This document shows positions 1 to 62,942 of a DNA stretch of 62,942 bases, in pieces. The notes beneath the pieces are model-generated. The model was not told the DNA's origin and did not search any database. It worked only from the letters and a program-made list of their open reading frames with translations. The stretch's first letter is position 1. Every line of letters begins with the position of its first letter. The stretch comes from a virus (Duplodnaviria > Caudoviricetes). The stretch is from IMG/VR virus record IMGVR_UViG_3300038314_001058, positions 1 to 62,942 of that record; one strand, written 5' to 3'. The position numbers and the translations under genes were made by a program.

Positions 1-98
1 TGCTCGCATCGATATCTCGAACCCTCAGGGTGACGCAAAGTTCATCGGCGTGAACAGTGACGGCCTGAGCGAGCAGCGTGAGGCCCTCAAGGAGGACC
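1..98. repeat. Terminal direct repeat, left copy (assembly overlap of a circular/permuted genome)
   Basis: 1-98 identical to 62844-62941; the final base 62942 mismatches position 99. Confidence 0.95.
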
Positions 99-571
99 GG
101 GCACGAGCAAGCTCCATGGGTGCTCAGACGGCTGACACCGTGAGCCGTGAGCGGGAGAGCGGCAAGTCCCTCGGCATCCGCCTCAGCAGCCGCACGGCAG
201 ACCTGAACACGATTGCTGACGTCGGCGCTGCTGGGCTTGAGAACATCCTCAAGATCGCCGCTGAATGGATGGGACTCAACCCCGAAGAAGTCAGCGTCAT
301 TCCGAACAAAGAGTTTGGCGAGACCGAACTCACCGGCCAGACGATGGTCGAACAGCAGACTGCCCGGAACCTCGGCTTCCCGATTTCCGCCCGCAGCCTT
401 CACAAGCGAGCCCGCGACAAGGGCCTCACGGACATGTCGTTCGAGGAGGAGACCGCCGCTATCGCTGAGGAGGAGAAGAACCCGGTCCTGAAACGTGACC
501 CTTCTGGTGACCGCAATGGTGATCAGAAGAACAAGACCGGCAACCCCGCAAACCCTGACGAAACAAACTAA
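1..571 (+). CDS. Portal protein, C-terminal part (continues from 61927 across the junction)
   Basis: Frame from position 2 is continuous with the ORF starting at ATG 61927; joined product about 495 aa; lies between terL and scaffold. Confidence 0.85.
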   Translation, partial: ARIDISNPQGDAKFIGVNSDGLSEQREALKEDRARASSMGAQTADTVSRERESGKSLGIRLSSRTADLNTIADVGAAGLENILKIAAEWMGLNPEEVSVIPNKEFGETELTGQTMVEQQTARNLGFPISARSLHKRARDKGLTDMSFEEETAAIAEEEKNPVLKRDPSGDRNGDQKNKTGNPANPDETN

Positions 572-583
572 GAGGAAAGATCG

Positions 584-1417
584 ATGGCGATCGAACTCAC
601 ATACGAGAATCGTTCTGCTCTGCCGGAAGCATTCCAGAACGATGACGTGTTCAACGAAATCTTCACTGAGAACGCCGACGGCACCGTGACGGTGACTGGC
701 GTCACCGGCATGAAGACGCAGAAGGACGTGGATTCCGTGAGCGAGGCTCTCCGCAAGGAGCGCAACGACCACAAGGAAACCCGCGAAAAGCTGCGCCCGT
801 GGGGTGAACTGGATGCGACCGAGACGCTGGCTCAGCTGGATCGCATCAAAGAACTCGAGGCCGCTGCTGGCGGCAAGCTCGACGACGAAGCGATCAACAA
901 GATCGTGGAAGGCCGCATCACCCAGCGTGTCGGCCCGATCGAGCGCAACCTGACCACGGTCACTGAGGAGCGCGATGCAGCGGTCGCAGAGCGTGATGCT
1001 CTGAAGAACCAGATCGTGACCCGTGATCGCAATGACACCATCCGTGAAGAGGCGACCAAGATCAAGGCGCACTCGACCGCGATCCCCGACATCGAGATGG
1101 CTGCGAGCGTCATGCTCGAGCAGAACGAGCAGGGCGAGTGGATCACCAAAGACGGCATCAACGGCATGACCCCCGGCCTGAAGGTCGACGGCTGGCTCCG
1201 GGAGATGCAGAAGATGCGTCCCCACTGGTGGCCCGAGACCGAGGGCAGCGGTGCCGGTGGTGGCGGTCCCTTGGGCAATGGTGCTGCGAACCCGTTCTCG
1301 GCGAAGAACTGGAACCTCACCGAGCAGGGCAAGATCTATCGTGAGAACCCGGTCCTCGCTGACCAGCTTGCGAAGTCTGCTGGCACGAAGGTCGGCGGTC
1401 CCAAGCCGGCGAAGTGA
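584..1417 (+). CDS. Capsid scaffolding protein
   Basis: Coiled-coil acidic protein with Gly-rich linker and NPF...WNLTEQ tail, between portal and MCP; SD GAGG. Confidence 0.75.
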   Translation: MAIELTYENRSALPEAFQNDDVFNEIFTENADGTVTVTGVTGMKTQKDVDSVSEALRKERNDHKETREKLRPWGELDATETLAQLDRIKELEAAAGGKLDDEAINKIVEGRITQRVGPIERNLTTVTEERDAAVAERDALKNQIVTRDRNDTIREEATKIKAHSTAIPDIEMAASVMLEQNEQGEWITKDGINGMTPGLKVDGWLREMQKMRPHWWPETEGSGAGGGGPLGNGAANPFSAKNWNLTEQGKIYRENPVLADQLAKSAGTKVGGPKPAK

Positions 1418-1426
1418 AAATAACAC

Positions 1427-1455
1427 TTGCACCGCATCTCTGAACGGGGTACGGT
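1427..1455 (+). promoter_or_regulatory. Sigma70-like promoter for the MCP, embedded in an inverted repeat
   Basis: TTGCAC-17-TACGGT; ACTTGCACCG...CGGTGCAAGT. Confidence 0.5.
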
Positions 1456-1555
1456 GCAAGTATCCGCTGGTCATGGGACCAGCCCTACCGACCGAGCAGG
1501 GGCTCACTGTCGGATCCTCCCAAACATTATCGGCCCACGCTGAAAGGAGCAAATC

Positions 1556-2614
1556 ATGGCAGCAGGCCCCGCAACTCGTGTGAGCGACGTCGTCGTTCCC
1601 GAGATCTTCACGAGCTACGCCCAACAGCTGACTGAAGAGAAATCCCGCATCATCCAGTCGGGCATGGCAGTCCGTGATTCCCAGATGGACGACCTTCTGG
1701 CTGGTGGTGGTCTCACCTTCAACCTCCCGTCCTTCGACGACCTGGACAACGATCCCGAACGCGTCAGCAACGACAGCTCGGCACCGTTCGACACCGCTGA
1801 CGCTTCCGTCAACGCCGCCGGTTCCGGCACCTCGCCCGAACGTCCGCCGGACCCGAAGAAGATCACCACGCTGACCGAGATCGGCGTCCGTATGAACCGG
1901 AACCAGTCCTGGTCCTCGATGCGTCTCGCCGCCACCCTCGCCGGTGTTGACCCGATGAACGCAATCGCCGACCGCGTCGCTGCCTACTGGGCTCGCCGCC
2001 TCCAGGCCGCTTTCGTGGCAACCTGGAATGGCGTGATCGCTGACAACGTCGCCAACGATGCCGGCGATCTGGTCAACGACATCTCTGGTGCCGGTTACTC
2101 GGCCGGTGTGACGGACTTCTCGGCCGAGGCCTTCATCGACACCGCCCTGACGATGGGTGACTCGATGGAAGACCTGACCGGCGTGATGATGCACTCCGTC
2201 GTCTACGCCCGTGCCCAGAAGAACAACCTGATCGACTTCATCCCGGACGCCCGTGGTGAGATCATGATCCCGACCTTCCTTGGTCGCGAAGTGGTTGTCG
2301 ATGACGGTATGCCCCGGACCGGTTCGGTCTACGACACGTGGCTCTTCGGCGGCGGGAACACCCGCATCGGCGTCGGCGCCCCGGCTGTCCCGACTCAGGT
2401 GCAGGACATCCCCGGCGCTGGCAACGGCGCAGGTCAGGAAGTTCTCTACAACCGTGTCGAGTGGATGATCCATCCCAACGGTCATGCCTACACCGGTGTC
2501 ACGCCCGATGGTGGCCCGGCGAACTCCGACCTGGACGACGCCGCTTCCTGGAACCGGGTCTTCACCGAGCGCAAACAGATCAAGTTCGCGCGGCTGGTCA
2601 CCCGCGAGGCATGA
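1556..2614 (+). CDS. Major capsid protein
   Basis: 352 aa, T-x-x-S-D-V-V-V-P-E-I-F N-terminus typical of phage coat proteins; strong SD AAGGAG; strongly biased codons. Confidence 0.9.
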   Translation: MAAGPATRVSDVVVPEIFTSYAQQLTEEKSRIIQSGMAVRDSQMDDLLAGGGLTFNLPSFDDLDNDPERVSNDSSAPFDTADASVNAAGSGTSPERPPDPKKITTLTEIGVRMNRNQSWSSMRLAATLAGVDPMNAIADRVAAYWARRLQAAFVATWNGVIADNVANDAGDLVNDISGAGYSAGVTDFSAEAFIDTALTMGDSMEDLTGVMMHSVVYARAQKNNLIDFIPDARGEIMIPTFLGREVVVDDGMPRTGSVYDTWLFGGGNTRIGVGAPAVPTQVQDIPGAGNGAGQEVLYNRVEWMIHPNGHAYTGVTPDGGPANSDLDDAASWNRVFTERKQIKFARLVTREA

Positions 2615-2679
2615 TCTGTTGAGGGGGCGGCTTCCGGCAGCGGTCGCCCTCTCACCACCCCAACCGTAGATACGGAGAA

Positions 2680-3381
2680 GTGACCATGTCGAAAGAAAAG
2701 ATTCAAGAAGTCCTCAGCAGCATGGACACGCTCGATGAAGAGCAGTGGACCGCTGATGGAAGCCCGAAGGTGGACTATGTTCGCCGCGAGGCCGGTGATG
2801 ACAGCATCAGTCGTCACAACATCTTCGAAGCCGCCCCGTCGTTCAGCCGCGAGAACCCGGTGATCACGCCCGTCGGCAAGGAGACCGAGGAGACCGAGGA
2901 GACCGAGGAGACCGAGGAGACCGACGCTCCTGAGGAGCCGAGCGTTCCCGAGGAACCCGAGGAACCCGAGGAACCAGAGGTTCAGGAGGACGACTCCGAC
3001 GACAAGGATGAAGAGGTCGACACCTATATGTCGCGCGCCGAGTTCGTCCGGCATCTCGCCGAGGTGCCCAAGGAGGATCTCCAGGCTCTCGAGGATACCC
3101 TCAAGGAGCGCCGCAACGAGATCAGTCTCGAGATCGACCGTCTCAAAGATCTGTTCGACCGCGCCGGTCATGCAGTTCAGCTGACCCGCGCTCGCCGGCT
3201 CCGGGAGATTCCCGAGATGACCGATCAGGAGGCTCGTCAGCTCTTCATCAAGAAGCAGAACGAGCAGCGCATGGCCCGGTTCGCCAAGCTCGAGAAGTCG
3301 GCCAAGTCGCCTCTCGATCAGGCAATGTCCCGCAAGAACCCTCGCGGTCAGAATCGCCCGGCCCGCACCATCCAGAAGTGA
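2680..3381 (+). CDS. Acidic hypothetical protein after MCP (possible head-associated protein)
   Basis: SD GGAG; Glu/Thr/Pro repeats in the middle; start may be 2686. Confidence 0.6.
   Translation: MTMSKEKIQEVLSSMDTLDEEQWTADGSPKVDYVRREAGDDSISRHNIFEAAPSFSRENPVITPVGKETEETEETEETEETDAPEEPSVPEEPEEPEEPEVQEDDSDDKDEEVDTYMSRAEFVRHLAEVPKEDLQALEDTLKERRNEISLEIDRLKDLFDRAGHAVQLTRARRLREIPEMTDQEARQLFIKKQNEQRMARFAKLEKSAKSPLDQAMSRKNPRGQNRPARTIQK
2881..2925 (+). repeat. In-frame 9-bp tandem repeat (GAGACCGAG x4 plus GAGACCGAC)
   Basis: Read directly; encodes ETE repeats; a CCCGAGGAA triplet follows at about 2948-2979. Confidence 0.9.
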
Positions 3382-3388
3382 GAACCCA

Positions 3389-4792
3389 ATGCCCCGGTTC
3401 GCCAGCCTGAGAAGCTCCACTGCCGTCGCCCGGACCCTCCGGGCGGCGCTTTACTATGCGAGGAAGAATCGTCTCGAGAAGCTGGGTGGCGACGTGGCTC
3501 CTGAGCCTGTAGATCCCCTCTTGGCTCCTGAGAATTTCTTCACTGAGGCTCAGTCCACTTTCGATGATACCGCTCACATCAATTTCCGCTCCAACTGGGA
3601 AGTGGATGTTGATGGATGGCTCTCCCATACTGGTGGAAACCCCGGTCAGGCCGCTCGTCTCTCACTCGACGAGCCAATCACTCCTGGGCATGCTCATTTC
3701 ATCCACTTTGATCACGAGATCACTGCTGGTTCCCTGAGAGCCCGTTTCGCTTCTCCAGGTGTTACGAACAGCCGACAACTCATTGTCAACTACATGGACT
3801 TTGAGTATGTAACAGCGGCTGAAGCGGCCAACGCGGCGACACGTATCGATCTCCAACCTTCTACCGACTACGCCGGTCGTGTCGACAATATCGCCGCTTA
3901 CGATCTGTCCACCGTCGATCCGAACATAGTTGCTTGCGATGTGATCATTGTTGCTGGTGATAGCAACGCTGCGAACGCTACGTCTGAACGATTTGGTGAT
4001 GAACCGGGTGACATCCCGACCAGTGCTCGTGAGACGGCCTACGATCCTCGCATCTGGTATATGCCGTGTCTTCGGGCTTCTGGCACCTATCCGACCACCG
4101 ACAGCACTCGCCACATCCCTCAGCCCTGTATCGAGCCGGTCGCCTCGGTTGAAGCCCGCCGTATGTCTCCCACCCACGCCGTCGGCGGTGAGATCGTCGG
4201 CTGGTCTGCAAATCGTGGTCGCCCTCTCCTGATCATGGCGCTTGGTGATCCCGGCTCCGGGCTTTCTAACACAGAGGACTGGGTCAAAGGATCTACTGCT
4301 GAAGTCAATGGTCAGCAAACTGGCTCTCGCATGTATGACGAGATGGTCGCCATGAAGGCTGCTGTCGACGCCCTTGGGCCTGCTCACGAAATCGTCGGCG
4401 CGGTCTGGTCCCTAGGGGCCAATGATCTGTATGGTGGGGACTACACCATTCCGGGTCAGTGGATGGAGAAGATGGTTGAGCTCATCAACAATGTTCGCAC
4501 TGATATCGCTGATGTTCCGATGGTTCTGTGGACGATTGGTGAGCATTATGAGCCTACTGACCAGAATGACGGGCGCGGAGCGGCTATGATCGCTGCTCAA
4601 CAGTTGCTGGATCAGGACAGTGGTGACGCGACGTGGTCACAGGATCGTTTCAATGTGATCGTCCCGGACACCGGAAACCAACTGACCGATGCAGATGACC
4701 CGCATTATACTGCTCATGGGATGCAAGAGAATGGCCGTGACGCGGGTCAGTCTCTACTCAGTCTGCTGATCGCAGAGAATCCCCCGACCTAG
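3389..4792 (+). CDS. SGNH/SASA-family (sialate O-acetylesterase-like) carbohydrate esterase, probably virion-associated
   Basis: Block motifs VIIVAGDSNA, GAVWSLGAND and DDPHY. Confidence 0.7.
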   Translation: MPRFASLRSSTAVARTLRAALYYARKNRLEKLGGDVAPEPVDPLLAPENFFTEAQSTFDDTAHINFRSNWEVDVDGWLSHTGGNPGQAARLSLDEPITPGHAHFIHFDHEITAGSLRARFASPGVTNSRQLIVNYMDFEYVTAAEAANAATRIDLQPSTDYAGRVDNIAAYDLSTVDPNIVACDVIIVAGDSNAANATSERFGDEPGDIPTSARETAYDPRIWYMPCLRASGTYPTTDSTRHIPQPCIEPVASVEARRMSPTHAVGGEIVGWSANRGRPLLIMALGDPGSGLSNTEDWVKGSTAEVNGQQTGSRMYDEMVAMKAAVDALGPAHEIVGAVWSLGANDLYGGDYTIPGQWMEKMVELINNVRTDIADVPMVLWTIGEHYEPTDQNDGRGAAMIAAQQLLDQDSGDATWSQDRFNVIVPDTGNQLTDADDPHYTAHGMQENGRDAGQSLLSLLIAENPPT

Positions 4793-4822
4793 CCATAGGC
4801 AACTCAACCACACGGAGCAGCC

Positions 4823-5719
4823 ATGACCATCAAAGTCGAAACAGGCATCGGCATCTACGGAGCGAACTCCTATGTTCCAGCTCAGTACGTCACCGACTAT
4901 CTCACGGCCCGTGGTCGCGAGACCGAGAACGAGTGGTCTTCGGCATCGCAGGAAGAGCAGGAAGAAGCCTGCATCGAGGCAACCGACTACATCGAGAAGA
5001 ACTTCGGCAGTCGTTTCCGTGGAACTCCTCTGACCTCGTTCGAGACCACCTACGCCGAGGCGACCGTCTCTTTTCTTGGGCTTCCCCTCACTGGCGAGAC
5101 GCTGACCGTCGGTGATGATGTCTACACTTTCGTGTCCGCCCTGACCGGTGAACCGTATGAAGTGCTGATCGGGGCGGATGCAGCGGCTACGAGTGCCAAT
5201 TTTGTAGACGCTCTGATGGGCGTGGTGCTGCAAGCCGGGGTAACGCACGGCGCAGCAACGCCAGCCAGCCGCCACAGCACGGCCACCAGCGCGGCGGGCG
5301 TTGCCACCCTTACCGCTACCGCCCCCGGCGCAAGCGGGGCCTACACGGAGCTCTCAGGGTCGCTCACAAACGTCACAATTACGGCGTTCACCGGCGGCAC
5401 GGACGGTGGCTCCCAGCCCCTGTCGTTTCCCCGGACCGGCATCTACGATCTTCGTGGCAACCGCATCCTTGGTGTCCCTGAGAAGATCAAACAAGCGACC
5501 GCCGAGTACGCCGTTCGCGCCCATGCTGCCCTTCTGATGCAGGACAGTGCTGCTGACGCCTCTGGTGGCCCGATCCTTCTCCGCCGTGAGAAGGTGGGTC
5601 CGATCGAAGAAGAATATGAATATGGAGGTTCCGTGTCGATCCAACGGTATCCTGCTGCCGATCGCCTGATCCGCGCCTTCACCGTGGCCGGTGCTGGGGG
5701 AGGCGTAATCCGTGCCTGA
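4823..5719 (+). CDS. Head-tail adaptor (DnaT-like family) with internal insertion
   Basis: ANSYV...YLTARG, ATDYIE, QPLSFPR, EKVGPIEEEY motifs; synteny. Confidence 0.7.
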   Translation: MTIKVETGIGIYGANSYVPAQYVTDYLTARGRETENEWSSASQEEQEEACIEATDYIEKNFGSRFRGTPLTSFETTYAEATVSFLGLPLTGETLTVGDDVYTFVSALTGEPYEVLIGADAAATSANFVDALMGVVLQAGVTHGAATPASRHSTATSAAGVATLTATAPGASGAYTELSGSLTNVTITAFTGGTDGGSQPLSFPRTGIYDLRGNRILGVPEKIKQATAEYAVRAHAALLMQDSAADASGGPILLRREKVGPIEEEYEYGGSVSIQRYPAADRLIRAFTVAGAGGGVIRA

Positions 5720-6113
5720 ATTCTACGAAAGGATGGCAGCAACTGCCAATCGCTTGATTACGAAACGTGGACGGGACCTTAGACTCGTTCGCTTGGACCA
5801 GGATGCTGGTGATACTCAGCGTCCATGGTGGGGGCCGGGGGACAATCCGAATGAACAGTTTCTCCCCCTGAAGGGCGTGTTCGTTCCTCCTGGAACCGTC
5901 CGGCAGTTCGGACTTCAGTCCCTCGGCCTCGGCACCGAGATCGAAGACATGATCGCCTGGAGCGAGCAGATCATCATCGTAGCCCAAGGGGAGAACGACC
6001 TTCGCCTCTACAAGGAGGTCGATGATGGTGGTGTCCGCTGGGGAGTCGTCGCTTCGCAGATCCTCAAGCCGGGGACGACCACCCTCCTGGGCTTCATAGG
6101 AGTTCGCCGATGA
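5712..6113 (+). CDS. Head closure protein
   Basis: FYERMAATANRLITKRG N-terminus; size and synteny. Confidence 0.6.
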   Translation: MPEFYERMAATANRLITKRGRDLRLVRLDQDAGDTQRPWWGPGDNPNEQFLPLKGVFVPPGTVRQFGLQSLGLGTEIEDMIAWSEQIIIVAQGENDLRLYKEVDDGGVRWGVVASQILKPGTTTLLGFIGVRR

Positions 6114-6529
6114 GTCTCACGTTCGAAGAATCGTATGATTCCATTTATGGTCTTTTCAAGGCTGCATGGGACCCCACCTCCTATCCTGCCTATTACGAGG
6201 CAGTTGACAAAGACCGTATGCCTGATGATCAGCCGTGGGTCTGGGTCAGTATCGAACACGCAGGTGGGAGACAGGCAAGCCTCAGTTCTGGGACTGGTCA
6301 AGCCCGCTTTGAACGGAACGGCATCTTTACTGCTCGCATTTTTGTGGCGGCAGGAAAGGGCTTGCAAGATGCTCTGCCTTTGGCTAAGGTGGTCGCAGAC
6401 GCTTTCGAGGGTAACAGCGCTCCAGGGGGAGTGTGGTTCAGGAACGTGAGGATGAATGAAGTCGGCCGTGATGGCAAGTTCTTTCAGGTGAACGTTCTTG
6501 CAGAATTCACATACGATGAAATCAAGTAA
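6110..6529 (+). CDS. Tail terminator protein
   Basis: 139 aa directly upstream of the tail tube gene; PWVWVSI...G.FTARIF pattern. Confidence 0.65.
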   Translation: MSLTFEESYDSIYGLFKAAWDPTSYPAYYEAVDKDRMPDDQPWVWVSIEHAGGRQASLSSGTGQARFERNGIFTARIFVAAGKGLQDALPLAKVVADAFEGNSAPGGVWFRNVRMNEVGRDGKFFQVNVLAEFTYDEIK

Positions 6530-6540
6530 AGGAGCGCCAC

Positions 6541-8055
6541 ATGGCACAGGTCGCAAAGATCGACTCCAACTCCACCGGACTCGCCTACGCTGAGGAAGCC
6601 TCCCTCAAGACGCTGAGCTCGCCCGTCTGGAAAGGTCTGGAGCCGAACAGCTACGGGGACTTCGGCAGCGATATCACGACTGTCGCACCCGCCCCCATCA
6701 CCGACACCCGTTCGCGCAAGAAAGGTTCCGTCACGGACCTTGACGCGTCTGGTGGTTTCAACCAGAACCTCACCCTCTGGAACTTCGAAGACATCATGCA
6801 GTCGCTGATGTTCTCGAACTGGGAGCGCAAGGGTCTTGAAGAAGTGACGGCTGTCACTGGCACCGTCTACGAGATGGCCTCCACGACTGGCTTCCTGGAC
6901 GGCAGTCTCGTGAAAGGCTTCAAGTTCTCCAATGCTGCGAACAACGGCATGGGTCTTGTCACCGCTGTCACCGCTGACACCTCCATTGCAGTCGCTGGCC
7001 TGACGGCCGAGGGTTCGCCTCCGACCGGTGCCTATGTTCAGGTCGTCGGCTTCCAGGCCGACGCTGGCGACATCGACGTCGACATCTCGGGTGACTTCCC
7101 GACCCTTACCTCGACGACCCTGGACTTCACCACTCTTGGGCTCATCCCCGGTCAGTGGATTTTCCTCGGCGGTGACACAGCGATCACCGAGTTCACCAAT
7201 GCTGTGAACAACGGCTTCAAGCGGGTCCGGTCGATCTCGGCGAATGCTCTGGTCCTCGACAAGTCCGCCGCTGCAATGGTCACCGAGGCGACCACCACCG
7301 AGACGATCCAGATCTTCTTCGGTGACGTCCTTCGTAACCGCACCGGCACCGACATTACGCGCCACACCTATCACCTCGAGCGTCTCCTCGGCGTTCCTGA
7401 CGACGCCCAGCCCGCTCAGGTTCAGTCGCAGGTCCTCCAGGGCATGGTCTGGAACGAAGGTGCCTTCAACATCCCGACGGCAAACCTCGTGAACGTGGAC
7501 GCGACTTTCGTCGGCCTTGATGAGCTTCTCCGCACCGCGGCCGAGGGTCCGTTGCAGACGAACGTTCAGGCACCGATGTCGGCTGACGTCTACAACACGA
7601 GCTCGGACTTCAACCGCCTGAAGATTGCTCAGGTCACCTCGGCAGACGAAGCTCCGGTGCCGCTGGCGACCTACGTGACTGAGATCACGGTCAACGTCAA
7701 CAACAACGTGACCGCCAACAAGGCCGTCGCGGTTCTCGGTGGTTTCGATCTCACCGCTGGCATCTTCCAGGTCAGTGGCTCCGTCACCGCCTACTTCAAC
7801 AACGTCTCCGCAATCGCGGCCGTTCGCAACAACGCCGATATCACGATGGACGCTATCATCGTGAAGAACAACGGTGGTATCGCAATCGATATCCCGCTGA
7901 TCGCCCTCGGCGATGGTCGCCTGAACGTGGAGGCAAACGAGCCGGTGACCATCCCGCTCGCAATGGATGCAGCAGAGGGTCTGGACGCCTACAGTGGCTT
8001 CTCCCACACTCTGCTGTGGACGTGGTTCGCATACCTGCCGGATGCAGCCGAATAA
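6541..8055 (+). CDS. Major tail tube protein
   Basis: 504 aa; KIDSNSTGLAYAEE and LEPNSYGDFG motifs; upstream of chaperone and TMP. Confidence 0.8.
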   Translation: MAQVAKIDSNSTGLAYAEEASLKTLSSPVWKGLEPNSYGDFGSDITTVAPAPITDTRSRKKGSVTDLDASGGFNQNLTLWNFEDIMQSLMFSNWERKGLEEVTAVTGTVYEMASTTGFLDGSLVKGFKFSNAANNGMGLVTAVTADTSIAVAGLTAEGSPPTGAYVQVVGFQADAGDIDVDISGDFPTLTSTTLDFTTLGLIPGQWIFLGGDTAITEFTNAVNNGFKRVRSISANALVLDKSAAAMVTEATTTETIQIFFGDVLRNRTGTDITRHTYHLERLLGVPDDAQPAQVQSQVLQGMVWNEGAFNIPTANLVNVDATFVGLDELLRTAAEGPLQTNVQAPMSADVYNTSSDFNRLKIAQVTSADEAPVPLATYVTEITVNVNNNVTANKAVAVLGGFDLTAGIFQVSGSVTAYFNNVSAIAAVRNNADITMDAIIVKNNGGIAIDIPLIALGDGRLNVEANEPVTIPLAMDAAEGLDAYSGFSHTLLWTWFAYLPDAAE

Positions 8056-8070
8056 TCGACAACCCAAGGA

Positions 8071-8526
8071 GTGACCAAAATGTCGATGTATGATATGTTC
8101 GCCGCCGATGAACACCTGGAAGCCGAAGGCGTCTGGGTGGACTATGGTGATTTTCGTGTCCTTCTTGCTCGTGCCGGCGGTGCGAACAAGAAGTACACGA
8201 AATACATGGAGACGAAGTCGAAGCCCTTCCGTCGCGCGATCCAAGCCGGTGCAATGCCGGAGAAGCGCAGCCGGGAGCTTCTGTTCGACGTCTACGCCAC
8301 CACGGTCATCAAGGACTGGGAAGTCAACTCCGGCGAGGCCGAGGATGGCTCCACTGTCTGGGAACGCGGTATCCACATGCCCGACGGGTCCGTCGGCGAG
8401 TACTCGAAGGACAACGTCATGTTGACCTTCCGCAAGCTGCCCGATCTGTTCTTCGATCTGCAGAAGCAGGCCGATGGCATCGCAATCTTCCGCAAGGAAG
8501 AGATGGAGGAAGATGCAAAAAACTGA
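8071..8526 (+). CDS. Tail assembly chaperone (gpG-like)
   Basis: Position before TMP; ends in slippery A AAA AAC TGA. Confidence 0.8.
   Translation: MTKMSMYDMFAADEHLEAEGVWVDYGDFRVLLARAGGANKKYTKYMETKSKPFRRAIQAGAMPEKRSRELLFDVYATTVIKDWEVNSGEAEDGSTVWERGIHMPDGSVGEYSKDNVMLTFRKLPDLFFDLQKQADGIAIFRKEEMEEDAKN
8517..8523 (+). other. Programmed -1 frameshift slippery site A AAA AAC
   Basis: The -1 frame is open from 8523 (CTG ACA GAG...) into ORF 8577-8846. Confidence 0.8.
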
Positions 8527-8846
8527 CAGAGGTCCTTCTCTATAACCTCGTAAGGGGTGACGTAGAGGTAAGGATCATGACCGAAGCCCTGAGGGACGGG
8601 CTTGAGATCCCAGAAGAGATATCCAATGCTCCGGAGCTTGCAATGGGGCTAGAGCTCTACTATAATGGGTTCATGGATATCTCTGATAGCCGCCAGATTG
8701 GGATGGGTCTTGGTCCTATTCCGTGGGTCGTCGTCCACGAGTACTGTAATGCGCTCGAATTGGACGACGACCAGCGGGAAGCCATGCATCATCACATTCG
8801 AGCTATGGATGGGGCCTTCCTGGAGCACAATCGCAAGAAGAGCTAG
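8523..8846 (+). CDS. Tail chaperone frameshift extension (gpT-like)
   Basis: R.IGMG.GPIPW motif; reached by the -1 frameshift. Confidence 0.75.
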   Translation: MTEVLLYNLVRGDVEVRIMTEALRDGLEIPEEISNAPELAMGLELYYNGFMDISDSRQIGMGLGPIPWVVVHEYCNALELDDDQREAMHHHIRAMDGAFLEHNRKKS

Positions 8847-8850
8847 CGTC

Positions 8851-9315
8851 ATGGCAACAATGATCCAATTTGGTCGCAATATGCGGAAGCGGGCTCTTCG
8901 TATGGAAAACGCTTCCGTTGACATGACCAAGAGGGTCGCCAAGCGAGCTCTCCGCGCCCTAGTTGAAGGGACTCCGGTCGATAAAGGTGTGGCCCGCTCG
9001 AACTGGCGGGCCTCCATCTACAACCCTACGAGAGCAGTCATCCCCGCCTACTCACCGGGTAAGAACCTCGGTCGTGGTGAGCGGGCGAATGCAAGAGCGG
9101 CGATCGCTGCCGGTATCGCTCAAATTGATCAGCTGAAGGTTGGTCTTCAACGTGGCACCGGCCAAGCCGGTCGCACAGTCTACCTGACCAATGCAATCCC
9201 CTATCTCCAGAAGCTGCGGAATGGGTACTCCAGTCAACAGACAAACGACTGGGTCCAAACCGCTCTTCTCGAGGCGAGGGGCGAGATCGCAACCACGAGA
9301 CTTCTAGAGCGGTAA
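8851..9315 (+). CDS. Tail completion/neck protein (HK97 gp10-like)
   Basis: TPVDKGVARSNW and YLTNAIPY..KL.NGYS.Q motifs; start reassigned to ATG 8851. Confidence 0.7.
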   Translation: MATMIQFGRNMRKRALRMENASVDMTKRVAKRALRALVEGTPVDKGVARSNWRASIYNPTRAVIPAYSPGKNLGRGERANARAAIAAGIAQIDQLKVGLQRGTGQAGRTVYLTNAIPYLQKLRNGYSSQQTNDWVQTALLEARGEIATTRLLER

Positions 9316-9316
9316 C

Positions 9317-12300
9317 ATGGCAACAGAGAATCTAGACATTGTCATCCGTGAGCGCGGAGCCCGTGTCGTACGTCGCAGGATCGAGGATATCGGTAGCACG
9401 GCCAGCCGTGCCTCCAAGGGTATCCATCTTCTTCAGCAAGCTGTGTTCGCTCTCGGTGCCGCTGGTACGGTCGCCTCCCTTGGGCGTATGCTGGACAGCC
9501 TGACGAACTTCGAGAACCGCCTCCGCCTCGTGACCAATAGCACGGCTGAGCTTGAAGCGGTTCAACAGTCTCTGTTCGGTATTGCCGAAAGGACGAGGTC
9601 TGAGTTCGAGTCAGTATCCGAGACCTATACGAGAGCGGCCCTTGCCCTCCGATCTCTCGGTTACACTCAGCAAGAGGTCCTCAACTACACTGAGCGACTG
9701 AGTAAGGCAGTGATCCTGTCTGGTGCGAGCGTTCGTGAAGCAAACGCCGCCATGATCCAGCTGTCGCAGGGTATGGCCTCTGGTCGCCTGAACGGTGAAG
9801 AACTTCGCTCTGTCTTGGAACAGCTTCCGTATGTCGCTGACGTCATCGGTCAAGAACTGGTGCGAATCGGTGAGATCTCCCGAGGCTCCTTGGGCGAGGA
9901 TGCCGTCATCAATGCCCAGACGCTGACAGAGGCAATGATCAATACTCGTGGTGAAATGCGAGCTCTTGGTGCCGACGGCAAGATCACTTCGCAGGTTATC
10001 ATTGATGCCTTCCGCAATGCTGGTGTTGAAATTGATTCTGCGTTCGCCCAAACCCAATCGACCATCGGTCAGGCGATCAGCGTTCTTCGTACGAACCTGC
10101 TCAGTACCCTAGATTCATTCGATGACGCAACCCAGTTCTCGGCCAGTCTGGCTGATGCGATCAGGGCGGTCTCCGATTCTCTCGATGTCCTTCTTCCACT
10201 GCTCGCAGCCTATGGTGTATCTGTGGCCGCAAGGTTCAGCGGAAACATCCTCCGTTCGACTATCAACGCTACCCGTCAGGAGCTTGCGTATCAGGCCGCT
10301 GTCCGGAATGGATCTGCCATTGTTCTCGGCTCTGTCCAAGCGAACGAAGCCAAGGCTGCGGCAGTCCTCGCTGAATCAAGAGCCAAGGCTGGTCTTGAGG
10401 CTCAGACAGTGAGGTATCTCACGACTCAGAAGGCTGAGATCGCTGCTCAGCTTCAGGCCCTCCGTGCTGATCAGGCGAGCATCGCTATCGACCGGTCGAA
10501 GCAGACTGCCGTCAGCACCCTTACCGGCCGGACGATCGAATATGACACCGCAGTCCGTCGCAACCTTCAGACGACGCAGGCTATCAACATCGCTGAGCAG
10601 AACCTTGTCTCCACCAAGCGCGCTCTGATCGCGGCGATGGGCGCTCAACGGAATGCGGCTATCACTCTGGCAGCAGATCAATCAAGAGCAGCGGCTGCGA
10701 CGGCGGCGGCGAACACCTTCGGTCAGCGTTTGATCCGCATCGTGCCGGGTCTCTCGCTAGTGGCCGCTGGTCTCAGGACCATCGTCTCCCTTCTGGGCGG
10801 TCCTGTCAGCGCCGCCTTTATCGCTGTGATCGGCATCATGGCCGTCTGGAGAAGCCGCTCCGAAGTGATCGAAGCCTCCACGAGAAGGCTGGAGTCGATT
10901 GCCAATGATGTCCGTGAGGCCTACGCTGGGGTCAACGGCGAGGTCGGAAATATCGCTGATAAGCTCAGCACGATCACTCGTGTTGAGGCTATGAGAGAAC
11001 TGACGAACCAGACGAATATTCTGAAATCCTCTCAAAGTGCCCTTGCTGCTGAACTCCAGAATGTCGGCGCGAGCTACGTGGCTCTTGGCGATCAGTATTT
11101 CGTGGAGCAGTTCCGAAACATGGCAGAGGAGGTTCGCAACGGCACGGCAAACCTCGATCAGCTTCGCAATCGCCTCTCTGGAATTGCGGAGACCTCTCCG
11201 TTCGAAGAGATCATCGTTGGTGCTATTGAGGCCAGCCGGGAGACCAGCACGGCAGAAGAGAACTTCCGCCTTGCCGAAGCGATTCTGGCAGTCCTGGATG
11301 GCACGGCCACAGGGGCGCAGCGCGCCCTCCTTGGGCTTAGTTCCGGAGCAGACACCGCCGCTGGCTCTGTTCGCAATCTGGGAAGTGCAGCCCTCGCAAG
11401 CATCAACGCTCTTCGCCAGCTGAAGGGTTTCATCCCCGAGCTTGACAAAGCCGCTCGTATGCAGGAGGATCTTGCAGAGGCCCAAAACCTATATACGATC
11501 GGTGTCAACCAAGCCCAGGAGAGGCTCGACTCCGGGGTCGGCAGTCTCGATCAGTATGCGGCAACTGTCGCAGAACTGGAGGAGACCTACAAGCGAGCTC
11601 GTGCAGAGATCGATGGCACCGCTGAGTCACAGCGTGAAGCCAACAAGGTCTTCGAAGAGTACAGCAACGACACCAACCTCCAGCTGATGGACGACCGGGC
11701 TCGTGCGATTCAGCTTGAGAAAGACAGCTACAACGAAGTTCGTGAAGCGATCGAAGGAACCGCTGGTGCTACCGAGCGGCTCGCAGCGCTTGAGTCCCAG
11801 CACTCCCAGCGTCTCCAGCAGATCAACAAAGACTTCGATGAAATGGAGGCGAAAGCTGGTGGTGGTGGCAAGAAAGGTGCCTCGGCGGCTGCTAAGAAGC
11901 TGAAAGAAGAACTCAAGGAGGTGAACAGCGTCCTCGAGTCCATCAAGGGTCCTGCTGATAACTACAACAGGACTCTGGAGATCCTGGACGAGCTTCTTGA
12001 GAAAGGAAAGATCAGCCAAGCGGAGTTCAACACAGCTACTCGTGACTCCCGCATCGCCTTCCTTGAGTCCCAGACCACGATGCAGGCTGGCTTCGAAAGC
12101 GGCTTCCTGAAGATCATTCAGAAGACCGAGGACGCTGCCTCGCAGATGGAGAACATCATCACCTCGGCCTTCGATGGGATGTCTAAGTCGATTGCTGATC
12201 TGGTGGTTGACGGTGAAGCAGACTTCAGCAGCCTCATCAAGAGCATCAACAAAATGATCATCCAGCTGGTGGTTTCGCAAGCCTTCCAGCAACTCTTCGG

Positions 12301-12673
12301 TGATCAAGCTGGTGTGAACGGAGGCGGCTTGTTCTCTAGCTTCTCCAGTGCCTTGGGTGGCATTGTGGACAGCGCCTTTGCGGGCCTCAGCGGAGCGCCC
12401 GGTGCGGCGGCTGGTGGCTCCTTTACTGTGGGTGCAGGGCAGGGCTTCGGAGGCCTGAGGGGCCACGACGACCGGCTGGTGCCGCTCCGTCTGAAGACCG
12501 GGGAGCACGTCGACATCACTCCGCGAGGCCAAGAGCCAAATCGTGGCGGTGGGGAGACCCATGTTCATAACTGGAACATCACCACTCCGAACGCTGAGTC
12601 GTTCCAGGCAAGCAGATCGCAAGTTTCGGCCCGTGCAGCACGAGCCGTCAGTATTGGACGGAGAAATATGTAA
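9317..12673 (+). CDS. Tape measure protein
   Basis: 1118 aa Ala-rich helical; tape-measure N-terminal motif QLSQGMASGRLNGEELRSVLEQ. Confidence 0.95.
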   Translation: MATENLDIVIRERGARVVRRRIEDIGSTASRASKGIHLLQQAVFALGAAGTVASLGRMLDSLTNFENRLRLVTNSTAELEAVQQSLFGIAERTRSEFESVSETYTRAALALRSLGYTQQEVLNYTERLSKAVILSGASVREANAAMIQLSQGMASGRLNGEELRSVLEQLPYVADVIGQELVRIGEISRGSLGEDAVINAQTLTEAMINTRGEMRALGADGKITSQVIIDAFRNAGVEIDSAFAQTQSTIGQAISVLRTNLLSTLDSFDDATQFSASLADAIRAVSDSLDVLLPLLAAYGVSVAARFSGNILRSTINATRQELAYQAAVRNGSAIVLGSVQANEAKAAAVLAESRAKAGLEAQTVRYLTTQKAEIAAQLQALRADQASIAIDRSKQTAVSTLTGRTIEYDTAVRRNLQTTQAINIAEQNLVSTKRALIAAMGAQRNAAITLAADQSRAAAATAAANTFGQRLIRIVPGLSLVAAGLRTIVSLLGGPVSAAFIAVIGIMAVWRSRSEVIEASTRRLESIANDVREAYAGVNGEVGNIADKLSTITRVEAMRELTNQTNILKSSQSALAAELQNVGASYVALGDQYFVEQFRNMAEEVRNGTANLDQLRNRLSGIAETSPFEEIIVGAIEASRETSTAEENFRLAEAILAVLDGTATGAQRALLGLSSGADTAAGSVRNLGSAALASINALRQLKGFIPELDKAARMQEDLAEAQNLYTIGVNQAQERLDSGVGSLDQYAATVAELEETYKRARAEIDGTAESQREANKVFEEYSNDTNLQLMDDRARAIQLEKDSYNEVREAIEGTAGATERLAALESQHSQRLQQINKDFDEMEAKAGGGGKKGASAAAKKLKEELKEVNSVLESIKGPADNYNRTLEILDELLEKGKISQAEFNTATRDSRIAFLESQTTMQAGFESGFLKIIQKTEDAASQMENIITSAFDGMSKSIADLVVDGEADFSSLIKSINKMIIQLVVSQAFQQLFGDQAGVNGGGLFSSFSSALGGIVDSAFAGLSGAPGAAAGGSFTVGAGQGFGGLRGHDDRLVPLRLKTGEHVDITPRGQEPNRGGGETHVHNWNITTPNAESFQASRSQVSARAARAVSIGRRNM

Positions 12674-13305
12674 TGGCCTTTCACGAGGTACAGTTCCCGA
12701 CATCTGTCAGCCGAGGGTCCACTGGTGGTCCTCGGCGTATGACTGACGTCATCGTCCTCCGTAGCGGTTTCGAGCAGCGCAACTCTCTTTGGGCGAACTC
12801 CCTCCGTCAGTATAACGCCGGTCTCGGGCTTCGCAGCATGGACGATCTGTATGCGACCCTTGACTTCTTCGAAGGTCGTCGCGGCCGTCTTCACGGGTTC
12901 CGGTTCAAGGACTGGGCTGACTACAAGTCTGTGAGTCCTCTGTCAACTATCACCAACCAAGATCAGCTTCTTGGAACAGGTGATGGCAGCGTGGTCAGTT
13001 TCCAGCTCAGGAAGCAGTATGATGCTGACGAGAACCCGTGGTATCGTAACATCACAAAGCCGATTGAAGGTAGTGTGGTCGTTGCCCTGAACTTCGCAGC
13101 CCAAGTGGAGGACACAGATTATACCGTCGACTACACGACCGGCGTCATCACCTTCGCGACCCCTCCTGCTGCCGGGGTCGCCGTCCGGGCTGGCTTTGAG
13201 TTCGATGTCCCGTGTCGTTTCGACCAAGATGAGATCATGGTAAACGTGGAGCTCTTTAGTTCCGGCAGCGTTCCTGACATCAACATCAAAGAGATTCGCA
13301 TATGA
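12673..13305 (+). CDS. Distal tail protein, RcGTA g12/DUF2460-like
   Basis: MAFHEVQFP...GGP...SGFEQRN..W and AGFEFDVPCRFD. Confidence 0.9.
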   Translation: MAFHEVQFPTSVSRGSTGGPRRMTDVIVLRSGFEQRNSLWANSLRQYNAGLGLRSMDDLYATLDFFEGRRGRLHGFRFKDWADYKSVSPLSTITNQDQLLGTGDGSVVSFQLRKQYDADENPWYRNITKPIEGSVVVALNFAAQVEDTDYTVDYTTGVITFATPPAAGVAVRAGFEFDVPCRFDQDEIMVNVELFSSGSVPDINIKEIRI

Positions 13306-14765
13306 CCAAGGATATCTCGACAGCACTTCAGGATCACCTCAACAGTGGAACCACGACGATGGTTCACTGCTGGAAGCTCACTCGCGATGTTGTGGCAGCG
13401 GCCTTCTTCCCTCCTGACTTCTCTGGAGCTCTCCTTCATCCCCTCAACGTGGCTGGAAACCCGGCCCCGAATTATTCCGGAGGTGTGACCCCCGGCGAGG
13501 GGTGGAAGATCCAGAGCCTCTTTGCAAATCCCGATTTCGAGAACGACATCGTTCTTGATCCATATCTTCTCAACCTTCAGGACAACTCTGAAGGATACTG
13601 CGCCAGCTTTGATATCGATCTATCTGAAGTTCCACTCGGCACTGTTTTCGATTTCAGCTTTCTCCAGACGAACACAGCGAACGTCGGAACTGTCGTGGAC
13701 GCGCAGAGCTATCTTCGTGTCTATACACAGGCCGATCTTGACGGCGCGACCCTCGGCGGTCTTCGTGTTGATGACTGGACCACCGTATCCAGCATCGATC
13801 TGGACTTCGGGACACCGAGCACCTACACTCACAATCACACCTTCACCCACAGTGATCCGAACCATATCATCCTGCGTCTGATGATCATTCTCGACAACAA
13901 GGGCAGTGACTTTGTCAATCGTCAGGCGCGGTACGACACCCTCAACATGACAGCCGATCCCAGCCTCGATGGTGACACCACGGCTGTTCTTGGCTTCACT
14001 GAGTGCGACATTCCTCTGACCTTCGATGATCTGACCTACGAGCCGACCTCCGGCTTCACTGCCTCCAAGGTGGACGCCTCTCTTGGGCTTGCAGTCGACA
14101 ACCTGGAAGTGGAGGGCATCTTTCGGTCTGACGCTATCACTGAAGAAGCTTTGGCCCGAGGTGACTTTGACGGGGCGACTGTTGATCTGTATTGGGTGAA
14201 CTTCGAAGACGTTAGTCAGAGGACCCTGCTCAGTTCCGGAACCCTCGGTGAGATTCGTCGTACCGAGTTTGGCTTCACAACTGAGATCAGGTCCAAAGCC
14301 CAGAAGATGCAGCAGCAGACCGGTCGGCTCTACTCCAAGACCTGCGATGCGGTGTTCGGGGATGAGCGCTGTGGTTACAACGTAGAGAACGCCACCTCAG
14401 GGGGATCGGTGGTATCCTCGACAGGCGACCGGGTGCTGACAACGACTGGTGTCTCTGACGATGAGAACGATGTCTATACGTTTGGTCTGCTTACCTTCAC
14501 CTCTGGTCAGAACAGTGGCAAGAGCTTTGAGGTCAAGAACCATACGACTGGCCGGGTCGCCCTCTGGGAGAAAACCCCGTTCCCTATTGCTGATGGTGAT
14601 ACATTCTCTATTCGCCAAGGATGCAACAAGTATGCGAGCACCTGCGCCTCGAAGTTCTCAAACATCAGGAACTTCCGGGGGTTCAACTATATCCCTGGAA
14701 GCGACACCCTCACAAGGAGCGCCAAGAAGGACGGCTCTCAGAAAGGCCAGAGTATCTACAAATGA
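13302..14765 (+). CDS. Baseplate hub, RcGTA g13/DUF2163-like, with a ~199-aa insertion
   Basis: CWKLTRD...VLGFTECD, GLAVDNLEVEG, CDAVFGDERC, GCNK..STC..KFSN..NFRGF. Confidence 0.85.
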   Translation: MTKDISTALQDHLNSGTTTMVHCWKLTRDVVAAAFFPPDFSGALLHPLNVAGNPAPNYSGGVTPGEGWKIQSLFANPDFENDIVLDPYLLNLQDNSEGYCASFDIDLSEVPLGTVFDFSFLQTNTANVGTVVDAQSYLRVYTQADLDGATLGGLRVDDWTTVSSIDLDFGTPSTYTHNHTFTHSDPNHIILRLMIILDNKGSDFVNRQARYDTLNMTADPSLDGDTTAVLGFTECDIPLTFDDLTYEPTSGFTASKVDASLGLAVDNLEVEGIFRSDAITEEALARGDFDGATVDLYWVNFEDVSQRTLLSSGTLGEIRRTEFGFTTEIRSKAQKMQQQTGRLYSKTCDAVFGDERCGYNVENATSGGSVVSSTGDRVLTTTGVSDDENDVYTFGLLTFTSGQNSGKSFEVKNHTTGRVALWEKTPFPIADGDTFSIRQGCNKYASTCASKFSNIRNFRGFNYIPGSDTLTRSAKKDGSQKGQSIYK

Positions 14766-15175
14766 ATGAACGCCTGAATGAGATTGCCCGTAGCTGGATC
14801 GGGACACCCTACCGGCATCAGATGAGTAAGAAGGGCGTAGGTTGCGACTGCCTCGGACTTCTGACCGGTTGCTGGCGGGAGTACTACACAGGGTCGGACC
14901 CTGAGTGGGTCCCGCCATACAGCCCGACATGGGGTGAGCACCGGCGGGACGACCCGTTTCTTGCTATTGCCAAGAGACACATGGACGGGGTAAGCTGCCT
15001 GGAGCAAGCGGACGTTCTTATCTTCCGTATGCGCCCGTCTGTCGCAATCAAACACGTCGCTGTCTACACAGGAAACGGAACGATCATTCACGCCTACAGT
15101 CGCCACGAGGTGCGTGAAGAACCGTATACCAGATTCTGGTCGTCAAAGATGGCAGGGAAATTCAGGTTTAGATAA
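14762..15175 (+). CDS. NlpC/P60 peptidase, RcGTA g14-like
   Basis: ARSWIGTPYRHQ...GCDCLGL, KHVAV, IIHAY. Confidence 0.9.
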   Translation: MNERLNEIARSWIGTPYRHQMSKKGVGCDCLGLLTGCWREYYTGSDPEWVPPYSPTWGEHRRDDPFLAIAKRHMDGVSCLEQADVLIFRMRPSVAIKHVAVYTGNGTIIHAYSRHEVREEPYTRFWSSKMAGKFRFR

Positions 15176-18100
15176 TGGCAACTCTGCTCCTCACTTCAGC
15201 CGTCGCTGCATCGAGCCTGACCGGCTTTTCACTATTCGCAGCAAGTCTGGCGGCTGGTGTGGTCGGGAGTTTCATTGACAACCGCCTGTTCGCACAGAAC
15301 TTCGAACAGGAAGGTCCCCGCCTTGAGAATATGAACCTCTCTGTGTCTACAGAGGGGACCCCCATCAAGAGGCTATTCGGCAAAGCGCGAACAGGTGGGA
15401 ACATCATCTGGGTGACTCACTTTCGTGAAAAGAAGAACAAGAAGAAGGAGTCTGGTGGTAAGGGTGGAGGTGGAAGCTCGACCACGATCACGACCTACAC
15501 CTACTTCATCAACTTCGCTGTGGCCTTCTGCGAGGGTAGAGAGGGCGTCTCCCTCGGGCGTATGTGGGCTGATGGTGAGCTCATGGACACCAGCGATGTG
15601 ACCTTCAGGTTCTACGATGGATCTGAGACCCAAGAGCCTGATCCCCTCATCCAGTCGATTGAGGGTTCGTCGGAAGTCTCTGCCTATCGAGGGACCGCCT
15701 ACGTCGTGTTCGAAGACCTCGCTCTCGCGAAGTATGGCAATCGCATTCCTCAGATCACTGCTGAACTGAATGTTCCTCTGCTCGAGGAAGGGACCATGGA
15801 AACGCTGATCGAGAGCGTCAACCTGATCCCGTCTACTGGTGAGCAGGCATATGGCGTAACTCCAGCCTTCCGCGAGTCTGGTGGTGAGGTCGTGTTCTCC
15901 AACACCAACCTGAATTCGGAGAAGAGTGACTTCGTAATTTCCATGGAGCAGCTTCGTGCTGGGCTCCCAAACACTGACAGCCTCAACCTTGTTATTTCGT
16001 GGTTCGGTACTGATCTCCGGCTCGGTTCTTGTAGGGTACTGCCCAAGGTGGAGTTCTACCCCTCCCTTGGTGATTCCGCTTTCGGTCAAATTCTGATCGG
16101 CGGTCTCTACGGAGTAAAAGGCAATCAGGACGAAGACACTTGGGATGTTAGTGGTGTCACTCGGGCTACCGCTCAGCGGGTCTCCTATGACCCTGATGGA
16201 AATCCCTACTTTGGTGGCACACCGACTGACTGGTCCGTGGCGGAGTGCATCCAGCACACGATGGATGTCGAAGACATGGGGGTCCATTTCTACCCGTTCA
16301 TTCTCATGGACATTCCGCCGAATAACAGTCTTCCCAACATCGATGGGGTCGGATCGTCCCAGCCAGCCTTCCCGTGGCGCGGTCGCATGTATACTTCCAC
16401 CCCTTCGGTTGACCAGACCTCTGATGCCGCCGACGAGATGGATGCTTTCTTCGGCAACGTGACGCTCAGTGATTTCACTGTTACGGTAGTCGATGGGATT
16501 CCTCTTCCTATCTACACCGGCCTTGCTGTAGATTTCGGTTATCGGCGAATGGTTCTCCATTACGCTCTCCTCTGCGCTTTGGCTGCTTCTGAGTCACAAA
16601 ATCCACAGAACCTCAAGACCTTCTACGTTGGCACCGAACTGGTCGGCATCAACAGGGTTCGTGACGAGAATGGTGTCTATGTTGGAACGGCTCATCTAAA
16701 CACACTGATTGATGAGGTGCGAGCCCTCTTCGACAGCTATGGCCTCACCGATACCGAGGTTAGTTATGCTGCCGACTGGAGTGAGTATCATTCTCACCAA
16801 GACGGCACTGGTGATCTGAACTTCCCGTTGGACACAATCTGGTCGAACCCGAACTGCGGTCACATTGCGATTGACAACTACCTCCCGATCAGTGATTGGA
16901 GAGACGGAACTGATCATGACGACTACGGGACCGGTGTCGATGTCTATGGTCGGCCCAAGGCTGTGACCATCTACGATCTGGCATATCTCAAAGGTCAGGT
17001 CGAGGGTGGTGAATACTACGACTATTTCTACGCCAGCCAAGCTGACCGTGAAGCGCAGATTCGCACTGACATCTTCGACGGGACCTACGGTAAGGACTGG
17101 GTCTTCCGCACGAAAGACATCAGCAACTGGTGGACCAATCTGCACTACGAGCGTGTCGCGAACGTGGAGAACAGCACTCCCACCGGCTGGACCCCCGGTC
17201 TGAAGCGAATCCGCTTCTCTGAGTTTGGTTGCGCCTGTGCCGATAAGACCACCAACCAGCCGAACGTCTTCGTTGACCCGAAGTCCTCGGAGAGTTTCCT
17301 GCCGTACTTCTCCAACGGCAATCGTGACGACAAGATTCAACGTCTGTACTACAAGGCGATGATCGAGTATTGGCGTGACAATTCGCCCTCCTTGGGCGGG
17401 GTGACTATGCTGGTTCCAAACGAGATGTGCGCATGGACATGGGACGCTCGTCCCTACCCTGTGTTTCCCTTCCGTCAAGACATCTGGTCGGATGGTGAGA
17501 ACTGGCGTCTTGGGCACTGGCTCAATGGACGAGTCGGTGCTAGCTCGGTCGCGAAAGTGGTCAAGGAGATCTGCTCTTGGGTCGGTCTCACTGAAGACGA
17601 CATTGATGTCTCTGAACTGGAATCGCGTGGCGGTATCGTTAGCGGCTATGTGGTTGACTCTCAGATGTCTCCCAGGAGCGCCATTGATCCTCTAAGCAAT
17701 GCTTTCATGTTCGACTCTTTCGAGAGTCAAGGTAAGATCAAGTTCAAGCTCCGCGAACTGGTGGAGTTTGAAGAACTGTCACCTGAAGATTTCGTGGCAA
17801 AAGACCAGATGCCGTCTGGATATGAGATCACCCGTCGTCAAGAAGTCGAGCTCCCCGCGACCGCTTCTGTTTCGTTCATCAATGAAGCAGACGAGTATCA
17901 GGTCGGCACCGCAACAGGTAGTCGTCAGAACACCATCAGCAAGACTACAGTGGAAACCCGGTATCCAATCGTATTTACGGTTGCAGAAGCGAAAGTTCTG
18001 GCTGAGACGATCATTCAGGAAACATGGGCTGCTCGTGAGAGTATCACCTACTTCCTGCCGCCGAGTTACGTCTACCTGGATCCCGGAGACGGGGTAGAGA

Positions 18101-19182
18101 TCACGATTAATGGCAACGAGAACAAGTTTCGCCTCACTGGTACGACCAAGGGCGAAGACTTGGAAATGAATGCCGATAAGATCGATACCACGATCTATGA
18201 CGCTGTCGCACCAGCCTATGAGACCAACTCCACCCAGACTGTGACCACGATGGGTCGCACCACTGCATACTTCATGGACCTGCCTCTCGTGACAGGTGAT
18301 GAGCCTCGCCCTTGGGCTCCTCGTGTGGTTGCCACTCAAGATCCGTTCCCAGAATCTGTGGTCTTCTATGAGGTGCTGGACGGAGGGGACACTCTGGTTG
18401 AGACGCTTCAGATCACAGAACCCGCTGGAACTGGTGTTCTGACGCAGGTCCTCCCTCGGGGACCTCATGAGATCCTTGACGAGGGTAATGTGCTCACCGT
18501 CGAAATGTTCGCCACCAGTGAGGCCCCTGTCAGTCTTTCTGAGACCGAGGTTCGCAATGGGGCAAACGCGATCGCTGTTCAGACGAGCAGCGGTCAGTGG
18601 GAGATCATCAAGTACATCGAAGCCCAAGGGACTGGAGGCAACGTCTACGAGTTGACTCGCCTCTTCCGGGGTCAGCTTGGCACTTGGCCGATCATGGATG
18701 ACGAGATCGCTATCGGTGCCCCTGTGGTGTTCCTGGACGAGGAGACGATCAGTGTTCTGCCGCTGCCCTCCGAGAGAAAGCTGGATGTCACTGAATGGCG
18801 CTATGGGCCGAACACCTACGGCCCTGCGAGCTCTTACTACAAGAACACCGTCCACGAGGGCCTGCCGGTCGCCGAGCTTCCCTATCCCGTGGCCGACGTT
18901 CAGTTCCAGCGCATCACGATGAATGACACTCGGATCACCTGGAAACGCCAGACCAGATATGGCGGTGGTGACTTCGATCTCGCCACGGTTCCTCTTAACG
19001 AGGATGAGGAGCGCTATGAAATTGATTTACTTACGTCCGGTGACGTGCTAATTGATACCGTAGAGGTCACGTCTCCTCAGTACACCTTCGTTGGAGCGCC
19101 TGCCAACTTCAAGGCGCGAATCTATCAAATGTCACTCTCTGTTGGTAGAGGGCGACCAGTGACCGAGCAGAGTCCGTTCTAA
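15175..19182 (+). CDS. Baseplate multidomain protein (megatron), RcGTA g15-like with GTA TIM-barrel
   Basis: EGPRL, AYRGTAYVVFEDL, SYAADWSEY, IDNYLPISDWRDG, WTWDARPYP, GHWLNGR. Confidence 0.92.
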   Translation: MATLLLTSAVAASSLTGFSLFAASLAAGVVGSFIDNRLFAQNFEQEGPRLENMNLSVSTEGTPIKRLFGKARTGGNIIWVTHFREKKNKKKESGGKGGGGSSTTITTYTYFINFAVAFCEGREGVSLGRMWADGELMDTSDVTFRFYDGSETQEPDPLIQSIEGSSEVSAYRGTAYVVFEDLALAKYGNRIPQITAELNVPLLEEGTMETLIESVNLIPSTGEQAYGVTPAFRESGGEVVFSNTNLNSEKSDFVISMEQLRAGLPNTDSLNLVISWFGTDLRLGSCRVLPKVEFYPSLGDSAFGQILIGGLYGVKGNQDEDTWDVSGVTRATAQRVSYDPDGNPYFGGTPTDWSVAECIQHTMDVEDMGVHFYPFILMDIPPNNSLPNIDGVGSSQPAFPWRGRMYTSTPSVDQTSDAADEMDAFFGNVTLSDFTVTVVDGIPLPIYTGLAVDFGYRRMVLHYALLCALAASESQNPQNLKTFYVGTELVGINRVRDENGVYVGTAHLNTLIDEVRALFDSYGLTDTEVSYAADWSEYHSHQDGTGDLNFPLDTIWSNPNCGHIAIDNYLPISDWRDGTDHDDYGTGVDVYGRPKAVTIYDLAYLKGQVEGGEYYDYFYASQADREAQIRTDIFDGTYGKDWVFRTKDISNWWTNLHYERVANVENSTPTGWTPGLKRIRFSEFGCACADKTTNQPNVFVDPKSSESFLPYFSNGNRDDKIQRLYYKAMIEYWRDNSPSLGGVTMLVPNEMCAWTWDARPYPVFPFRQDIWSDGENWRLGHWLNGRVGASSVAKVVKEICSWVGLTEDDIDVSELESRGGIVSGYVVDSQMSPRSAIDPLSNAFMFDSFESQGKIKFKLRELVEFEELSPEDFVAKDQMPSGYEITRRQEVELPATASVSFINEADEYQVGTATGSRQNTISKTTVETRYPIVFTVAEAKVLAETIIQETWAARESITYFLPPSYVYLDPGDGVEITINGNENKFRLTGTTKGEDLEMNADKIDTTIYDAVAPAYETNSTQTVTTMGRTTAYFMDLPLVTGDEPRPWAPRVVATQDPFPESVVFYEVLDGGDTLVETLQITEPAGTGVLTQVLPRGPHEILDEGNVLTVEMFATSEAPVSLSETEVRNGANAIAVQTSSGQWEIIKYIEAQGTGGNVYELTRLFRGQLGTWPIMDDEIAIGAPVVFLDEETISVLPLPSERKLDVTEWRYGPNTYGPASSYYKNTVHEGLPVAELPYPVADVQFQRITMNDTRITWKRQTRYGGGDFDLATVPLNEDEERYEIDLLTSGDVLIDTVEVTSPQYTFVGAPANFKARIYQMSLSVGRGRPVTEQSPF

Positions 19183-20288
19183 TGGCAACAGCGAACCTCA
19201 ATCTCCCTGAACTTGGTGCTTCTCAGAACCAGAAGTATCTCACGGTGAACACCGCGTTCAACTATCTGGATGGCCTGATCCAGCTGTCCGTTCTGAGCCG
19301 CACGATCAACATTCCCCCGGCAAGCCCAAGTGAAGGCGACCGGTACATCATCGGTCCCGCACCGACTGGCATCTGGTCTGGGCTGGCTGGCCGAGTGGCG
19401 ATCTTCATCGGCACCGCTTGGCAGTTCTTCACGCCTCAGGATGGTTGGCAGGCTTTCGATATCGCTGCCGGTGAGTATCTGCTCTATCAGGGGACATGGC
19501 AGTCCATCGGGAACTTCCTCAGCGGGACTTTCATGCCTGTCGGTGGCACCACGATCACGGCCGACTTCACAGTGACATACGGTTCCAGCGTCTTTGAACT
19601 GAATGAGTTCGGCTTGGGCCTCAATGCCTCAGCCGATGCTTCGAACCAGTTCACCTTCTATGGGCAGAACGTCCTCTTCAATTCGCCCGACAGCATTTCT
19701 CAGGTGTTCAACAAGAACGGAGTGGGTGACGACGCGAGATTCACTTTCCAGCAGGGTTTCACGACATACGCTCTGATGGGCCTCCTTGGTGATAATAACT
19801 TCACAATCAAGGTCGGAACCAGTGGGGCCACGGCCCTCATCGCCCATGAGGAGACAGGTGCAGTCGAATTGCCACAGAACCCGAAGTTCGAGGGGAACTG
19901 CAATTACGATCAATACAACGCTGCTGACGTGTGGTTCAAAGTTGACATCAACAACATGATCCACAACGATTGGTCTGCTGTCACGACCGGCGTGTTCACT
20001 GCTCCCCATGCTGGATACTACAACTTCGGCGGTGGGATCACCCATAAGCTGAACGGGACTGCTCCGACCTATATGGCTGTCGGGATCAGCATCAACGGGG
20101 CGGCTCCGGTCGGTCGCACCATTCAGAAGTACACCGCAGATATGACCGATGGGGAGGCATCGGTTCAAACGACTGCACTTCTTAAGCTCGCTGCAAACGA
20201 TACAGTGGAGCTTCAAGCCTTCTTCGCAACGAATGACGGATACGTCGAAGCGAGCACGAACTACTTCTGGGGCTTCGAAGTACCTTGA
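19182..20288 (+). CDS. Tail fibre/receptor-binding protein (DUF2793 N-terminus, C1q-like C-terminus)
   Basis: LNLPEL..SQNQKY.TVN.A...LDGL.QL; C-terminal GVFTAPHAGYYNF...LKLAANDTVEL. Confidence 0.8.
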   Translation: MATANLNLPELGASQNQKYLTVNTAFNYLDGLIQLSVLSRTINIPPASPSEGDRYIIGPAPTGIWSGLAGRVAIFIGTAWQFFTPQDGWQAFDIAAGEYLLYQGTWQSIGNFLSGTFMPVGGTTITADFTVTYGSSVFELNEFGLGLNASADASNQFTFYGQNVLFNSPDSISQVFNKNGVGDDARFTFQQGFTTYALMGLLGDNNFTIKVGTSGATALIAHEETGAVELPQNPKFEGNCNYDQYNAADVWFKVDINNMIHNDWSAVTTGVFTAPHAGYYNFGGGITHKLNGTAPTYMAVGISINGAAPVGRTIQKYTADMTDGEASVQTTALLKLAANDTVELQAFFATNDGYVEASTNYFWGFEVP

Positions 20289-20442
20289 CCCGCCAAGGTG
20301 CGACCCCTCAGACGCCCTTACAGTGCAACCTTACGCTACCGGGCGGGGTTGTACCTGTAAGGCACCAGTATAGCACCAGCGGCCCGCTCAGAGCGCCTGC
20401 AAACGTGTTTGACAGCTAACCAACGGCACCACGGGGGCTAAC

Positions 20443-20760
20443 TTGAAATTTCTAATCGATTGGGTGCTAGACAACGTATGGATGATCGGTGCTGTCATGG
20501 GAGGCATCATCGTCTCTATCCTAACCAGTGAGGATCACACCTTGAAAATGGCCCTCGTCCGTGTCGTCACCGGTTGTTTCTGTGCGATATTCCTCACTCA
20601 CCCGCTGCTCGATATTCTGGGACGTGATCCCGCAATCTATGGCAATGCTGTCGCTGGACTTCTGGCGATGACTGGCTATGCAATTGCGAAGAATCTCGCT
20701 CATCTTACTGGTGCGCAACTCGCTGAATGGGTTGCAATTGTTTTAGGGAGGAAGAAATGA
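20443..20760 (+). CDS. Putative holin
   Basis: 105 aa with about three hydrophobic segments and a basic C-terminus, upstream of endolysin; TTG start uncertain. Confidence 0.6.
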   Translation: MKFLIDWVLDNVWMIGAVMGGIIVSILTSEDHTLKMALVRVVTGCFCAIFLTHPLLDILGRDPAIYGNAVAGLLAMTGYAIAKNLAHLTGAQLAEWVAIVLGRKK

Positions 20761-21200
20761 CTAAGCCATATGTGAGCGACAAGATTTTCGGGATTATGTT
20801 GCTCATCTCCTGGGCTGCAATCCTCTCTGTCAAACCGCTCGCAGAGGTGTGGGACGACCGACCTTCCCAGAGGCCGTGGATCAACGTTGATTTGAGTATC
20901 GAGGGTGAGGATGTGGTCTACAGCCGTGTCATCAAGCGAATGATGCGTGGGGAGTGGACCTCCTATGTTCAATTGCGGTTCGGGGATTCCTGGAGGTCCT
21001 ACTGCTATGGTTCGGGGGACTGGACCTATCGTCCTGAGACGACCGGTGAAATCAGGATGAGCTTTCTAGACTTCACCGGAGGCTGTGTCCAGCCGACAAC
21101 CGAGCATCGGACCTGCGTCGAATACATGATGACCGACATGAACAATCGCCGACGGCCTTTCGGTCCTTTCTGCTCGCCGTCTTATAATCCGAGGAAATGA
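20757..21200 (+). CDS. Membrane-anchored lysis-cassette protein
   Basis: One N-terminal TM helix followed by a soluble domain with 4 Cys; ATGA overlaps on both sides. Confidence 0.55.
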   Translation: MTKPYVSDKIFGIMLLISWAAILSVKPLAEVWDDRPSQRPWINVDLSIEGEDVVYSRVIKRMMRGEWTSYVQLRFGDSWRSYCYGSGDWTYRPETTGEIRMSFLDFTGGCVQPTTEHRTCVEYMMTDMNNRRRPFGPFCSPSYNPRK

Positions 21201-21937
21201 CCATGCCTTTCACTGCAAAAGACAACAGCGCACTCACGCCCAAGGAGGTCCGCACCATCCAGGAGCGGCTCGTCGTTCACGGCTTCGACCCCGGTCCGAT
21301 CGATGGAATCTATGGCCCTCGCACCTCGTCTGCGATCATTGCCTTCAAGCGTTCGATCGGCTATCGTCAGCGGCCATTCGTCGGTGAGCTCACCATGCGC
21401 GAGCTCATGAAAGACCCGGCCTCTGGCAGTATGATCTTCTCTGAGAATCCGCCGTGGATCGACGAGGGCCGCAAGTATCTGGGGATGCACGAGGTCTACG
21501 ACAACAGCGAACTCCGCGAGTTCATGTCCAGTGACGGCAAGCATCTCGGCGATCCGGCCGTCTTCCCGTGGTGCGGAGACTTCGTGGAGACCTGCATCAA
21601 GCTGGCCCTGCCGAATGAGCCGTTCCCCGGCGCTCTTGGGCAGAATCCCTACTGGGCCTTGAACTGGAAGCTCTTCGGGATCGAGAGCCTTCCTTGTCTC
21701 GGCGCGCCCTTCGCTATCAGTCGCAATGGTGGTGGTCACGCCGGGTTCCTCGTCGGAGAGGACGAACATCGCTACTACTCGCTCGGTGGGAACCAGTCCA
21801 ATCGGGTCAGCATCGCTCCGATCCTCAAGTCCCGCTTCGATCACGATTCCATTCGCTGGCCCTCCACCTATTCTGGGCCGAAACTGGCGCTTCCGCGCTA
21901 TCACTCCACGGCATCTGCCGAATCCAACTTCGCCTAA
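21197..21937 (+). CDS. Endolysin: peptidoglycan-binding domain plus CHAP/NlpC-like (TIGR02594-type) domain
   Basis: IQERL..HGFDPGPIDGIYGPRT; PWCGDFV, GHAGF, LGGNQSN. Confidence 0.85.
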   Translation: MTMPFTAKDNSALTPKEVRTIQERLVVHGFDPGPIDGIYGPRTSSAIIAFKRSIGYRQRPFVGELTMRELMKDPASGSMIFSENPPWIDEGRKYLGMHEVYDNSELREFMSSDGKHLGDPAVFPWCGDFVETCIKLALPNEPFPGALGQNPYWALNWKLFGIESLPCLGAPFAISRNGGGHAGFLVGEDEHRYYSLGGNQSNRVSIAPILKSRFDHDSIRWPSTYSGPKLALPRYHSTASAESNFA

Positions 21938-21946
21938 GGAGGCATC

Positions 21947-22141
21947 ATGACCCCGCTCTCTGGTTACAAGACCTATATCATCGTTGCGATCTATCTGCTC
22001 TGCATCGGTGCCGAGAAGCTGCTCGGCTTCGACATCCCCGGTTTCGAACCGACTGACGACTGGCTCGTCTACGTGCTGAACGCTCTCGGCCTCGGCACCC
22101 TGCGCGCTGGCATCACGAAAGCCGCCAAAGGCATTTTCTGA
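21947..22141 (+). CDS. Small membrane protein (holin-like)
   Basis: LSGYKTYII...ALGLGTLRAGI; SD AAGGAGG. Confidence 0.65.
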   Translation: MTPLSGYKTYIIVAIYLLCIGAEKLLGFDIPGFEPTDDWLVYVLNALGLGTLRAGITKAAKGIF

Positions 22142-22460
22142 TGACTGGTCCTTGCTGGCTTTACTTAGACCGTAAGTAGAGTCAGCAAGGTTCAAGCGTA
22201 CCTCATTAAGCCTTTGTTTTAAAACGGTTTTAGACCGGACGGTTCCCTGACTTTACTGGCACCACAGCCCAAGTTGCACGGTAAACCGGCCCAAGGTGGG
22301 CGCAAACCGTGGAGCGTAGCGAGGCAGCAAAACCGGTAGAGTAAGTGGAGTATGTAGTGTTATTACTCTTATTATATAATAAAAACAAAAGGTTAAGGCA
22401 ACCCGGCTTGGCTTCGGCTGGCTCTACTTAGACCGTTTTGACTCTACTTGCAGTTTAAGA
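22142..22460. other. AT-rich non-coding region with repeated CTCTACTT/AAGTAGAG motifs; candidate replication origin A
   Basis: AT tract at about 22350-22390; motif copies at about 22173, 22422 and 22442. Confidence 0.45.
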
Positions 22461-22463
22461 CGC

Positions 22464-22492
22464 TTGTTCTCGCGCCCCACTTGGGTTATACT
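22464..22492 (+). promoter_or_regulatory. Sigma70-like promoter
   Basis: TTGTTC-17-TATACT. Confidence 0.6.
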
Positions 22493-22519
22493 GCCTCCGT
22501 GACCATCTAGGAAGCTGCC

Positions 22520-22735
22520 ATGCCCATCAAAGTAAGTGAAGCCGAGCGACGGCGAGTTCAAGAGAACAGAAAGACCCACCATCGCGTGAAGATCTCCCAC
22601 ACAGCGAACGGTCGCTATCCGATCCGTGTCGATGGGGAAGTGATCATGGTGGCAGACAACCATCTGGAGGCCCGAACGATGAAGAACGCCCTCCTCCGCT
22701 ACCTCGACCATCTCGACATGAAAGCCGGTAAATGA
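22520..22735 (+). CDS. Hypothetical protein
   Basis: SD AGGA, downstream of promoter, overlaps helicase start. Confidence 0.6.
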   Translation: MPIKVSEAERRRVQENRKTHHRVKISHTANGRYPIRVDGEVIMVADNHLEARTMKNALLRYLDHLDMKAGK

Positions 22736-24231
22736 ACGCTATAACTCCCGACAACTATGAGCATTCAATCGATCCCTTTGATCACCAGAAGGATCACCTC
22801 GAGAAGCATTGGCGCGACACAGCCTACGGCCTGCTCTGGGAGCAGGGAACGGCCAAGACCAAGCCGATCATCGACACTGCTTCCCTTCTTTACCTGAACA
22901 ACGAGATCGACGGCCTGCTGGTCGTTGCCCCTCCCGGCGTCGAGCGCAACTGGCGAAGCGATGAGATTCCCAAGCACATGCCAGCTGATGTCGCGCTGGA
23001 CGCTATGGTGGAGGTCTTCCAAACCGCCAAGAAACATACGAAGAATCACAAGGCGCTCATGGAGCGGCTGGTGAAGCATGACGGCCTCGCTGTCTGTCTG
23101 ATCAGCTACAACGCTTTCATGACCAAGGACGGCAAGAACTTCGTCTGGAAGTTCCTTCGCCACCGCCGCTGCCTCTATGTTCTCGATGAAGCGCACAACA
23201 TCAAGTCGCCCGGTGCGAAGCGGACCAAGAGTATCATCGCCTCTGGCAAGTATGCGACGCACCGTCGCATCCTCACCGGCACTCCGATCGCTGTCGGCCC
23301 GTTTGACATCTATGCACAGATCCGTTTCCTTGACGAGAACTTCTGGAAGCGCAAGGGGATCGGTGGTGCGCTGGAGTTCCGGAAATACTTCGGCGAGTGG
23401 CTGACTCGTGAAGAATGTCAGCGGGAGCTCGGCTACGATCCAGGCTTCGATCAGCTTATTCGCTACAAGAACCTCGACAAGCTCGAGCAGTGGATCACGG
23501 AGATCACCGACCGGGTGCTCAAGGACGACGTGCTGGACCTGCCTCCCAAGCTCTACTCCAAGCGCTACTTCGAGATGACCAAGGAGCAGAAGGCGGTCTA
23601 CGACCAGCTTGCTAACGAATACATGGTGGAGTTCGACGACGGCACTATTCTTGACGGTGAGCTTCCGATTGTTCGTCTTCTCCGCTTCCAGCAGATCCTC
23701 TGCAACTACATCCCGGTCGTGGACCTCGAAGACCCCGACTCCGCCACCTATCGCACCTTGGGCGATAAGAACCCCCGCCTCAATGCCATGGAAGAAATCC
23801 GCGACGAGGTCTACCAGCCGACCATCGTTTGGGCTCGGTTCCGACAGGACGTCGACCAGCTGATGGACCTCCTGGGCAAGAAGGCCGTTCGCTATGATGG
23901 CTTGCTCACTGACGATGAGGCTGAGCGATCCAAGCTGGCGTTTCAGGCCGGCGATGCAGACTGGTTCGTCGGGACAGCCCAGAAGGGAGGACCCGGCCTC
24001 ACGCTGACACAGGCCAAGAATATGGTCTACTATTCGAACAGCTTCAAGCTGATCGACAGGCTCCAGTCAGAGGACCGCGCTCACCGGGCAGGCATGGACG
24101 AGCACCCCGTCAACTACATCGACATCTGCTGTTCCAACGGCCATATCGATGAGAACATCATCACCAATCTCCGTGAGAAACGTGTGATCAGTTCTCAGCT
24201 GCTGCGCGACGAAATGAAAAGTTGGATTTGA
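22732..24231 (+). CDS. SNF2-family (SF2) helicase
   Basis: WEQGTAKT, VLDEAH, ILTGTP, GGPGLTLT, QSEDRAHRAG. Confidence 0.9.
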   Translation: MNAITPDNYEHSIDPFDHQKDHLEKHWRDTAYGLLWEQGTAKTKPIIDTASLLYLNNEIDGLLVVAPPGVERNWRSDEIPKHMPADVALDAMVEVFQTAKKHTKNHKALMERLVKHDGLAVCLISYNAFMTKDGKNFVWKFLRHRRCLYVLDEAHNIKSPGAKRTKSIIASGKYATHRRILTGTPIAVGPFDIYAQIRFLDENFWKRKGIGGALEFRKYFGEWLTREECQRELGYDPGFDQLIRYKNLDKLEQWITEITDRVLKDDVLDLPPKLYSKRYFEMTKEQKAVYDQLANEYMVEFDDGTILDGELPIVRLLRFQQILCNYIPVVDLEDPDSATYRTLGDKNPRLNAMEEIRDEVYQPTIVWARFRQDVDQLMDLLGKKAVRYDGLLTDDEAERSKLAFQAGDADWFVGTAQKGGPGLTLTQAKNMVYYSNSFKLIDRLQSEDRAHRAGMDEHPVNYIDICCSNGHIDENIITNLREKRVISSQLLRDEMKSWI

Positions 24232-24243
24232 GAAACAAAACGC

Positions 24244-24272
24244 TTGTCTGCCGCCCCTGTGGCGGCTAGGGT
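24244..24272 (+). promoter_or_regulatory. Sigma70-like promoter
   Basis: TTGTCT-17-TAGGGT. Confidence 0.6.
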
Positions 24273-24491
24273 GCCTTTACCCCGGCTTATGGGTAACGGC
24301 GCGGCGGCGGCTATGCCATAGGGTCGCTGTCGCGCCGCTCATAAAGCGCCACTCACGGACTCATCCATGAGTCGGGGTCAGAGCCCACCGGAGGCCAAGT
24401 GAACGGAGAAGCGAGCATGAATCAACGAACCGGCTGGCCTAGCCGTTACGAAGAGGCCCGTTTCCTCGTTCAATTGGAACAGGAGATGACC

Positions 24492-25055
24492 ATGACTTCC
24501 CCAGACATTCCCGACTATTCTGACTTCAAGGAAGAGTCGCCCATTGCGGGCGACAACCTGATGAAGTCGCTTATGGCTCTTGCTGATGAGCAGGAAGCCG
24601 CAGAAGCAGAGGTTGACCGCCTCAACGCACTGATGGACGAGGCCAAAGCGAACCTCAAACGCATCAGTGAACACGAGATTCCCAAGCTCCTCGACGGCAT
24701 GGAAGGCAAGATCTCTCTGCCGGACGGCCGGTCCATCACGCTGAATGAGAAGATCCGCACCAGCGTCAGCGGTGAACGTAAGGAGCGGGCCTTTGACTGG
24801 ATCGAGAAGCAGGGCTTCGGTTCGATCATCAAGCGCCGCATCAACATCGACATCGGCAAGGACCAGGAAGCCCTCTCCGACGAGATCAAGGGCAAGCTGG
24901 CCGAGATCGACAGCGCCGTGATCTACAAGGAGGAGCGCAACGTTCCTTGGCAGACCATGGACGCCTTCGTCAAGGAGAAGCTCGGCCAAGGGGCAGACGT
25001 CCCGCTTGAGCTCTTCGGCGTCTACCACCAGCGCACGACCAAGATCAAGAGATAG
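24492..25055 (+). CDS. Conserved replication-module hypothetical protein
   Basis: SD AGGAG 6 nt upstream; coiled coil then AFDWIEKQGFGSIIK; start reassigned. Confidence 0.7.
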   Translation: MTSPDIPDYSDFKEESPIAGDNLMKSLMALADEQEAAEAEVDRLNALMDEAKANLKRISEHEIPKLLDGMEGKISLPDGRSITLNEKIRTSVSGERKERAFDWIEKQGFGSIIKRRINIDIGKDQEALSDEIKGKLAEIDSAVIYKEERNVPWQTMDAFVKEKLGQGADVPLELFGVYHQRTTKIKR

Positions 25056-25213
25056 GCACGGAGGCCTGATCAGCCGAAGTTTTCCAGGGAAGCTGGCTCT
25101 ATGAATGTCCTGGACGCAATAGGGGTTGGACCCCTTAGTTGAGAGAAGTCAGCGCCTACGATTTCCCGGAGCGGCGGGGTTACAGCCGCATCAACAGAGC
25201 AAGGAGCCAAGAG

Positions 25214-26071
25214 ATGGCAAAAACTGAAGTTGCAGAAGTCGAAGAGAAGAATACCGTTGTCGGGTCGTACGACTACGGTGAAGATGCTGGCACTGGCTTT
25301 GAGGATACGAAATCCTCCGACCTGTCCATTCCGTTCATCAACGTTCTCCAGTCGAACTCGCCTGAGATCGAAGAGGAACAGATCCCCGGTGCCAAGGTCG
25401 GCGACATGCTGAATACGGTCACCGGCGAGCTGATCAAGGCCGACAAGGGCTTCTGCTTCATCCCCTGTCACAAGCAGGAAGCATGGGTCGAGTGGGTTCC
25501 GCGTGTCCGTGGCGGCGGTTTTGTTGGGCTTCACGATCCGGCCGGCGAACTGGTCCAGGGTGTGATCAAGGCCAATGGTGGCTCCCGCATCCCTCCCAAG
25601 GGGAGCGACGGCAAGCGCATCAGCTTCAAGAACGGGCCGAACGAGCTGATCGAGACGTACTACGTCTACGGCCTGATCTGCAACGCCGAGGGCACCGAGG
25701 TCGAGGGCTTCGCCGTGATCTCCTTCTCGTCGACCAAGATCAAGCCGTATCGTGACTGGCTCACCTCGATGTTCATCATCAAGGGCAAGCCCCCGATGTT
25801 CGCCAACCGTGCGGTGATCAAGACCGTCAAGCAGAAGAACGAGTCCGGCACCTTCGCCAACTTCTCGATCAGCCCGCTCAAGGAGACGTGGGCCAAGTCG
25901 CTCATCAATCCGTCGACCGAGCGCAACCTGCTCGAAGAAGCTCGTGACTTCCGCGAGATGGTGATCAGCGGCGTTGCCCGTGCTGACTTCCAGCAGCAGG
26001 ACGCAGGCGGTGCCGAAGGTGGTGCCGGTGGCGGTGCTGGTGGCGGCGACACGGACGAAGCGCCCTTCTAA
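25214..26071 (+). CDS. Putative single-stranded DNA-binding protein
   Basis: DLSIPFINVLQSNSP motif; Gly-rich acidic tail ending DTDEAPF; SD AAGGAG. Confidence 0.7.
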   Translation: MAKTEVAEVEEKNTVVGSYDYGEDAGTGFEDTKSSDLSIPFINVLQSNSPEIEEEQIPGAKVGDMLNTVTGELIKADKGFCFIPCHKQEAWVEWVPRVRGGGFVGLHDPAGELVQGVIKANGGSRIPPKGSDGKRISFKNGPNELIETYYVYGLICNAEGTEVEGFAVISFSSTKIKPYRDWLTSMFIIKGKPPMFANRAVIKTVKQKNESGTFANFSISPLKETWAKSLINPSTERNLLEEARDFREMVISGVARADFQQQDAGGAEGGAGGGAGGGDTDEAPF

Positions 26072-26175
26072 TTCGAAGGGGTCAGCCCCCCATCCGCCCC
26101 TTCGAAGTCAGGCCCCATGCATCCCCAGGAGTGATCCTGCATGGGGTCTGACCCTTTCCCAAGCCGGAGAACAAC

Positions 26176-27411
26176 ATGCTATGGAGTCCTCAACAGGAAG
26201 ACGCACTATCCCAAGTGAGCCGCTGGCTCAAGTCGGGTAATGAGCAGGTCTTCCACCTTTTCGGTTACGCCGGTTCCGGCAAGACCACTATGGCAAAAGA
26301 CATCGCTTCCAAGGTGAACGGCCGAGTGATCTTCGCTGCCTTCACCGGGAAAGCCGCCTACGTCCTTCAGACCAAGGGCTGTGACGGCGCAACCACCATT
26401 CACTCGCTGATCTACAACTCCCGCGACAAGGGGACAAAGACCCTGAAGGAGATGGAAACTCAGCTGAAGACCCTGATCGATGAGCTCCGCGAAGATGGCA
26501 TGAGCCAGTCCGCGATTGACATCCACCCTCGGGTCCGTGACCTCACCATCCAGATCAAGGCCGAGCGCGAAGACGTGCAGCGGCCTTTCTTCGTTCTGAA
26601 CGAGGAGTCGGAGATCCGATCTGCCAAGCTGGTCATCATCGACGAATGCTCCATGGTCGACGCCAAGATGGGAGAGGACCTCCTCTCCTTTGGGGTTAAG
26701 GTCCTCGTCTTGGGCGATCCTGCTCAGCTTCCACCGATCGGTGGGGCAGGGTATTTCACCAACATCGAACGGCCTCAGGTCATGCTGGAAGAGATTCACC
26801 GGCAGGCTGAAGAGTCACCGATCATCCGCATGGCGACCGAAGTTCGCAACGGCCAGAAGCCCAAGATTGGGAGCTACGGCGAAGGCTGCGAATATGTCGA
26901 CTTCGGTGATTCGAAAATGCCAGCCGAGCTCGCCCTCCAGTTCGATCAGATCTTGGTCGGCAAGAACGCCACCCGCTTCGCGACCAACCGGCGGGTTCGC
27001 AAGCTGAAGGGCATCGAGGACAAGTATCCCATCGCTGGCGACCGTCTGGTCTGCCTGAACAACAATCACGATGAGGGCCTGCTGAACGGGGCAATCTACA
27101 ACGTGATGAACGTGATGGGAGTCATGGACCAGAAGGTCCACATGGATATCGTGCCTGAAGATTCCAAGCGCGGTATGTCGGTCATGGCTCACGAGCAATA
27201 CTTCCTCGGCGAAGAGCCCTCGTGGTTCGAAAAGCGTGAGGCAGAGTGCTTCGACTTCGGCTATGCCCTGACCGTCCACAAGTCACAGGGTTCTCAGTGG
27301 GACAGTGTCCTCCTGTTCGACGAGTCGTTCTGCTTCCGCAAGGACAAGTGGAAATGGCTCTACACTGGGATCACCCGTGCCGCCAAGAAGATCACAGTCG
27401 TGAGGATGTAA
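26176..27411 (+). CDS. RecD/Dda-like SF1B helicase
   Basis: GYAGSGKTT, IIDECSMV, LGDPAQLPP, YALTVHKSQGS, YTGITRA. Confidence 0.92.
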   Translation: MLWSPQQEDALSQVSRWLKSGNEQVFHLFGYAGSGKTTMAKDIASKVNGRVIFAAFTGKAAYVLQTKGCDGATTIHSLIYNSRDKGTKTLKEMETQLKTLIDELREDGMSQSAIDIHPRVRDLTIQIKAEREDVQRPFFVLNEESEIRSAKLVIIDECSMVDAKMGEDLLSFGVKVLVLGDPAQLPPIGGAGYFTNIERPQVMLEEIHRQAEESPIIRMATEVRNGQKPKIGSYGEGCEYVDFGDSKMPAELALQFDQILVGKNATRFATNRRVRKLKGIEDKYPIAGDRLVCLNNNHDEGLLNGAIYNVMNVMGVMDQKVHMDIVPEDSKRGMSVMAHEQYFLGEEPSWFEKREAECFDFGYALTVHKSQGSQWDSVLLFDESFCFRKDKWKWLYTGITRAAKKITVVRM

Positions 27412-27725
27412 TGGATCAAAAGCAGTTTGCCAGTCAACTCCAAGAAGCCTACGTCAAGGCTGGGGAGGACATGGGGAAGCAGATGGCAGCGACGATCGTC
27501 GCGCTCATCAGCGAAATGTCTGCCGGGGTTGGTCATCCGAAGTTGTTCGGGTTTCCAATCGCAGATGCACCTGCCCAACTCTTGGGCTTCATTCCTGAAG
27601 ATAAGCTGGAGGAAGCGTCGTGGGTGTATATCGTGGCGGAAGACGTGGAAGACATTCCACTGACGTCGCTTCAAATCGCTTGGACCGGCCACCTGACCAG
27701 CGGCCACCGAGTAGTCCTGATATAG
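27411..27725 (+). CDS. Hypothetical protein
   Basis: TAATG coupling to the helicase stop. Confidence 0.55.
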   Translation: MDQKQFASQLQEAYVKAGEDMGKQMAATIVALISEMSAGVGHPKLFGFPIADAPAQLLGFIPEDKLEEASWVYIVAEDVEDIPLTSLQIAWTGHLTSGHRVVLI

Positions 27726-27739
27726 GACAAACACTGGAG

Positions 27740-27774
27740 AGAGGCTTTGCTCACATATGCAAGGCCTCTTTTCT
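27740..27774 (+). terminator. Possible intrinsic terminator
   Basis: AGAGGCTTTGC...GCAAGGCCTCT followed by TTTCT. Confidence 0.45.
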
Positions 27775-27872
27775 CGTTGTAACGATGATTGTCAAGCGGA
27801 AGTATTGGCGATCAGACATGGCGAGGGCACTCCACCATCTGGAGAAAGCCCAAGAAGAACTAGGAGAACTTC

Positions 27873-29669
27873 ATGATCGGACCTCAGGTTCAAGCGAGTG
27901 ACATGGTTCACGCGGAGAAGTATCGTGGCGAGGGTGAGACCTTCCGCGAGGCTTGCAACCGTGAAGCATCAGCACTCCAGGATTCGCACGAGCATTACAT
28001 GGCGTATCGCGATGCTCGCCTTCACATGCGTTACATGTCCGCTGGTCGCGTTCAGGCAGCGATGGGTTCGCTGAAGAACATCACCCCGTACAACTGTTTC
28101 GTGATGCCGAGGATTCACGACAGTTTCACTGACGGCCCGTCGCTCGAAGAGCTCGAGATGCTGTCCGAGTACGAACACCCACCTCTCTCGATCATGGACA
28201 CCGCCAAGTCGGCAGCGATCACGATGCGTCAGGGTGGCGGCGTGGGCTATGACATCACCCCGCTCCGGCCGCGCGGTGATCTGATCAAGGGTGTCCAGTC
28301 CTTCACGGATGGGCCGATGGCCTTTGCTCCGATCTATAATGCGGTCTGCAATGCGACGGCATCGGCTGGCAACCGGCGCGGGGCTCAGATGCTGGTTATG
28401 CGCTGTGACCATCCGGACATCGAGATCTTCATCCGTGCGAAGCAGGGCGTGGCTCACATTCCCTACGAGTACCGTCCGCTCCGTGGCTTCAACATGTCCG
28501 TCGCCGTGACCGACGAGCTCATCGAGTGCGTCCAGTCCGGCAAGCCGTTCCCGCTCAAGTGGGGCGGGCAGGTCTACCGTGAGGTCGATCCCCACGCCCT
28601 GTGGGAAATGATCATGCGTGGGACGTACGACTGGGCCGAGCCGGGTGTCCTGTTCATCGACACGATCAACCGGATGAACAATCTCTGGTACTGCGAGACC
28701 ATCGCCGCGACGAATCCCTGTGGTGAGCAGCCCCTTCCTCCCTACGGTGCCTGTCTCTTGGGCTCGATCAACCTGCCGCGCTATCTGCACAAGAACGCTG
28801 CCGGTCAATACGAGTTCCAGTGGGAGCTCCTCGCCGCTGATATCCCGAATATCAACAGGGCCATGGACAACGTGATCGATCGCGCCCGGTATCCGCTGCC
28901 GGAGCAGAAGGCGGAAGCCCAGAACAAGCGTCGCATCGGCATCGGTGTCACCGGTCTGGCGAACTGCATCGAGGCTCTCGGCCACCTTTACGGGACACCC
29001 GGCTTCCTTGAACTCGAGGACAAGATTCTCAAGTTCATCACCAGGAACCTCTATATCTCTTCCGCCATGCTGGCGAAGGAGAAGGGTTCGTTCCCGTTCT
29101 ACGACGAGGAGAAGTACCTCGCCAGCGAATTCATCCAGACTCTGGACAGCGACGTTCAGGACTTGATTCGCAAGTATGGCATCCGCAACTCGCACCTGAC
29201 ATCGATCGCTCCGACAGGCACCATCAGCTTCACTGCTGACAACGTGTCCTCCGGATGTGAACCGGTCTTCGGCTATACCCAGTCCCGCCGGGTGATCATG
29301 CCCGAGGGTCGTATCACGGTCGAAGTGCCCGACTACGGTGCCTCTGTCTTGGGCGTCAAAGGCAAGCGGGCGATGGATGTCACAGCCCAAGAGCATGTCG
29401 CCGTCCTCTGCACTGCTCAGCGTCATATCGACAGTGCGGTCTCCAAGACCTGCAACGTTCCCTCGGACTATCCCTACGACAAGTTCAAGGATCTCTACAT
29501 GCAGGCGTTCGAGGGTGGTGCGAAGGGTTGCACGACCTACCGGCCGAATGGGAACTACGAGGACGTTATCACCTCTGCTGACAAGGCTGAGGAAGGTGAT
29601 TCCCAGGAGGCCGAGGCTTGTGGCTTTGATCCGGTGACGGGTCAGCGGACTGGCGCTTGCGCTGAATAA
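27873..29669 (+). CDS. nrdJ: Class II (B12-dependent) ribonucleotide reductase
   Basis: NCFV, GGGVG, RRGAQM, TNPCGEQPL, SIAPTGTIS, C-terminal Cys pair; no beta-subunit gene seen. Confidence 0.88.
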   Translation: MIGPQVQASDMVHAEKYRGEGETFREACNREASALQDSHEHYMAYRDARLHMRYMSAGRVQAAMGSLKNITPYNCFVMPRIHDSFTDGPSLEELEMLSEYEHPPLSIMDTAKSAAITMRQGGGVGYDITPLRPRGDLIKGVQSFTDGPMAFAPIYNAVCNATASAGNRRGAQMLVMRCDHPDIEIFIRAKQGVAHIPYEYRPLRGFNMSVAVTDELIECVQSGKPFPLKWGGQVYREVDPHALWEMIMRGTYDWAEPGVLFIDTINRMNNLWYCETIAATNPCGEQPLPPYGACLLGSINLPRYLHKNAAGQYEFQWELLAADIPNINRAMDNVIDRARYPLPEQKAEAQNKRRIGIGVTGLANCIEALGHLYGTPGFLELEDKILKFITRNLYISSAMLAKEKGSFPFYDEEKYLASEFIQTLDSDVQDLIRKYGIRNSHLTSIAPTGTISFTADNVSSGCEPVFGYTQSRRVIMPEGRITVEVPDYGASVLGVKGKRAMDVTAQEHVAVLCTAQRHIDSAVSKTCNVPSDYPYDKFKDLYMQAFEGGAKGCTTYRPNGNYEDVITSADKAEEGDSQEAEACGFDPVTGQRTGACAE

Positions 29670-29789
29670 AATCCGCGTTGCATGAAAAATAACAGTTGCT
29701 CGGCGTTTGTGGATATGCCATAAGTAAACCACTGGCGGCACAATGCCGAGCAATTGACCAACCTACAGTGACCCAAGAAAGGTAGAACA

Positions 29790-30560
29790 ATGCCCGAAGA
29801 AAAGATTGAATTTCAGGGAATGGCCTATGACGAGGCGACCCTCAAGCAACTCGACGATCAAGCCCTTCTGTCCCTCCGCAATCTCGTCGCCGCCAACATG
29901 GGCGTCTCCGCGATCAAGTCGTTCAAGGACCACGATCAGGCCGTTGCCTCGACCTGGAAGGCCCTTCAGAAGTACGACGCGGCCATGACCGAAGAAGAGA
30001 CCGAGACCGCCAGCGACGGCAAGGCCAAGGAGACCAAGGCGCCGAAAGAGCCCAAGGCTCCGAAAGAGCCGTCGAAGTCGTCCGGTCCCAAGCCGGTCAA
30101 GCGGCCGACCCGGCAGATGTTCCGGACCATCCACAAGCTGGTCGACCAGCCGTCGAACCGTGCCCTCCGCTGGGACAACTACAAGGACGGCATGACCCTG
30201 CTCCAGATCCGCGAAGGTGAGGGCATGGATCACCTCGACATCGGCTTCTACGTCAACCACGGCGACATGAAGCTGATCGAGCCGACCGAGGAAGAGTTCC
30301 AGTCGGGCCTCGCCGCGTGGTACGAGGCCAACGGTCTCGAGAACCCGGCGCTCGAGAAGGAGCGCAAGGCCAAGGAGCGCGAAGAGGCCAAGGCCGCGAA
30401 AGCCGCCGAGCGCGAAGCCCTCAAGGCCAAGAAGGAGGCCGAGAAGAAGGCCAAGGCCGAAGCCGCTGCCAAGGCCAAGGCCGAGAAGGAAGCCGCCGCC
30501 GCGAAGGCCAAGGCCGACAAGGAGGCAGCGAAGGCCGCTGCCGAGACCGCCGAGGGCTGA
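29790..30560 (+). CDS. Putative DNA-binding protein with Lys/Ala/Glu-rich tail; paralog of 57708-58205
   Basis: Histone H1-like tail; Y.DGMTL...G.DHLD..FYV.HG core shared with the minus-strand early gene. Confidence 0.65.
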   Translation: MPEEKIEFQGMAYDEATLKQLDDQALLSLRNLVAANMGVSAIKSFKDHDQAVASTWKALQKYDAAMTEEETETASDGKAKETKAPKEPKAPKEPSKSSGPKPVKRPTRQMFRTIHKLVDQPSNRALRWDNYKDGMTLLQIREGEGMDHLDIGFYVNHGDMKLIEPTEEEFQSGLAAWYEANGLENPALEKERKAKEREEAKAAKAAEREALKAKKEAEKKAKAEAAAKAKAEKEAAAAKAKADKEAAKAAAETAEG

Positions 30561-31507
30561 TGCTCCAGTCGGTCATTGTCTCCCGCTTCTTCGACTACAT
30601 GAAGGAGCGGGAGGCGATCCGCCTCCGCAAGGAAGCCGATCGCATCGCACTCCTGGAGTTTGAAGACCCTCAAGGTCCACCGTGGACCGACGACCCCATC
30701 CTCCGCGAGTACAAGTTCACCAACGTCCGCCGTCACCATGACTGGACATCGGACATGCTCCGCTCCACCTTCTACAGCGACCACTTCAACGATGATCCCA
30801 AGGACATCATCATGATGTGCGCCTTCGCTCGCTACTTCGGCCGGTTCGAGTTCATCGAACACATGGGGTGGATCACCTACGACATGTGGGCCGATGGCTG
30901 GTTTGACGCGGTCAAGGATGAAGCCCAGGACTGGATCAACAAGCGCGAGAAGGTGTTCACCGGCGCTTATGTGATCACCAACCAAGGCATCATCGCTCCG
31001 AAGTATGAAGTGGTCGTGGACCATTTCCTCACCGACCTTCACGCAGCAGTTCCTGCGATTTTGGACATCGTTCAAAAGACAAGTTCGTGGGAGCATACCG
31101 CACGGGCCATGTCCGTGATCAAAGGCTTCGGTGGCACCGGCTTCATGACCAAGGAGATTCTCCTGGACACCATGATGACGGGCTTCTGGGGCGGCGACGT
31201 CGTCACCCAAGACGAGCGCAGCTTCACCTATCCGAGTGACTACTGGTCGTGGACCCCGATCGGTCCCGGTGGTGTCCGTGGTGCGGCCCGCCTCCTTGGG
31301 CATGAGGACCCCGGTTCTGCACGGATGAAGAAGGACGAGCCGATGTATGTCATCCTCGACCTTGTCCTGCAACAAGAAAACTACTGGCCCAAGGAATACG
31401 GGAAGCTGTCGCCGACCGACATCCAGTTCCAGCTTTGCGAGTTCGACAAGTACGAACGGGTCCGGCTGGGTCAGGGTCGCCCTCGCAGCAAATACAAGCC
31501 GAGATAA
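30560..31507 (+). CDS. 5-hydroxymethyluracil DNA kinase-like protein (aGPT-Pplase1 family)
   Basis: ERE.IR..K, PWTDDPILREYKFTNVRR..D, GAY.I, LCEFDKYER...G.GRPR..Y; start at TGATG overlap. Confidence 0.8.
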   Translation: MLQSVIVSRFFDYMKEREAIRLRKEADRIALLEFEDPQGPPWTDDPILREYKFTNVRRHHDWTSDMLRSTFYSDHFNDDPKDIIMMCAFARYFGRFEFIEHMGWITYDMWADGWFDAVKDEAQDWINKREKVFTGAYVITNQGIIAPKYEVVVDHFLTDLHAAVPAILDIVQKTSSWEHTARAMSVIKGFGGTGFMTKEILLDTMMTGFWGGDVVTQDERSFTYPSDYWSWTPIGPGGVRGAARLLGHEDPGSARMKKDEPMYVILDLVLQQENYWPKEYGKLSPTDIQFQLCEFDKYERVRLGQGRPRSKYKPR

Positions 31508-31521
31508 CGAAAGGAAGTCTC

Positions 31522-32526
31522 ATGTATCGTCAGGGAAACCCCTATTGCATTCAGGTCGAGTTCGTGGAGGGCTGCAATCTTCGCTGCACCTTCTGCGGCC
31601 TGAACGGCATCCGGGGCAAAGACAACAACTACAAGATGATGACTCTCGAGACAGCCGAACGGGTTGCCAGCGAGATGAAGCGTCTCAAGTGGAACAGCCG
31701 TCTGGAGTTCGCCATGCACGGCGAGCCGACGATGAACCCCGCTGCCCCTGCCCTCGTTCGGACTTTCCGCCAGCATCTGCCGAAGGCATATCTCCTCATG
31801 GAAAGCAACGGCGGCGGCATCATCGGCAAGAACTCGGCCGAAAATGTCAAGACGCTCTTCAGCGAGGGTCTCACGACTCTGGCCTTCGACGAATACCAGA
31901 ACGTCAAGCTGGTGCCGAAAATTCTCGACAGTCTGATGCAGATGGACCCGATGTTCATGCGCCAGACCGGCGACGTACTGTTCGAAGATGACGGCTTCCC
32001 CGTGGTGTTCTACGACTATCCGTCGTGTGGCAACGCCGGGAACCCGCATCAGCGGAACAAGGTTCGCCGACTGGTTCACATCCGACCGATCGACGTTTCC
32101 ACCTCTGGCACCCACGCCTCCTTGGGCAATCATGCCGGGGCTGGAGCGCCCAAGAATGATCGGGCGATGGGTAAGCGGTGCGCGAAACCGTTCCGTGAGA
32201 TGAGCATCCGCTGGGATGGCTCTGTCAGCATCTGCTGCAACGACTGGCGTGGCGAAATGCCGGTCGGCAACGTCCACGAGATGGACCTTGATGAGATCTG
32301 GCATTCCGATCGCTTCTACGCCGCACGTCACAAGCTCTACCACGGGCAGCGTGACTTCGGTGCCTGTGACGGGTGTGACCACCTGTCCTATCGCCCCGGC
32401 ATCCTGCCGGATCACCTCGGTAAGGAGGAACTGCCGGAACCTTCTGCCGATCACCTTCAGGTCATCGAGGAGATGCTCAAAGAAGGGCCTCTCACCGAAC
32501 CTGTCCTCCGCCCCTGGGAGTTCTGA
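31522..32526 (+). CDS. Radical SAM enzyme with SPASM/twitch domain
   Basis: CNLRCTFC, HGEPTMNP, C.KPF...IRWDGSVSICCNDW...GNV, CDGC. Confidence 0.9.
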   Translation: MYRQGNPYCIQVEFVEGCNLRCTFCGLNGIRGKDNNYKMMTLETAERVASEMKRLKWNSRLEFAMHGEPTMNPAAPALVRTFRQHLPKAYLLMESNGGGIIGKNSAENVKTLFSEGLTTLAFDEYQNVKLVPKILDSLMQMDPMFMRQTGDVLFEDDGFPVVFYDYPSCGNAGNPHQRNKVRRLVHIRPIDVSTSGTHASLGNHAGAGAPKNDRAMGKRCAKPFREMSIRWDGSVSICCNDWRGEMPVGNVHEMDLDEIWHSDRFYAARHKLYHGQRDFGACDGCDHLSYRPGILPDHLGKEELPEPSADHLQVIEEMLKEGPLTEPVLRPWEF

Positions 32527-32528
32527 TC

Positions 32529-33512
32529 GTGACCAAGATCATCAACCTCTTCTACCTGACGCCGAACACGACCGGCGGCTGGGTGACCTACCTGTCCCAC
32601 CTCATGAAAGGCTTTCGTGAGGCTGGGGTCCAGGTCAATCTCTACAAGGTCGGCAACAACACCGAGCGGAAGACCCGTCCGTTCGGCTATGGTGAGGTCT
32701 ACCGCAACCTCTGCCGTGACGATGCTCTCGACAAGACGATGGAGCATCCCACACTGATCGTCGCTGTCGGCAAGAAGTTCGCTGAGGTGGCCGAGGACCT
32801 GATCTTCGCCGGCGCGAAGCTGGTGGTTCACGACCCGACCGAGCTCAAGAACCTGCCTGCAATGGGCGATGGTGAGGACTGCGTGATCATCCGCAAGTCC
32901 GGCCACAAGTTCCTGCCGGGGGCGACGTTCATCCCGCATCCGTATCAGCGGATCAAGCCCAATGGGGAGGCCGTGGAGCATCGCCGGTGCGTCAGCATCA
33001 GCCGCATCGACTTCGACAAGCACACCGAAATCCTGCTGGACGCCAACCGCATCCTCAAGGCAGAGGATGAGGAGGAGATCGTCATCCGTGGCTTCGAGAA
33101 CCGACTCTACACCCGGTTCAAGATTTGCCCGCACTATCCCGAGTGGACGCAGTCAGTGGCGGCGTATCCACGGGAGCATGATGCGGCCTTCAACATCCTG
33201 CGCGGCTTCGACTTCATGGCTGACATGTCGATCATCAAGGGCGACGGCGGCGGCACCCAGTACACGACGCTTGAAGCGTGGGACGCTGGTGCAATCCCGA
33301 TCATCCAGGCAGACTGGCTCCAGCCCGATGGGGAAATGGTCGGCGACATCAACTGCCTGAGCGTCGAAGACGCCGAACACCTCGCCTTGCTCCTTTCCGG
33401 AGGGCTCAGTCCCACTGCCATGGACCGTATGCGGGAGGAAGGGCTCAAGTCTCTCAAACAGCATGATGCGGCGATGATCGCCGGTCAGTATCTCGACTTC
33501 ATGGAGGGTTAA
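32529..33512 (+). CDS. GT-B fold glycosyltransferase
   Basis: N-terminal GGWVTY, ISRIDFDKH, GGTQYTTLEAWDAGAIPI (GT4-like nucleotide-sugar binding region). Confidence 0.75.
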   Translation: MTKIINLFYLTPNTTGGWVTYLSHLMKGFREAGVQVNLYKVGNNTERKTRPFGYGEVYRNLCRDDALDKTMEHPTLIVAVGKKFAEVAEDLIFAGAKLVVHDPTELKNLPAMGDGEDCVIIRKSGHKFLPGATFIPHPYQRIKPNGEAVEHRRCVSISRIDFDKHTEILLDANRILKAEDEEEIVIRGFENRLYTRFKICPHYPEWTQSVAAYPREHDAAFNILRGFDFMADMSIIKGDGGGTQYTTLEAWDAGAIPIIQADWLQPDGEMVGDINCLSVEDAEHLALLLSGGLSPTAMDRMREEGLKSLKQHDAAMIAGQYLDFMEG

Positions 33513-34565
33513 ATGAAGTTCATCGAAGTACCGAACGTCGGGGAAGCTCTGGCCTACATGGGCGCGACCCTTCAGGAGTGGGGCATTCCCCGCGACAGCC
33601 GCAACGGAGAGGTGTTCGTAGCCGATGGGCCGGTTACGACCATGTACCACTATCCCACACAGCGGGTCATCTTCGACCCGGCACGGGATGCCAACCCGTT
33701 CTTCCACTTCATGGAAGGTCTGTGGATGATCGCCGGCCGGAACGATGTCGCGTGGCCGGTGCAGTTCAACTCCACCTTCGGCCAGTTCTCCGATGATGGT
33801 GAGACCTTCCACGGTGCCTATGGCTATCGCTGGATCAACCACTTCAGCGAGCAGATCGATGTGATCGAGCCGAACGAGGAGATCGATGAGATCAAACTCC
33901 AAGGCAAGGTCTGGGCACCGATGAATCAGCTTGCCCACGTCGTGGAAATGCTGAAGGCGAACCCGGATGAGCGGCGGGCGCTGGTGACCATGTGGTCGCC
34001 GGAGGATGACCTCGGTTACAAGGGCAAGGATGTCCCCTGCAACCTGAGCATCCTGTTCAGCATCAGTGTTCATGGCAAGCTGGACATGACCGTCACCAAC
34101 CGCTCCAATGACATGATCTGGGGCGCATACGGTGCGAACGCCGTTCACATGTCGATGCTCCAGGAATACATGGCAGCATGGATCGGAGTGCCGGTCGGTC
34201 GCTACTGGCAGGTATCCAACAACTTCCATGTCTACACCAAGACCATGGACAAGGTGACGCCGACCCTTGAATACCAGGATCCGTACCTCAGCGAGGTCAA
34301 GCCGTTCCCGATGGTCAACACCGACATCGAGTCATGGGGGATGGACCTGTCCCTGTTCATGGAGGTCGGGCCGGTGCCGAACTTCCAGGACAAGTTCTTC
34401 CGCAAGGTTGCCTCACCCATGTGGGAGACGTGGTTCACCTGGAAGGACGCCAGCGGCGGTCGCACCAAGAGCCAGCGGGCGCTCGCCGCTCTGGACGTGG
34501 CAAAGAACATCGCCGCCTCTGACTGGCGCAAGGCTTGCACCGAATGGCTGGAGCGTCGGGTATGA
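33513..34565 (+). CDS. Thymidylate synthase-family protein, probably dUMP hydroxymethylase
   Basis: RDANPFFH, GAYGYRW, DVPCN, NRSNDMIWGAYGAN (Asn = dUMP specificity); context with 5hmdU kinase. Confidence 0.82.
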   Translation: MKFIEVPNVGEALAYMGATLQEWGIPRDSRNGEVFVADGPVTTMYHYPTQRVIFDPARDANPFFHFMEGLWMIAGRNDVAWPVQFNSTFGQFSDDGETFHGAYGYRWINHFSEQIDVIEPNEEIDEIKLQGKVWAPMNQLAHVVEMLKANPDERRALVTMWSPEDDLGYKGKDVPCNLSILFSISVHGKLDMTVTNRSNDMIWGAYGANAVHMSMLQEYMAAWIGVPVGRYWQVSNNFHVYTKTMDKVTPTLEYQDPYLSEVKPFPMVNTDIESWGMDLSLFMEVGPVPNFQDKFFRKVASPMWETWFTWKDASGGRTKSQRALAALDVAKNIAASDWRKACTEWLERRV

Positions 34566-35110
34566 GCTACAAGCTGGAAACCAAAGTCCAGCGGGTGAAG
34601 TTTGCTCGTGAAGCGGGGGCGGTTCGCCGCCTCCACATCCACCGCATCATCGGTGAGTATGACGTGGGTCAGCATACCTACGGAGCTCTCTGTCTTCTAA
34701 GAGTCTTGAACCCGTCTGCCGCCGCCCGCCTCATTTGGGCTGTCCTTTCACACGACAAGCCAGAGCGCCTCACTGGCGATATCCCTTCGCCAGCGAAGAA
34801 TGAGACCCACTGGTTCTGCGCAAGCCACTATGCTGAGCACGAAAACCAGATCCTCACGGATACCGGCTTCGACTGGGATGAGCTCACTGAGGAGGAAGAG
34901 CAATGGCTGAAGGCGGTCGATGCTCTTGAGTTCTTCTTGTTCTGTCTTGATCAAGAGATGCTTGGTCATCAGGGGCTCTGGAAGCCTAAGAAGAAAATCA
35001 TGTCGTACATCGAGGGACAGCTTGAGGTCTGGCCTACCGGGGTCCGGCATTTCTATGAAGACCTTCTCGTCTCCGAATGGGAGATGTGCGATGAACTGGG
35101 AGAAAACTGA
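34562..35110 (+). CDS. HD-domain nucleotidase (YfbR-like)
   Basis: V.R.H...VGQH, LSHDKPERLTGDIPSPAK, LKAVD.LE. Confidence 0.8.
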   Translation: MSYKLETKVQRVKFAREAGAVRRLHIHRIIGEYDVGQHTYGALCLLRVLNPSAAARLIWAVLSHDKPERLTGDIPSPAKNETHWFCASHYAEHENQILTDTGFDWDELTEEEEQWLKAVDALEFFLFCLDQEMLGHQGLWKPKKKIMSYIEGQLEVWPTGVRHFYEDLLVSEWEMCDELGEN

Positions 35111-35727
35111 TGAGTGGCACTTTCGTTGCCCAAGAAGGAGGCGACCACTACCAAGCTGAATATCAGCATTGGGACTGGGTCATCGACTTGAACCTCCACT
35201 ACCTTCCAGCGACCGCGACCAAGTACGTCGCACGTTGGCGGAAGAAGAATGGCATCCAGGATCTCCGCAAGGCGGTGACCTACATCGAGAAGTGGGAGAA
35301 GGCTGGTCTGCCCTCCAACTCCCGCTCGCACCAGTACATCCAGAACTCCTATCCGCTGACGATGGCATTCAACGCCAGCGCCAAGCTGGACGATCTGGAG
35401 GCCGACTTCATGTTCGCCGTCGTGCTGGTGGCCGTCAGCAACGCCAAGGGAGAACTGGACGAGGTTAAGGCCATTCTCCAGAAACTTTTGGCCTTGGCAG
35501 AGACCGCTCAGAGCGCCACACAGGGGCAAGCGCCCGCTGGCGGCGGCAACCCTACCGGCGCGGCCACCAGCGCGCCACAGGCGGCGCATTTGGGGGCTGC
35601 TGGCGGTGTAGCAGGGCAGGGCGCGGCCACCAGCGCGGCCACAGGGTCCATCCCGGTCCTGGATATGCACCCCCGGCCGGATAATACCGGCCAGAAACAC
35701 CCGTTCGGGTATAACGAGGAGGACTGA
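35110..35727 (+). CDS. DUF3310/SaV-like protein (putative nucleotide kinase) with Ala/Gly-rich insert
   Basis: QEGGDHY, KYVARWRKKNGIQDLRKA..YI. Confidence 0.7.
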   Translation: MSGTFVAQEGGDHYQAEYQHWDWVIDLNLHYLPATATKYVARWRKKNGIQDLRKAVTYIEKWEKAGLPSNSRSHQYIQNSYPLTMAFNASAKLDDLEADFMFAVVLVAVSNAKGELDEVKAILQKLLALAETAQSATQGQAPAGGGNPTGAATSAPQAAHLGAAGGVAGQGAATSAATGSIPVLDMHPRPDNTGQKHPFGYNEED

Positions 35728-37823
35728 TGGCTAAGAAACCTGACACCAAAGTCGCTGATCGTGGAGGGCCGATGCAACTCGGCTTCTTCACCCCGGACAG
35801 CGACTGGAAGCCTCGTCAGGTCAGTACCCTTCCTTCGTGGGAGGGTATTGACCGGGTTGGGTTCGACTGCGAAACCCGCGACCCGGACCTCCGCTCTCTT
35901 GGGCCTGGACCTCGGCGCGATGGATACACCACCGGATACAGTGTCGCCCTTGAGAAAGACGGCAGGATCGTTGACAGCTTCTACCTGCCCAAGAGACATG
36001 AAGGAGGAGACAACCTACCTGAGCAGGAAGTTGATCGCTACCTTGCGGACAACTTGAAGAAGTTCAAAGGGGAGTATGTAGGTGCGAACCTCTCTTACGA
36101 CATTGATTATGCGACCGCTGGTGACGGCTTCAAGTTTCATCCGGATGCGCTTTTCCGCGATGTTCAAATCGCTGATCCGCTCATCTATGAGCTTCATATG
36201 TCGTATTCTCTCAAGAACATCGGCGACCGCTGGGGGCTCGAGTCGAAAGACAACAAGGTCCTCGTCCAAGCGGCGCGGTCAATGGGGGTCGATCCGGGAG
36301 CAGGGATGTGGCGACTCCCGGCGCGGTATGTCGGGGCCTACGCGGAGCGAGACTGCGAATCGCCGCTGGAACTCTACGCCAAGATGAGGAAGAAGATCGA
36401 CGAGAACAATCTGTGGCAGGTCTTTGATTTGGAGACACAGCTACTTCCCGTTCTCGTTCGTATGAGGCAGCGCGGCGTTCGGATTGATCAGGACCGGCTG
36501 GCTCAGATTGAGCAGCGAGCCCTCCGAGAAGAGATCGATCTGCTGGCCTTCATCAAGGACAAGACTGGCGTCAATGTCGGGCTCGGTGACGTTTGGAAGC
36601 CCGACGCTCTTGAGCCTGCCCTGACCGCCACCGGATTCAAGGTCGGCCGCACGGCAACCGGCAAGCCGCAAATCGATGCAGACATGCTGGAGAGCCTGAA
36701 CGACCCGGTCGCCAAAGCGATCTCCCATGCTCGCAAGGTGAACAAGCTGCGGACTACCTTCGCCGCTTCCATGCGGACCCACATGGTCAACGGTCGCATC
36801 CACTGCACGTTCAACCAGATTGCCCGTGAGGACGAGAAGGGTGAGCAGAAGGGTGTTCGCTACGGCCGACTGTCAGCGGTTGACCCCAACCTTCAACAGC
36901 AATACTCTCCCGACCGGGTGGGGCCAGATGATCCGCAGATCATTCTGGAGTGGCGTAAGATCTTCATTCCTGAGGAAGGGGCGATCTGGGGCTGTAACGA
37001 CTACTCTCAGCAGGAGCCCCGTTGGACGACTCACTTCGCGGCGGTCCTGGACTTGCCCAAGGCGGCGGAGGCAGCGCGCCGCTACCGTGAAGACCCGTCC
37101 ACCGACAACCACGATATGATGACCCGCCTGATTCACGGCGACGATCAGGTCGATGAATGGCTGGCGCTCAAGAAGGACGGTGACACCTCCTACAAGGTGA
37201 ACCGCGGTCACGCCAAGGGTATCTTCCTCGGCAAGTGCTATGGTGAAGGCGGTGTCAAGCTCTGCATGGACATTGGTCAGCCGACCCGCTGGGCTCACAT
37301 CATTGGCTGGGGTCGCAACAAGACCATCGAGTATTTCGAAAGCCGTCACGAGGCTTGGAAAGCACGAGGGTCCTCAGGTCAAGGCTTCGTCAAAGAGATG
37401 GCGGGTGCAGAGGGTCAGGCGATCATGGATCACTTCGACCAAGAGATTCCCTACATCAAGGGTGTCGCTGACAAGGCGAGTGAGCGCGCCGCCTCCTTGG
37501 GCTATGTTCGCACCGTCATGGGCCGGAGGCTGCATTTCCCGACCCGTGAGGATGGCTCCTATGACTGGACCCACAAGGCCCTGAACCGGGTGATCCAGGG
37601 TTCTTCGGCGGACCAGACCAAGAAGGCTATCATCGACTTGGACCGTGCCGGTCATTTCATCCAGCTACAGGTCCACGACGAAACAGACGGCAGCTTCGGT
37701 TCTGTGGCCGAGGCAACCGATGCAGGCAATATCATGCGGGACAGCATCCTTGATGTCTGCACCCCGCTCGTGCCTTTCAAGGTCGACACTGAGTGCGGCC
37801 CAAACTGGGGAGAGATCAAATGA
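35727..37823 (+). CDS. polA: Family A DNA polymerase with 3'-5' exonuclease
   Basis: FDCET, GRLS..DPNLQQ, DYSQQEPR, K...LG..YG, ALNRVIQGSSAD, QVHDE. Confidence 0.93.
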   Translation: MAKKPDTKVADRGGPMQLGFFTPDSDWKPRQVSTLPSWEGIDRVGFDCETRDPDLRSLGPGPRRDGYTTGYSVALEKDGRIVDSFYLPKRHEGGDNLPEQEVDRYLADNLKKFKGEYVGANLSYDIDYATAGDGFKFHPDALFRDVQIADPLIYELHMSYSLKNIGDRWGLESKDNKVLVQAARSMGVDPGAGMWRLPARYVGAYAERDCESPLELYAKMRKKIDENNLWQVFDLETQLLPVLVRMRQRGVRIDQDRLAQIEQRALREEIDLLAFIKDKTGVNVGLGDVWKPDALEPALTATGFKVGRTATGKPQIDADMLESLNDPVAKAISHARKVNKLRTTFAASMRTHMVNGRIHCTFNQIAREDEKGEQKGVRYGRLSAVDPNLQQQYSPDRVGPDDPQIILEWRKIFIPEEGAIWGCNDYSQQEPRWTTHFAAVLDLPKAAEAARRYREDPSTDNHDMMTRLIHGDDQVDEWLALKKDGDTSYKVNRGHAKGIFLGKCYGEGGVKLCMDIGQPTRWAHIIGWGRNKTIEYFESRHEAWKARGSSGQGFVKEMAGAEGQAIMDHFDQEIPYIKGVADKASERAASLGYVRTVMGRRLHFPTREDGSYDWTHKALNRVIQGSSADQTKKAIIDLDRAGHFIQLQVHDETDGSFGSVAEATDAGNIMRDSILDVCTPLVPFKVDTECGPNWGEIK

Positions 37824-38047
37824 TGAACATCTGGCGTCACAAGAAGACTGGAGGGCTCTACACGGTCCTGGCTGATGACCTCCGCATCGAGGCGACGAAT
37901 CAGCGTGGGGTGCTGTATCAAAGCCTCATCGATCAGAAGAAGTGGGTTCGCCCTTATGGTGAATTCTATGATGGTCGGTTCGAATCGTTGGCTGGGTATA
38001 TCAACCACGATGACGAGACCACCCTCCGTTTCACGGCTCCGTTCTGA
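37820..38047 (+). CDS. DUF1653-like protein
   Basis: WRHKKTGGLY.V...VLYQSL...WVRP..EF.DGRF. Confidence 0.7.
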   Translation: MMNIWRHKKTGGLYTVLADDLRIEATNQRGVLYQSLIDQKKWVRPYGEFYDGRFESLAGYINHDDETTLRFTAPF

Positions 38048-38247
38048 TGGCTGATTTCTGCAAGCAATGCTCCATCGAGATCTTCGGCGAAGACTGTGGT
38101 GATATGAAAGGACTCGGTGACGGCAGCAAGCTGGAACCGGGCTTCGGTTGGGCCTGCCTCTGCGAAGGGTGTGGTCCAACCGTTGTGGACGACGAGGGGA
38201 CCTGCATCAGCATGGTCTGTGACAAAAAGCATGGAGAAAAGAAATGA
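38047..38247 (+). CDS. Small Cys-rich (Zn-binding) phage protein
   Basis: FCKQC...LCEGCG...C....C..H; TGATG coupling. Confidence 0.65.
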   Translation: MADFCKQCSIEIFGEDCGDMKGLGDGSKLEPGFGWACLCEGCGPTVVDDEGTCISMVCDKKHGEKK

Positions 38248-38756
38248 ATGAACCGAAACTTCAGGATGAAGTCTGGAACTGGGCCTACAACCAGTTCTTT
38301 GTGAATAACCCGGTCACGCTCGCCATTCGTGGCAACAAGGAGATGGCTGAGCTTATCCAGGAACTGGAGAAAGCGGCCTTTGAACGTGAGGATCTGGCCT
38401 TCGAGTGCGCCGACATCACCTTCTTCCTTCTCCAGATCGCCCAGTGCCTCAAGTTCGATCTGTTCGAATGGGCTGGTGACTTCAGCAAGGAACACGGCCT
38501 TGCTTCGCAGTTCACCCCCGGTCGGCTGGCAGCAGACTCCAACGTTCAATTCGCCAAGGTTCTCCAGCTTCTGCAGACCGCCCCTAACAAGACGGGGGAA
38601 ATTCGCACGGAGATGGCGTCGATCACCTTCAATCTCGGCCTTGTCTGCCTCCTCTTGGGCTTCGACCTAAAGGAGATGGTTCGCCGCAAACTGATCATCA
38701 ATCAGGCTCGTACCTGGGAGATGGCAGAAGATGGGTCGCATCAGCATGTGGGATGA
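38244..38756 (+). CDS. MazG-like nucleotide pyrophosphohydrolase
   Basis: E..EL, ECADI, RKLIINQARTW. Confidence 0.7.
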   Translation: MNEPKLQDEVWNWAYNQFFVNNPVTLAIRGNKEMAELIQELEKAAFEREDLAFECADITFFLLQIAQCLKFDLFEWAGDFSKEHGLASQFTPGRLAADSNVQFAKVLQLLQTAPNKTGEIRTEMASITFNLGLVCLLLGFDLKEMVRRKLIINQARTWEMAEDGSHQHVG

Positions 38757-39156
38757 GCGCTTCCTGAAACTGGCCGCTCACATCGCTGAGTGGTCAAAGG
38801 ACCCGTCTACGAAAATCGGCGCGGTCGTTGTCAAGGATCGGAAGATCCTTGGCACCGGCTACAACGGCTTCCCGACCCGTATCGATGACGATATCGATCT
38901 TCTGGAGAATCGTGAGGAGAAGTATCCTCGTGTCGTTCACGCTGAGGTCAATGCGATCATCAATGCCAAGACTGATCTCTCTGGTGCAACGCTCTACACG
39001 ACGCATATCCCATGCTCGTCGTGTGCTGGCGTTATCATCAACGCTGGTATCCATCGGGTCTTCACCTATACACCTGACGATGAGTTCCAGAAGCGCTGGC
39101 CCGTCCTTGGGCATGTGATGCTCGTCCAAGCCGGTCTGCACGTAGTTTTGTATTAA
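38746..39156 (+). CDS. dCMP deaminase
   Basis: SKDPSTKIGAV, GYNGFP, HAEVNAI, PCSSC. Confidence 0.92.
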   Translation: MWDERFLKLAAHIAEWSKDPSTKIGAVVVKDRKILGTGYNGFPTRIDDDIDLLENREEKYPRVVHAEVNAIINAKTDLSGATLYTTHIPCSSCAGVIINAGIHRVFTYTPDDEFQKRWPVLGHVMLVQAGLHVVLY

Positions 39157-39173
39157 GACCGGACACTTAGCGG

Positions 39174-39202
39174 TTGTCATTTGCCCTCTGAAGGGCTAGG
39201 GT
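39174..39202 (+). promoter_or_regulatory. TTGTCATTTGC-class promoter 1
   Basis: TTGTCA-17-TAGGGT. Confidence 0.75.
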
Positions 39203-39215
39203 GGGGTTTCACAGT

Positions 39216-39632
39216 ATGTCTGAAAACAAACAGACTAGGGGAGAGCTTGTGAAGGCTCTCCGGTCTTTAAACGCAATACCGGTAGAGAACCGCGTAAGAA
39301 GCGGGACACCGGACGTCAACTATGCAGGCGGATGGATTGAATGCAAAAGACTAGGGCGCTGGCCCAAGGGAGCGGACACCAACCCGGTGAAGTTCCCGCA
39401 CCCCCTCTTGCAGACCCAGAAGATATGGATCGCCAAGCGTTGCGCTATTGGCGGAACAGTCTTCATCTGTGCTCAGGTGGGAGGCGAGTGGTTCTTCTTC
39501 CGGTGTCCGGAAGGCTTGTCACTCTTCGAAAGGATGACGCGGCCGGAGATGCACGAGAAGGCGGAGTTCTACATGAAGACCATGCAGAAGGAAAGGCTGG
39601 TGGAATGGTTGAGATCAGCATCGAAGGGCTGA
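39216..39632 (+). CDS. PD-(D/E)xK nuclease, probable Holliday junction resolvase
   Basis: VEN...GTPDV...WIECK, Q..W. Confidence 0.7.
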   Translation: MSENKQTRGELVKALRSLNAIPVENRVRSGTPDVNYAGGWIECKRLGRWPKGADTNPVKFPHPLLQTQKIWIAKRCAIGGTVFICAQVGGEWFFFRCPEGLSLFERMTRPEMHEKAEFYMKTMQKERLVEWLRSASKG

Positions 39633-39961
39633 GCAACAGCGAGAAGCTGCTGATCGCCCGTCGGCGCTCAAACTTCACGCAGGAAGCAATGGCTGCGATC
39701 TATGGCGTCAGCCGCAACGTCTACGGTGAGATGGAGCGGGGACAGCGAGAGGTCAAGGACTATCGCGAAGGAAATGTTGAGCCGCTCAAAGATCATGAGA
39801 AGCTACTGATCGCCAGACGGCGGGCAGAACTGAAACAGGAAGACATCGCAGAGGAGATTGGGGTCACCAGATACTGGCTGAACAGAATGGAGCTTGGTCA
39901 CGTGCCGCTCTGCAAGGAGTTCGTCATGTTCTGGGAGGACTACTATGCAAGGGGACAGTAA
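39605..39961 (+). CDS. Tandem XRE-type HTH regulator
   Basis: Two repeats of EKLLIARRR...Q...A...GV.R......ME.G. Confidence 0.8.
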   Translation: MVEISIEGLSNSEKLLIARRRSNFTQEAMAAIYGVSRNVYGEMERGQREVKDYREGNVEPLKDHEKLLIARRRAELKQEDIAEEIGVTRYWLNRMELGHVPLCKEFVMFWEDYYARGQ

Positions 39962-42314
39962 GCTCTCTATTGACTTCCTGAAGAAGTTCGCGCCGAACTC
40001 GCCTTGGGTTCTTACAGCGATCCAGATCGATAAGAAACGTATCGAGACCAGGACATTCTCACCTGACAATGCGTCGGACTGTCGCTACTGGATCGACAAA
40101 TATAACGGCGAGCGAAACATCTACTTCCACGTCAATGAAGTGATGAAGGAGATGAAGTCCAAGGCTCACAAGGAAGATATCAAGGCCGCGCATTGGCTCC
40201 ACATTGATATCGACCCAGCGGCGGGGCAAGACCTCGACGAGGAGCGCGAGCGCGCCCTCGGGCTTCTGACCGACGGCCTGCCGAAAGGCATACCGAAGCC
40301 GACCGTGATCGTGTTCTCTGGTGGTGGTTATCAGGGATTCTGGCGTCTCAAGTCTCCGGTGCTGGTGGATGGTGACGTCAAGAAGTGCGAGGACTTCGAG
40401 CTCTACAACAAGAGACTGGAGCAGGTCTTCGGCGGCGACCACTGTCATAACATCGACCGAATTATGCGCTTGCCGGGTACGATCAACGTGCCGGACGCGA
40501 AGAAGCGTAAGGCCGGTCGTACTGAAGAGATGGCGATCTGCCTCGACTTCAACAAGAACAGATACGATCTGTCTGACTTCCGCAAAGCCCAAGCGGTGCA
40601 GATTGATGGACATCAGGGCGGCGAGTACGGGGTCACTGTCAACATCCCCGGCAACGTGGAGCGAATCCAGGACCTGTCTGAGCTCGACGAGTGGAGCGTC
40701 CCGGACCGGGTGAAGATCATCATCGCCCAAGGGAGGCACCCTGACCAACCGAAGGAGGGTGACAACTCCAGATCGGCATGGGTCTTTGACTGCATCTGCC
40801 AGCTTTTCCGGGCCGGTGTTCCTGATGAGGTTGTCTACTCCATCTTTACGGACCCAGACTGGGCGATCTCTGAAAGCATCCTCGAGTCCAAGAACCCTCA
40901 GCGTTACATCACCCGTCAGATGACACGGGGCAAGGAGCAGGTCGAAGACCCGAACCTTCGCATGATGAACGAGCGTCACGCAATCATCGGTAACATTGGC
41001 GGGAAGTGCCGCGTTATCGAAGAGGTGGAAGACGAGGTCATGGGCCGCTCCAGGCTGACGATCTCCTCCTTCGAAGATGTCCGCAACCGCTACTCACATA
41101 TGAAGGTGAAGGTGGCTGTCGACAAAGAAGGCAACGACGTGATGAAGCCGCTCGGCAAGTATTGGCTTGATCACCCCATGCGACGCCAGTTCGATTACAT
41201 GCGGTTCATGCCGCAAGGTGACCGACCGGGCGTCTACAACCTCTGGAGGGGATTCAGTGTTGAACCCAAGCCGGGAAACTGTGACCTTTATCTCAACCAC
41301 CTGCGCGACAACGTCTGCGGAGGAAGACAGGAGTACTACGAGTATCTCATCAAGTGGATGGCGCGGGCAGTGCAGAACCCAGCTTCGCCTGGAGAAGTCG
41401 CCGTCGTTATGCGAGGAGGTAAGGGCACGGGTAAGTCGATCACTGCAAGCGTCTTTGGAAAGCTCTTTGGCCGACATCATCTCCACGTCGCAAACCCCTC
41501 CCACCTCGTCGGAAACTTCAACGCTCACCTACGAGATGTTATCTGCCTGTTTGCCGATGAAGCGTTCTTCGCAGGCGACAAGAAGCACGAGTCCGTCCTC
41601 AAGATGCTCGTCACCGAAGACAGCATCCCAATCGAACAGAAAGGGGTCGATGTCGAGACATATCCCAACTATGTTCACCTCATCATGGCAGCCAATGACC
41701 CGCATGTCATCCGGGCATCAGGTGATGAGCGACGCTACTTTGTGCTAGAGGTCCTGAAGAACAATCAGCAGGATGCAGACTACTTCGGCAAGCTGATTGA
41801 CCAGATCAACAACGGTGGACTGGAGGCCCTGCTCTTCCATCTTCAAGGGATTGATCTCAGTGACTTCCAGGTCCGTAACGTGCCGCAGACAGATGCACTT
41901 CAAGAACAGAAGCTGCTGTCCATGTCGGTCGACGAAGAATGGTGGTTCCGGAAGCTCCAGAACGGCAGGCTGTTGGATTCTGACAGTGAGTGGACCGGGT
42001 CCGTTCCCTGTGACAGCATCGTTAGCGACTTCACTGCTTATGCCGAGAAGTGGCGTTTCAACCGACGCGGTAACGAGACTGCCCTTGGGCGATTCCTCAG
42101 CCGGGTCTGCCCTCACGTTGGTCGCCAACAACGACGCGTCACGGTCGATGTGTTCAATGAAGACGAGATGCGGCAGGAGCGCAAGAAGCGCCGTGTCTAC
42201 TTCTACGACTTCGGCTCGCTGGAAGCCTGCCGCGAGGCTTGGGAAAAGACCTACGGCAAGGTGAAGTGGGAAGAGGTGCAAGATGGAGAAGAACTCATCC
42301 AAGACCCCTTCTGA
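39945..42314 (+). CDS. Primase-helicase (RepB'-like primase plus SF3/DUF5906-like helicase)
   Basis: HIDID, FSGGGYQGFW, RIMRLPGTIN; GGKGTGKS, FADEA, ERRYFVL. Confidence 0.88.
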   Translation: MQGDSKLSIDFLKKFAPNSPWVLTAIQIDKKRIETRTFSPDNASDCRYWIDKYNGERNIYFHVNEVMKEMKSKAHKEDIKAAHWLHIDIDPAAGQDLDEERERALGLLTDGLPKGIPKPTVIVFSGGGYQGFWRLKSPVLVDGDVKKCEDFELYNKRLEQVFGGDHCHNIDRIMRLPGTINVPDAKKRKAGRTEEMAICLDFNKNRYDLSDFRKAQAVQIDGHQGGEYGVTVNIPGNVERIQDLSELDEWSVPDRVKIIIAQGRHPDQPKEGDNSRSAWVFDCICQLFRAGVPDEVVYSIFTDPDWAISESILESKNPQRYITRQMTRGKEQVEDPNLRMMNERHAIIGNIGGKCRVIEEVEDEVMGRSRLTISSFEDVRNRYSHMKVKVAVDKEGNDVMKPLGKYWLDHPMRRQFDYMRFMPQGDRPGVYNLWRGFSVEPKPGNCDLYLNHLRDNVCGGRQEYYEYLIKWMARAVQNPASPGEVAVVMRGGKGTGKSITASVFGKLFGRHHLHVANPSHLVGNFNAHLRDVICLFADEAFFAGDKKHESVLKMLVTEDSIPIEQKGVDVETYPNYVHLIMAANDPHVIRASGDERRYFVLEVLKNNQQDADYFGKLIDQINNGGLEALLFHLQGIDLSDFQVRNVPQTDALQEQKLLSMSVDEEWWFRKLQNGRLLDSDSEWTGSVPCDSIVSDFTAYAEKWRFNRRGNETALGRFLSRVCPHVGRQQRRVTVDVFNEDEMRQERKKRRVYFYDFGSLEACREAWEKTYGKVKWEEVQDGEELIQDPF

Positions 42315-42530
42315 GGACGACCCGCACGACGATTGGACCGCTGACCTTGCCAACCTAAGACCCTCAGGGAGCCATACAGGGCAACCAATGGGCCAAGGGG
42401 CAAGGGCAGCGCCACAGGGCAACCCGGCCACCAGTGCGGCGCTCAGCGGCCCCTCAGAGGCACCTGAAACAAAGGGTTAGCACCCACCAGCGCGGCGGGT
42501 TACAATGTGGGGGCAATTAAGGAGGCACCT

Positions 42531-42719
42531 ATGGCAGACTGCATTTCTAAGAACCCCTGTAAACTGGCTTTCATCGTGGAAAACCTCAGAGACCTGTTCT
42601 CTGAGGCCAAGCCGGAGGTCGATGCTGAACAACATTGCATTGACTGGCTGGAGACCCAGGACGACCTGATCGACAGCGGTGACTCCCTTGACTATGACGG
42701 CCCTCTCACTTGGGCATAA
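42531..42719 (+). CDS. Hypothetical protein
   Basis: SD AAGGAGG; TACAAT -10 box at 42501. Confidence 0.65.
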   Translation: MADCISKNPCKLAFIVENLRDLFSEAKPEVDAEQHCIDWLETQDDLIDSGDSLDYDGPLTWA

Positions 42720-42734
42720 CATGGAGACTATGGT

Positions 42735-43043
42735 ATGAAATACATAATGTTTGAGGATGACATTGGTGGGAAATATCCTGTCATCTTCCCCGAGAGCTTC
42801 GTACACGCTGACGTCGCACAGACCATGCGTCGGATGAAGTTCGGCAAGCTGAAGCCGGTCAACGCTGGCTTCCTCTGCAACAAGAACGGCAAGACCTATG
42901 GGACCAGCGAGTCCATGGGTCTCGGTTCCAAGCCTTCGGATGGTGACTACATCCTCCTGGGCGAAGCTGTCCGGTTCATGGACGAAGCCCAAGTGGTGTC
43001 GCTCGCTGCACTGTATCGCGAAAAGTATGGAGTAGAGCAATGA
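42735..43043 (+). CDS. Hypothetical protein
   Basis: MKYIMF...PVIFP...H; SD GGAG. Confidence 0.65.
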   Translation: MKYIMFEDDIGGKYPVIFPESFVHADVAQTMRRMKFGKLKPVNAGFLCNKNGKTYGTSESMGLGSKPSDGDYILLGEAVRFMDEAQVVSLAALYREKYGVEQ

Positions 43044-43345
43044 ACAAGACCTTCCGTGAACACGTCACCAGCACGAAGTTCGCACTGACGCTGTCCAAGT
43101 CGATGATCTTCCATCTGCTCTGGTTGTCAGAATCACAACACGTCTGCGGAAGGAGTCATCTGACGCTGGCAGGCCTCACCGATACCACGGTCCCGACCCG
43201 TGGTCGTCTGGCGGCGCGCGGTCTGGTCTACTCACCAGACCCGAACTTCCCCGGCAACTACAAGCTGACCCGCGCCGGTGAGCTCGTCGTCGAGCTGATC
43301 AAGGAAGCTGGTCTTGATGAAGAGTTTAAGGAAGTGATTGAATGA
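43040..43345 (+). CDS. Hypothetical protein, possibly winged-helix
   Basis: L.ARGLV...YKLTRAG..V; ATGA coupling. Confidence 0.55.
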   Translation: MNKTFREHVTSTKFALTLSKSMIFHLLWLSESQHVCGRSHLTLAGLTDTTVPTRGRLAARGLVYSPDPNFPGNYKLTRAGELVVELIKEAGLDEEFKEVIE

Positions 43346-44340
43346 AACCAATGCTCGCCGGGAAGTACGTTCCCGAGAAAGTGGAGAAGCTTCTCCCTGT
43401 CTACGCTCAGCTGAAGTTTGACGGCATTCGTGTCTTCATCCGTGATGGGGTCGCCTACACCCGGTCGTTGAAACCGGTGCGGTCCGAGCAGATTCAGTCC
43501 ATGGTCGCCAACAACAAGTCGCTGGAGGGCTACGACGGAGAGCTCATCTGCGGTGATCCTGCGGCTCACAACTGCTATCAGCGGACCATGTCTTCGGTGA
43601 TGGCGTTCAACCAGCCGGATGATGATGTTCGGTTCTATCTGTTCGACAAGTGGGATGAGCCGAATCCCTTCAAGCTCCGCCTGCTGACGATCATCGACGA
43701 TTCCGAGATGGGTCGCCTCCCTTCTTGGGCTATCCCCGCCGAGACTCTACTGATGCAGACCATCGAGGAGATCGACGACTACATGATGGAGAAGTTCGCC
43801 GAAGGTCACGAGGGCATCATCCTCAGGAACCCGGAGTCCTTCTACAAGTACGGTCGTGGAACGCCGACCCAGTGCGAACTGATCAAGGTCAAGGACGGTC
43901 GTTGGATCGACACCGAGGGCGTGGTCATCGGCAAGCGAGAAGAGATGGAGAACACCAATGACGCAGAAATCAACGCGCTGGGATACACCGAACGAAAAGG
44001 CGGGCAGGCTGGTCTCGTCGGGAAAGGCAGTCTTGGCTCAGTCCAGGTCCGGGGCACCTTTGGCACTGACGATCTTATCCCGGCTCACGTACGAGGAACG
44101 GATTATGAATGCAGTATCGGTTCCGGATTCGATGCAGCCCAACGAGAAGAGCTCTGGCAAGAAGATCTGACAGGTCGGATCGTCAAGTTCAAGTTCTTCA
44201 CCTCCGGCATCAAAGACAGACCACGCTTCCCCATCTTCATCGGCTGGCGTGACCCTGATGACATGGACCCCGGCGCGGCCGAGCAAATGAACCTGTTCGA
44301 CGGAGAAGACTTCTTCTACGATCCAGACGGAGCGTTCTAA
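43342..44340 (+). CDS. ATP-dependent DNA ligase
   Basis: KPMLA, KFDGIR, DGEL, EGIILR, YKYGR, IGSGF, PRFP. Confidence 0.92.
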   Translation: MKPMLAGKYVPEKVEKLLPVYAQLKFDGIRVFIRDGVAYTRSLKPVRSEQIQSMVANNKSLEGYDGELICGDPAAHNCYQRTMSSVMAFNQPDDDVRFYLFDKWDEPNPFKLRLLTIIDDSEMGRLPSWAIPAETLLMQTIEEIDDYMMEKFAEGHEGIILRNPESFYKYGRGTPTQCELIKVKDGRWIDTEGVVIGKREEMENTNDAEINALGYTERKGGQAGLVGKGSLGSVQVRGTFGTDDLIPAHVRGTDYECSIGSGFDAAQREELWQEDLTGRIVKFKFFTSGIKDRPRFPIFIGWRDPDDMDPGAAEQMNLFDGEDFFYDPDGAF

Positions 44341-44513
44341 TGGCTGACAACGATTATGTTCTAGAAGACAGGGTGACTTCTGTTCTTTCCATGCTGCTGG
44401 TCATCAACAATCGTCTGTTACAGGTGGCTTTCAAGCGTAAGATGTCGGACAACGTGAAGAACGAGATCATCAACCTCCTTCGATCTTGTATTGACCACCT
44501 GGAGCGTATCTGA
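44340..44513 (+). CDS. Small hypothetical protein (57 aa, absent from the ORF track)
   Basis: TAATG and TGATG coupling at both ends; MADNDYVLEDRV...HLERI. Confidence 0.55.
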   Translation: MADNDYVLEDRVTSVLSMLLVINNRLLQVAFKRKMSDNVKNEIINLLRSCIDHLERI

Positions 44514-44782
44514 TGTATGGTCGTCCCAGCGGACCGGTCTACACGCCGGAACTCATCAAGCATCCGTGGAAGCGGAGTGGGAAGCGTGTGGTTGTCATTC
44601 CAAACGATGACAGCTTCTGTAAGGACTTAGTCGGTCGGGAGGGAGTTGCCGTCGGGCCGAACGGTCCTGGCAGACAGCTTGTCTATTTCGACAACTACAT
44701 CGACCTCAACATCGAAGAGAAATTTCTCGCTCCGATCCCTCAGGGTGAACACTTGTTCATCACACGCAACCGCTCAGGCTGA
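44513..44782 (+). CDS. Hypothetical protein
   Basis: Coupled ORF. Confidence 0.55.
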   Translation: MYGRPSGPVYTPELIKHPWKRSGKRVVVIPNDDSFCKDLVGREGVAVGPNGPGRQLVYFDNYIDLNIEEKFLAPIPQGEHLFITRNRSG

Positions 44783-44792
44783 AACTTTACGG

Positions 44793-44821
44793 TTGTCATT
44801 TGCACCTGCCGTGCCTATGGT
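44793..44821 (+). promoter_or_regulatory. TTGTCATTTGC-class promoter 2
   Basis: TTGTCA-17-TATGGT. Confidence 0.8.
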
Positions 44822-44858
44822 GGGTGCATAAGTAAACCCCCAAGCCTATGAGGATACT

Positions 44859-45164
44859 ATGGCAAGAACTCCCGACGCGAAGACCATCTATGCAGATGAG
44901 GCCCCGAACTTCAAACGTCTCTATGAGATGAAGGGCGATGCAGAGATGTCCCGCATGATGGGCCTGTCGGCCTGTGCGAAGATGCTCCGGGACAACAAGG
45001 TGCGTCCCGCCTACGAAATGGCAGCGGCCCATCTGCTGGCTCAGATGGAAGAGCCCGCCAAAGAGAGCTTGGCGATCGTCGTCAATGGCAAGCCCGAAGC
45101 GATGGAGCCGGTGCTGGCTGTCATCAAGGCAATGAACCTTCTTTACCTGGAGTTGGACCTGTGA
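44859..45164 (+). CDS. Hypothetical protein
   Basis: SD GAGG and ACTATGGC start context. Confidence 0.7.
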   Translation: MARTPDAKTIYADEAPNFKRLYEMKGDAEMSRMMGLSACAKMLRDNKVRPAYEMAAAHLLAQMEEPAKESLAIVVNGKPEAMEPVLAVIKAMNLLYLELDL

Positions 45165-46270
45165 CCAAACACCTCGTATTCGTGACCCCCGGCCTCATCG
45201 ACCTGCGGTCGTTCAACACCTTCGGCTTCAATGCAAAACCGAACACGGAGAACCCAATCGGGTTCTTCGGCACCGGCCTGAAGATCAGCGTGGCGGTCAT
45301 CGCCCGCTTGGGCTGTAAGATGACCGTCCTGATCGACGGTGTGGAGCACGAGTTCTACACCTCCAAGACCGAGTTCCGTGGCAAGGAATTCGATGCAATC
45401 CAGATGCGGAAACGCAAGGGACTGATGTCCCGCTGGAACTACACGAAGATGCCGTATACGACCGAGCTTGGCAAGAACTGGGAGCCGTGGCAGGTCTACC
45501 GCGAACTCGAGTCCAACACGCGGGACGAGGGTGGGCACACAGAGATCGTCGATGACGAGGATCCTCATGGTATGTCGTTCCTCAACGACGACCACAAGGG
45601 CAAGACGGTCATCATCGTCGATGAGCCCTCGATCGTCGCCGTTCATGAGCAGCGAGACAAGATCTTCCTGCCCAAGGAGGAGCTGGAGCTCATCGCCGAG
45701 AGCGGGCGGTTGGAGATCTACGACGCCCCGTCCAGTCACATCTACTATCGCGGGATGCGGGTGCTGGACCTGGACAAAGAGTCCGAGCTCACCTACAACA
45801 TCACGTGTGAGCAGCGGCTGACTGAGGATCGTACCCTCTACTCCTGGAACGCCCTGTGGGAGATCCGCAACTTCTTCACGGTGGTCTGCGAGGATACCGA
45901 TCTCCTTCGGCGGGTTCTCAAGCTGGACGAGTCCAAGTGGGAATCGAACATCGAGTTCGACAACACCTTCACCACGATGGGTGATGTCTTCCGCAAGACC
46001 ACCGACCGCATGGTCGCCGCTGGAGAAGTGATCCTGCCACGCGTCATCACGCTTCGTGAACGCTACGTCCGGGCCGAGTCAACTGAGCCTGAGACGTCAG
46101 TCACGATGAAGGACAGTGAGTGGCAGGCTCTCCGGAAAATTCTGGGAGAATATGACTCAGTTGAGATGTCTGTTCGCCTTGGCTGGGCCGAAGACGATCC
46201 CCGTCTGAAGGTGGTCGACAAGCTGATCGGTCTGATCCCGGACGACGTCGAAGACGAGATCGAGTTCTGA
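45161..46270 (+). CDS. GHKL-like ATPase domain protein (apparently permuted)
   Basis: NPIGFFGTGLK precedes RELESNTRDE. Confidence 0.6.
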   Translation: MTKHLVFVTPGLIDLRSFNTFGFNAKPNTENPIGFFGTGLKISVAVIARLGCKMTVLIDGVEHEFYTSKTEFRGKEFDAIQMRKRKGLMSRWNYTKMPYTTELGKNWEPWQVYRELESNTRDEGGHTEIVDDEDPHGMSFLNDDHKGKTVIIVDEPSIVAVHEQRDKIFLPKEELELIAESGRLEIYDAPSSHIYYRGMRVLDLDKESELTYNITCEQRLTEDRTLYSWNALWEIRNFFTVVCEDTDLLRRVLKLDESKWESNIEFDNTFTTMGDVFRKTTDRMVAAGEVILPRVITLRERYVRAESTEPETSVTMKDSEWQALRKILGEYDSVEMSVRLGWAEDDPRLKVVDKLIGLIPDDVEDEIEF

Positions 46271-46536
46271 TGGGAAGAGCCCCGTATCAGGACCTGCCGC
46301 CGAGGGGTGATCTCCCTCGGCGCGAATTCCGGAAGCCCATCGGTAGGAAGTGGTCTGAGTTCATCTTCGGTCGGAGGCTCAACATCGCTCATTTCAAGAA
46401 GTATGGCTGGGTCCGGGTCCGCGCCTATCGTCTAGATGACGGCCGTATCTTCTACACTGACCCAGTCCGTTGCGGGAGCCGTTTCACTGGGCAGAACAGC
46501 CGATTCGTCGGAGAGTACCTTATCAAGAAGCGATAA
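46270..46536 (+). CDS. Basic hypothetical protein
   Basis: TGATG coupling. Confidence 0.5.
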   Translation: MGRAPYQDLPPRGDLPRREFRKPIGRKWSEFIFGRRLNIAHFKKYGWVRVRAYRLDDGRIFYTDPVRCGSRFTGQNSRFVGEYLIKKR

Positions 46537-46543
46537 ATAGCGG

Positions 46544-46572
46544 TTGTCATTTGCACGGCTGGCCGCTATTAT
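46544..46572 (+). promoter_or_regulatory. TTGTCATTTGC-class promoter 3
   Basis: TTGTCA-17-TATTAT. Confidence 0.8.
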
Positions 46573-46599
46573 GGGGTCATAAGCTAAGGAGGCTTTACT

Positions 46600-46842
46600 A
46601 TGGCAGTTCGTTATCTCTCTGCTGAGACTATGTCTCAAGACGACTTCGGCGTTCCCTTCACCCACAAAGAGGGTGAGATTGTCTGGGACGCGAAGACTAT
46701 CTACGGTTCCTGGGCTACTATGACCCAGAAGTCCTTCAATCAGCACGCTCACGTCTCGGTCCGCCAGAACGGCCCGAAGCAGGGCCTCGGCCAGAAGTAC
46801 CGGCGCGCGGCCGACGGCACCTTGCCCAAGGTGGGAGGCTGA
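46600..46842 (+). CDS. Hypothetical protein
   Basis: SD AAGGAGG; DAKT..GSWA.M...GLGQKY. Confidence 0.7.
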   Translation: MAVRYLSAETMSQDDFGVPFTHKEGEIVWDAKTIYGSWATMTQKSFNQHAHVSVRQNGPKQGLGQKYRRAADGTLPKVGG

Positions 46843-46843
46843 T

Positions 46844-47035
46844 ATGGTCGAGCTCCTGATCAAGATCTGTGTCTTCTTCCTCTCCTCAGCAGTCGGCGTG
46901 ATGATCATCATGATCATCCTGGAGATCGGCGGTGACTCTTCGACCGACTGGTTCCGACGTGGGGCAGTCAACGCAAGCGCAATCGTCGGCACATTCTTCG
47001 GAATTGCCGCCCTCATCCTGTCGCTGTTCCTATGA
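46844..47035 (+). CDS. Small two-TM membrane protein
   Basis: Two hydrophobic segments; SD GGAGG. Confidence 0.6.
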   Translation: MVELLIKICVFFLSSAVGVMIIMIILEIGGDSSTDWFRRGAVNASAIVGTFFGIAALILSLFL

Positions 47036-47262
47036 CTGTGTTCACTGGAAAAGAAGGCGTTCAGACCTTCCGCGCTGCCGCCCTCAAGGCAGGCATTCGT
47101 CTCTACATCCGTACCGGCATGAAGCCGAATCGGGCGTGGACCATCACCAACATGCTGCGCGCCGCTGGTGAGATCACCGGCAAGAAATACAAGCGTGGTC
47201 AGGGCGAGCAAGCCATGACCGACCTTGAGGCGTGGCTCGAAGAGAACGGAACAGCAGGATGA
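47032..47262 (+). CDS. Hypothetical protein
   Basis: GMKPNR....ITGKKYKRG; coupled. Confidence 0.65.
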   Translation: MTVFTGKEGVQTFRAAALKAGIRLYIRTGMKPNRAWTITNMLRAAGEITGKKYKRGQGEQAMTDLEAWLEENGTAG

Positions 47263-47567
47263 TCCACACGTTTCCTTTCATCCGTTGGTATCGTGACCGC
47301 CGTGGTGACAGCGACTGCGATACCTGCACCCTGATCATCGATGAAGAGCAGAACGGCGTCGAGGTTCGCGAGACCTACTCGACCGATGATTATCAACGGC
47401 TGGCACGGGACTTCCCGCGCCGCAAGTTCCACACGATCACGCTGGTCCACGATCAGGACAGCAATCGCACGGTCTCCAACCAAAAGACCGATAACCTCAA
47501 ATCCCTGCGCCCGGACCTCTGGGACAGGATCAACAAGTTCTACCCGTTCGAGGAGAAGCCGAAATGA
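47259..47567 (+). CDS. Hypothetical protein
   Basis: ATGA coupling. Confidence 0.55.
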   Translation: MIHTFPFIRWYRDRRGDSDCDTCTLIIDEEQNGVEVRETYSTDDYQRLARDFPRRKFHTITLVHDQDSNRTVSNQKTDNLKSLRPDLWDRINKFYPFEEKPK

Positions 47568-48112
47568 ACCTGTTCGTCACCCATACCGACCCAGAGATCT
47601 GTGCGCAGAACCTCGACGACAAGCGCGTCGGCAAGCTGCTCATGGAAGCGAACCAGATGCTGTCGCTGGCGATCAAGGTCAGGCTCGACTCGAAACACTG
47701 GGAACCATTCGTCGGACCAGGAATGCTGACCGCTGGCCTGTCGCACAAGAACCATCCGGTTTCGATCTGGGTTCGCGATTCGTTTGGCAACTTCGGCTGG
47801 ACCCTCCAACACGCCATGTTCCTGGGCAGGGAGTTCGAGCATCGCTTTGGTAAGAAACATGACAGTGCGAGGCGAACCTCGTTCATATATGATTCTGGGT
47901 TGTCCGCATTTCTCTTCAACGTCATGTCGAAGGATGACCCAAAGACGGAGGAGATGACGCCGTTCCAGAACAGCGCTCGCCATGGAGGTCTCGGCATCGA
48001 CTTCACACACCTGCCGGTTCCGGAGTCGTATCAAGCCTATCTCCGCAACCGTTGGCAGGGCGACGCTCGTGCGCCACGCTGGACCAACCGCGAAGTTCCG
48101 GAGTGGGTGTGA
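47564..48112 (+). CDS. Pyrimidine-dimer DNA glycosylase/DenV-like family protein
   Basis: MNLF....DP..CA..LDDKRV.K...E..QMLS, HKNHP...W, EF..RFGK.H. Confidence 0.7.
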   Translation: MNLFVTHTDPEICAQNLDDKRVGKLLMEANQMLSLAIKVRLDSKHWEPFVGPGMLTAGLSHKNHPVSIWVRDSFGNFGWTLQHAMFLGREFEHRFGKKHDSARRTSFIYDSGLSAFLFNVMSKDDPKTEEMTPFQNSARHGGLGIDFTHLPVPESYQAYLRNRWQGDARAPRWTNREVPEWV

Positions 48113-48324
48113 TGCTCGTACCTCGCAAGTCTTCGCTTTATATCTCGATGGATGCCCGTCCGCCGAGATTCAACCTCTTCAAGTGGTTTCGCTGCAAACA
48201 TGAGGAGAAGATGGAGATTTCCTGGACCGATTATCGTAGTGGTCCAGGGTGGATGAGTGATTCATATGAGGCCTGTGTCTGCAAGAATTGCGGTGCAGCC
48301 CTGAGCAAGAGGAGAACATACTGA
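48112..48324 (+). CDS. Small hypothetical protein, Zn-ribbon-like
   Basis: FRCKH...CKNCG. Confidence 0.5.
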   Translation: MLVPRKSSLYISMDARPPRFNLFKWFRCKHEEKMEISWTDYRSGPGWMSDSYEACVCKNCGAALSKRRTY

Positions 48325-48683
48325 TGCTGATTCCTGATCCGGTCATCATCGGTTACCCAGCGCCTCGACATCCTCTGGTGATTGGCAAGCTCTCTGGGCA
48401 TGACCTCAAAGAAGAAGTGATCTATGGTCACCGGATCATCTACAGCACATTCGACGGGGACGCAGTGTTCGCCGTCCAATGCTCGTGGGTTCCTTCCAAT
48501 CCCAAGCGGCAGGAGCTCGTGACCATCCTTCGTCCCGATGGACCTATCCCCGATGAACTCTGGGAGTGCGTCGGCTTCGAACGGATCAAGCCCAAGGGAG
48601 ACGGGCGGACCCCGCCCACTCCATGCCCCGAATCCTTTGTGGACTACCTTGCAAGAAGGAGAAGAGAACGTGTACACCCTTGA
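48324..48683 (+). CDS. Hypothetical protein
   Basis: SD AGGAG; TGATG coupling. Confidence 0.5.
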   Translation: MLIPDPVIIGYPAPRHPLVIGKLSGHDLKEEVIYGHRIIYSTFDGDAVFAVQCSWVPSNPKRQELVTILRPDGPIPDELWECVGFERIKPKGDGRTPPTPCPESFVDYLARRRRERVHP

Positions 48684-48918
48684 CGCGATGCGTGAGACAG
48701 TGAAGGTCGCCAATGAACGCGGCTATGCTGACGTCGAATACGAGACCGCCTCGGTCGACATGAATCATCTGGAGGACATGCTCTTCCAGATGGAGACAGG
48801 AGTGTTCAGCGAGGGCAAGATCAACCGCTGGCTCGGCTACGCTCAGGGCGTGTTGGTCGCCAACGAGATCCTGACGCTCGAAGACGCCATGGAGATCAAC
48901 AAGAAACACGCCGACTAG
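48670..48918 (+). CDS. Hypothetical protein
   Basis: HL..M...KINRWLGYAQGVL motif; GTG start. Confidence 0.6.
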   Translation: MYTLDAMRETVKVANERGYADVEYETASVDMNHLEDMLFQMETGVFSEGKINRWLGYAQGVLVANEILTLEDAMEINKKHAD

Positions 48919-48929
48919 AAACTTGGCAG

Positions 48930-48958
48930 TTGTCATTTGCCCTGCCCCGTGCCATTAT
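48930..48958 (+). promoter_or_regulatory. TTGTCATTTGC-class promoter 4
   Basis: TTGTCA-17-CATTAT. Confidence 0.7.
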
Positions 48959-49001
48959 AAGGCATGGGGCATTTTGCCTTTTTAGAAAGAGGATACAATC
49001 T

Positions 49002-49208
49002 ATGGCACGTGAACTTGCAGTCAACTCGTCCGCGATCGAGTCTGCCACCTACGATCTCACCAGCGGTGACCTCGTGGTCAACTTCCACAGCGGTGCGACG
49101 ACCACCTATGGCAACGTCCCGCCCGATGTTGTCCTTGAGCTTGAGGTTGCGCCGTCGTCCGGCCGCTACTTCAACCAGAACATCCGCGGCCAGTTTCCGG
49201 AGAAGTGA
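49002..49208 (+). CDS. KTSC domain protein
   Basis: VNSSAIES..YD....L.V.FHSG...Y.NVP......L..APS.GRYFN.NIR. Confidence 0.85.
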   Translation: MARELAVNSSAIESATYDLTSGDLVVNFHSGATTTYGNVPPDVVLELEVAPSSGRYFNQNIRGQFPEK

Positions 49209-49209
49209 C

Positions 49210-49395
49210 GTGGCGACTCCGGAAGAAGTTATCAGCATCATCCGCAAGGAGAATGCCAAGCTGAAGCGCCGACGCGTCTATCGCTGGTTCGGCCAGAAGC
49301 TGAACATCATGCTGGACGGAGCCATCTCCGCCCTTCTCTTCTTCGGGCTTCTTAAGTTGCTCGGAGCAGAGTTCACTTTTACCTTCGGAGGTTGA
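49210..49395 (+). CDS. Small membrane protein
   Basis: GTG start with SD GGAG; C-terminal TM segment. Confidence 0.5.
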   Translation: MATPEEVISIIRKENAKLKRRRVYRWFGQKLNIMLDGAISALLFFGLLKLLGAEFTFTFGG

Positions 49396-49396
49396 A

Positions 49397-49771
49397 ATGA
49401 CCAAGTGGGACTTCTATATCAACGGTCAGGGTCGGTGCGTCGGCACCATCGTTTCCGGCACTCTAGAGCAGCGTGAGCTCATGCGGCCACTGGCTGAGGA
49501 ACTCGAAAAGGTGACGCTGGTCAAGCCGGCGATCCTTCGCGAAGCCGAATGCTGGCTGGCCTCGGCCGTGGACTGGCAGTCCATCATGTGGGATGACATG
49601 CCAGAGATCCAAGACCTGGAGGGCGACGACCTCGGGCGGTGGTACGACAACCGGATGTACGAGATTGTCGACCTGCTCTTCAGCGCTCTCGACGACCTCG
49701 CTCCCGAGGGCTATCACTTCGGCGCCCATCCAGGCGACGGCTCGGACTTTGGCTGGTGGAGGGCCGACTGA
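49397..49771 (+). CDS. Hypothetical protein
   Basis: SGTL...L; LF.AL...APEGY.FGAHPGDGSDFG.W; SD GGAGG. Confidence 0.7.
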   Translation: MTKWDFYINGQGRCVGTIVSGTLEQRELMRPLAEELEKVTLVKPAILREAECWLASAVDWQSIMWDDMPEIQDLEGDDLGRWYDNRMYEIVDLLFSALDDLAPEGYHFGAHPGDGSDFGWWRAD

Positions 49772-50262
49772 TGCCCTGCACCTACACCGGGTCGCTCAGC
49801 GGCGACCGCATCATGTCGCTTGAGGGTCAGTTGAAACATGCTCACGCTGAGCTCGACAGGCTGACCCAGATGCTCTGCGCCACCTATCGGCACTTGGAAC
49901 GGCTCCACGGTGCGGATGAGGCCAATGTCTTCGCTCTGATCGCTGGTGAGAACTCGGAGGGCCTTGGGTCGACTGACATCTTCAACTGGTGGCAGGACCA
50001 CAAGAAGGAAGATGCCAAGCGTGACACCGAGAAGGAGGCGATGGATTACCACGCCAAGACGCTGATCGAGCCAAAAGAAGATCGGGACAGCGTCGACTTC
50101 CTCCTCCACAACCTGATCGGCGGTGGTTCCATGATGATCGTCAGCGAGGACGATGTCTTCAAGCTGGTGGCACCGGTCCCGGCCGGCGATCCAGAGGTCC
50201 TCGTGGAAGCCTCCACTTGGGCTGAGTTCCTCATCCTTTGCTCGGAGTACCACGATGTCTGA
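49771..50262 (+). CDS. Hypothetical protein
   Basis: TGATG coupling; MPC...LC...WW..HK..D. Confidence 0.6.
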   Translation: MPCTYTGSLSGDRIMSLEGQLKHAHAELDRLTQMLCATYRHLERLHGADEANVFALIAGENSEGLGSTDIFNWWQDHKKEDAKRDTEKEAMDYHAKTLIEPKEDRDSVDFLLHNLIGGGSMMIVSEDDVFKLVAPVPAGDPEVLVEASTWAEFLILCSEYHDV

Positions 50263-50812
50263 TGGTCCTATCCAGCCCGTTCTATTCTACAATCCGCCGG
50301 GGGTTTATCCTCCGGCTCCTGTCTTCGTCAAGAACAAGTTTGGTGATGACAGGCCGATCCTGGTCATCGGCAATACAAAGCTGGAGACGAAGGTATTCGA
50401 AGAGCATGGCTTCACCAGCATGTCAGCCCAAGAGATGCGGAAGCGGGAGCCGATGAAGTCGCAGTTCAACGTCTGCACGAAGGCAGCTTTCCGGACCCGT
50501 GGTGATGTCGATATCGTAGTCATGGAGCCGACCATGATCTCCAGCATGACGACCAAGATCTCCAAGAACATCCGCCGATGCCCCGGCCAGAAAGTTTGCT
50601 TGTTCACGAACCTTGAACCGAAAAAGGCATTCTGCGTTCTTCACAATCTCGGCGTTGTCAAGGACATCTGGCCTTCGTACGCTGCCTTCTGCTCCCACTT
50701 CGTCTGCATGAATATGCCGAACGGGGTGGTCATACCGAAGAGCGTTCGGGATGGTGAGGTCGAGAACCTCAACCGTCTTCTGAAACCCTATGTGGAGATG
50801 CTCCATGGCTGA
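50255..50812 (+). CDS. Hypothetical protein
   Basis: SD GGAG; overlapping neighbours. Confidence 0.55.
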   Translation: MSDGPIQPVLFYNPPGVYPPAPVFVKNKFGDDRPILVIGNTKLETKVFEEHGFTSMSAQEMRKREPMKSQFNVCTKAAFRTRGDVDIVVMEPTMISSMTTKISKNIRRCPGQKVCLFTNLEPKKAFCVLHNLGVVKDIWPSYAAFCSHFVCMNMPNGVVIPKSVRDGEVENLNRLLKPYVEMLHG

Positions 50813-51377
50813 TGCCTACAAGGTAGTCTGGTTAGACTACGGGAAAAGCTGGTTCGAAGCTCGCCTGACGGGCAACGCAACATCAGAGAAATACCACCAC
50901 GAAGACGAGGTGCAGCGCCTTGTCGCAGAAGCGCGGGCGGAGCGCGTGACCGTGAGGCCGCTGGAGTGGTCGCACAAACCCGAAGATCCTCAGGGGTACA
51001 CCTGGAGCGCCCGGAAACCGTTTGGCTCGCGCTATTACCTGCACGAGCGTGACGGCCTGCACTCATGGAGAGGCGATTATGTTTCCCTCTCCGACGCCAA
51101 AGCCGCCGCACAGGCAGACTACGAGCGGCGCATTCTCAGCGCCCTCTCCGACGCCCCACCCCGGCAGGTCACGCCGCAGGAGGCCGCGAAGGTGCTGCTG
51201 GCGGAGTGGGGGGATCACGGCGAGGGACCTCTTGGGGAGTTGGTTTGTTACACGCTTTTCCACAGCGACGACAGACCATCCTACCTCCAGCCCTGCATCG
51301 ACGGAGACCTAGTGAAGTTCAGCGAACTTGAGGCCGCTCTACGCGCCCTTGCCAATGGTGGTGACATCGATGAGTGA
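50805..51377 (+). CDS. Hypothetical protein
   Basis: VRPLEW...AKAAAQADYERRILSAL motif common in alphaproteobacterial phages. Confidence 0.6.
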   Translation: MADAYKVVWLDYGKSWFEARLTGNATSEKYHHEDEVQRLVAEARAERVTVRPLEWSHKPEDPQGYTWSARKPFGSRYYLHERDGLHSWRGDYVSLSDAKAAAQADYERRILSALSDAPPRQVTPQEAAKVLLAEWGDHGEGPLGELVCYTLFHSDDRPSYLQPCIDGDLVKFSELEAALRALANGGDIDE

Positions 51378-51912
51378 TCTAAAGAAGCGCGAGGTTCGCT
51401 TCGCTCAGCTCGAATGCCACGAGCATATCTTCCGCCCGTCTGGCTACAAGTTCTTCACAACTGAGAAGCACGGCCGGATCGGCCGGTTCCTCGGTCGCCT
51501 CGCTTGGGCTTTCCTGAAGAAGTATCGCTTCCTGGAGCCTTACTACTTCAAGGAGACGATCTACTCCTACGGCGAGAGTGAGCGCTTCGGGGCTCAGGAA
51601 CACTTCACCGATCAGCTCTGGCTCATGTGGCATGGGGTGGTGGAGAAGGGTGGCTCCCCGAGTGACTTCTGCTTCCTGCTCGGCGGCAAGCAGTTCCATG
51701 ATCTTGTCCGGGGTTGGACCTCGCACGATGCAGGGGTTCTTGAGATCTGGAGCGATAGTCTCAAGATGAACGGTCCCGGTTACTCCGGCCGATACTTCGG
51801 ACTGCCGATCTACGTCGTGCCCAGCATGGACGGGGCGATCATCGTGCCCAAGGTGGTCGTGGAGCGACAGGCTCGTCCAGACGAACTAGACTACATCAAA
51901 AGGATCATTTGA
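51370..51912 (+). CDS. Hypothetical protein
   Basis: Overlapping ORF in operon. Confidence 0.55.
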   Translation: MSDLKKREVRFAQLECHEHIFRPSGYKFFTTEKHGRIGRFLGRLAWAFLKKYRFLEPYYFKETIYSYGESERFGAQEHFTDQLWLMWHGVVEKGGSPSDFCFLLGGKQFHDLVRGWTSHDAGVLEIWSDSLKMNGPGYSGRYFGLPIYVVPSMDGAIIVPKVVVERQARPDELDYIKRII

Positions 51913-52118
51913 TGAGAACTGTCATCCAACCGCACCACCTCGGTGATGGAGCCTACGTGTCTCGTGGGGTTGATCACTCCTACCAGTTCGGCGCCAACCA
52001 TCACGAGAATGTCTCCGTCGTGATTCAGCGTGAGGACATGGTCAGTCTCATGCAGTATATCGCCCAGAACGACCCGGCGCTCGCCTCCGTCATGGCAAAC
52101 CAAGTTCACAAGGAATGA
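51912..52118 (+). CDS. Hypothetical protein
   Basis: HLGDGAYV; TGATG coupling. Confidence 0.55.
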   Translation: MRTVIQPHHLGDGAYVSRGVDHSYQFGANHHENVSVVIQREDMVSLMQYIAQNDPALASVMANQVHKE

Positions 52119-52318
52119 CAATGAGCAACGTGATCCACATCCGCTTCCACGAAAATCTGGTAGGCGTTACCCCGGAGCAGACCCGTATGCTGAACAAGAT
52201 GCGATACGGCATGGAGCTCAGGGCGTGGAAACTTCGGCGAGATGCGGCTGAAGAGGAAGGTCGGTACGAGGATATGGACCGGCTGGCGGTTGAGTACGAG
52301 ATGATCGGCCTGCCTTAA
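52115..52318 (+). CDS. Hypothetical protein
   Basis: SD AAGGA. Confidence 0.55.
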   Translation: MTMSNVIHIRFHENLVGVTPEQTRMLNKMRYGMELRAWKLRRDAAEEEGRYEDMDRLAVEYEMIGLP

Positions 52319-52479
52319 GACCCTGTGGCCGCGCTGGCGCTAGGGGCTTGCCCTACCATGCACCCAGCGCGGCCACAGCGCGCCGCTGGTGGGCCTTGCC
52401 GGGGTTGCCGGGTAGGGTAGTGGCCGCGCGGCGCTGGTGGCCCTGTATGGCGCGCATATTGGGGCGCGAAACTTAGCCG

Positions 52480-52508
52480 TTGTTCGCAACTTGGCGCGGT
52501 GCTAGGTT
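52480..52508 (+). promoter_or_regulatory. Sigma70-like promoter
   Basis: TTGTTC-17-TAGGTT. Confidence 0.55.
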
Positions 52509-52534
52509 TGTGGTGTAGCAACTATGGTGATAAA

Positions 52535-52816
52535 ATGAAACCGAATCTTACTATGCCTCACATTCTTGGTATGATTACCAAGGGTGAGTTCCACCCGATG
52601 AACAGCCAGGACTTTCAGGAGTTTCCCGACTGCTCGACGGTAGCTCTGATCAAAAGGTTCTCTCTGCCGTCGGTGCCCGACTTGGGCTATGAAGCTCAGT
52701 CCGGCGTTATCATCGTGGACGCTGAGAAGGAAGAGCTCATCGTTCACGCATACTTCACCGGTGATACCTCGGACGACAACTGGGAACTCACCAAAGACGG
52801 CTGGAAGGAGCTCTGA
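52535..52816 (+). CDS. Hypothetical protein
   Basis: Downstream of promoter; start uncertain. Confidence 0.55.
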   Translation: MKPNLTMPHILGMITKGEFHPMNSQDFQEFPDCSTVALIKRFSLPSVPDLGYEAQSGVIIVDAEKEELIVHAYFTGDTSDDNWELTKDGWKEL

Positions 52817-52817
52817 T

Positions 52818-53132
52818 ATGAACTATCGCACCCTGGAGTCCAACAAGATTGGCGGTTTCTACATCGACCTGATTCTTTGCAAGAGTCGCTATGAAATCCT
52901 GTTCCACGACTCGTTCGGCGACCCGGATGAGAGCCAGGACCTCGGCATCTGCGGCAAGACCGCTCGCAAGGAGTACGCCAAGTTCTGCGAGACCCAGCGC
53001 TCGCTCCCTGCGAACCGGGCGGTGGACTACGGCCCCGACTGGGAAGCCCAAGCTGCGTACGACGCAGCGCATGGGACTGTCAACGGCCATGATCCCGCCA
53101 TCCTGGAGTATCGCGAGTTGGTCGGCGAGTAG
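52818..53132 (+). CDS. Hypothetical protein
   Basis: SD AAGGAG. Confidence 0.6.
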   Translation: MNYRTLESNKIGGFYIDLILCKSRYEILFHDSFGDPDESQDLGICGKTARKEYAKFCETQRSLPANRAVDYGPDWEAQAAYDAAHGTVNGHDPAILEYRELVGE

Positions 53133-53160
53133 ACCGGCGGTCGTCCCCGACTCATTAAGG

Positions 53161-53189
53161 TTGTCATTTGCCCTGCCGCCTGCTATGGT
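53161..53189 (+). promoter_or_regulatory. TTGTCATTTGC-class promoter 5
   Basis: TTGTCA-17-TATGGT. Confidence 0.8.
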
Positions 53190-53212
53190 GGTGGGGTAAA
53201 TAGGAGTGTACT

Positions 53213-53620
53213 ATGGCTGACCTTTCCTTTATCAAGAATGTTTCCCACGCGCCTTGCGAGTGGGCGGACTGGATGACCGAGTGGACGTTTGATTTCGATC
53301 CGTCCGCAACCGACATGATTCGTGAGCGCCTGATCTCTGAGCTCCACCACTTGGGCAGCATCTGGCGCGATGAACTGAAATGCATGATGATCCCAGCGCA
53401 GGGCGAGTGGGATGAGGATCTGGACTGCGGCTGGTGCTACATGGCGGGATTCGAGGAACTGCCGCTCTCGGTGGACTGCAAGAAGCACGAGTTCACCATC
53501 ACCATCTACAACAAGCCGGAGGGCGACGACGCCCTGGACCCGATGCACGAACACTTCACCAGCCCCAACCCCCACCAGTGGATTGAAGCACTGGCAGCAG
53601 TACGGGAGATTTTCAAATGA
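53213..53620 (+). CDS. Acidic hypothetical protein
   Basis: SD AGGAG and ACTATGGC start context. Confidence 0.7.
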   Translation: MADLSFIKNVSHAPCEWADWMTEWTFDFDPSATDMIRERLISELHHLGSIWRDELKCMMIPAQGEWDEDLDCGWCYMAGFEELPLSVDCKKHEFTITIYNKPEGDDALDPMHEHFTSPNPHQWIEALAAVREIFK

Positions 53621-54009
53621 CCGAGTACCTCTTCAAATGGGCCGATATCGGCGGCGACCGCTACGAGCAGGTGAACCGTGCCTGTGACCTCCTGAACGAG
53701 GCCATCCACTTCTGGGCTTTCAACTGGCTCCCTGATTGGAGCCAGTTGGAGTACGTGCGGGTCTACAATGCTGACGGAGCGCTGATCGCCTGCATGATTC
53801 CGAACTACGGTGTCGAGCCGGGCGAGGAGATGATCGAGTGGCTCAGCACCATGGAACAGGAATGGGACGGCGACGATTCCGGCATCACCATTCTGGATGC
53901 CTCCGGCGACACGGAAAAGGATCAGGTCGGTGCTCCTCAGGACTTCGTGTTCTGCGATGAACCCGGCGGCAACTTCTTCATCCTCGATAAATCGGAGGTG
54001 TGGCAATGA
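53617..54009 (+). CDS. Highly acidic hypothetical protein
   Basis: ATGA coupling; Asp/Glu-rich. Confidence 0.65.
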   Translation: MTEYLFKWADIGGDRYEQVNRACDLLNEAIHFWAFNWLPDWSQLEYVRVYNADGALIACMIPNYGVEPGEEMIEWLSTMEQEWDGDDSGITILDASGDTEKDQVGAPQDFVFCDEPGGNFFILDKSEVWQ

Positions 54010-54227
54010 CCAAAGAATATGACCTAACTCCCATAGAGTATGGGAGTCATGTCTATAAACTCGAGGTTCAGCGAATCCTTGAAATGGAATCCTACGGTGT
54101 CAACACCGCCCGAGCCTGGAACCGCCTGAACGAACGCACCATCCGTCGGAGACTGGTTCCTCTCCCTCTCACCCTTCTGGGCCTCATCGTCATTGCGATC
54201 ATTGGGGTCGCCCTGCTTCTCGTCTAA
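54006..54227 (+). CDS. Small protein with C-terminal TM helix
   Basis: SD GGAGG; hydrophobic tail. Confidence 0.55.
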   Translation: MTKEYDLTPIEYGSHVYKLEVQRILEMESYGVNTARAWNRLNERTIRRRLVPLPLTLLGLIVIAIIGVALLLV

Positions 54228-54237
54228 GGAGACTACT

Positions 54238-54603
54238 ATGTGCAAGATCTGTGAACTCAAAGCCCAAGTGAACGAGGCGGTCGCCAAGGGCAAGCTCCTG
54301 AAACTCGACATGGACCACGTCAGCAAGAAGCTGGAGCTCCACATCCGTTCCGGCGGGGTAGCCGGTGATCGTGAGTATCAGGCTCTGGAAGGGCAGGCTG
54401 TCGATCTCATGCGCAAGATCATGGAGAACACCGCCTCCTCGATCGCCCTCCAGGCTCAGGTTGAGCAGTTCGCCCAGGAGAAAGCAGCATCGTCACTGGA
54501 GCGAATCTTCCAGATTCTCAGCGGGGAGCCTTCAGGCGAAAAATCTGCAGAGGGTGATTTTGGTTCGGGGGATTCGGCTCGCCTTCGTCGGCGTATGAAC
54601 TGA
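54238..54603 (+). CDS. Coiled-coil hypothetical protein
   Basis: SD AAGGAG; MCKIC start. Confidence 0.65.
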   Translation: MCKICELKAQVNEAVAKGKLLKLDMDHVSKKLELHIRSGGVAGDREYQALEGQAVDLMRKIMENTASSIALQAQVEQFAQEKAASSLERIFQILSGEPSGEKSAEGDFGSGDSARLRRRMN

Positions 54604-54648
54604 CCGGGTTCGGCGGGTTCGGTGGGTCCCGGCTCGTCGGGTAGTGTT

Positions 54649-54686
54649 CCGGGGCACCCCTTCCTGAAGGAAGAGGGTCCCCCGGA
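54649..54686. terminator. GC-rich hairpin between convergent genes
   Basis: CCGGGG.ACCCCTTCC...GGAAGAGGGTCCCCGG; no clear U tract. Confidence 0.35.
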
Positions 54687-54690
54687 CGAT

Positions 54691-55212
54691 TCACATCCAG
54701 CGCCACATTCTTTTTCGACTGAACTCTTCAATGAACTGTTGTTCATCCTCACTGGTCATGTCCCTGAGAATTTCAAACTCCTCCCTGTAACTGGCCTCCG
54801 TGAGCTCCTCGTCCCACTCCTTCAAGGCGCAGGTCATCCACGAGCTCACCATAAGATGTTCCAGTCCGTACTGCGGGTCTTTAGGCGAACGCCAGCGCCA
54901 GTGCATCGATCCTGTGAAATTGTTGGAGGGCCTTGGATTCTCCTGGAAGCTCATCTTATACGGGACAGCCTTTCCAAGAGCTCTGCCGACCGAATGTTTC
55001 GTCACGTGCGGAGCATCACGGAAGAGTGTCCCCATGAGATCGTCCTTGTCAACGGAGCCTGGACCTGACTCTTGGGCTCTGAACCACCGCCACAGTCTCG
55101 CCACTATAAGGATATTCGTCTCGGTGCAGGGGTCATATTTTGGCATCGGCCATTTGAACGTTTCTCTATAGTAGAGCCGGACTTCGCCATCCATTTTTGG
55201 AGTATGGTACAT
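54691..55212 (-). CDS. Hypothetical protein
   Basis: 173-aa minus-strand ORF with phage-like codons; the overlapping plus ORFs look like shadows. Confidence 0.55.
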   Translation of the reverse strand: MYHTPKMDGEVRLYYRETFKWPMPKYDPCTETNILIVARLWRWFRAQESGPGSVDKDDLMGTLFRDAPHVTKHSVGRALGKAVPYKMSFQENPRPSNNFTGSMHWRWRSPKDPQYGLEHLMVSSWMTCALKEWDEELTEASYREEFEILRDMTSEDEQQFIEEFSRKRMWRWM

Positions 55213-55590
55213 CTTCAGGTTGCATCCTGTGTTAGTTAAAGAAAAACGGCATTTGTTGAACTAACTATACTAAATCATCGGACGCTCCGCAAGTGCTTGA
55301 TTTCATTAACTTGTGTCACGTTAATAGGGCGTATGGGGTAGTAACACCACCAGCCGCAAGTTGCTCAGGGCGCGCGGGCGGCGGTCGTTTGTCGCGTTTC
55401 TCTGGCGGCTGCCGGGTGCCCAGAAGAGAGGGAGGCCCTGCTGGAAAGCCGTGGCGGCAAGTAGTAGTGTTATTTATTTATTATTATTATTAATATAAAA
55501 TAAAAGAATATAAACTGTTGGTTTCGCTGCGCTTTTTCCGTGTCAGTTTGGAAGCATAAGATCACAGCTGACTCTACTTAGATATTCGCG
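55213..55590. other. AT-rich non-coding region related to 22142-22460; candidate replication origin B
   Basis: GTAGTGTTATT plus AT tract at about 55464-55514; GCTGACTCTACTTA at about 55567. Confidence 0.45.
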
Positions 55591-55661
55591 CTTGCATTGG
55601 GCTTCTGAGATGGGCTACGATACACGGGCGAAATAGAATCTTAGGCTCGCGAGCCGGCGCA

Positions 55662-56354
55662 ATGGAGCAGCTGACCATGACAGAAAATACGCGGAAATAT
55701 CACAGAGATCCGTCCAAGCCTCAGAATGGATTCAAGAGCAACCGATTCATCGCCGAGGAGGTCACGCTCCGCGATGGAACGAAAGAAGTTCGGATCCGTT
55801 CGGTCAACGGCACGTTCACGCCTGACCTCTGGGATGTCTTCCTGGACAACTACCGCGAACACGGGATGATGAAGAAGGCCGCTGCCGCTGCCGGAGTTTC
55901 TGCATCCGCCGTCCGCCGGGTGATCACGAAGAATAAGGAGTTCGCCGAAGCCTGCCTGGAGGCGGAAGAAGAATATCGCGACAAGGTCGTCGCGCATGTT
56001 CAGAATCTGGCGCTCAATGGCACGGTGCGGAAGAGCTATGATCGTCAGGGCGCGCTGATCTCGGAAGAGCAGGTGTTCATGCCGAATATCGTTCTGGCAG
56101 AAGCCCGCCGCGTGGAGGAAGGATATCGCGATAAGCGAGAGGTTGCTATGAACGTGAGCGGCGGCGTGCTGGTCGCTCCTTCTGGGCTGAACTCCATTGA
56201 CGACTGGGAATCCAAATACGGCGATGGAGAGACGATTGAGGGCAAAGCCCAAGAAGTGGAGCCGGAAACTCCGACCGATCGAATCTCCAATCATAAGCCG
56301 ATCCGAGGCGGCGTAACACCGGAGATGCTCCGAGACCACAAGACGGACGACTGA
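55662..56354 (+). CDS. terS: Terminase small subunit
   Basis: FL..Y..HG....AA.AAGVS HTH, FAEAC.EA, A.NG, YRDK..V.MN..GGVLVAP; upstream of terL. Confidence 0.7.
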   Translation: MEQLTMTENTRKYHRDPSKPQNGFKSNRFIAEEVTLRDGTKEVRIRSVNGTFTPDLWDVFLDNYREHGMMKKAAAAAGVSASAVRRVITKNKEFAEACLEAEEEYRDKVVAHVQNLALNGTVRKSYDRQGALISEEQVFMPNIVLAEARRVEEGYRDKREVAMNVSGGVLVAPSGLNSIDDWESKYGDGETIEGKAQEVEPETPTDRISNHKPIRGGVTPEMLRDHKTDD

Positions 56355-56388
56355 ATATCTTTCTTCCAGATCCCTCCTCTTTGTCCAC

Positions 56389-56423
56389 AAAAAAAGCCCG
56401 CCATGTCCGAAGACAGGCGGGCT
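56389..56423 (-). terminator. Intrinsic terminator of the inverted early operon (possibly bidirectional)
   Basis: Minus strand GCCCGCCTGTC-TTCG-GACATGGCGGGC-T7. Confidence 0.85.
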
Positions 56424-56445
56424 CATTTTCTTGGGCTTGTGGTTC

Positions 56446-56712
56446 TCAGAAGATGCGCTCTTCTTCCAGATCCCTCGTCATACCCCGAATGTTTCCGGTA
56501 TGAACGATGATGGTCCAGGTCTGGTCGTAGACCGTCTCCCACGGCTTGTCCTCATGCTGGATCCAGCGAGGGGCGACCGTGTTCTTGATCTCAAGGAAAT
56601 CTCCACGGGTCGGTGTGATGACCCGCTTCAGCGATTCGGTCAGAACGACCATCTCAGCTGCGCTATCACAGCAGAAAGGGATCGTGGACAGAGGTGCGAT
56701 ATCGTGTGCCAT
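56446..56712 (-). CDS. Putative early hypothetical protein
   Basis: AAGGAGAGAACTATGGC start. Confidence 0.7.
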   Translation of the reverse strand: MAHDIAPLSTIPFCCDSAAEMVVLTESLKRVITPTRGDFLEIKNTVAPRWIQHEDKPWETVYDQTWTIIVHTGNIRGMTRDLEEERIF

Positions 56713-56722
56713 AGTTCTCTCC

Positions 56723-56944
56723 TTAACGATTGACCCAGTGGCATTCTTCGGTGATCGGGTCACCCTCGTAGCCACTGGCACAGAAGTCGTAGTAGTTGCT
56801 TCCCGGTGATTTGAAGACCGGAGCCGCCTGAAGACCGGGGTCGGCTTCCAGGGTCAGCGTCCAGCCACACAGGTAAATCGGCCGGAACGAATTGGCGCAG
56901 AGCATAGCCTGAGCGACGATCGGCGATACGGGAGGTGTTGCCAT
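56723..56944 (-). CDS. Putative early hypothetical protein
   Basis: AAGGAGAGAACTATGGC start. Confidence 0.7.
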   Translation of the reverse strand: MATPPVSPIVAQAMLCANSFRPIYLCGWTLTLEADPGLQAAPVFKSPGSNYYDFCASGYEGDPITEECHWVNR

Positions 56945-56964
56945 AGTTCTCTCCTTGGTGGTGA

Positions 56965-57010
56965 AGTCCACCGGATGCCAGCCTCCGGAGAGGCTGGTCA
57001 CCGCTAGACT
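56965..57010 (-). promoter_or_regulatory. Intergenic long hairpin H1 (candidate RNase III site)
   Basis: Near-identical to 57437-57482. Confidence 0.65.
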
Positions 57011-57078
57011 TACTTGAAGGCATGGTATATCGTGAGGACGATGAACGCTATGCCTAGGATAGTTAGAAACGAACCCAT
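57010..57078 (-). CDS. 22-aa single-TM peptide MGSFLTILGIAFIVLTIYHAFK
   Basis: Fills the gap between the 57084 stop and hairpin H1. Confidence 0.55.
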   Translation of the reverse strand: MGSFLTILGIAFIVLTIYHAFK

Positions 57079-57083
57079 GCCGA

Positions 57084-57410
57084 TTATCCGGCGTTGTTGA
57101 CCGCCTGACGAATGCGCGCCATGAGCGACAGCTGGATTGCCTTGTCCACGAGTTCCTCGAAGTCGCCGTCCGACAGATACAAGGTGTCCTTGATCTGGTG
57201 GAACGGCTCCAGGTCCAGAAGATTGGCCGAGTCATGCATGGGATCATGCACGACGACGATGCGGCCGGAATCCTGGATGACGCGCAGGCCCAGACGATTG
57301 AGTTCCTCGAAGTCGATGACGACATGGGGAGTGCTCTTCGGCATGGCGTTGTCCTCCAGAACGAGGTCAACGGAGCGGCGGGTCTTGGGAGCGGATTTCG
57401 CGATTGCCAT
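57084..57410 (-). CDS. Putative early hypothetical protein
   Basis: AAGGAAAGTACTATGGC start. Confidence 0.7.
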   Translation of the reverse strand: MAIAKSAPKTRRSVDLVLEDNAMPKSTPHVVIDFEELNRLGLRVIQDSGRIVVVHDPMHDSANLLDLEPFHQIKDTLYLSDGDFEELVDKAIQLSLMARIRQAVNNAG

Positions 57411-57436
57411 AGTACTTTCCTTTCGAATGGTGGGGA

Positions 57437-57482
57437 AGTCCACCGGATGCCAGCCTGGAGACAGGCTGGTCACCGCTAGACT
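57437..57482 (-). promoter_or_regulatory. Intergenic long hairpin H2
   Basis: AGTCTA-G-CGG-TG-A-CCAGCCTG-TCTC-CAGGCTGG-CA-T-CCG-G-TGGACT. Confidence 0.65.
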
Positions 57483-57634
57483 CACTGTTTCTTGAACTCC
57501 TTCCGCTGGCGAGCGACTTCCAGTCGCGTTCCGATGCTTGCCTCGTTGCCCTTGGCAAGCGCCGGAGGACACTTGGTGACCTGACCACCATTGGCGAGGA
57601 ACTCATTGATGAGGTCGATTTCATACTGTGCCAT
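57482..57634 (-). CDS. Small putative early protein (50 aa)
   Basis: AAGGAATATACTATGGC start; I.EFLANGG.VT.CP motif. Confidence 0.7.
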   Translation of the reverse strand: MAQYEIDLINEFLANGGQVTKCPPALAKGNEASIGTRLEVARQRKEFKKQ

Positions 57635-57660
57635 AGTATATTCCTTTCTGGTGTAGTGCA

Positions 57661-57710
57661 TAAGCGCACTGGATGGGAGCCTGTTTCCAGGCTCCGCACC
57701 AGTATGCTCA
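57661..57710 (-). promoter_or_regulatory. Intergenic long hairpin H3
   Basis: Same architecture as H1/H2 with compensatory changes and a GAAA loop. Confidence 0.6.
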
Positions 57711-58205
57711 GGAGGCCTTAGCTTCCTCCTTGGGCTCAGCCTTGGCGGCTTTCGCCTTGAGCCAAGCGTCCTCAGCCGCTTTGAACTCTTCGTCGGTTGC
57801 CTCACGGAGTTCCATGAGGCCGTGGTCCACGTAGAACAGCACGTCCAGGTGATCCAGACCGCCGGTCAGCTTGCAATCCTGAAGGGTCATGCCCTCACGA
57901 TACAGGTGGAACCGGCGGATACGCAGGGCCTTGCCGGGATGCTCGTTGATCTTGGTGATCACGCGGAGCATTTTCCGTTGCGGCTTGGCCTTGGCGACGT
58001 GAGCGGCTGCGCAGTTGCGGATCTTGGCCTCGTTGGCCTGGAATTCCGCGAACTCGATTTCCGCCTTGGTCGGCCCAAGAACTTCCGCCTCGGGAACTTC
58101 CGGGGTTTCCGGAGTTTCCACGGCCGGAGTTTCCACCACAGCGGCGTCCTTAGCAGCTGCATTCTTGCGGGTGGTGTTCTTGCGGGTGGTGTTTGCGTTT
58201 GCCAT
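57708..58205 (-). CDS. First gene of the inverted operon; paralog of 29790-30560
   Basis: ACTATGGC start; YREGMTL...GLDHLDVLFYVDHG. Confidence 0.75.
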   Translation of the reverse strand: MANANTTRKNTTRKNAAAKDAAVVETPAVETPETPEVPEAEVLGPTKAEIEFAEFQANEAKIRNCAAAHVAKAKPQRKMLRVITKINEHPGKALRIRRFHLYREGMTLQDCKLTGGLDHLDVLFYVDHGLMELREATDEEFKAAEDAWLKAKAAKAEPKEEAKAS

Positions 58206-58218
58206 AGTTTTAACTTTC

Positions 58219-58610
58219 CCATAAAGCGCAACCGGGATTGGTTGCCCAAGACCGTGCCCAAGGAGGGCACGGCTAAGGGCAAACAACCCGACCCAATAGG
58301 GACAGGTTACTTGCGTAGGAAAGGATTGGCGTTTTGCTGGTGTTTGCTACCCCTGCCGCCCCAGAACTTAGCGTGGCCCGGTAGTGGTTACAGCGGCCCT
58401 TGCGAGGCGCACTACTGGCGGACGCTGCCCAACGGCAGAGTGTACGCTGGAAACCAGAGCGGGTTGCAGGAGCGGACCAAGTGCCACCGTGCCCTGCATT
58501 GCCGCCCACACTTGCGCTTGGGCGAACCCGACCTACCAGCCGTGGCCCCTATATGCCCGACCCCCGTAGGGGTGGGAAGGGCTAGGCACCGGAGCAAGCC
58601 CCCGTGCCAT
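58219..58610 (-). ncRNA. Candidate ~400-nt structured leader RNA
   Basis: Lies between promoter 58617-58645 and the first gene; several hairpins including a UACG loop; no convincing ORF. Confidence 0.45.
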
Positions 58611-58616
58611 GCAGTT

Positions 58617-58645
58617 ACCTTACATTTGCACTAGCGACCTCGCAA
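58617..58645 (-). promoter_or_regulatory. Promoter of the inverted operon
   Basis: Minus strand TTGCGA-17-TAAGGT. Confidence 0.6.
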
Positions 58646-58772
58646 CAACAAAATGTCCAATGGGGCAAATTAATTGCGAGCGGACGTAGCCTCCCCTCAG
58701 CCGTCCGCTCAGCGGAGCGGTCCTCGGCGGACCCTGCCCTAGTGGGACAGCCATAGGTGCGACCCTGCCGGA

Positions 58773-58929
58773 CGCCACAGGGGCAGGGGCAGGGCAGGGC
58801 AGGGCAGGGCAAGGCCACAGGGGCACCACAGGGCGCGCCACAGGGGCAGGGCAGGGCAAGGGCAGGGCAAGCCCCTGCCACCGGCCACAAGGGCACCACA
58901 GGCCACGCCACAGGGCTGTGGCGCGCTGT
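58773..58929. repeat. Low-complexity GGGCA and (G)CCACAGGG repeat array
   Basis: Tandem AGGGC units and at least five CCACAGGG copies. Confidence 0.85.
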
Positions 58930-59241
58930 CCACCGGCCACCCCACCCCACCGACGGGTCAGGGGCAGTCGGGCGGGGTGCAGGCCCCGTGCCCATCCATC
59001 TCGGCCAGACATACGGGATCACATGCAAGATAGCATATGACCAAGAGCAGACGACAAAGGACCGAGGACCGAGGACAAAGGACAGACGACCTCCTCCAGA
59101 GAACGAAGGATAGGAGAACCACTGACGAAGATCCTCCCACCCACAAAATAATAAAATAGAACAGAGACCTGGATGCAAAAGACAACGTAGAGTCAATGGA
59201 GTCAGTAGAGGCGGCGCACAATCACGCGTGAAACAGCGACC

Positions 59242-59270
59242 TTGTCATTTGCCGGTCGGCATGGTACAGT
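59242..59270 (+). promoter_or_regulatory. TTGTCATTTGC-class promoter 6
   Basis: TTGTCA-17-TACAGT. Confidence 0.7.
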
Positions 59271-59317
59271 GGACAAAATACGACCATACCCCTTTTGTGA
59301 GAAGCGATGCGCGCTCC

Positions 59318-59569
59318 ATGCACGAATTAGAGCTATCTGCGGCACGAGCCGCGTGGAAGGCCGCTGGTGCGACTGTGAAGAAGGCTCCGGAGACCATGGA
59401 CGATGGTGTCCGCTATTTGCAGTTGTATGAGGAAGAGCCCAAGACGAGGGCGGGGTGGAATCAGTTCAGGAAGGCTGCGAAGGTACTTGCTGACGAGCTC
59501 CCGGACGAGCATCATCCTTTTGATGTCTACATCCTCTCCCTTGGGCTTTGTTGGGAGATGATCAAATGA
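59318..59569 (+). CDS. Hypothetical protein
   Basis: ORF downstream of promoter; start uncertain. Confidence 0.5.
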   Translation: MHELELSAARAAWKAAGATVKKAPETMDDGVRYLQLYEEEPKTRAGWNQFRKAAKVLADELPDEHHPFDVYILSLGLCWEMIK

Positions 59570-59814
59570 GGTGCGGGAATGCCGGGGAAGACGCAACAAA
59601 TATCGTGAGGTTCGACATTTCGGAGTATGATCGTTTGGATCCGGCGCTCCGAAAGATGCTTCGGATGGCTCCGGTCCCGATTGATCCGGTGTCGTTCTAT
59701 AGAGCGTACCTGGAGAATGGTGCGAATATGTATGTTTTCCAAGGTGAATTTGATAGATGGCTGAAGCGAGAATATCCAGACTACGATCCCACTGATCTGG
59801 TAAATCGCGAATGA
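59566..59814 (+). CDS. Hypothetical protein
   Basis: ATGA coupling. Confidence 0.5.
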   Translation: MRCGNAGEDATNIVRFDISEYDRLDPALRKMLRMAPVPIDPVSFYRAYLENGANMYVFQGEFDRWLKREYPDYDPTDLVNRE

Positions 59815-59883
59815 GGTAAGTGAAAATTTGCGCTTGCCAGACAAGCCCAAGTGAGGCAACATCGGGGTGAAAGGACCACTCCG

Positions 59884-60123
59884 ATGAATGACCACGATCA
59901 AGAGCACAAAACAGGCCCACAACTCGTCAAGTTTCCCTCAACAGAAGACGGTATCCGCTCAGTCGAAGAGACGCTGGAGAAGGCGAAGAAACGCGGACTG
60001 ACCGAGGTTGTCGTCCTGGGCTTCGATGAAGACGATGAGCATGTCGTCCTCGCGTCAACGATGCTGAACAAGGACATCCTCTGGCATGGTGAGCTCCTTC
60101 GCAAGTTCGCGCTTGGGGACTGA
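59884..60123 (+). CDS. Hypothetical protein
   Basis: SD AAGGA; L.EVVVLG.D motif. Confidence 0.65.
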   Translation: MNDHDQEHKTGPQLVKFPSTEDGIRSVEETLEKAKKRGLTEVVVLGFDEDDEHVVLASTMLNKDILWHGELLRKFALGD

Positions 60124-60125
60124 GC

Positions 60126-61646
60126 ATGAACGACTTCCCTGACAACGTCATCTGGAAACCGCAGGCTGGATCGCAGGAGGCTTTTCTTGCGTCCACACCT
60201 ATCTTCGAGGTTCTGTTCCAAGGGACACGGGGCGGTGGTAAGACTGACTGTCTTCTCATGTCCTATGGTCAGTTCGTTGGACGAGGATTCGGAGCAGGGT
60301 GGAAAGGCATTCTGTTTCGGCAGACCTATAAGCAGCTGACCGACGTCATTACCAAGACCAAGAAGTGGTTTCCACAGATCTGGCCTCAGGCGAGGTTCAA
60401 CGGTTCGGAGCATAAGTGGGTCTGGCCGACTGGTGAAGAACTGCTTCTGCGACAGTTCAAGAAGGACGATGACTACTGGAACTATCACGGTCACGAGTAT
60501 CCCTGGATCGGATGGGAAGAGCTCTGCAACTGGCCGACTGATGCTGGATACAAGCGAATGTTCTCGTGCTGCCGGAGCTCGACGCCCGGTATGCCTCGTA
60601 TGGTCCGTGCAACGACGAACCCGTATGGTCCCGGCCACAACTGGGTGAAGATGCGGTTCCAGCCGCAAAATATGAACATGAAGGTCCGCCGTGGCCTGAT
60701 TGACGAGCAGGGTCTGGAGGAGCCGCCTCGCCTCTCCATCTTCAGCCGACTTGACGAGAACAAGATCCTGCTGAAAGAGGACCCGGACTACATCAACAAG
60801 ATCGCTGCGTCGGCGAGGAACGAGGCTGAGCGAAAGGCTTGGCTGGAGGGTTCCTGGGACGTTGTCGCTGGCGGTATGTTCGACGACGTGTGGGATCCCA
60901 AGTACAATCTCATCAAGCCATTCGAGATTCCGTGGAACTGGCGCATCGATCGGAGCTTCGACTGGGGTTCGTCCAGACCATTCTCTGTCGGCTGGTGGGC
61001 AAGGTCCAACGGTGAAGACGTCAAGCTGGCGAGCGGTCGTTGGGCTTCGACTGTGAAGGGTGATCTTTTCCGTATCAATGAATGGTACGGGTGGACCGGG
61101 AAGCCCAACGAGGGCGTCCAGATGCTGGCGACTGACATCGCTCGTGGTATCGTGGAGCGTGAGATCCAGATGGGTCTTCGGGTTCAAGGCGACGGTGGGT
61201 ATTGTCGTGTGAAGCCTGGTGTAGCCGACAGCCAGATCTTCGCTGCGGAGAACGGCAACTGCATCGCTGTCGACTTCAAGTCAAAGGTTCGTCTCGACGA
61301 TGGCATTCAGTACAAGGGCATTCAGTGGCTTGAAGCAGACAAGCGCCCCGGTTCACGCGCTACCGGCTGGGTGCAGATGCGCCAGATGCTCAAGAATGCT
61401 CACCCGACCGTCTTGGGCGAGAGGGACGATGGGTCTCTCATCCTTGGGCCTCGGGAGAAGCCCGGTCTGTTCATTTTCAGCAACTGCGACAATTGGGCGA
61501 GGACTGTTCCTGTTCTGCCCAGAGACGAAGACAACCCGGATGACGTCAACACTGATACCGAGGATCACATTGCTGACGAGACGCGATACAAGGTCCGATC
61601 GGTCGGTGTGTCTGTCAGTGGCGGTACAGTCAGCGGCCAACACTAG
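60126..61646 (+). CDS. terL: Terminase large subunit
   Basis: WKPQAGSQ, GTRGGGKTD, WIGWEEL, RATTNPYGPGHNWVK, SFDWGSSRPFS, EDHIADETRY. Confidence 0.93.
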   Translation: MNDFPDNVIWKPQAGSQEAFLASTPIFEVLFQGTRGGGKTDCLLMSYGQFVGRGFGAGWKGILFRQTYKQLTDVITKTKKWFPQIWPQARFNGSEHKWVWPTGEELLLRQFKKDDDYWNYHGHEYPWIGWEELCNWPTDAGYKRMFSCCRSSTPGMPRMVRATTNPYGPGHNWVKMRFQPQNMNMKVRRGLIDEQGLEEPPRLSIFSRLDENKILLKEDPDYINKIAASARNEAERKAWLEGSWDVVAGGMFDDVWDPKYNLIKPFEIPWNWRIDRSFDWGSSRPFSVGWWARSNGEDVKLASGRWASTVKGDLFRINEWYGWTGKPNEGVQMLATDIARGIVEREIQMGLRVQGDGGYCRVKPGVADSQIFAAENGNCIAVDFKSKVRLDDGIQYKGIQWLEADKRPGSRATGWVQMRQMLKNAHPTVLGERDDGSLILGPREKPGLFIFSNCDNWARTVPVLPRDEDNPDDVNTDTEDHIADETRYKVRSVGVSVSGGTVSGQH

Positions 61647-61655
61647 GAGAGCTCA

Positions 61656-61865
61656 ATGAGAGTGGAAGCAGGAGACATAAATTCCCGTTTGGTGGAGGCA
61701 GTCTACCTTGATGGGAAACGAATCGACAAGGCCACTGCTTTTGATGACGAGGAGTGCTGGGTCGAGGTCCTTAAGATGACCCCGGACGGTAACTACGAAA
61801 TCAAAGATGACTGCATCGTCCGCGAAAAGCTGTATGGGAACGTTACCGTCTCCTGGAAGAAATAA
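61656..61865 (+). CDS. Hypothetical protein
   Basis: SD AGGAG; VYLDG...A.DDEE.WV...GNVTV. Confidence 0.65.
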   Translation: MRVEAGDINSRLVEAVYLDGKRIDKATAFDDEECWVEVLKMTPDGNYEIKDDCIVREKLYGNVTVSWKK

Positions 61866-61870
61866 AACGC

Positions 61871-61899
61871 TTGTGTGAAATTCCTTCTGGGGCTATGTT
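61871..61899 (+). promoter_or_regulatory. Promoter for the head operon
   Basis: TTGTGT-17-TATGTT. Confidence 0.55.
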
Positions 61900-61926
61900 G
61901 CCCCTCAGCTGACCAGTGGAGCTACC

Positions 61927-62942
61927 ATGCCGATTGAGATCTCTTCCCACCATCCTGAGTATGTCGCGATGTCGCCCGATTGGACGCTCATGCGTGATGC
62001 TCATAAGGGTGAGCGTCAGGTGAAGTCCAAACGCACGGCCTACCTTCCTGCAACAGATGGTCAGATCGCCCTCGGCATGAACAACCCGACAGACCGTGGC
62101 TTCAAGTCGTATCTCGCATACCTTACTCGCGCTCGCTTCCCGAACTACGTGAAGGAGGCCGTGTCGACCGCTGTCGGTATGATGCACTCGGAACCGCCGG
62201 AGATCAGCCTTCCGGCCGGTATGGAGGGCATTCGCTCGGCCAAGGGCGAATCCATGCCGCAGCTTCTGCGTCGCATCAACGAGGAGCAGCTGATCACTGG
62301 TCGTATCGGGTTGCTCGCTGACCTTCCTGTTCGTGGCGGGACGATCCCCTATATCGCCACCTACTCGGCTGAACGCATCATCAACTGGGACAATGGCACG
62401 GTGCAGGGTCTGGTCCCTCAGGTGCTGAATCTGGTGGTGCTCGACGAGACGGAACACGTTCGCTCCTCGACCGGCTTCGACTGGGATCTTGAGACCAAGT
62501 ATCGTGTTCTTCAGATCGGAGGTCTGGAAGAGAACGAACCGTCGGGTATCTATCGGGTGGGTATCTTCAGCGAAGACGAGACGGGAGGCTATGACCCGAG
62601 CCAGATGAGAGCTCCGGGTATCCAGGGCCGAACACTGGACAAGATTCCGATGGTGATCATCAATTCGACCGATCACGTGCCCGAGCCACAGGACCCGGCC
62701 CTGCTCGATCTCGGCAATCTGTGCATGACCATCTACCGTGGGGAGGCGGACTACCGCCAGAACCTCTTCATGCAGGGTCAAGACACCCTCGTTGTGATCG
62801 GTGGTGCTCATGACGAAGACGACGACCTTCGCACCGGTGCTGGTGCTCGCATCGATATCTCGAACCCTCAGGGTGACGCAAAGTTCATCGGCGTGAACAG
62901 TGACGGCCTGAGCGAGCAGCGTGAGGCCCTCAAGGAGGACCA
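61927..62942 (+). CDS. Portal protein (DUF4055-like), N-terminal part; runs off the window end and joins 1-571
   Basis: MPIEISSHHPEY...W.LMRDAHKGE..VK....YLP, YL.RA.FPN; missed by the ORF track. Confidence 0.88.
   Translation, partial: MPIEISSHHPEYVAMSPDWTLMRDAHKGERQVKSKRTAYLPATDGQIALGMNNPTDRGFKSYLAYLTRARFPNYVKEAVSTAVGMMHSEPPEISLPAGMEGIRSAKGESMPQLLRRINEEQLITGRIGLLADLPVRGGTIPYIATYSAERIINWDNGTVQGLVPQVLNLVVLDETEHVRSSTGFDWDLETKYRVLQIGGLEENEPSGIYRVGIFSEDETGGYDPSQMRAPGIQGRTLDKIPMVIINSTDHVPEPQDPALLDLGNLCMTIYRGEADYRQNLFMQGQDTLVVIGGAHDEDDDLRTGAGARIDISNPQGDAKFIGVNSDGLSEQREALKED
62844..62941. repeat. Terminal direct repeat, right copy
   Basis: Identical to 1-98. Confidence 0.95.

What the first reader, a model, noticed from the sequence alone, without database searches (positions are those of the whole stretch)
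58219..58640. 422 nt with zero TC on the template strand: structured leader RNA of the inverted operon
Seen: the + strand has no TC from 58219 to 58640 (dozens expected), while GA is tolerated. The limits coincide with the -35 box (TC at 58640) and the SD of the first gene (58217). The minus-strand RNA therefore has no GA and folds into several stems: CCCACCCC-UACG-GGGGUCGGG, GUAGUG...CACUAC, CUGG-UUU-CCAG and H4. Established: HK022 put RNA makes RNAP processive in cis. Inference: host RNAP gets a modification-free runway until a nascent RNA element (or a coupled ribosome) licenses elongation through hypermodified template. Alternatively it is a released ncRNA.
Basis: partly seen in the sequence, partly recalled or inferred. 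Interest (0 to 1): 0.85.

Follow-up and report, generated by a model that had tools for sequence, protein, structure and literature searches.

The report
GA-free structured phage leader RNA
A marine phage carries a roughly 400-base folded RNA in front of its leftward operon that contains not one G-A step, a rule that selection keeps in related phages and that may let it escape enzymes acting on that two-letter signal.

Summary
The + strand has no TC from 58218 to 58640 (423 nt; 22.5 expected; none of 20,000 shuffles fell below 9).

The tract is the template-strand image of a ~405-nt untranslated leader RNA on the - strand. This RNA heads a five-gene leftward operon. It belongs to a structured RNA family that has no Rfam match.

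I found nine copies, all upstream of the same gene ("gene X") in related uncultured phages. Covariation is strong: 27 of 85 pairs show double changes, against 7.0±2.0 in shuffles. Conserved G·U pairs place the fold on the - strand. In two metatranscriptome runs the only matching contigs are short ones confined to the conserved core.

GA is absent between promoter and Shine-Dalgarno in six of the nine copies, from two lineages that are 75% identical. A neutral-drift simulation keeps GA-freeness in only 0.01% of trials, so it is selected.

The reason is not settled. I favour evasion of an RNA-directed, GA-specific host activity, for which CmdT is a published precedent.

Small ORFs in the same zone of relatives avoid TC on their sense strand. 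No single hypothesis explains that together with the leader.

The parts
58218..58640 (+). TC-free tract on the + strand, which is the template strand of the leader
   Evidence: 0 TC against 22.5 expected; no shuffle out of 20,000 fell below 9
58206..58610 (-). Untranslated leader RNA of about 405 nt, from the inferred start near 58610 to the base before the start codon; no GA except in the SD
   Evidence: The start is inferred from promoter-like hexamers, not mapped.
58328..58585 (-). Conserved structured core of the RNA: a 5' domain present in all nine copies, plus a 3' domain
   Evidence: Model R1 hits 58428-58585 at 139.5 bits. Alignment A4 and covariation. RNA-library contigs 58328-58565 and 58363-58564.
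58617..58645 (-). Promoter-like site: TTGCGA (58645-58640), a 17-nt spacer, TAAGGT (58622-58617)
   Evidence: Read. Same spacing in L006 and L012 relative to a conserved CATGGC. Not reported by the consensus scan.
58240..58288 (-). Conserved long hairpin between the core and the SD; candidate processing site
   Evidence: Helix at columns 365-417 of A3, kept in 9 of 9 sequences with compensatory changes. Also present in the loci that lack the RNA.
58203..58220 (-). SD-like GGGAAAG (58220-58214), which holds the first GA of the transcript, and the ATG of gene X (58205-58203)
   Evidence: direct repeat D1
57708..58205 (-). Gene X, 165 aa, no Pfam or PHROG family; conserved C-terminal domain with a weak winged-helix-like likeness
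56446..57634 (-). Four further small ORFs of the leftward operon (57634-57367, 57410-57084, 56944-56723, 56712-56446), each behind the same initiation cassette
   Evidence: Direct repeats D1 and D2; no family hits
58773..58915 (+). G-rich tandem repeats just upstream of the promoter; free of TC from 58724 to 58929 and of GA from 58771 to 58952
   Evidence: (D3, D4)

Best explanation
SHOWN. The TC-free tract is the DNA image of a GA-free RNA. This is a structured 5' leader of about 405 nt, read leftward from a sigma-70-like promoter (inferred start near 58610) up to the Shine-Dalgarno of gene X. Gene X is the first of five small genes that share one initiation cassette.

The RNA is a member of an undescribed family. 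Its nine copies all lie upstream of gene X homologues, in those related phages where gene X is inverted relative to the terminase genes. It folds into about 11 helices supported by covariation, and the folded strand is the - strand. Its core occurs in RNA libraries.

GA-freeness is held by selection in two lineages. The fold has adapted to it:
- Every stacked UC in a helix pairs with GG through a wobble pair.
- The GNRA-type loops are all GCAA.

INFERRED, about 40% for this step. GpA is excluded because it is the recognition element of an RNA-directed activity met during infection. The published precedent is CmdT, an anti-phage ADP-ribosyltransferase that modifies A in GA of single-stranded RNA. 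G/A-preferring endonucleases are a second precedent. One hit would inactivate a long non-coding RNA, so every GA is purged. Coding sequence cannot do the same, because Asp and Glu codons need GA.

INFERRED. The conserved hairpin before the SD is a processing site that separates the RNA from the gene X message.

What the RNA itself does is unknown. It could act in cis on operon expression, or in trans after release.
For: Tract and statistics.

Homologues:
- BLAST and the alignments give nine copies, not all distinct records.
- Covariance model R1 finds exactly these 9 in 35 sources totalling 229,632 bases.

Structure:
- 31 of 77 predicted pairs are compensatory with 9 sequences.
- 27 of 85 are compensatory with 5 sequences.
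- 97.6% of cells are paired, and 27 pairs carry a double change against 7.0±2.0 in 500 shuffles (0 of 500 reach it). Slid controls give 0-3.

Strand:
- 67 of 412 cells are G·U.
- The reverse-strand fold is worse: -75.5 against -88.3 kcal/mol, and a covariation term of -2.66 against -6.52.
- Single-sequence fold z-scores are -3.0 for the - strand and -1.8 for the + strand.

GA-freeness:
- GA observed/expected is W 0/22.4, L006 0/24.4, L025 0/25.6 and L022 0/21.1. The shuffle minima are 8-12.
- L024 and L029 have only 1-2 GA, at the SD.
- With 61 random substitutions, the W-to-L006 divergence, the aligned core stays GA-free in 0.0001 of 20,000 trials.
- The GA-free run starts 6 to about 55 nt upstream of the inferred start and ends at the SD in every GA-free copy.

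Adaptation of the fold: stacked UC pairs with GG in 4 of 4 cases (W), 5 of 5 (L006), 5 of 6 (L025) and 3 of 4 (L022, the fourth facing a gap).

Expression: X18 holds one 239-nt contig at 58328-58565, and X19 one 204-nt contig at 58363-58564. Both match at 100%, and each is that run's only piece on 3,401 nt.

Lineage-specific relaxation fits a sporadic host factor. L012 and L026 have 13 GA against 21 expected, and L023 has 6 against 21. L025 shares flanks with L012 at 85-92% identity yet carries a GA-free core.

Precedents: the CmdT abstract and passages (PMC11618068), and RNase Y's GA preference (PMC11780869, passages).
Against: - No GA-specific enzyme, host or defence system is identified here. 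The host is unknown.
- CmdT does not modify double-stranded or structured RNA, yet GA is missing from helices as well.
- GA is over-represented genome-wide (observed/expected 1.30). Gene X and the four genes after it show no GA avoidance, so the operon's messages would stay vulnerable.
- Small ORFs in the same zone of relatives avoid TC on their sense strand: 0-3 observed against 8-20 expected. This holds even in G001, which also carries the GA-free leader. An RNA-level GA agent does not explain it.
- In the GA-containing alleles, GA shows no preference for paired positions (small numbers).
- The promoter is weak by consensus and was not called by the scan.
- RNA-library contigs of X13 (56389-59294) and X15 (58336-58685) run past the inferred start.
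- Contigs cannot show strand, ends or level, and RNA libraries can contain DNA.
Confidence: 0.45

Rival explanations
1. DNA-level cause. The phage hypermodifies thymidine in 5'-TC-3'. The template strand of the untranslated leader is kept free of the bulky base so that host RNA polymerase, with no ribosome behind it, is not stalled or terminated on incoming modified DNA.
For: - The phage has a thymidylate-synthase homologue (PF00303, E 1e-22; phrog_5131, E 1e-113), an adjacent radical-SAM/SPASM protein, an HD-type phosphatase-like protein and a DUF3310/nucleotide-kinase-like protein.
- Terminase places it near M6/PAE1-type phages at 56% identity.
- For M6, ViI and phiW-14, resistant restriction sites share TG or TC. 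This was proposed as the modification context (PMC6449724, abstract and passages).
- 5-hmdU is converted in sequence-specific contexts (PMC8989533, passage).
- The exclusion is total in paired and unpaired RNA positions alike, as expected for a DNA rule.
- TC is the second most over-represented dinucleotide genome-wide, yet it is excluded here.
Against: - The modification and its context are not shown for this phage.
- TG is enriched on the same template (30 against 21.8 expected), although TG is the main context in the one phage mapped in detail (PMC13458397).
- The other 27 intergenic regions are not cleared of GA or TC.
- The operon's coding regions have normal GA.
- L012 and L026 share 85-92% identical flanks with L025 yet carry 13 GA in the leader.
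- Relatives with the same TS and rSAM genes but co-oriented gene X have no such leader.
- The zone's small ORFs clear TC from the non-template strand.
- With T7 RNA polymerase, template-strand modifications had only positive or negative modulating effects (PMC11550810, abstract only).
Confidence: 0.25
2. One-strand-only rule at the DNA level. Within the early control zone, TC (the modified step) may sit on one strand but not on both. Enzymes that need modified bases or lesions on both strands then cannot break the first-entering DNA. Coding blocks can only clear the sense strand, whereas the non-coding leader cleared the template strand.
For: - One rule covers both the leader and the ORFs. In the leader, sense TC is about as expected (21/27, 21/25, 14/22, 34/29, 30/27) while GA is 0. 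In the ORFs, sense TC is 0-3 against 8-20 expected, and GA about equals the number of Asp+Glu codons.
- Both kinds of block occur in one genome, G001.
- Several long contigs of relatives end within 0.3-0.7 kb of this zone.
Against: - An island inside the zone, 58641-58770, holds 7 TC and 6 GA.
- L012, L026 and L023 break the rule.
- There is no evidence on entry polarity, genome ends or such a nuclease.
- The blocks coincide with transcription units, which points to transcription or RNA rather than duplex DNA.
Confidence: 0.1
3. Mutational footprint: a TC-specific cytosine deaminase or similar process erased TC on one strand, with no selection on the dinucleotide.
For: TT is in excess on the + strand (21 against 11.9) and CG is low (30 against 41.2).
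Against: - T content of the tract (17%) is below the genome's 20%.
- Helices are intact, with 97.6% of cells paired.
- Two diverged lineages, including their unalignable flanks, are both GA-free.
- GA has reappeared in L023 and is present in L012 and L026, so there is no overwhelming mutational bias.
Confidence: 0.03
4. The tract is protein-coding on the + strand (ORF 57822-58634, 270 aa), or the absence of TC is chance.
For: One + frame is open across the tract, with a GC profile by codon position of 0.66/0.49/0.68.
Against: - The first half of that ORF is antisense to gene X, which has homologues in more than 40 loci.
- Read from the sequence, the tract's codons are rich in TTG, AGG, ATA, CTA and TTA, and in Cys, His and Trp.
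- Substitutions follow base pairing rather than codons.
- Chance is excluded.
Confidence: 0.01

Closest known systems
HK022 put RNAs (cis-acting antiterminator RNAs).
   Same: A folded nascent RNA encoded directly downstream of an early phage promoter and upstream of the genes it would control.
   Different: put elements are recalled as two adjacent stem-loops of about 70 nt. This RNA is 250-405 nt with about 11 helices, shows no sequence likeness, and has no demonstrated effect on polymerase. Nothing like dinucleotide exclusion is recalled for put.
Leaders and intercistronic hairpins of phage T7 early transcripts processed by RNase III (recalled)
   Same: An early-type operon of small genes read by host polymerase from near a genome landmark. 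A leader of a few hundred nt ends in a long hairpin just before the first gene. Similar hairpin repeats precede other genes of the operon (D2).
   Different: Processing is not shown here. The core is a conserved, multi-helix fold rather than spacer sequence. It is GA-free.
Dinucleotide suppression in eukaryotic RNA viruses (CpG against ZAP, UpA against RNase L; recalled), and the GA-specific mRNA ADP-ribosyltransferase CmdT of CmdTAC (PMC11618068)
   Same: A two-letter signal that an immune effector reads in single-stranded RNA is removed from viral RNA. GA is exactly the step CmdT modifies.
   Different: Here the exclusion is absolute, confined to one non-coding RNA and not genome-wide. GA is enriched elsewhere. 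No CmdT-like gene or host is in hand, and CmdT spares structured RNA.
Sequence-context-specific thymidine hypermodification of M6, ViI and phiW-14-type phages (PMC6449724, PMC8989533, PMC13458397)
   Same: The phage lineage is related by terminase. It carries a TS homologue and radical-SAM genes. TC is one of the two proposed contexts.
   Different: The context in this phage is unknown. TG is not avoided. The published work describes protection from restriction, not locally modification-free strands.

Membership tests
Any Rfam 15 family | Match to a curated covariance model at its gathering score | tested here: not met
   - 0 matches at gathering score in the whole window.
- 0 matches at E<=5 in 57600-59400.
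- In six relatives' loci there were 9 matches, all below gathering score and none on the core; they fall on long hairpins or elsewhere.
HK022 put-type antiterminator RNA | Two adjacent stem-loops of about 70 nt just downstream of the promoter (recalled definition) | tested here: not met
   The consensus fold has about 11 helices over more than 250 nt. No put model was available for scoring.
HK022 put-type antiterminator RNA | Acts in cis on RNA polymerase to suppress termination | not testable with these tools
   Needs transcription assays.
New gene-X leader RNA family (defined here) | Match to model R1 (160 positions, 35 pairs), on the sense strand directly upstream of a gene X homologue | tested here: met
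   Window 58428-58585 on the - strand scores 139.5 bits, E 1.2e-37. It is one of the 9 training sequences, so it matches by construction. Independent support comes from BLAST at 75% identity to L006 over 247 nt and from covariation.
New gene-X leader RNA family (defined here) | No GA between promoter and SD | tested here: met
   The window has 0 GA in 422 nt. The feature is met in 6 of 9 family members. L023 (6 GA), L012 and L026 (13 GA each) do not meet it.
M6-type thymidine hypermodification system | dUMP hydroxymethylase (thymidylate-synthase homologue) | tested here: inconclusive
   33513-34565 matches PF00303 (E 1e-22) and phrog_5131 (E 1e-113). Hydroxymethylase cannot be told from ordinary thymidylate synthase with these tools.
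M6-type thymidine hypermodification system | 5-hmdU DNA kinase and amino-acid:DNA transferase | tested here: inconclusive
   35110-35727 hits nucleotide-kinase PHROGs (E 2e-9) and DUF3310 below its cut-off. No transferase was recognised among the proteins scanned; not all ORFs were scanned.
M6-type thymidine hypermodification system | Modified base present in virion DNA, in TC context | not testable with these tools
   Needs chemistry or single-molecule sequencing of virion DNA.
Target of a CmdT-type RNA ADP-ribosyltransferase | GA dinucleotides in single-stranded RNA (PMC11618068) | tested here: not met
   The leader has none apart from the SD. On this reading that absence is the point. Whether such an enzyme exists in the host is not testable here.

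The most novel reading that the evidence does not exclude
A phage non-coding RNA has been purged of every GpA so that it is invisible to a dinucleotide-reading RNA-targeting immune enzyme, such as a CmdT-type ADP-ribosyltransferase or a G/A-specific nuclease. This would be the first case of dinucleotide-level immune evasion in a bacterial virus. By implication the RNA would be an early, essential anti-defence or takeover factor. The mirror-image TC-free small ORFs next to it would then mark a second dinucleotide-reading activity.
Probability: 0.3. Interest if true: 0.92.

Novelty: new variant of a known kind. Interest (0 to 1): 0.8.

Why it matters
Structured RNAs are normally rich in GA, through GNRA loops and sheared G·A pairs. 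A 400-nt fold with none, held that way across diverged phages, means something in the infected cell reads this two-letter step with near-lethal consequence.

Either main reading makes a testable prediction:
It would also show that phages keep selected strands free of their own modification.

It also adds a new phage RNA family with good covariation support. And it exposes a wider zone of strand-specific TC/GA exclusion that current models do not explain.

Tried and rejected
Searches that found nothing or only noise
- Rfam gave nothing.
- DNA searches of the phage collection with 57000-60500 (near mode) and 58150-59250 (distant mode) found nothing.
- Gene X as a protein has no match in that collection.
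- A single-protein scan of viral contigs with gene X found no relative. The alignment-based scans did.
- The pattern scan returned two chance hits in coding DNA (L019, L020; read). The scan of 185,579 species' genomes found 0. A looser viral scan found only the two contigs already known. A loci-wide pattern with the wrong block order found nothing.
- The tract has no repeat elsewhere in the window; the best self-match is 13 nt. No tRNA or tmRNA was found.
- The consensus promoter scan did not report the proposed promoter.

Gene X
- The model has mean pLDDT 68.3, with 82-93 in the C-terminal domain.
- Foldseek against PDB gave no match at E<=0.001.
- The best VIA-align hit is Z 4.8 to a PriA winged-helix region (60 aligned residues, rmsd 3.3), below the level the tool calls meaningful.
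- Atlas rows also point weakly to PriA, with TM 0.31-0.37.
- The PDB profile search gave one hit at E 0.18.
- I draw no function from these results.

Tests without power or result
- Whether GA in the GA-containing alleles sits in helices: 4 of 12, 5 of 11 and 2 of 5 have both bases paired, at 60-65% overall pairing. No signal.
- Type A relatives (gene X co-oriented with the terminase genes) show no long TC- or GA-free run near gene X.
- Parts of the laid stretch without cover in X15, X18 and X19 are not used as evidence.
- The Mesyanzhinovviridae paper (PMC11946847) had nothing on termini or early RNAs in the passages found.
- Two literature searches listed no report of a GA-depleted phage RNA. 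This is not a proof of absence.

Readings considered and dropped
- Avoidance of palindromic sites: GATC occurs 510 times and TCGA 414 times, both abundant genome-wide.
- CRISPR PAM avoidance, Rho or CsrA site avoidance, primase-site avoidance, UV photoproduct avoidance, and a telomerase-like template role. None predicts absolute, one-strand loss of a single dinucleotide confined to this transcript.
Full report
What the window is

The 62,942-nt window is one whole viral record, rated 100% complete by CheckV.

Gene content is that of a siphovirus:
- tape measure protein, tail proteins, terminase large subunit (60126-61646) and a terminase-small-subunit-like gene (55662-56354);
- DNA polymerase, primase, helicases, ligase and ribonucleotide reductase.

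The tail genes carry GTA-type and phiJL001-type Pfam domains. The terminase is 56-58% identical to those of Pseudomonas PAE1/MP1412-type phages, Sphaerotilus phage SN1 and phiJL001.

A nucleotide-modification cluster lies at 31435-35727. It holds a radical-SAM/SPASM protein, a thymidylate-synthase homologue, an HD-type protein and a DUF3310/nucleotide-kinase-like protein. This makes a thymidine modification plausible. It is not shown.

The observation

The + strand has no TC between 58217/58218 and 58640/58641. Local composition predicts 22.5 TC. In 20,000 shuffles the minimum was 9. GA is near expectation on the same strand, at 21 against 27. TC is otherwise the second most over-represented dinucleotide in the window (observed/expected 1.34).

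Of about 250 sliding 500-nt windows, only the three covering 58001-59000 are low in TC+GA. Of 28 intergenic regions of 70 nt or more, the one holding the tract (58206-59227) has TC 23 against 42 expected. A few others are low in TC or GA at about half of expectation. None is cleared of either.

Anatomy

On the - strand the tract runs from a promoter-like site to the SD-like GGGAAAG and the ATG of a 165-aa ORF, here called gene X (57708-58205). The promoter-like site is TTGCGA, 17 nt, TAAGGT, at 58645-58617.

A 20-nt direct repeat (D1) shows that five - strand ORFs share the same initiation cassette. Their starts are at 58205, 57634, 57410, 56944 and 56712. A 59-nt hairpin-bearing repeat (D2) precedes two of them. 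So the inverted operon is real. None of its products matches Pfam or PHROGs.

Upstream of the promoter lie G-rich tandem repeats, free of TC from 58724 to 58929 and of GA from 58771 to 58952, and then a purine-rich tract.

Relatives

An alignment of gene X homologues retrieved 15 viral and 28 metagenomic loci. One of them, L021, is the window itself.

Two architectures exist:
- Type A: TerS, gene X and TerL are co-oriented. There is no long leader.
- Type B: gene X is inverted, as in the window.

Among type B loci, BLAST, alignment and a covariance model find nine copies of an RNA homologous to the tract, always on the gene X sense strand directly upstream of gene X. They are the window, L006, L022, L023, L025, L024, L029, L012 and L026. 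L024 and L029 are cut by the contig end or deleted. Some loci are duplicates of others: L018 and L027 equal L006; L038 and L049 equal L012.

The model found no further copy in 35 sources totalling 229,632 bases. A pattern scan of 185,579 species' genomes found none. No further copy turned up in viral contigs.

It is a structured RNA on the - strand

- RNAalifold on nine sequences predicts 77 pairs, 31 with compensatory changes. On the five long sequences it predicts 85 pairs, 27 compensatory.
- Counting on that structure gives 97.6% of 412 cells paired, and 27 pairs with changes on both sides against 7.0±2.0 in column shuffles (0 of 500 reach it). With the partners slid by 1-3 columns the count is 0-3.
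- Sixty-seven of the 412 cells are G·U. On the other strand these would be C·A mismatches.
- The reverse-strand control folds worse: -75.5 against -88.3 kcal/mol, covariation term -2.66 against -6.52, and 21 of 77 compensatory pairs with more broken pairs.
- The single-sequence fold gives z -3.0 on the - strand and -1.8 on the + strand.

The CUGG/CCAG segment instead forms a long-range helix with GGCUGGUAGG, which covaries in L006 and L012.

A long hairpin just before the SD is conserved in all nine copies. It is also present in type B loci that lack the RNA.

GA-freeness is selected

GA observed against expected is 0/22.4 in the window, 0/24.4 in L006, 0/25.6 in L025 and 0/21.1 in L022. L024 and L029 have only the SD's GA.

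The window and L006 are 75% identical over 247 nt and unalignable in the flanks. Even so, both flanks are GA-free in both phages. Applying 61 random substitutions to the aligned core leaves it GA-free in 0.0001 of 20,000 trials.

The GA-free run begins 6 to about 55 nt upstream of the inferred start, and it ends at the SD.

The fold has accommodated the rule:
- Stacked UC in helices pairs with GG in 4 of 4 (window), 5 of 5 (L006), 5 of 6 (L025) and 3 of 4 (L022) cases.
- The recurrent GNRA-type loops are GCAA.

There are exceptions. L023 has 6 GA. L012 and L026 carry a shorter allele that lacks the 3' domain, with 13 GA against 21 expected. L025 shares flanks with L012 at 85-92% identity but has an L006-like GA-free core. 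So the core moves as a cassette, and the constraint differs between close relatives.

Expression

Six RNA-library runs hold part of the stretch. Four were laid.
- X18 and X19 (one study, two samples) each have a single short contig on the 3,401 nt laid. These cover 58328-58565 and 58363-58564, are 100% identical, and lie exactly on the conserved core.
- X13 has one 2,906-nt contig over 56389-59294. X15, from the same sample as X13, has pieces over the operon and over 58336-58685.

Contigs cannot give strand, ends or level, and RNA libraries can contain DNA. This is therefore a hint of an abundant core RNA, not proof. The X13 and X15 contigs run past the inferred start at 58610.

Why no GA?

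Three readings survive.

(A) An RNA-level agent that reads GpA.
- CmdT of the CmdTAC anti-phage system ADP-ribosylates N6 of A in GA of single-stranded RNA and belongs to a broadly distributed enzyme class (PMC11618068, abstract and passages).
- RNase Y sites are most enriched for GA (PMC11780869, passages).
- This reading fits three things: the exclusion coincides with the untranslated transcript, it is absolute, and it is relaxed in particular lineages, as expected for a sporadic host factor.
- Against it: CmdT spares structured RNA; GA is enriched genome-wide (observed/expected 1.30); and the operon's coding regions are not depleted.

- This rests on the TG/TC context proposed for M6, ViI and phiW-14 (PMC6449724) and on the modification genes.
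- Against it: TG is enriched on the template; the other intergenic regions and the operon genes are not cleared; the L012 and L026 alleles carry GA; and relatives with the same TS and rSAM genes have no such leader.

(C) A one-strand-only rule for TC in the early zone.
- This is prompted by an unexpected finding. Small ORFs in the same zone of relatives avoid TC on their sense strand and use GA about as often as they have Asp+Glu codons. TC observed against expected is:
  - G001 99-aa ORF: 1/17;
  - L017 58-aa ORF: 0/8;
  - L017 minus-strand ORF: 3/20;
  - L044 ORF1: 0/10;
  - L044 ORF2: 0/18;
  - first 300 nt of L044 gene X: 1/12.
- Synonymous differences between L017 and L047 indicate that the 58-aa ORF is coding.
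- G001 has both a GA-free leader and such an ORF, behind a second copy of the same promoter motif.
- Against (C): an island with 7 TC and 6 GA at 58641-58770, and the same exceptions as above.

I put (A) at about 0.4, (B) at 0.25 and (C) at 0.1. The remainder is unknown. No hypothesis explains the leader, the ORFs and the exceptions together.

Comparison with what is known

- No Rfam family matches.
- put RNAs, as I recall them, are much smaller two-hairpin elements. Their function cannot be tested here.
- The operon layout resembles T7 early transcripts with RNase III hairpins (recalled).
- The dinucleotide logic resembles CpG/UpA suppression in eukaryotic RNA viruses (recalled), with CmdT as the bacterial effector that reads GA.
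- Two literature searches listed no report of a GA-free phage RNA.

Verdict

The tract is a new, well-supported structured leader or non-coding RNA. Its GA-freeness is under selection, which is unusual for any structured RNA. The mechanism behind the exclusion is open between an RNA-directed and a DNA-modification cause, and both are directly testable.

Noticed in passing
window 1700, 11855, 12265, 12410, 26036, 32819, 35424, 39596, 40361, 49752, 50163, 52385, 52433, 60991 (+); 5283, 25025, 35564, 35627, 42484, 55347 (-): An octamer that I recall as the E. coli Chi site occurs 14 times on the + strand and 6 times on the - strand, against 1.5 expected per strand. Several copies sit inside the GC-rich islands listed in the next item.
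   Followed up: partly
window 5212-5352, 35508-35647, 52305-52484: Dispersed GC-rich islands built from shared motifs (of the CCACAGGG and GGCCACCAGCGC types), free of both TC and GA for 130-180 nt. Two of them lie inside coding genes: the head-tail adaptor gene and the 3' end of the DUF3310/kinase-like gene.
   Followed up: no
window 56446-58220 (-): Five small ORFs share a near-identical SD-plus-start cassette (repeat D1). A 59-nt hairpin repeat (D2) precedes two of them. This is a modular early-type operon of unknown function.
   Followed up: partly
window 58773-58977 (+); also 52391-52417: Three G-quadruplex-type G runs lie on the + strand within and next to the tandem repeats upstream of the leader promoter. 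There are only four such runs in the whole window, all on the + strand.
   Followed up: no
L053:1147-1446 (G001); L017:5709-5885 and its minus-strand neighbour; L044:55-947: Small ORFs in the same zone of relatives have almost no TC on the sense strand, and use GA only about as often as they have Asp/Glu codons. This mirrors the GA-free leader and is unexplained.
   Followed up: partly
L025 versus L012 and L006: The leader core is exchanged as a cassette. L025 matches L012 in both flanks (85% and 92%) but matches L006 in the core (88%).
   Followed up: partly
L005, L006, L008, L016 (contig ends); L042/L043: Several long contigs of relatives end within about 0.3-0.7 kb of gene X or the repeats. 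One 124-kb contig holds gene X twice, about 62 kb apart. This suggests genome termini or an assembly break at the repeats.
   Followed up: no
window 58605-58610 (-); L006:279-284; L012 near 5013: The inferred +1 is the A of a conserved CATGGC, so the leader would begin with AUGGC, the same start as the operon's genes. The short frames that follow are not conserved in length or sequence.
   Followed up: no
window 22340-22400 and 55460-55510: Two intergenic regions share an AT-rich motif beginning GTAGTGTTATT. This may be a second promoter class.
   Followed up: no
Gene X homologues (alignment A5): The N-terminal part of gene X carries variable numbers of short Pro/Glu-rich tandem repeats, for example 5-residue units repeated 2 to 7 times, ahead of a conserved C-terminal domain of about 100 aa.
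   Followed up: no
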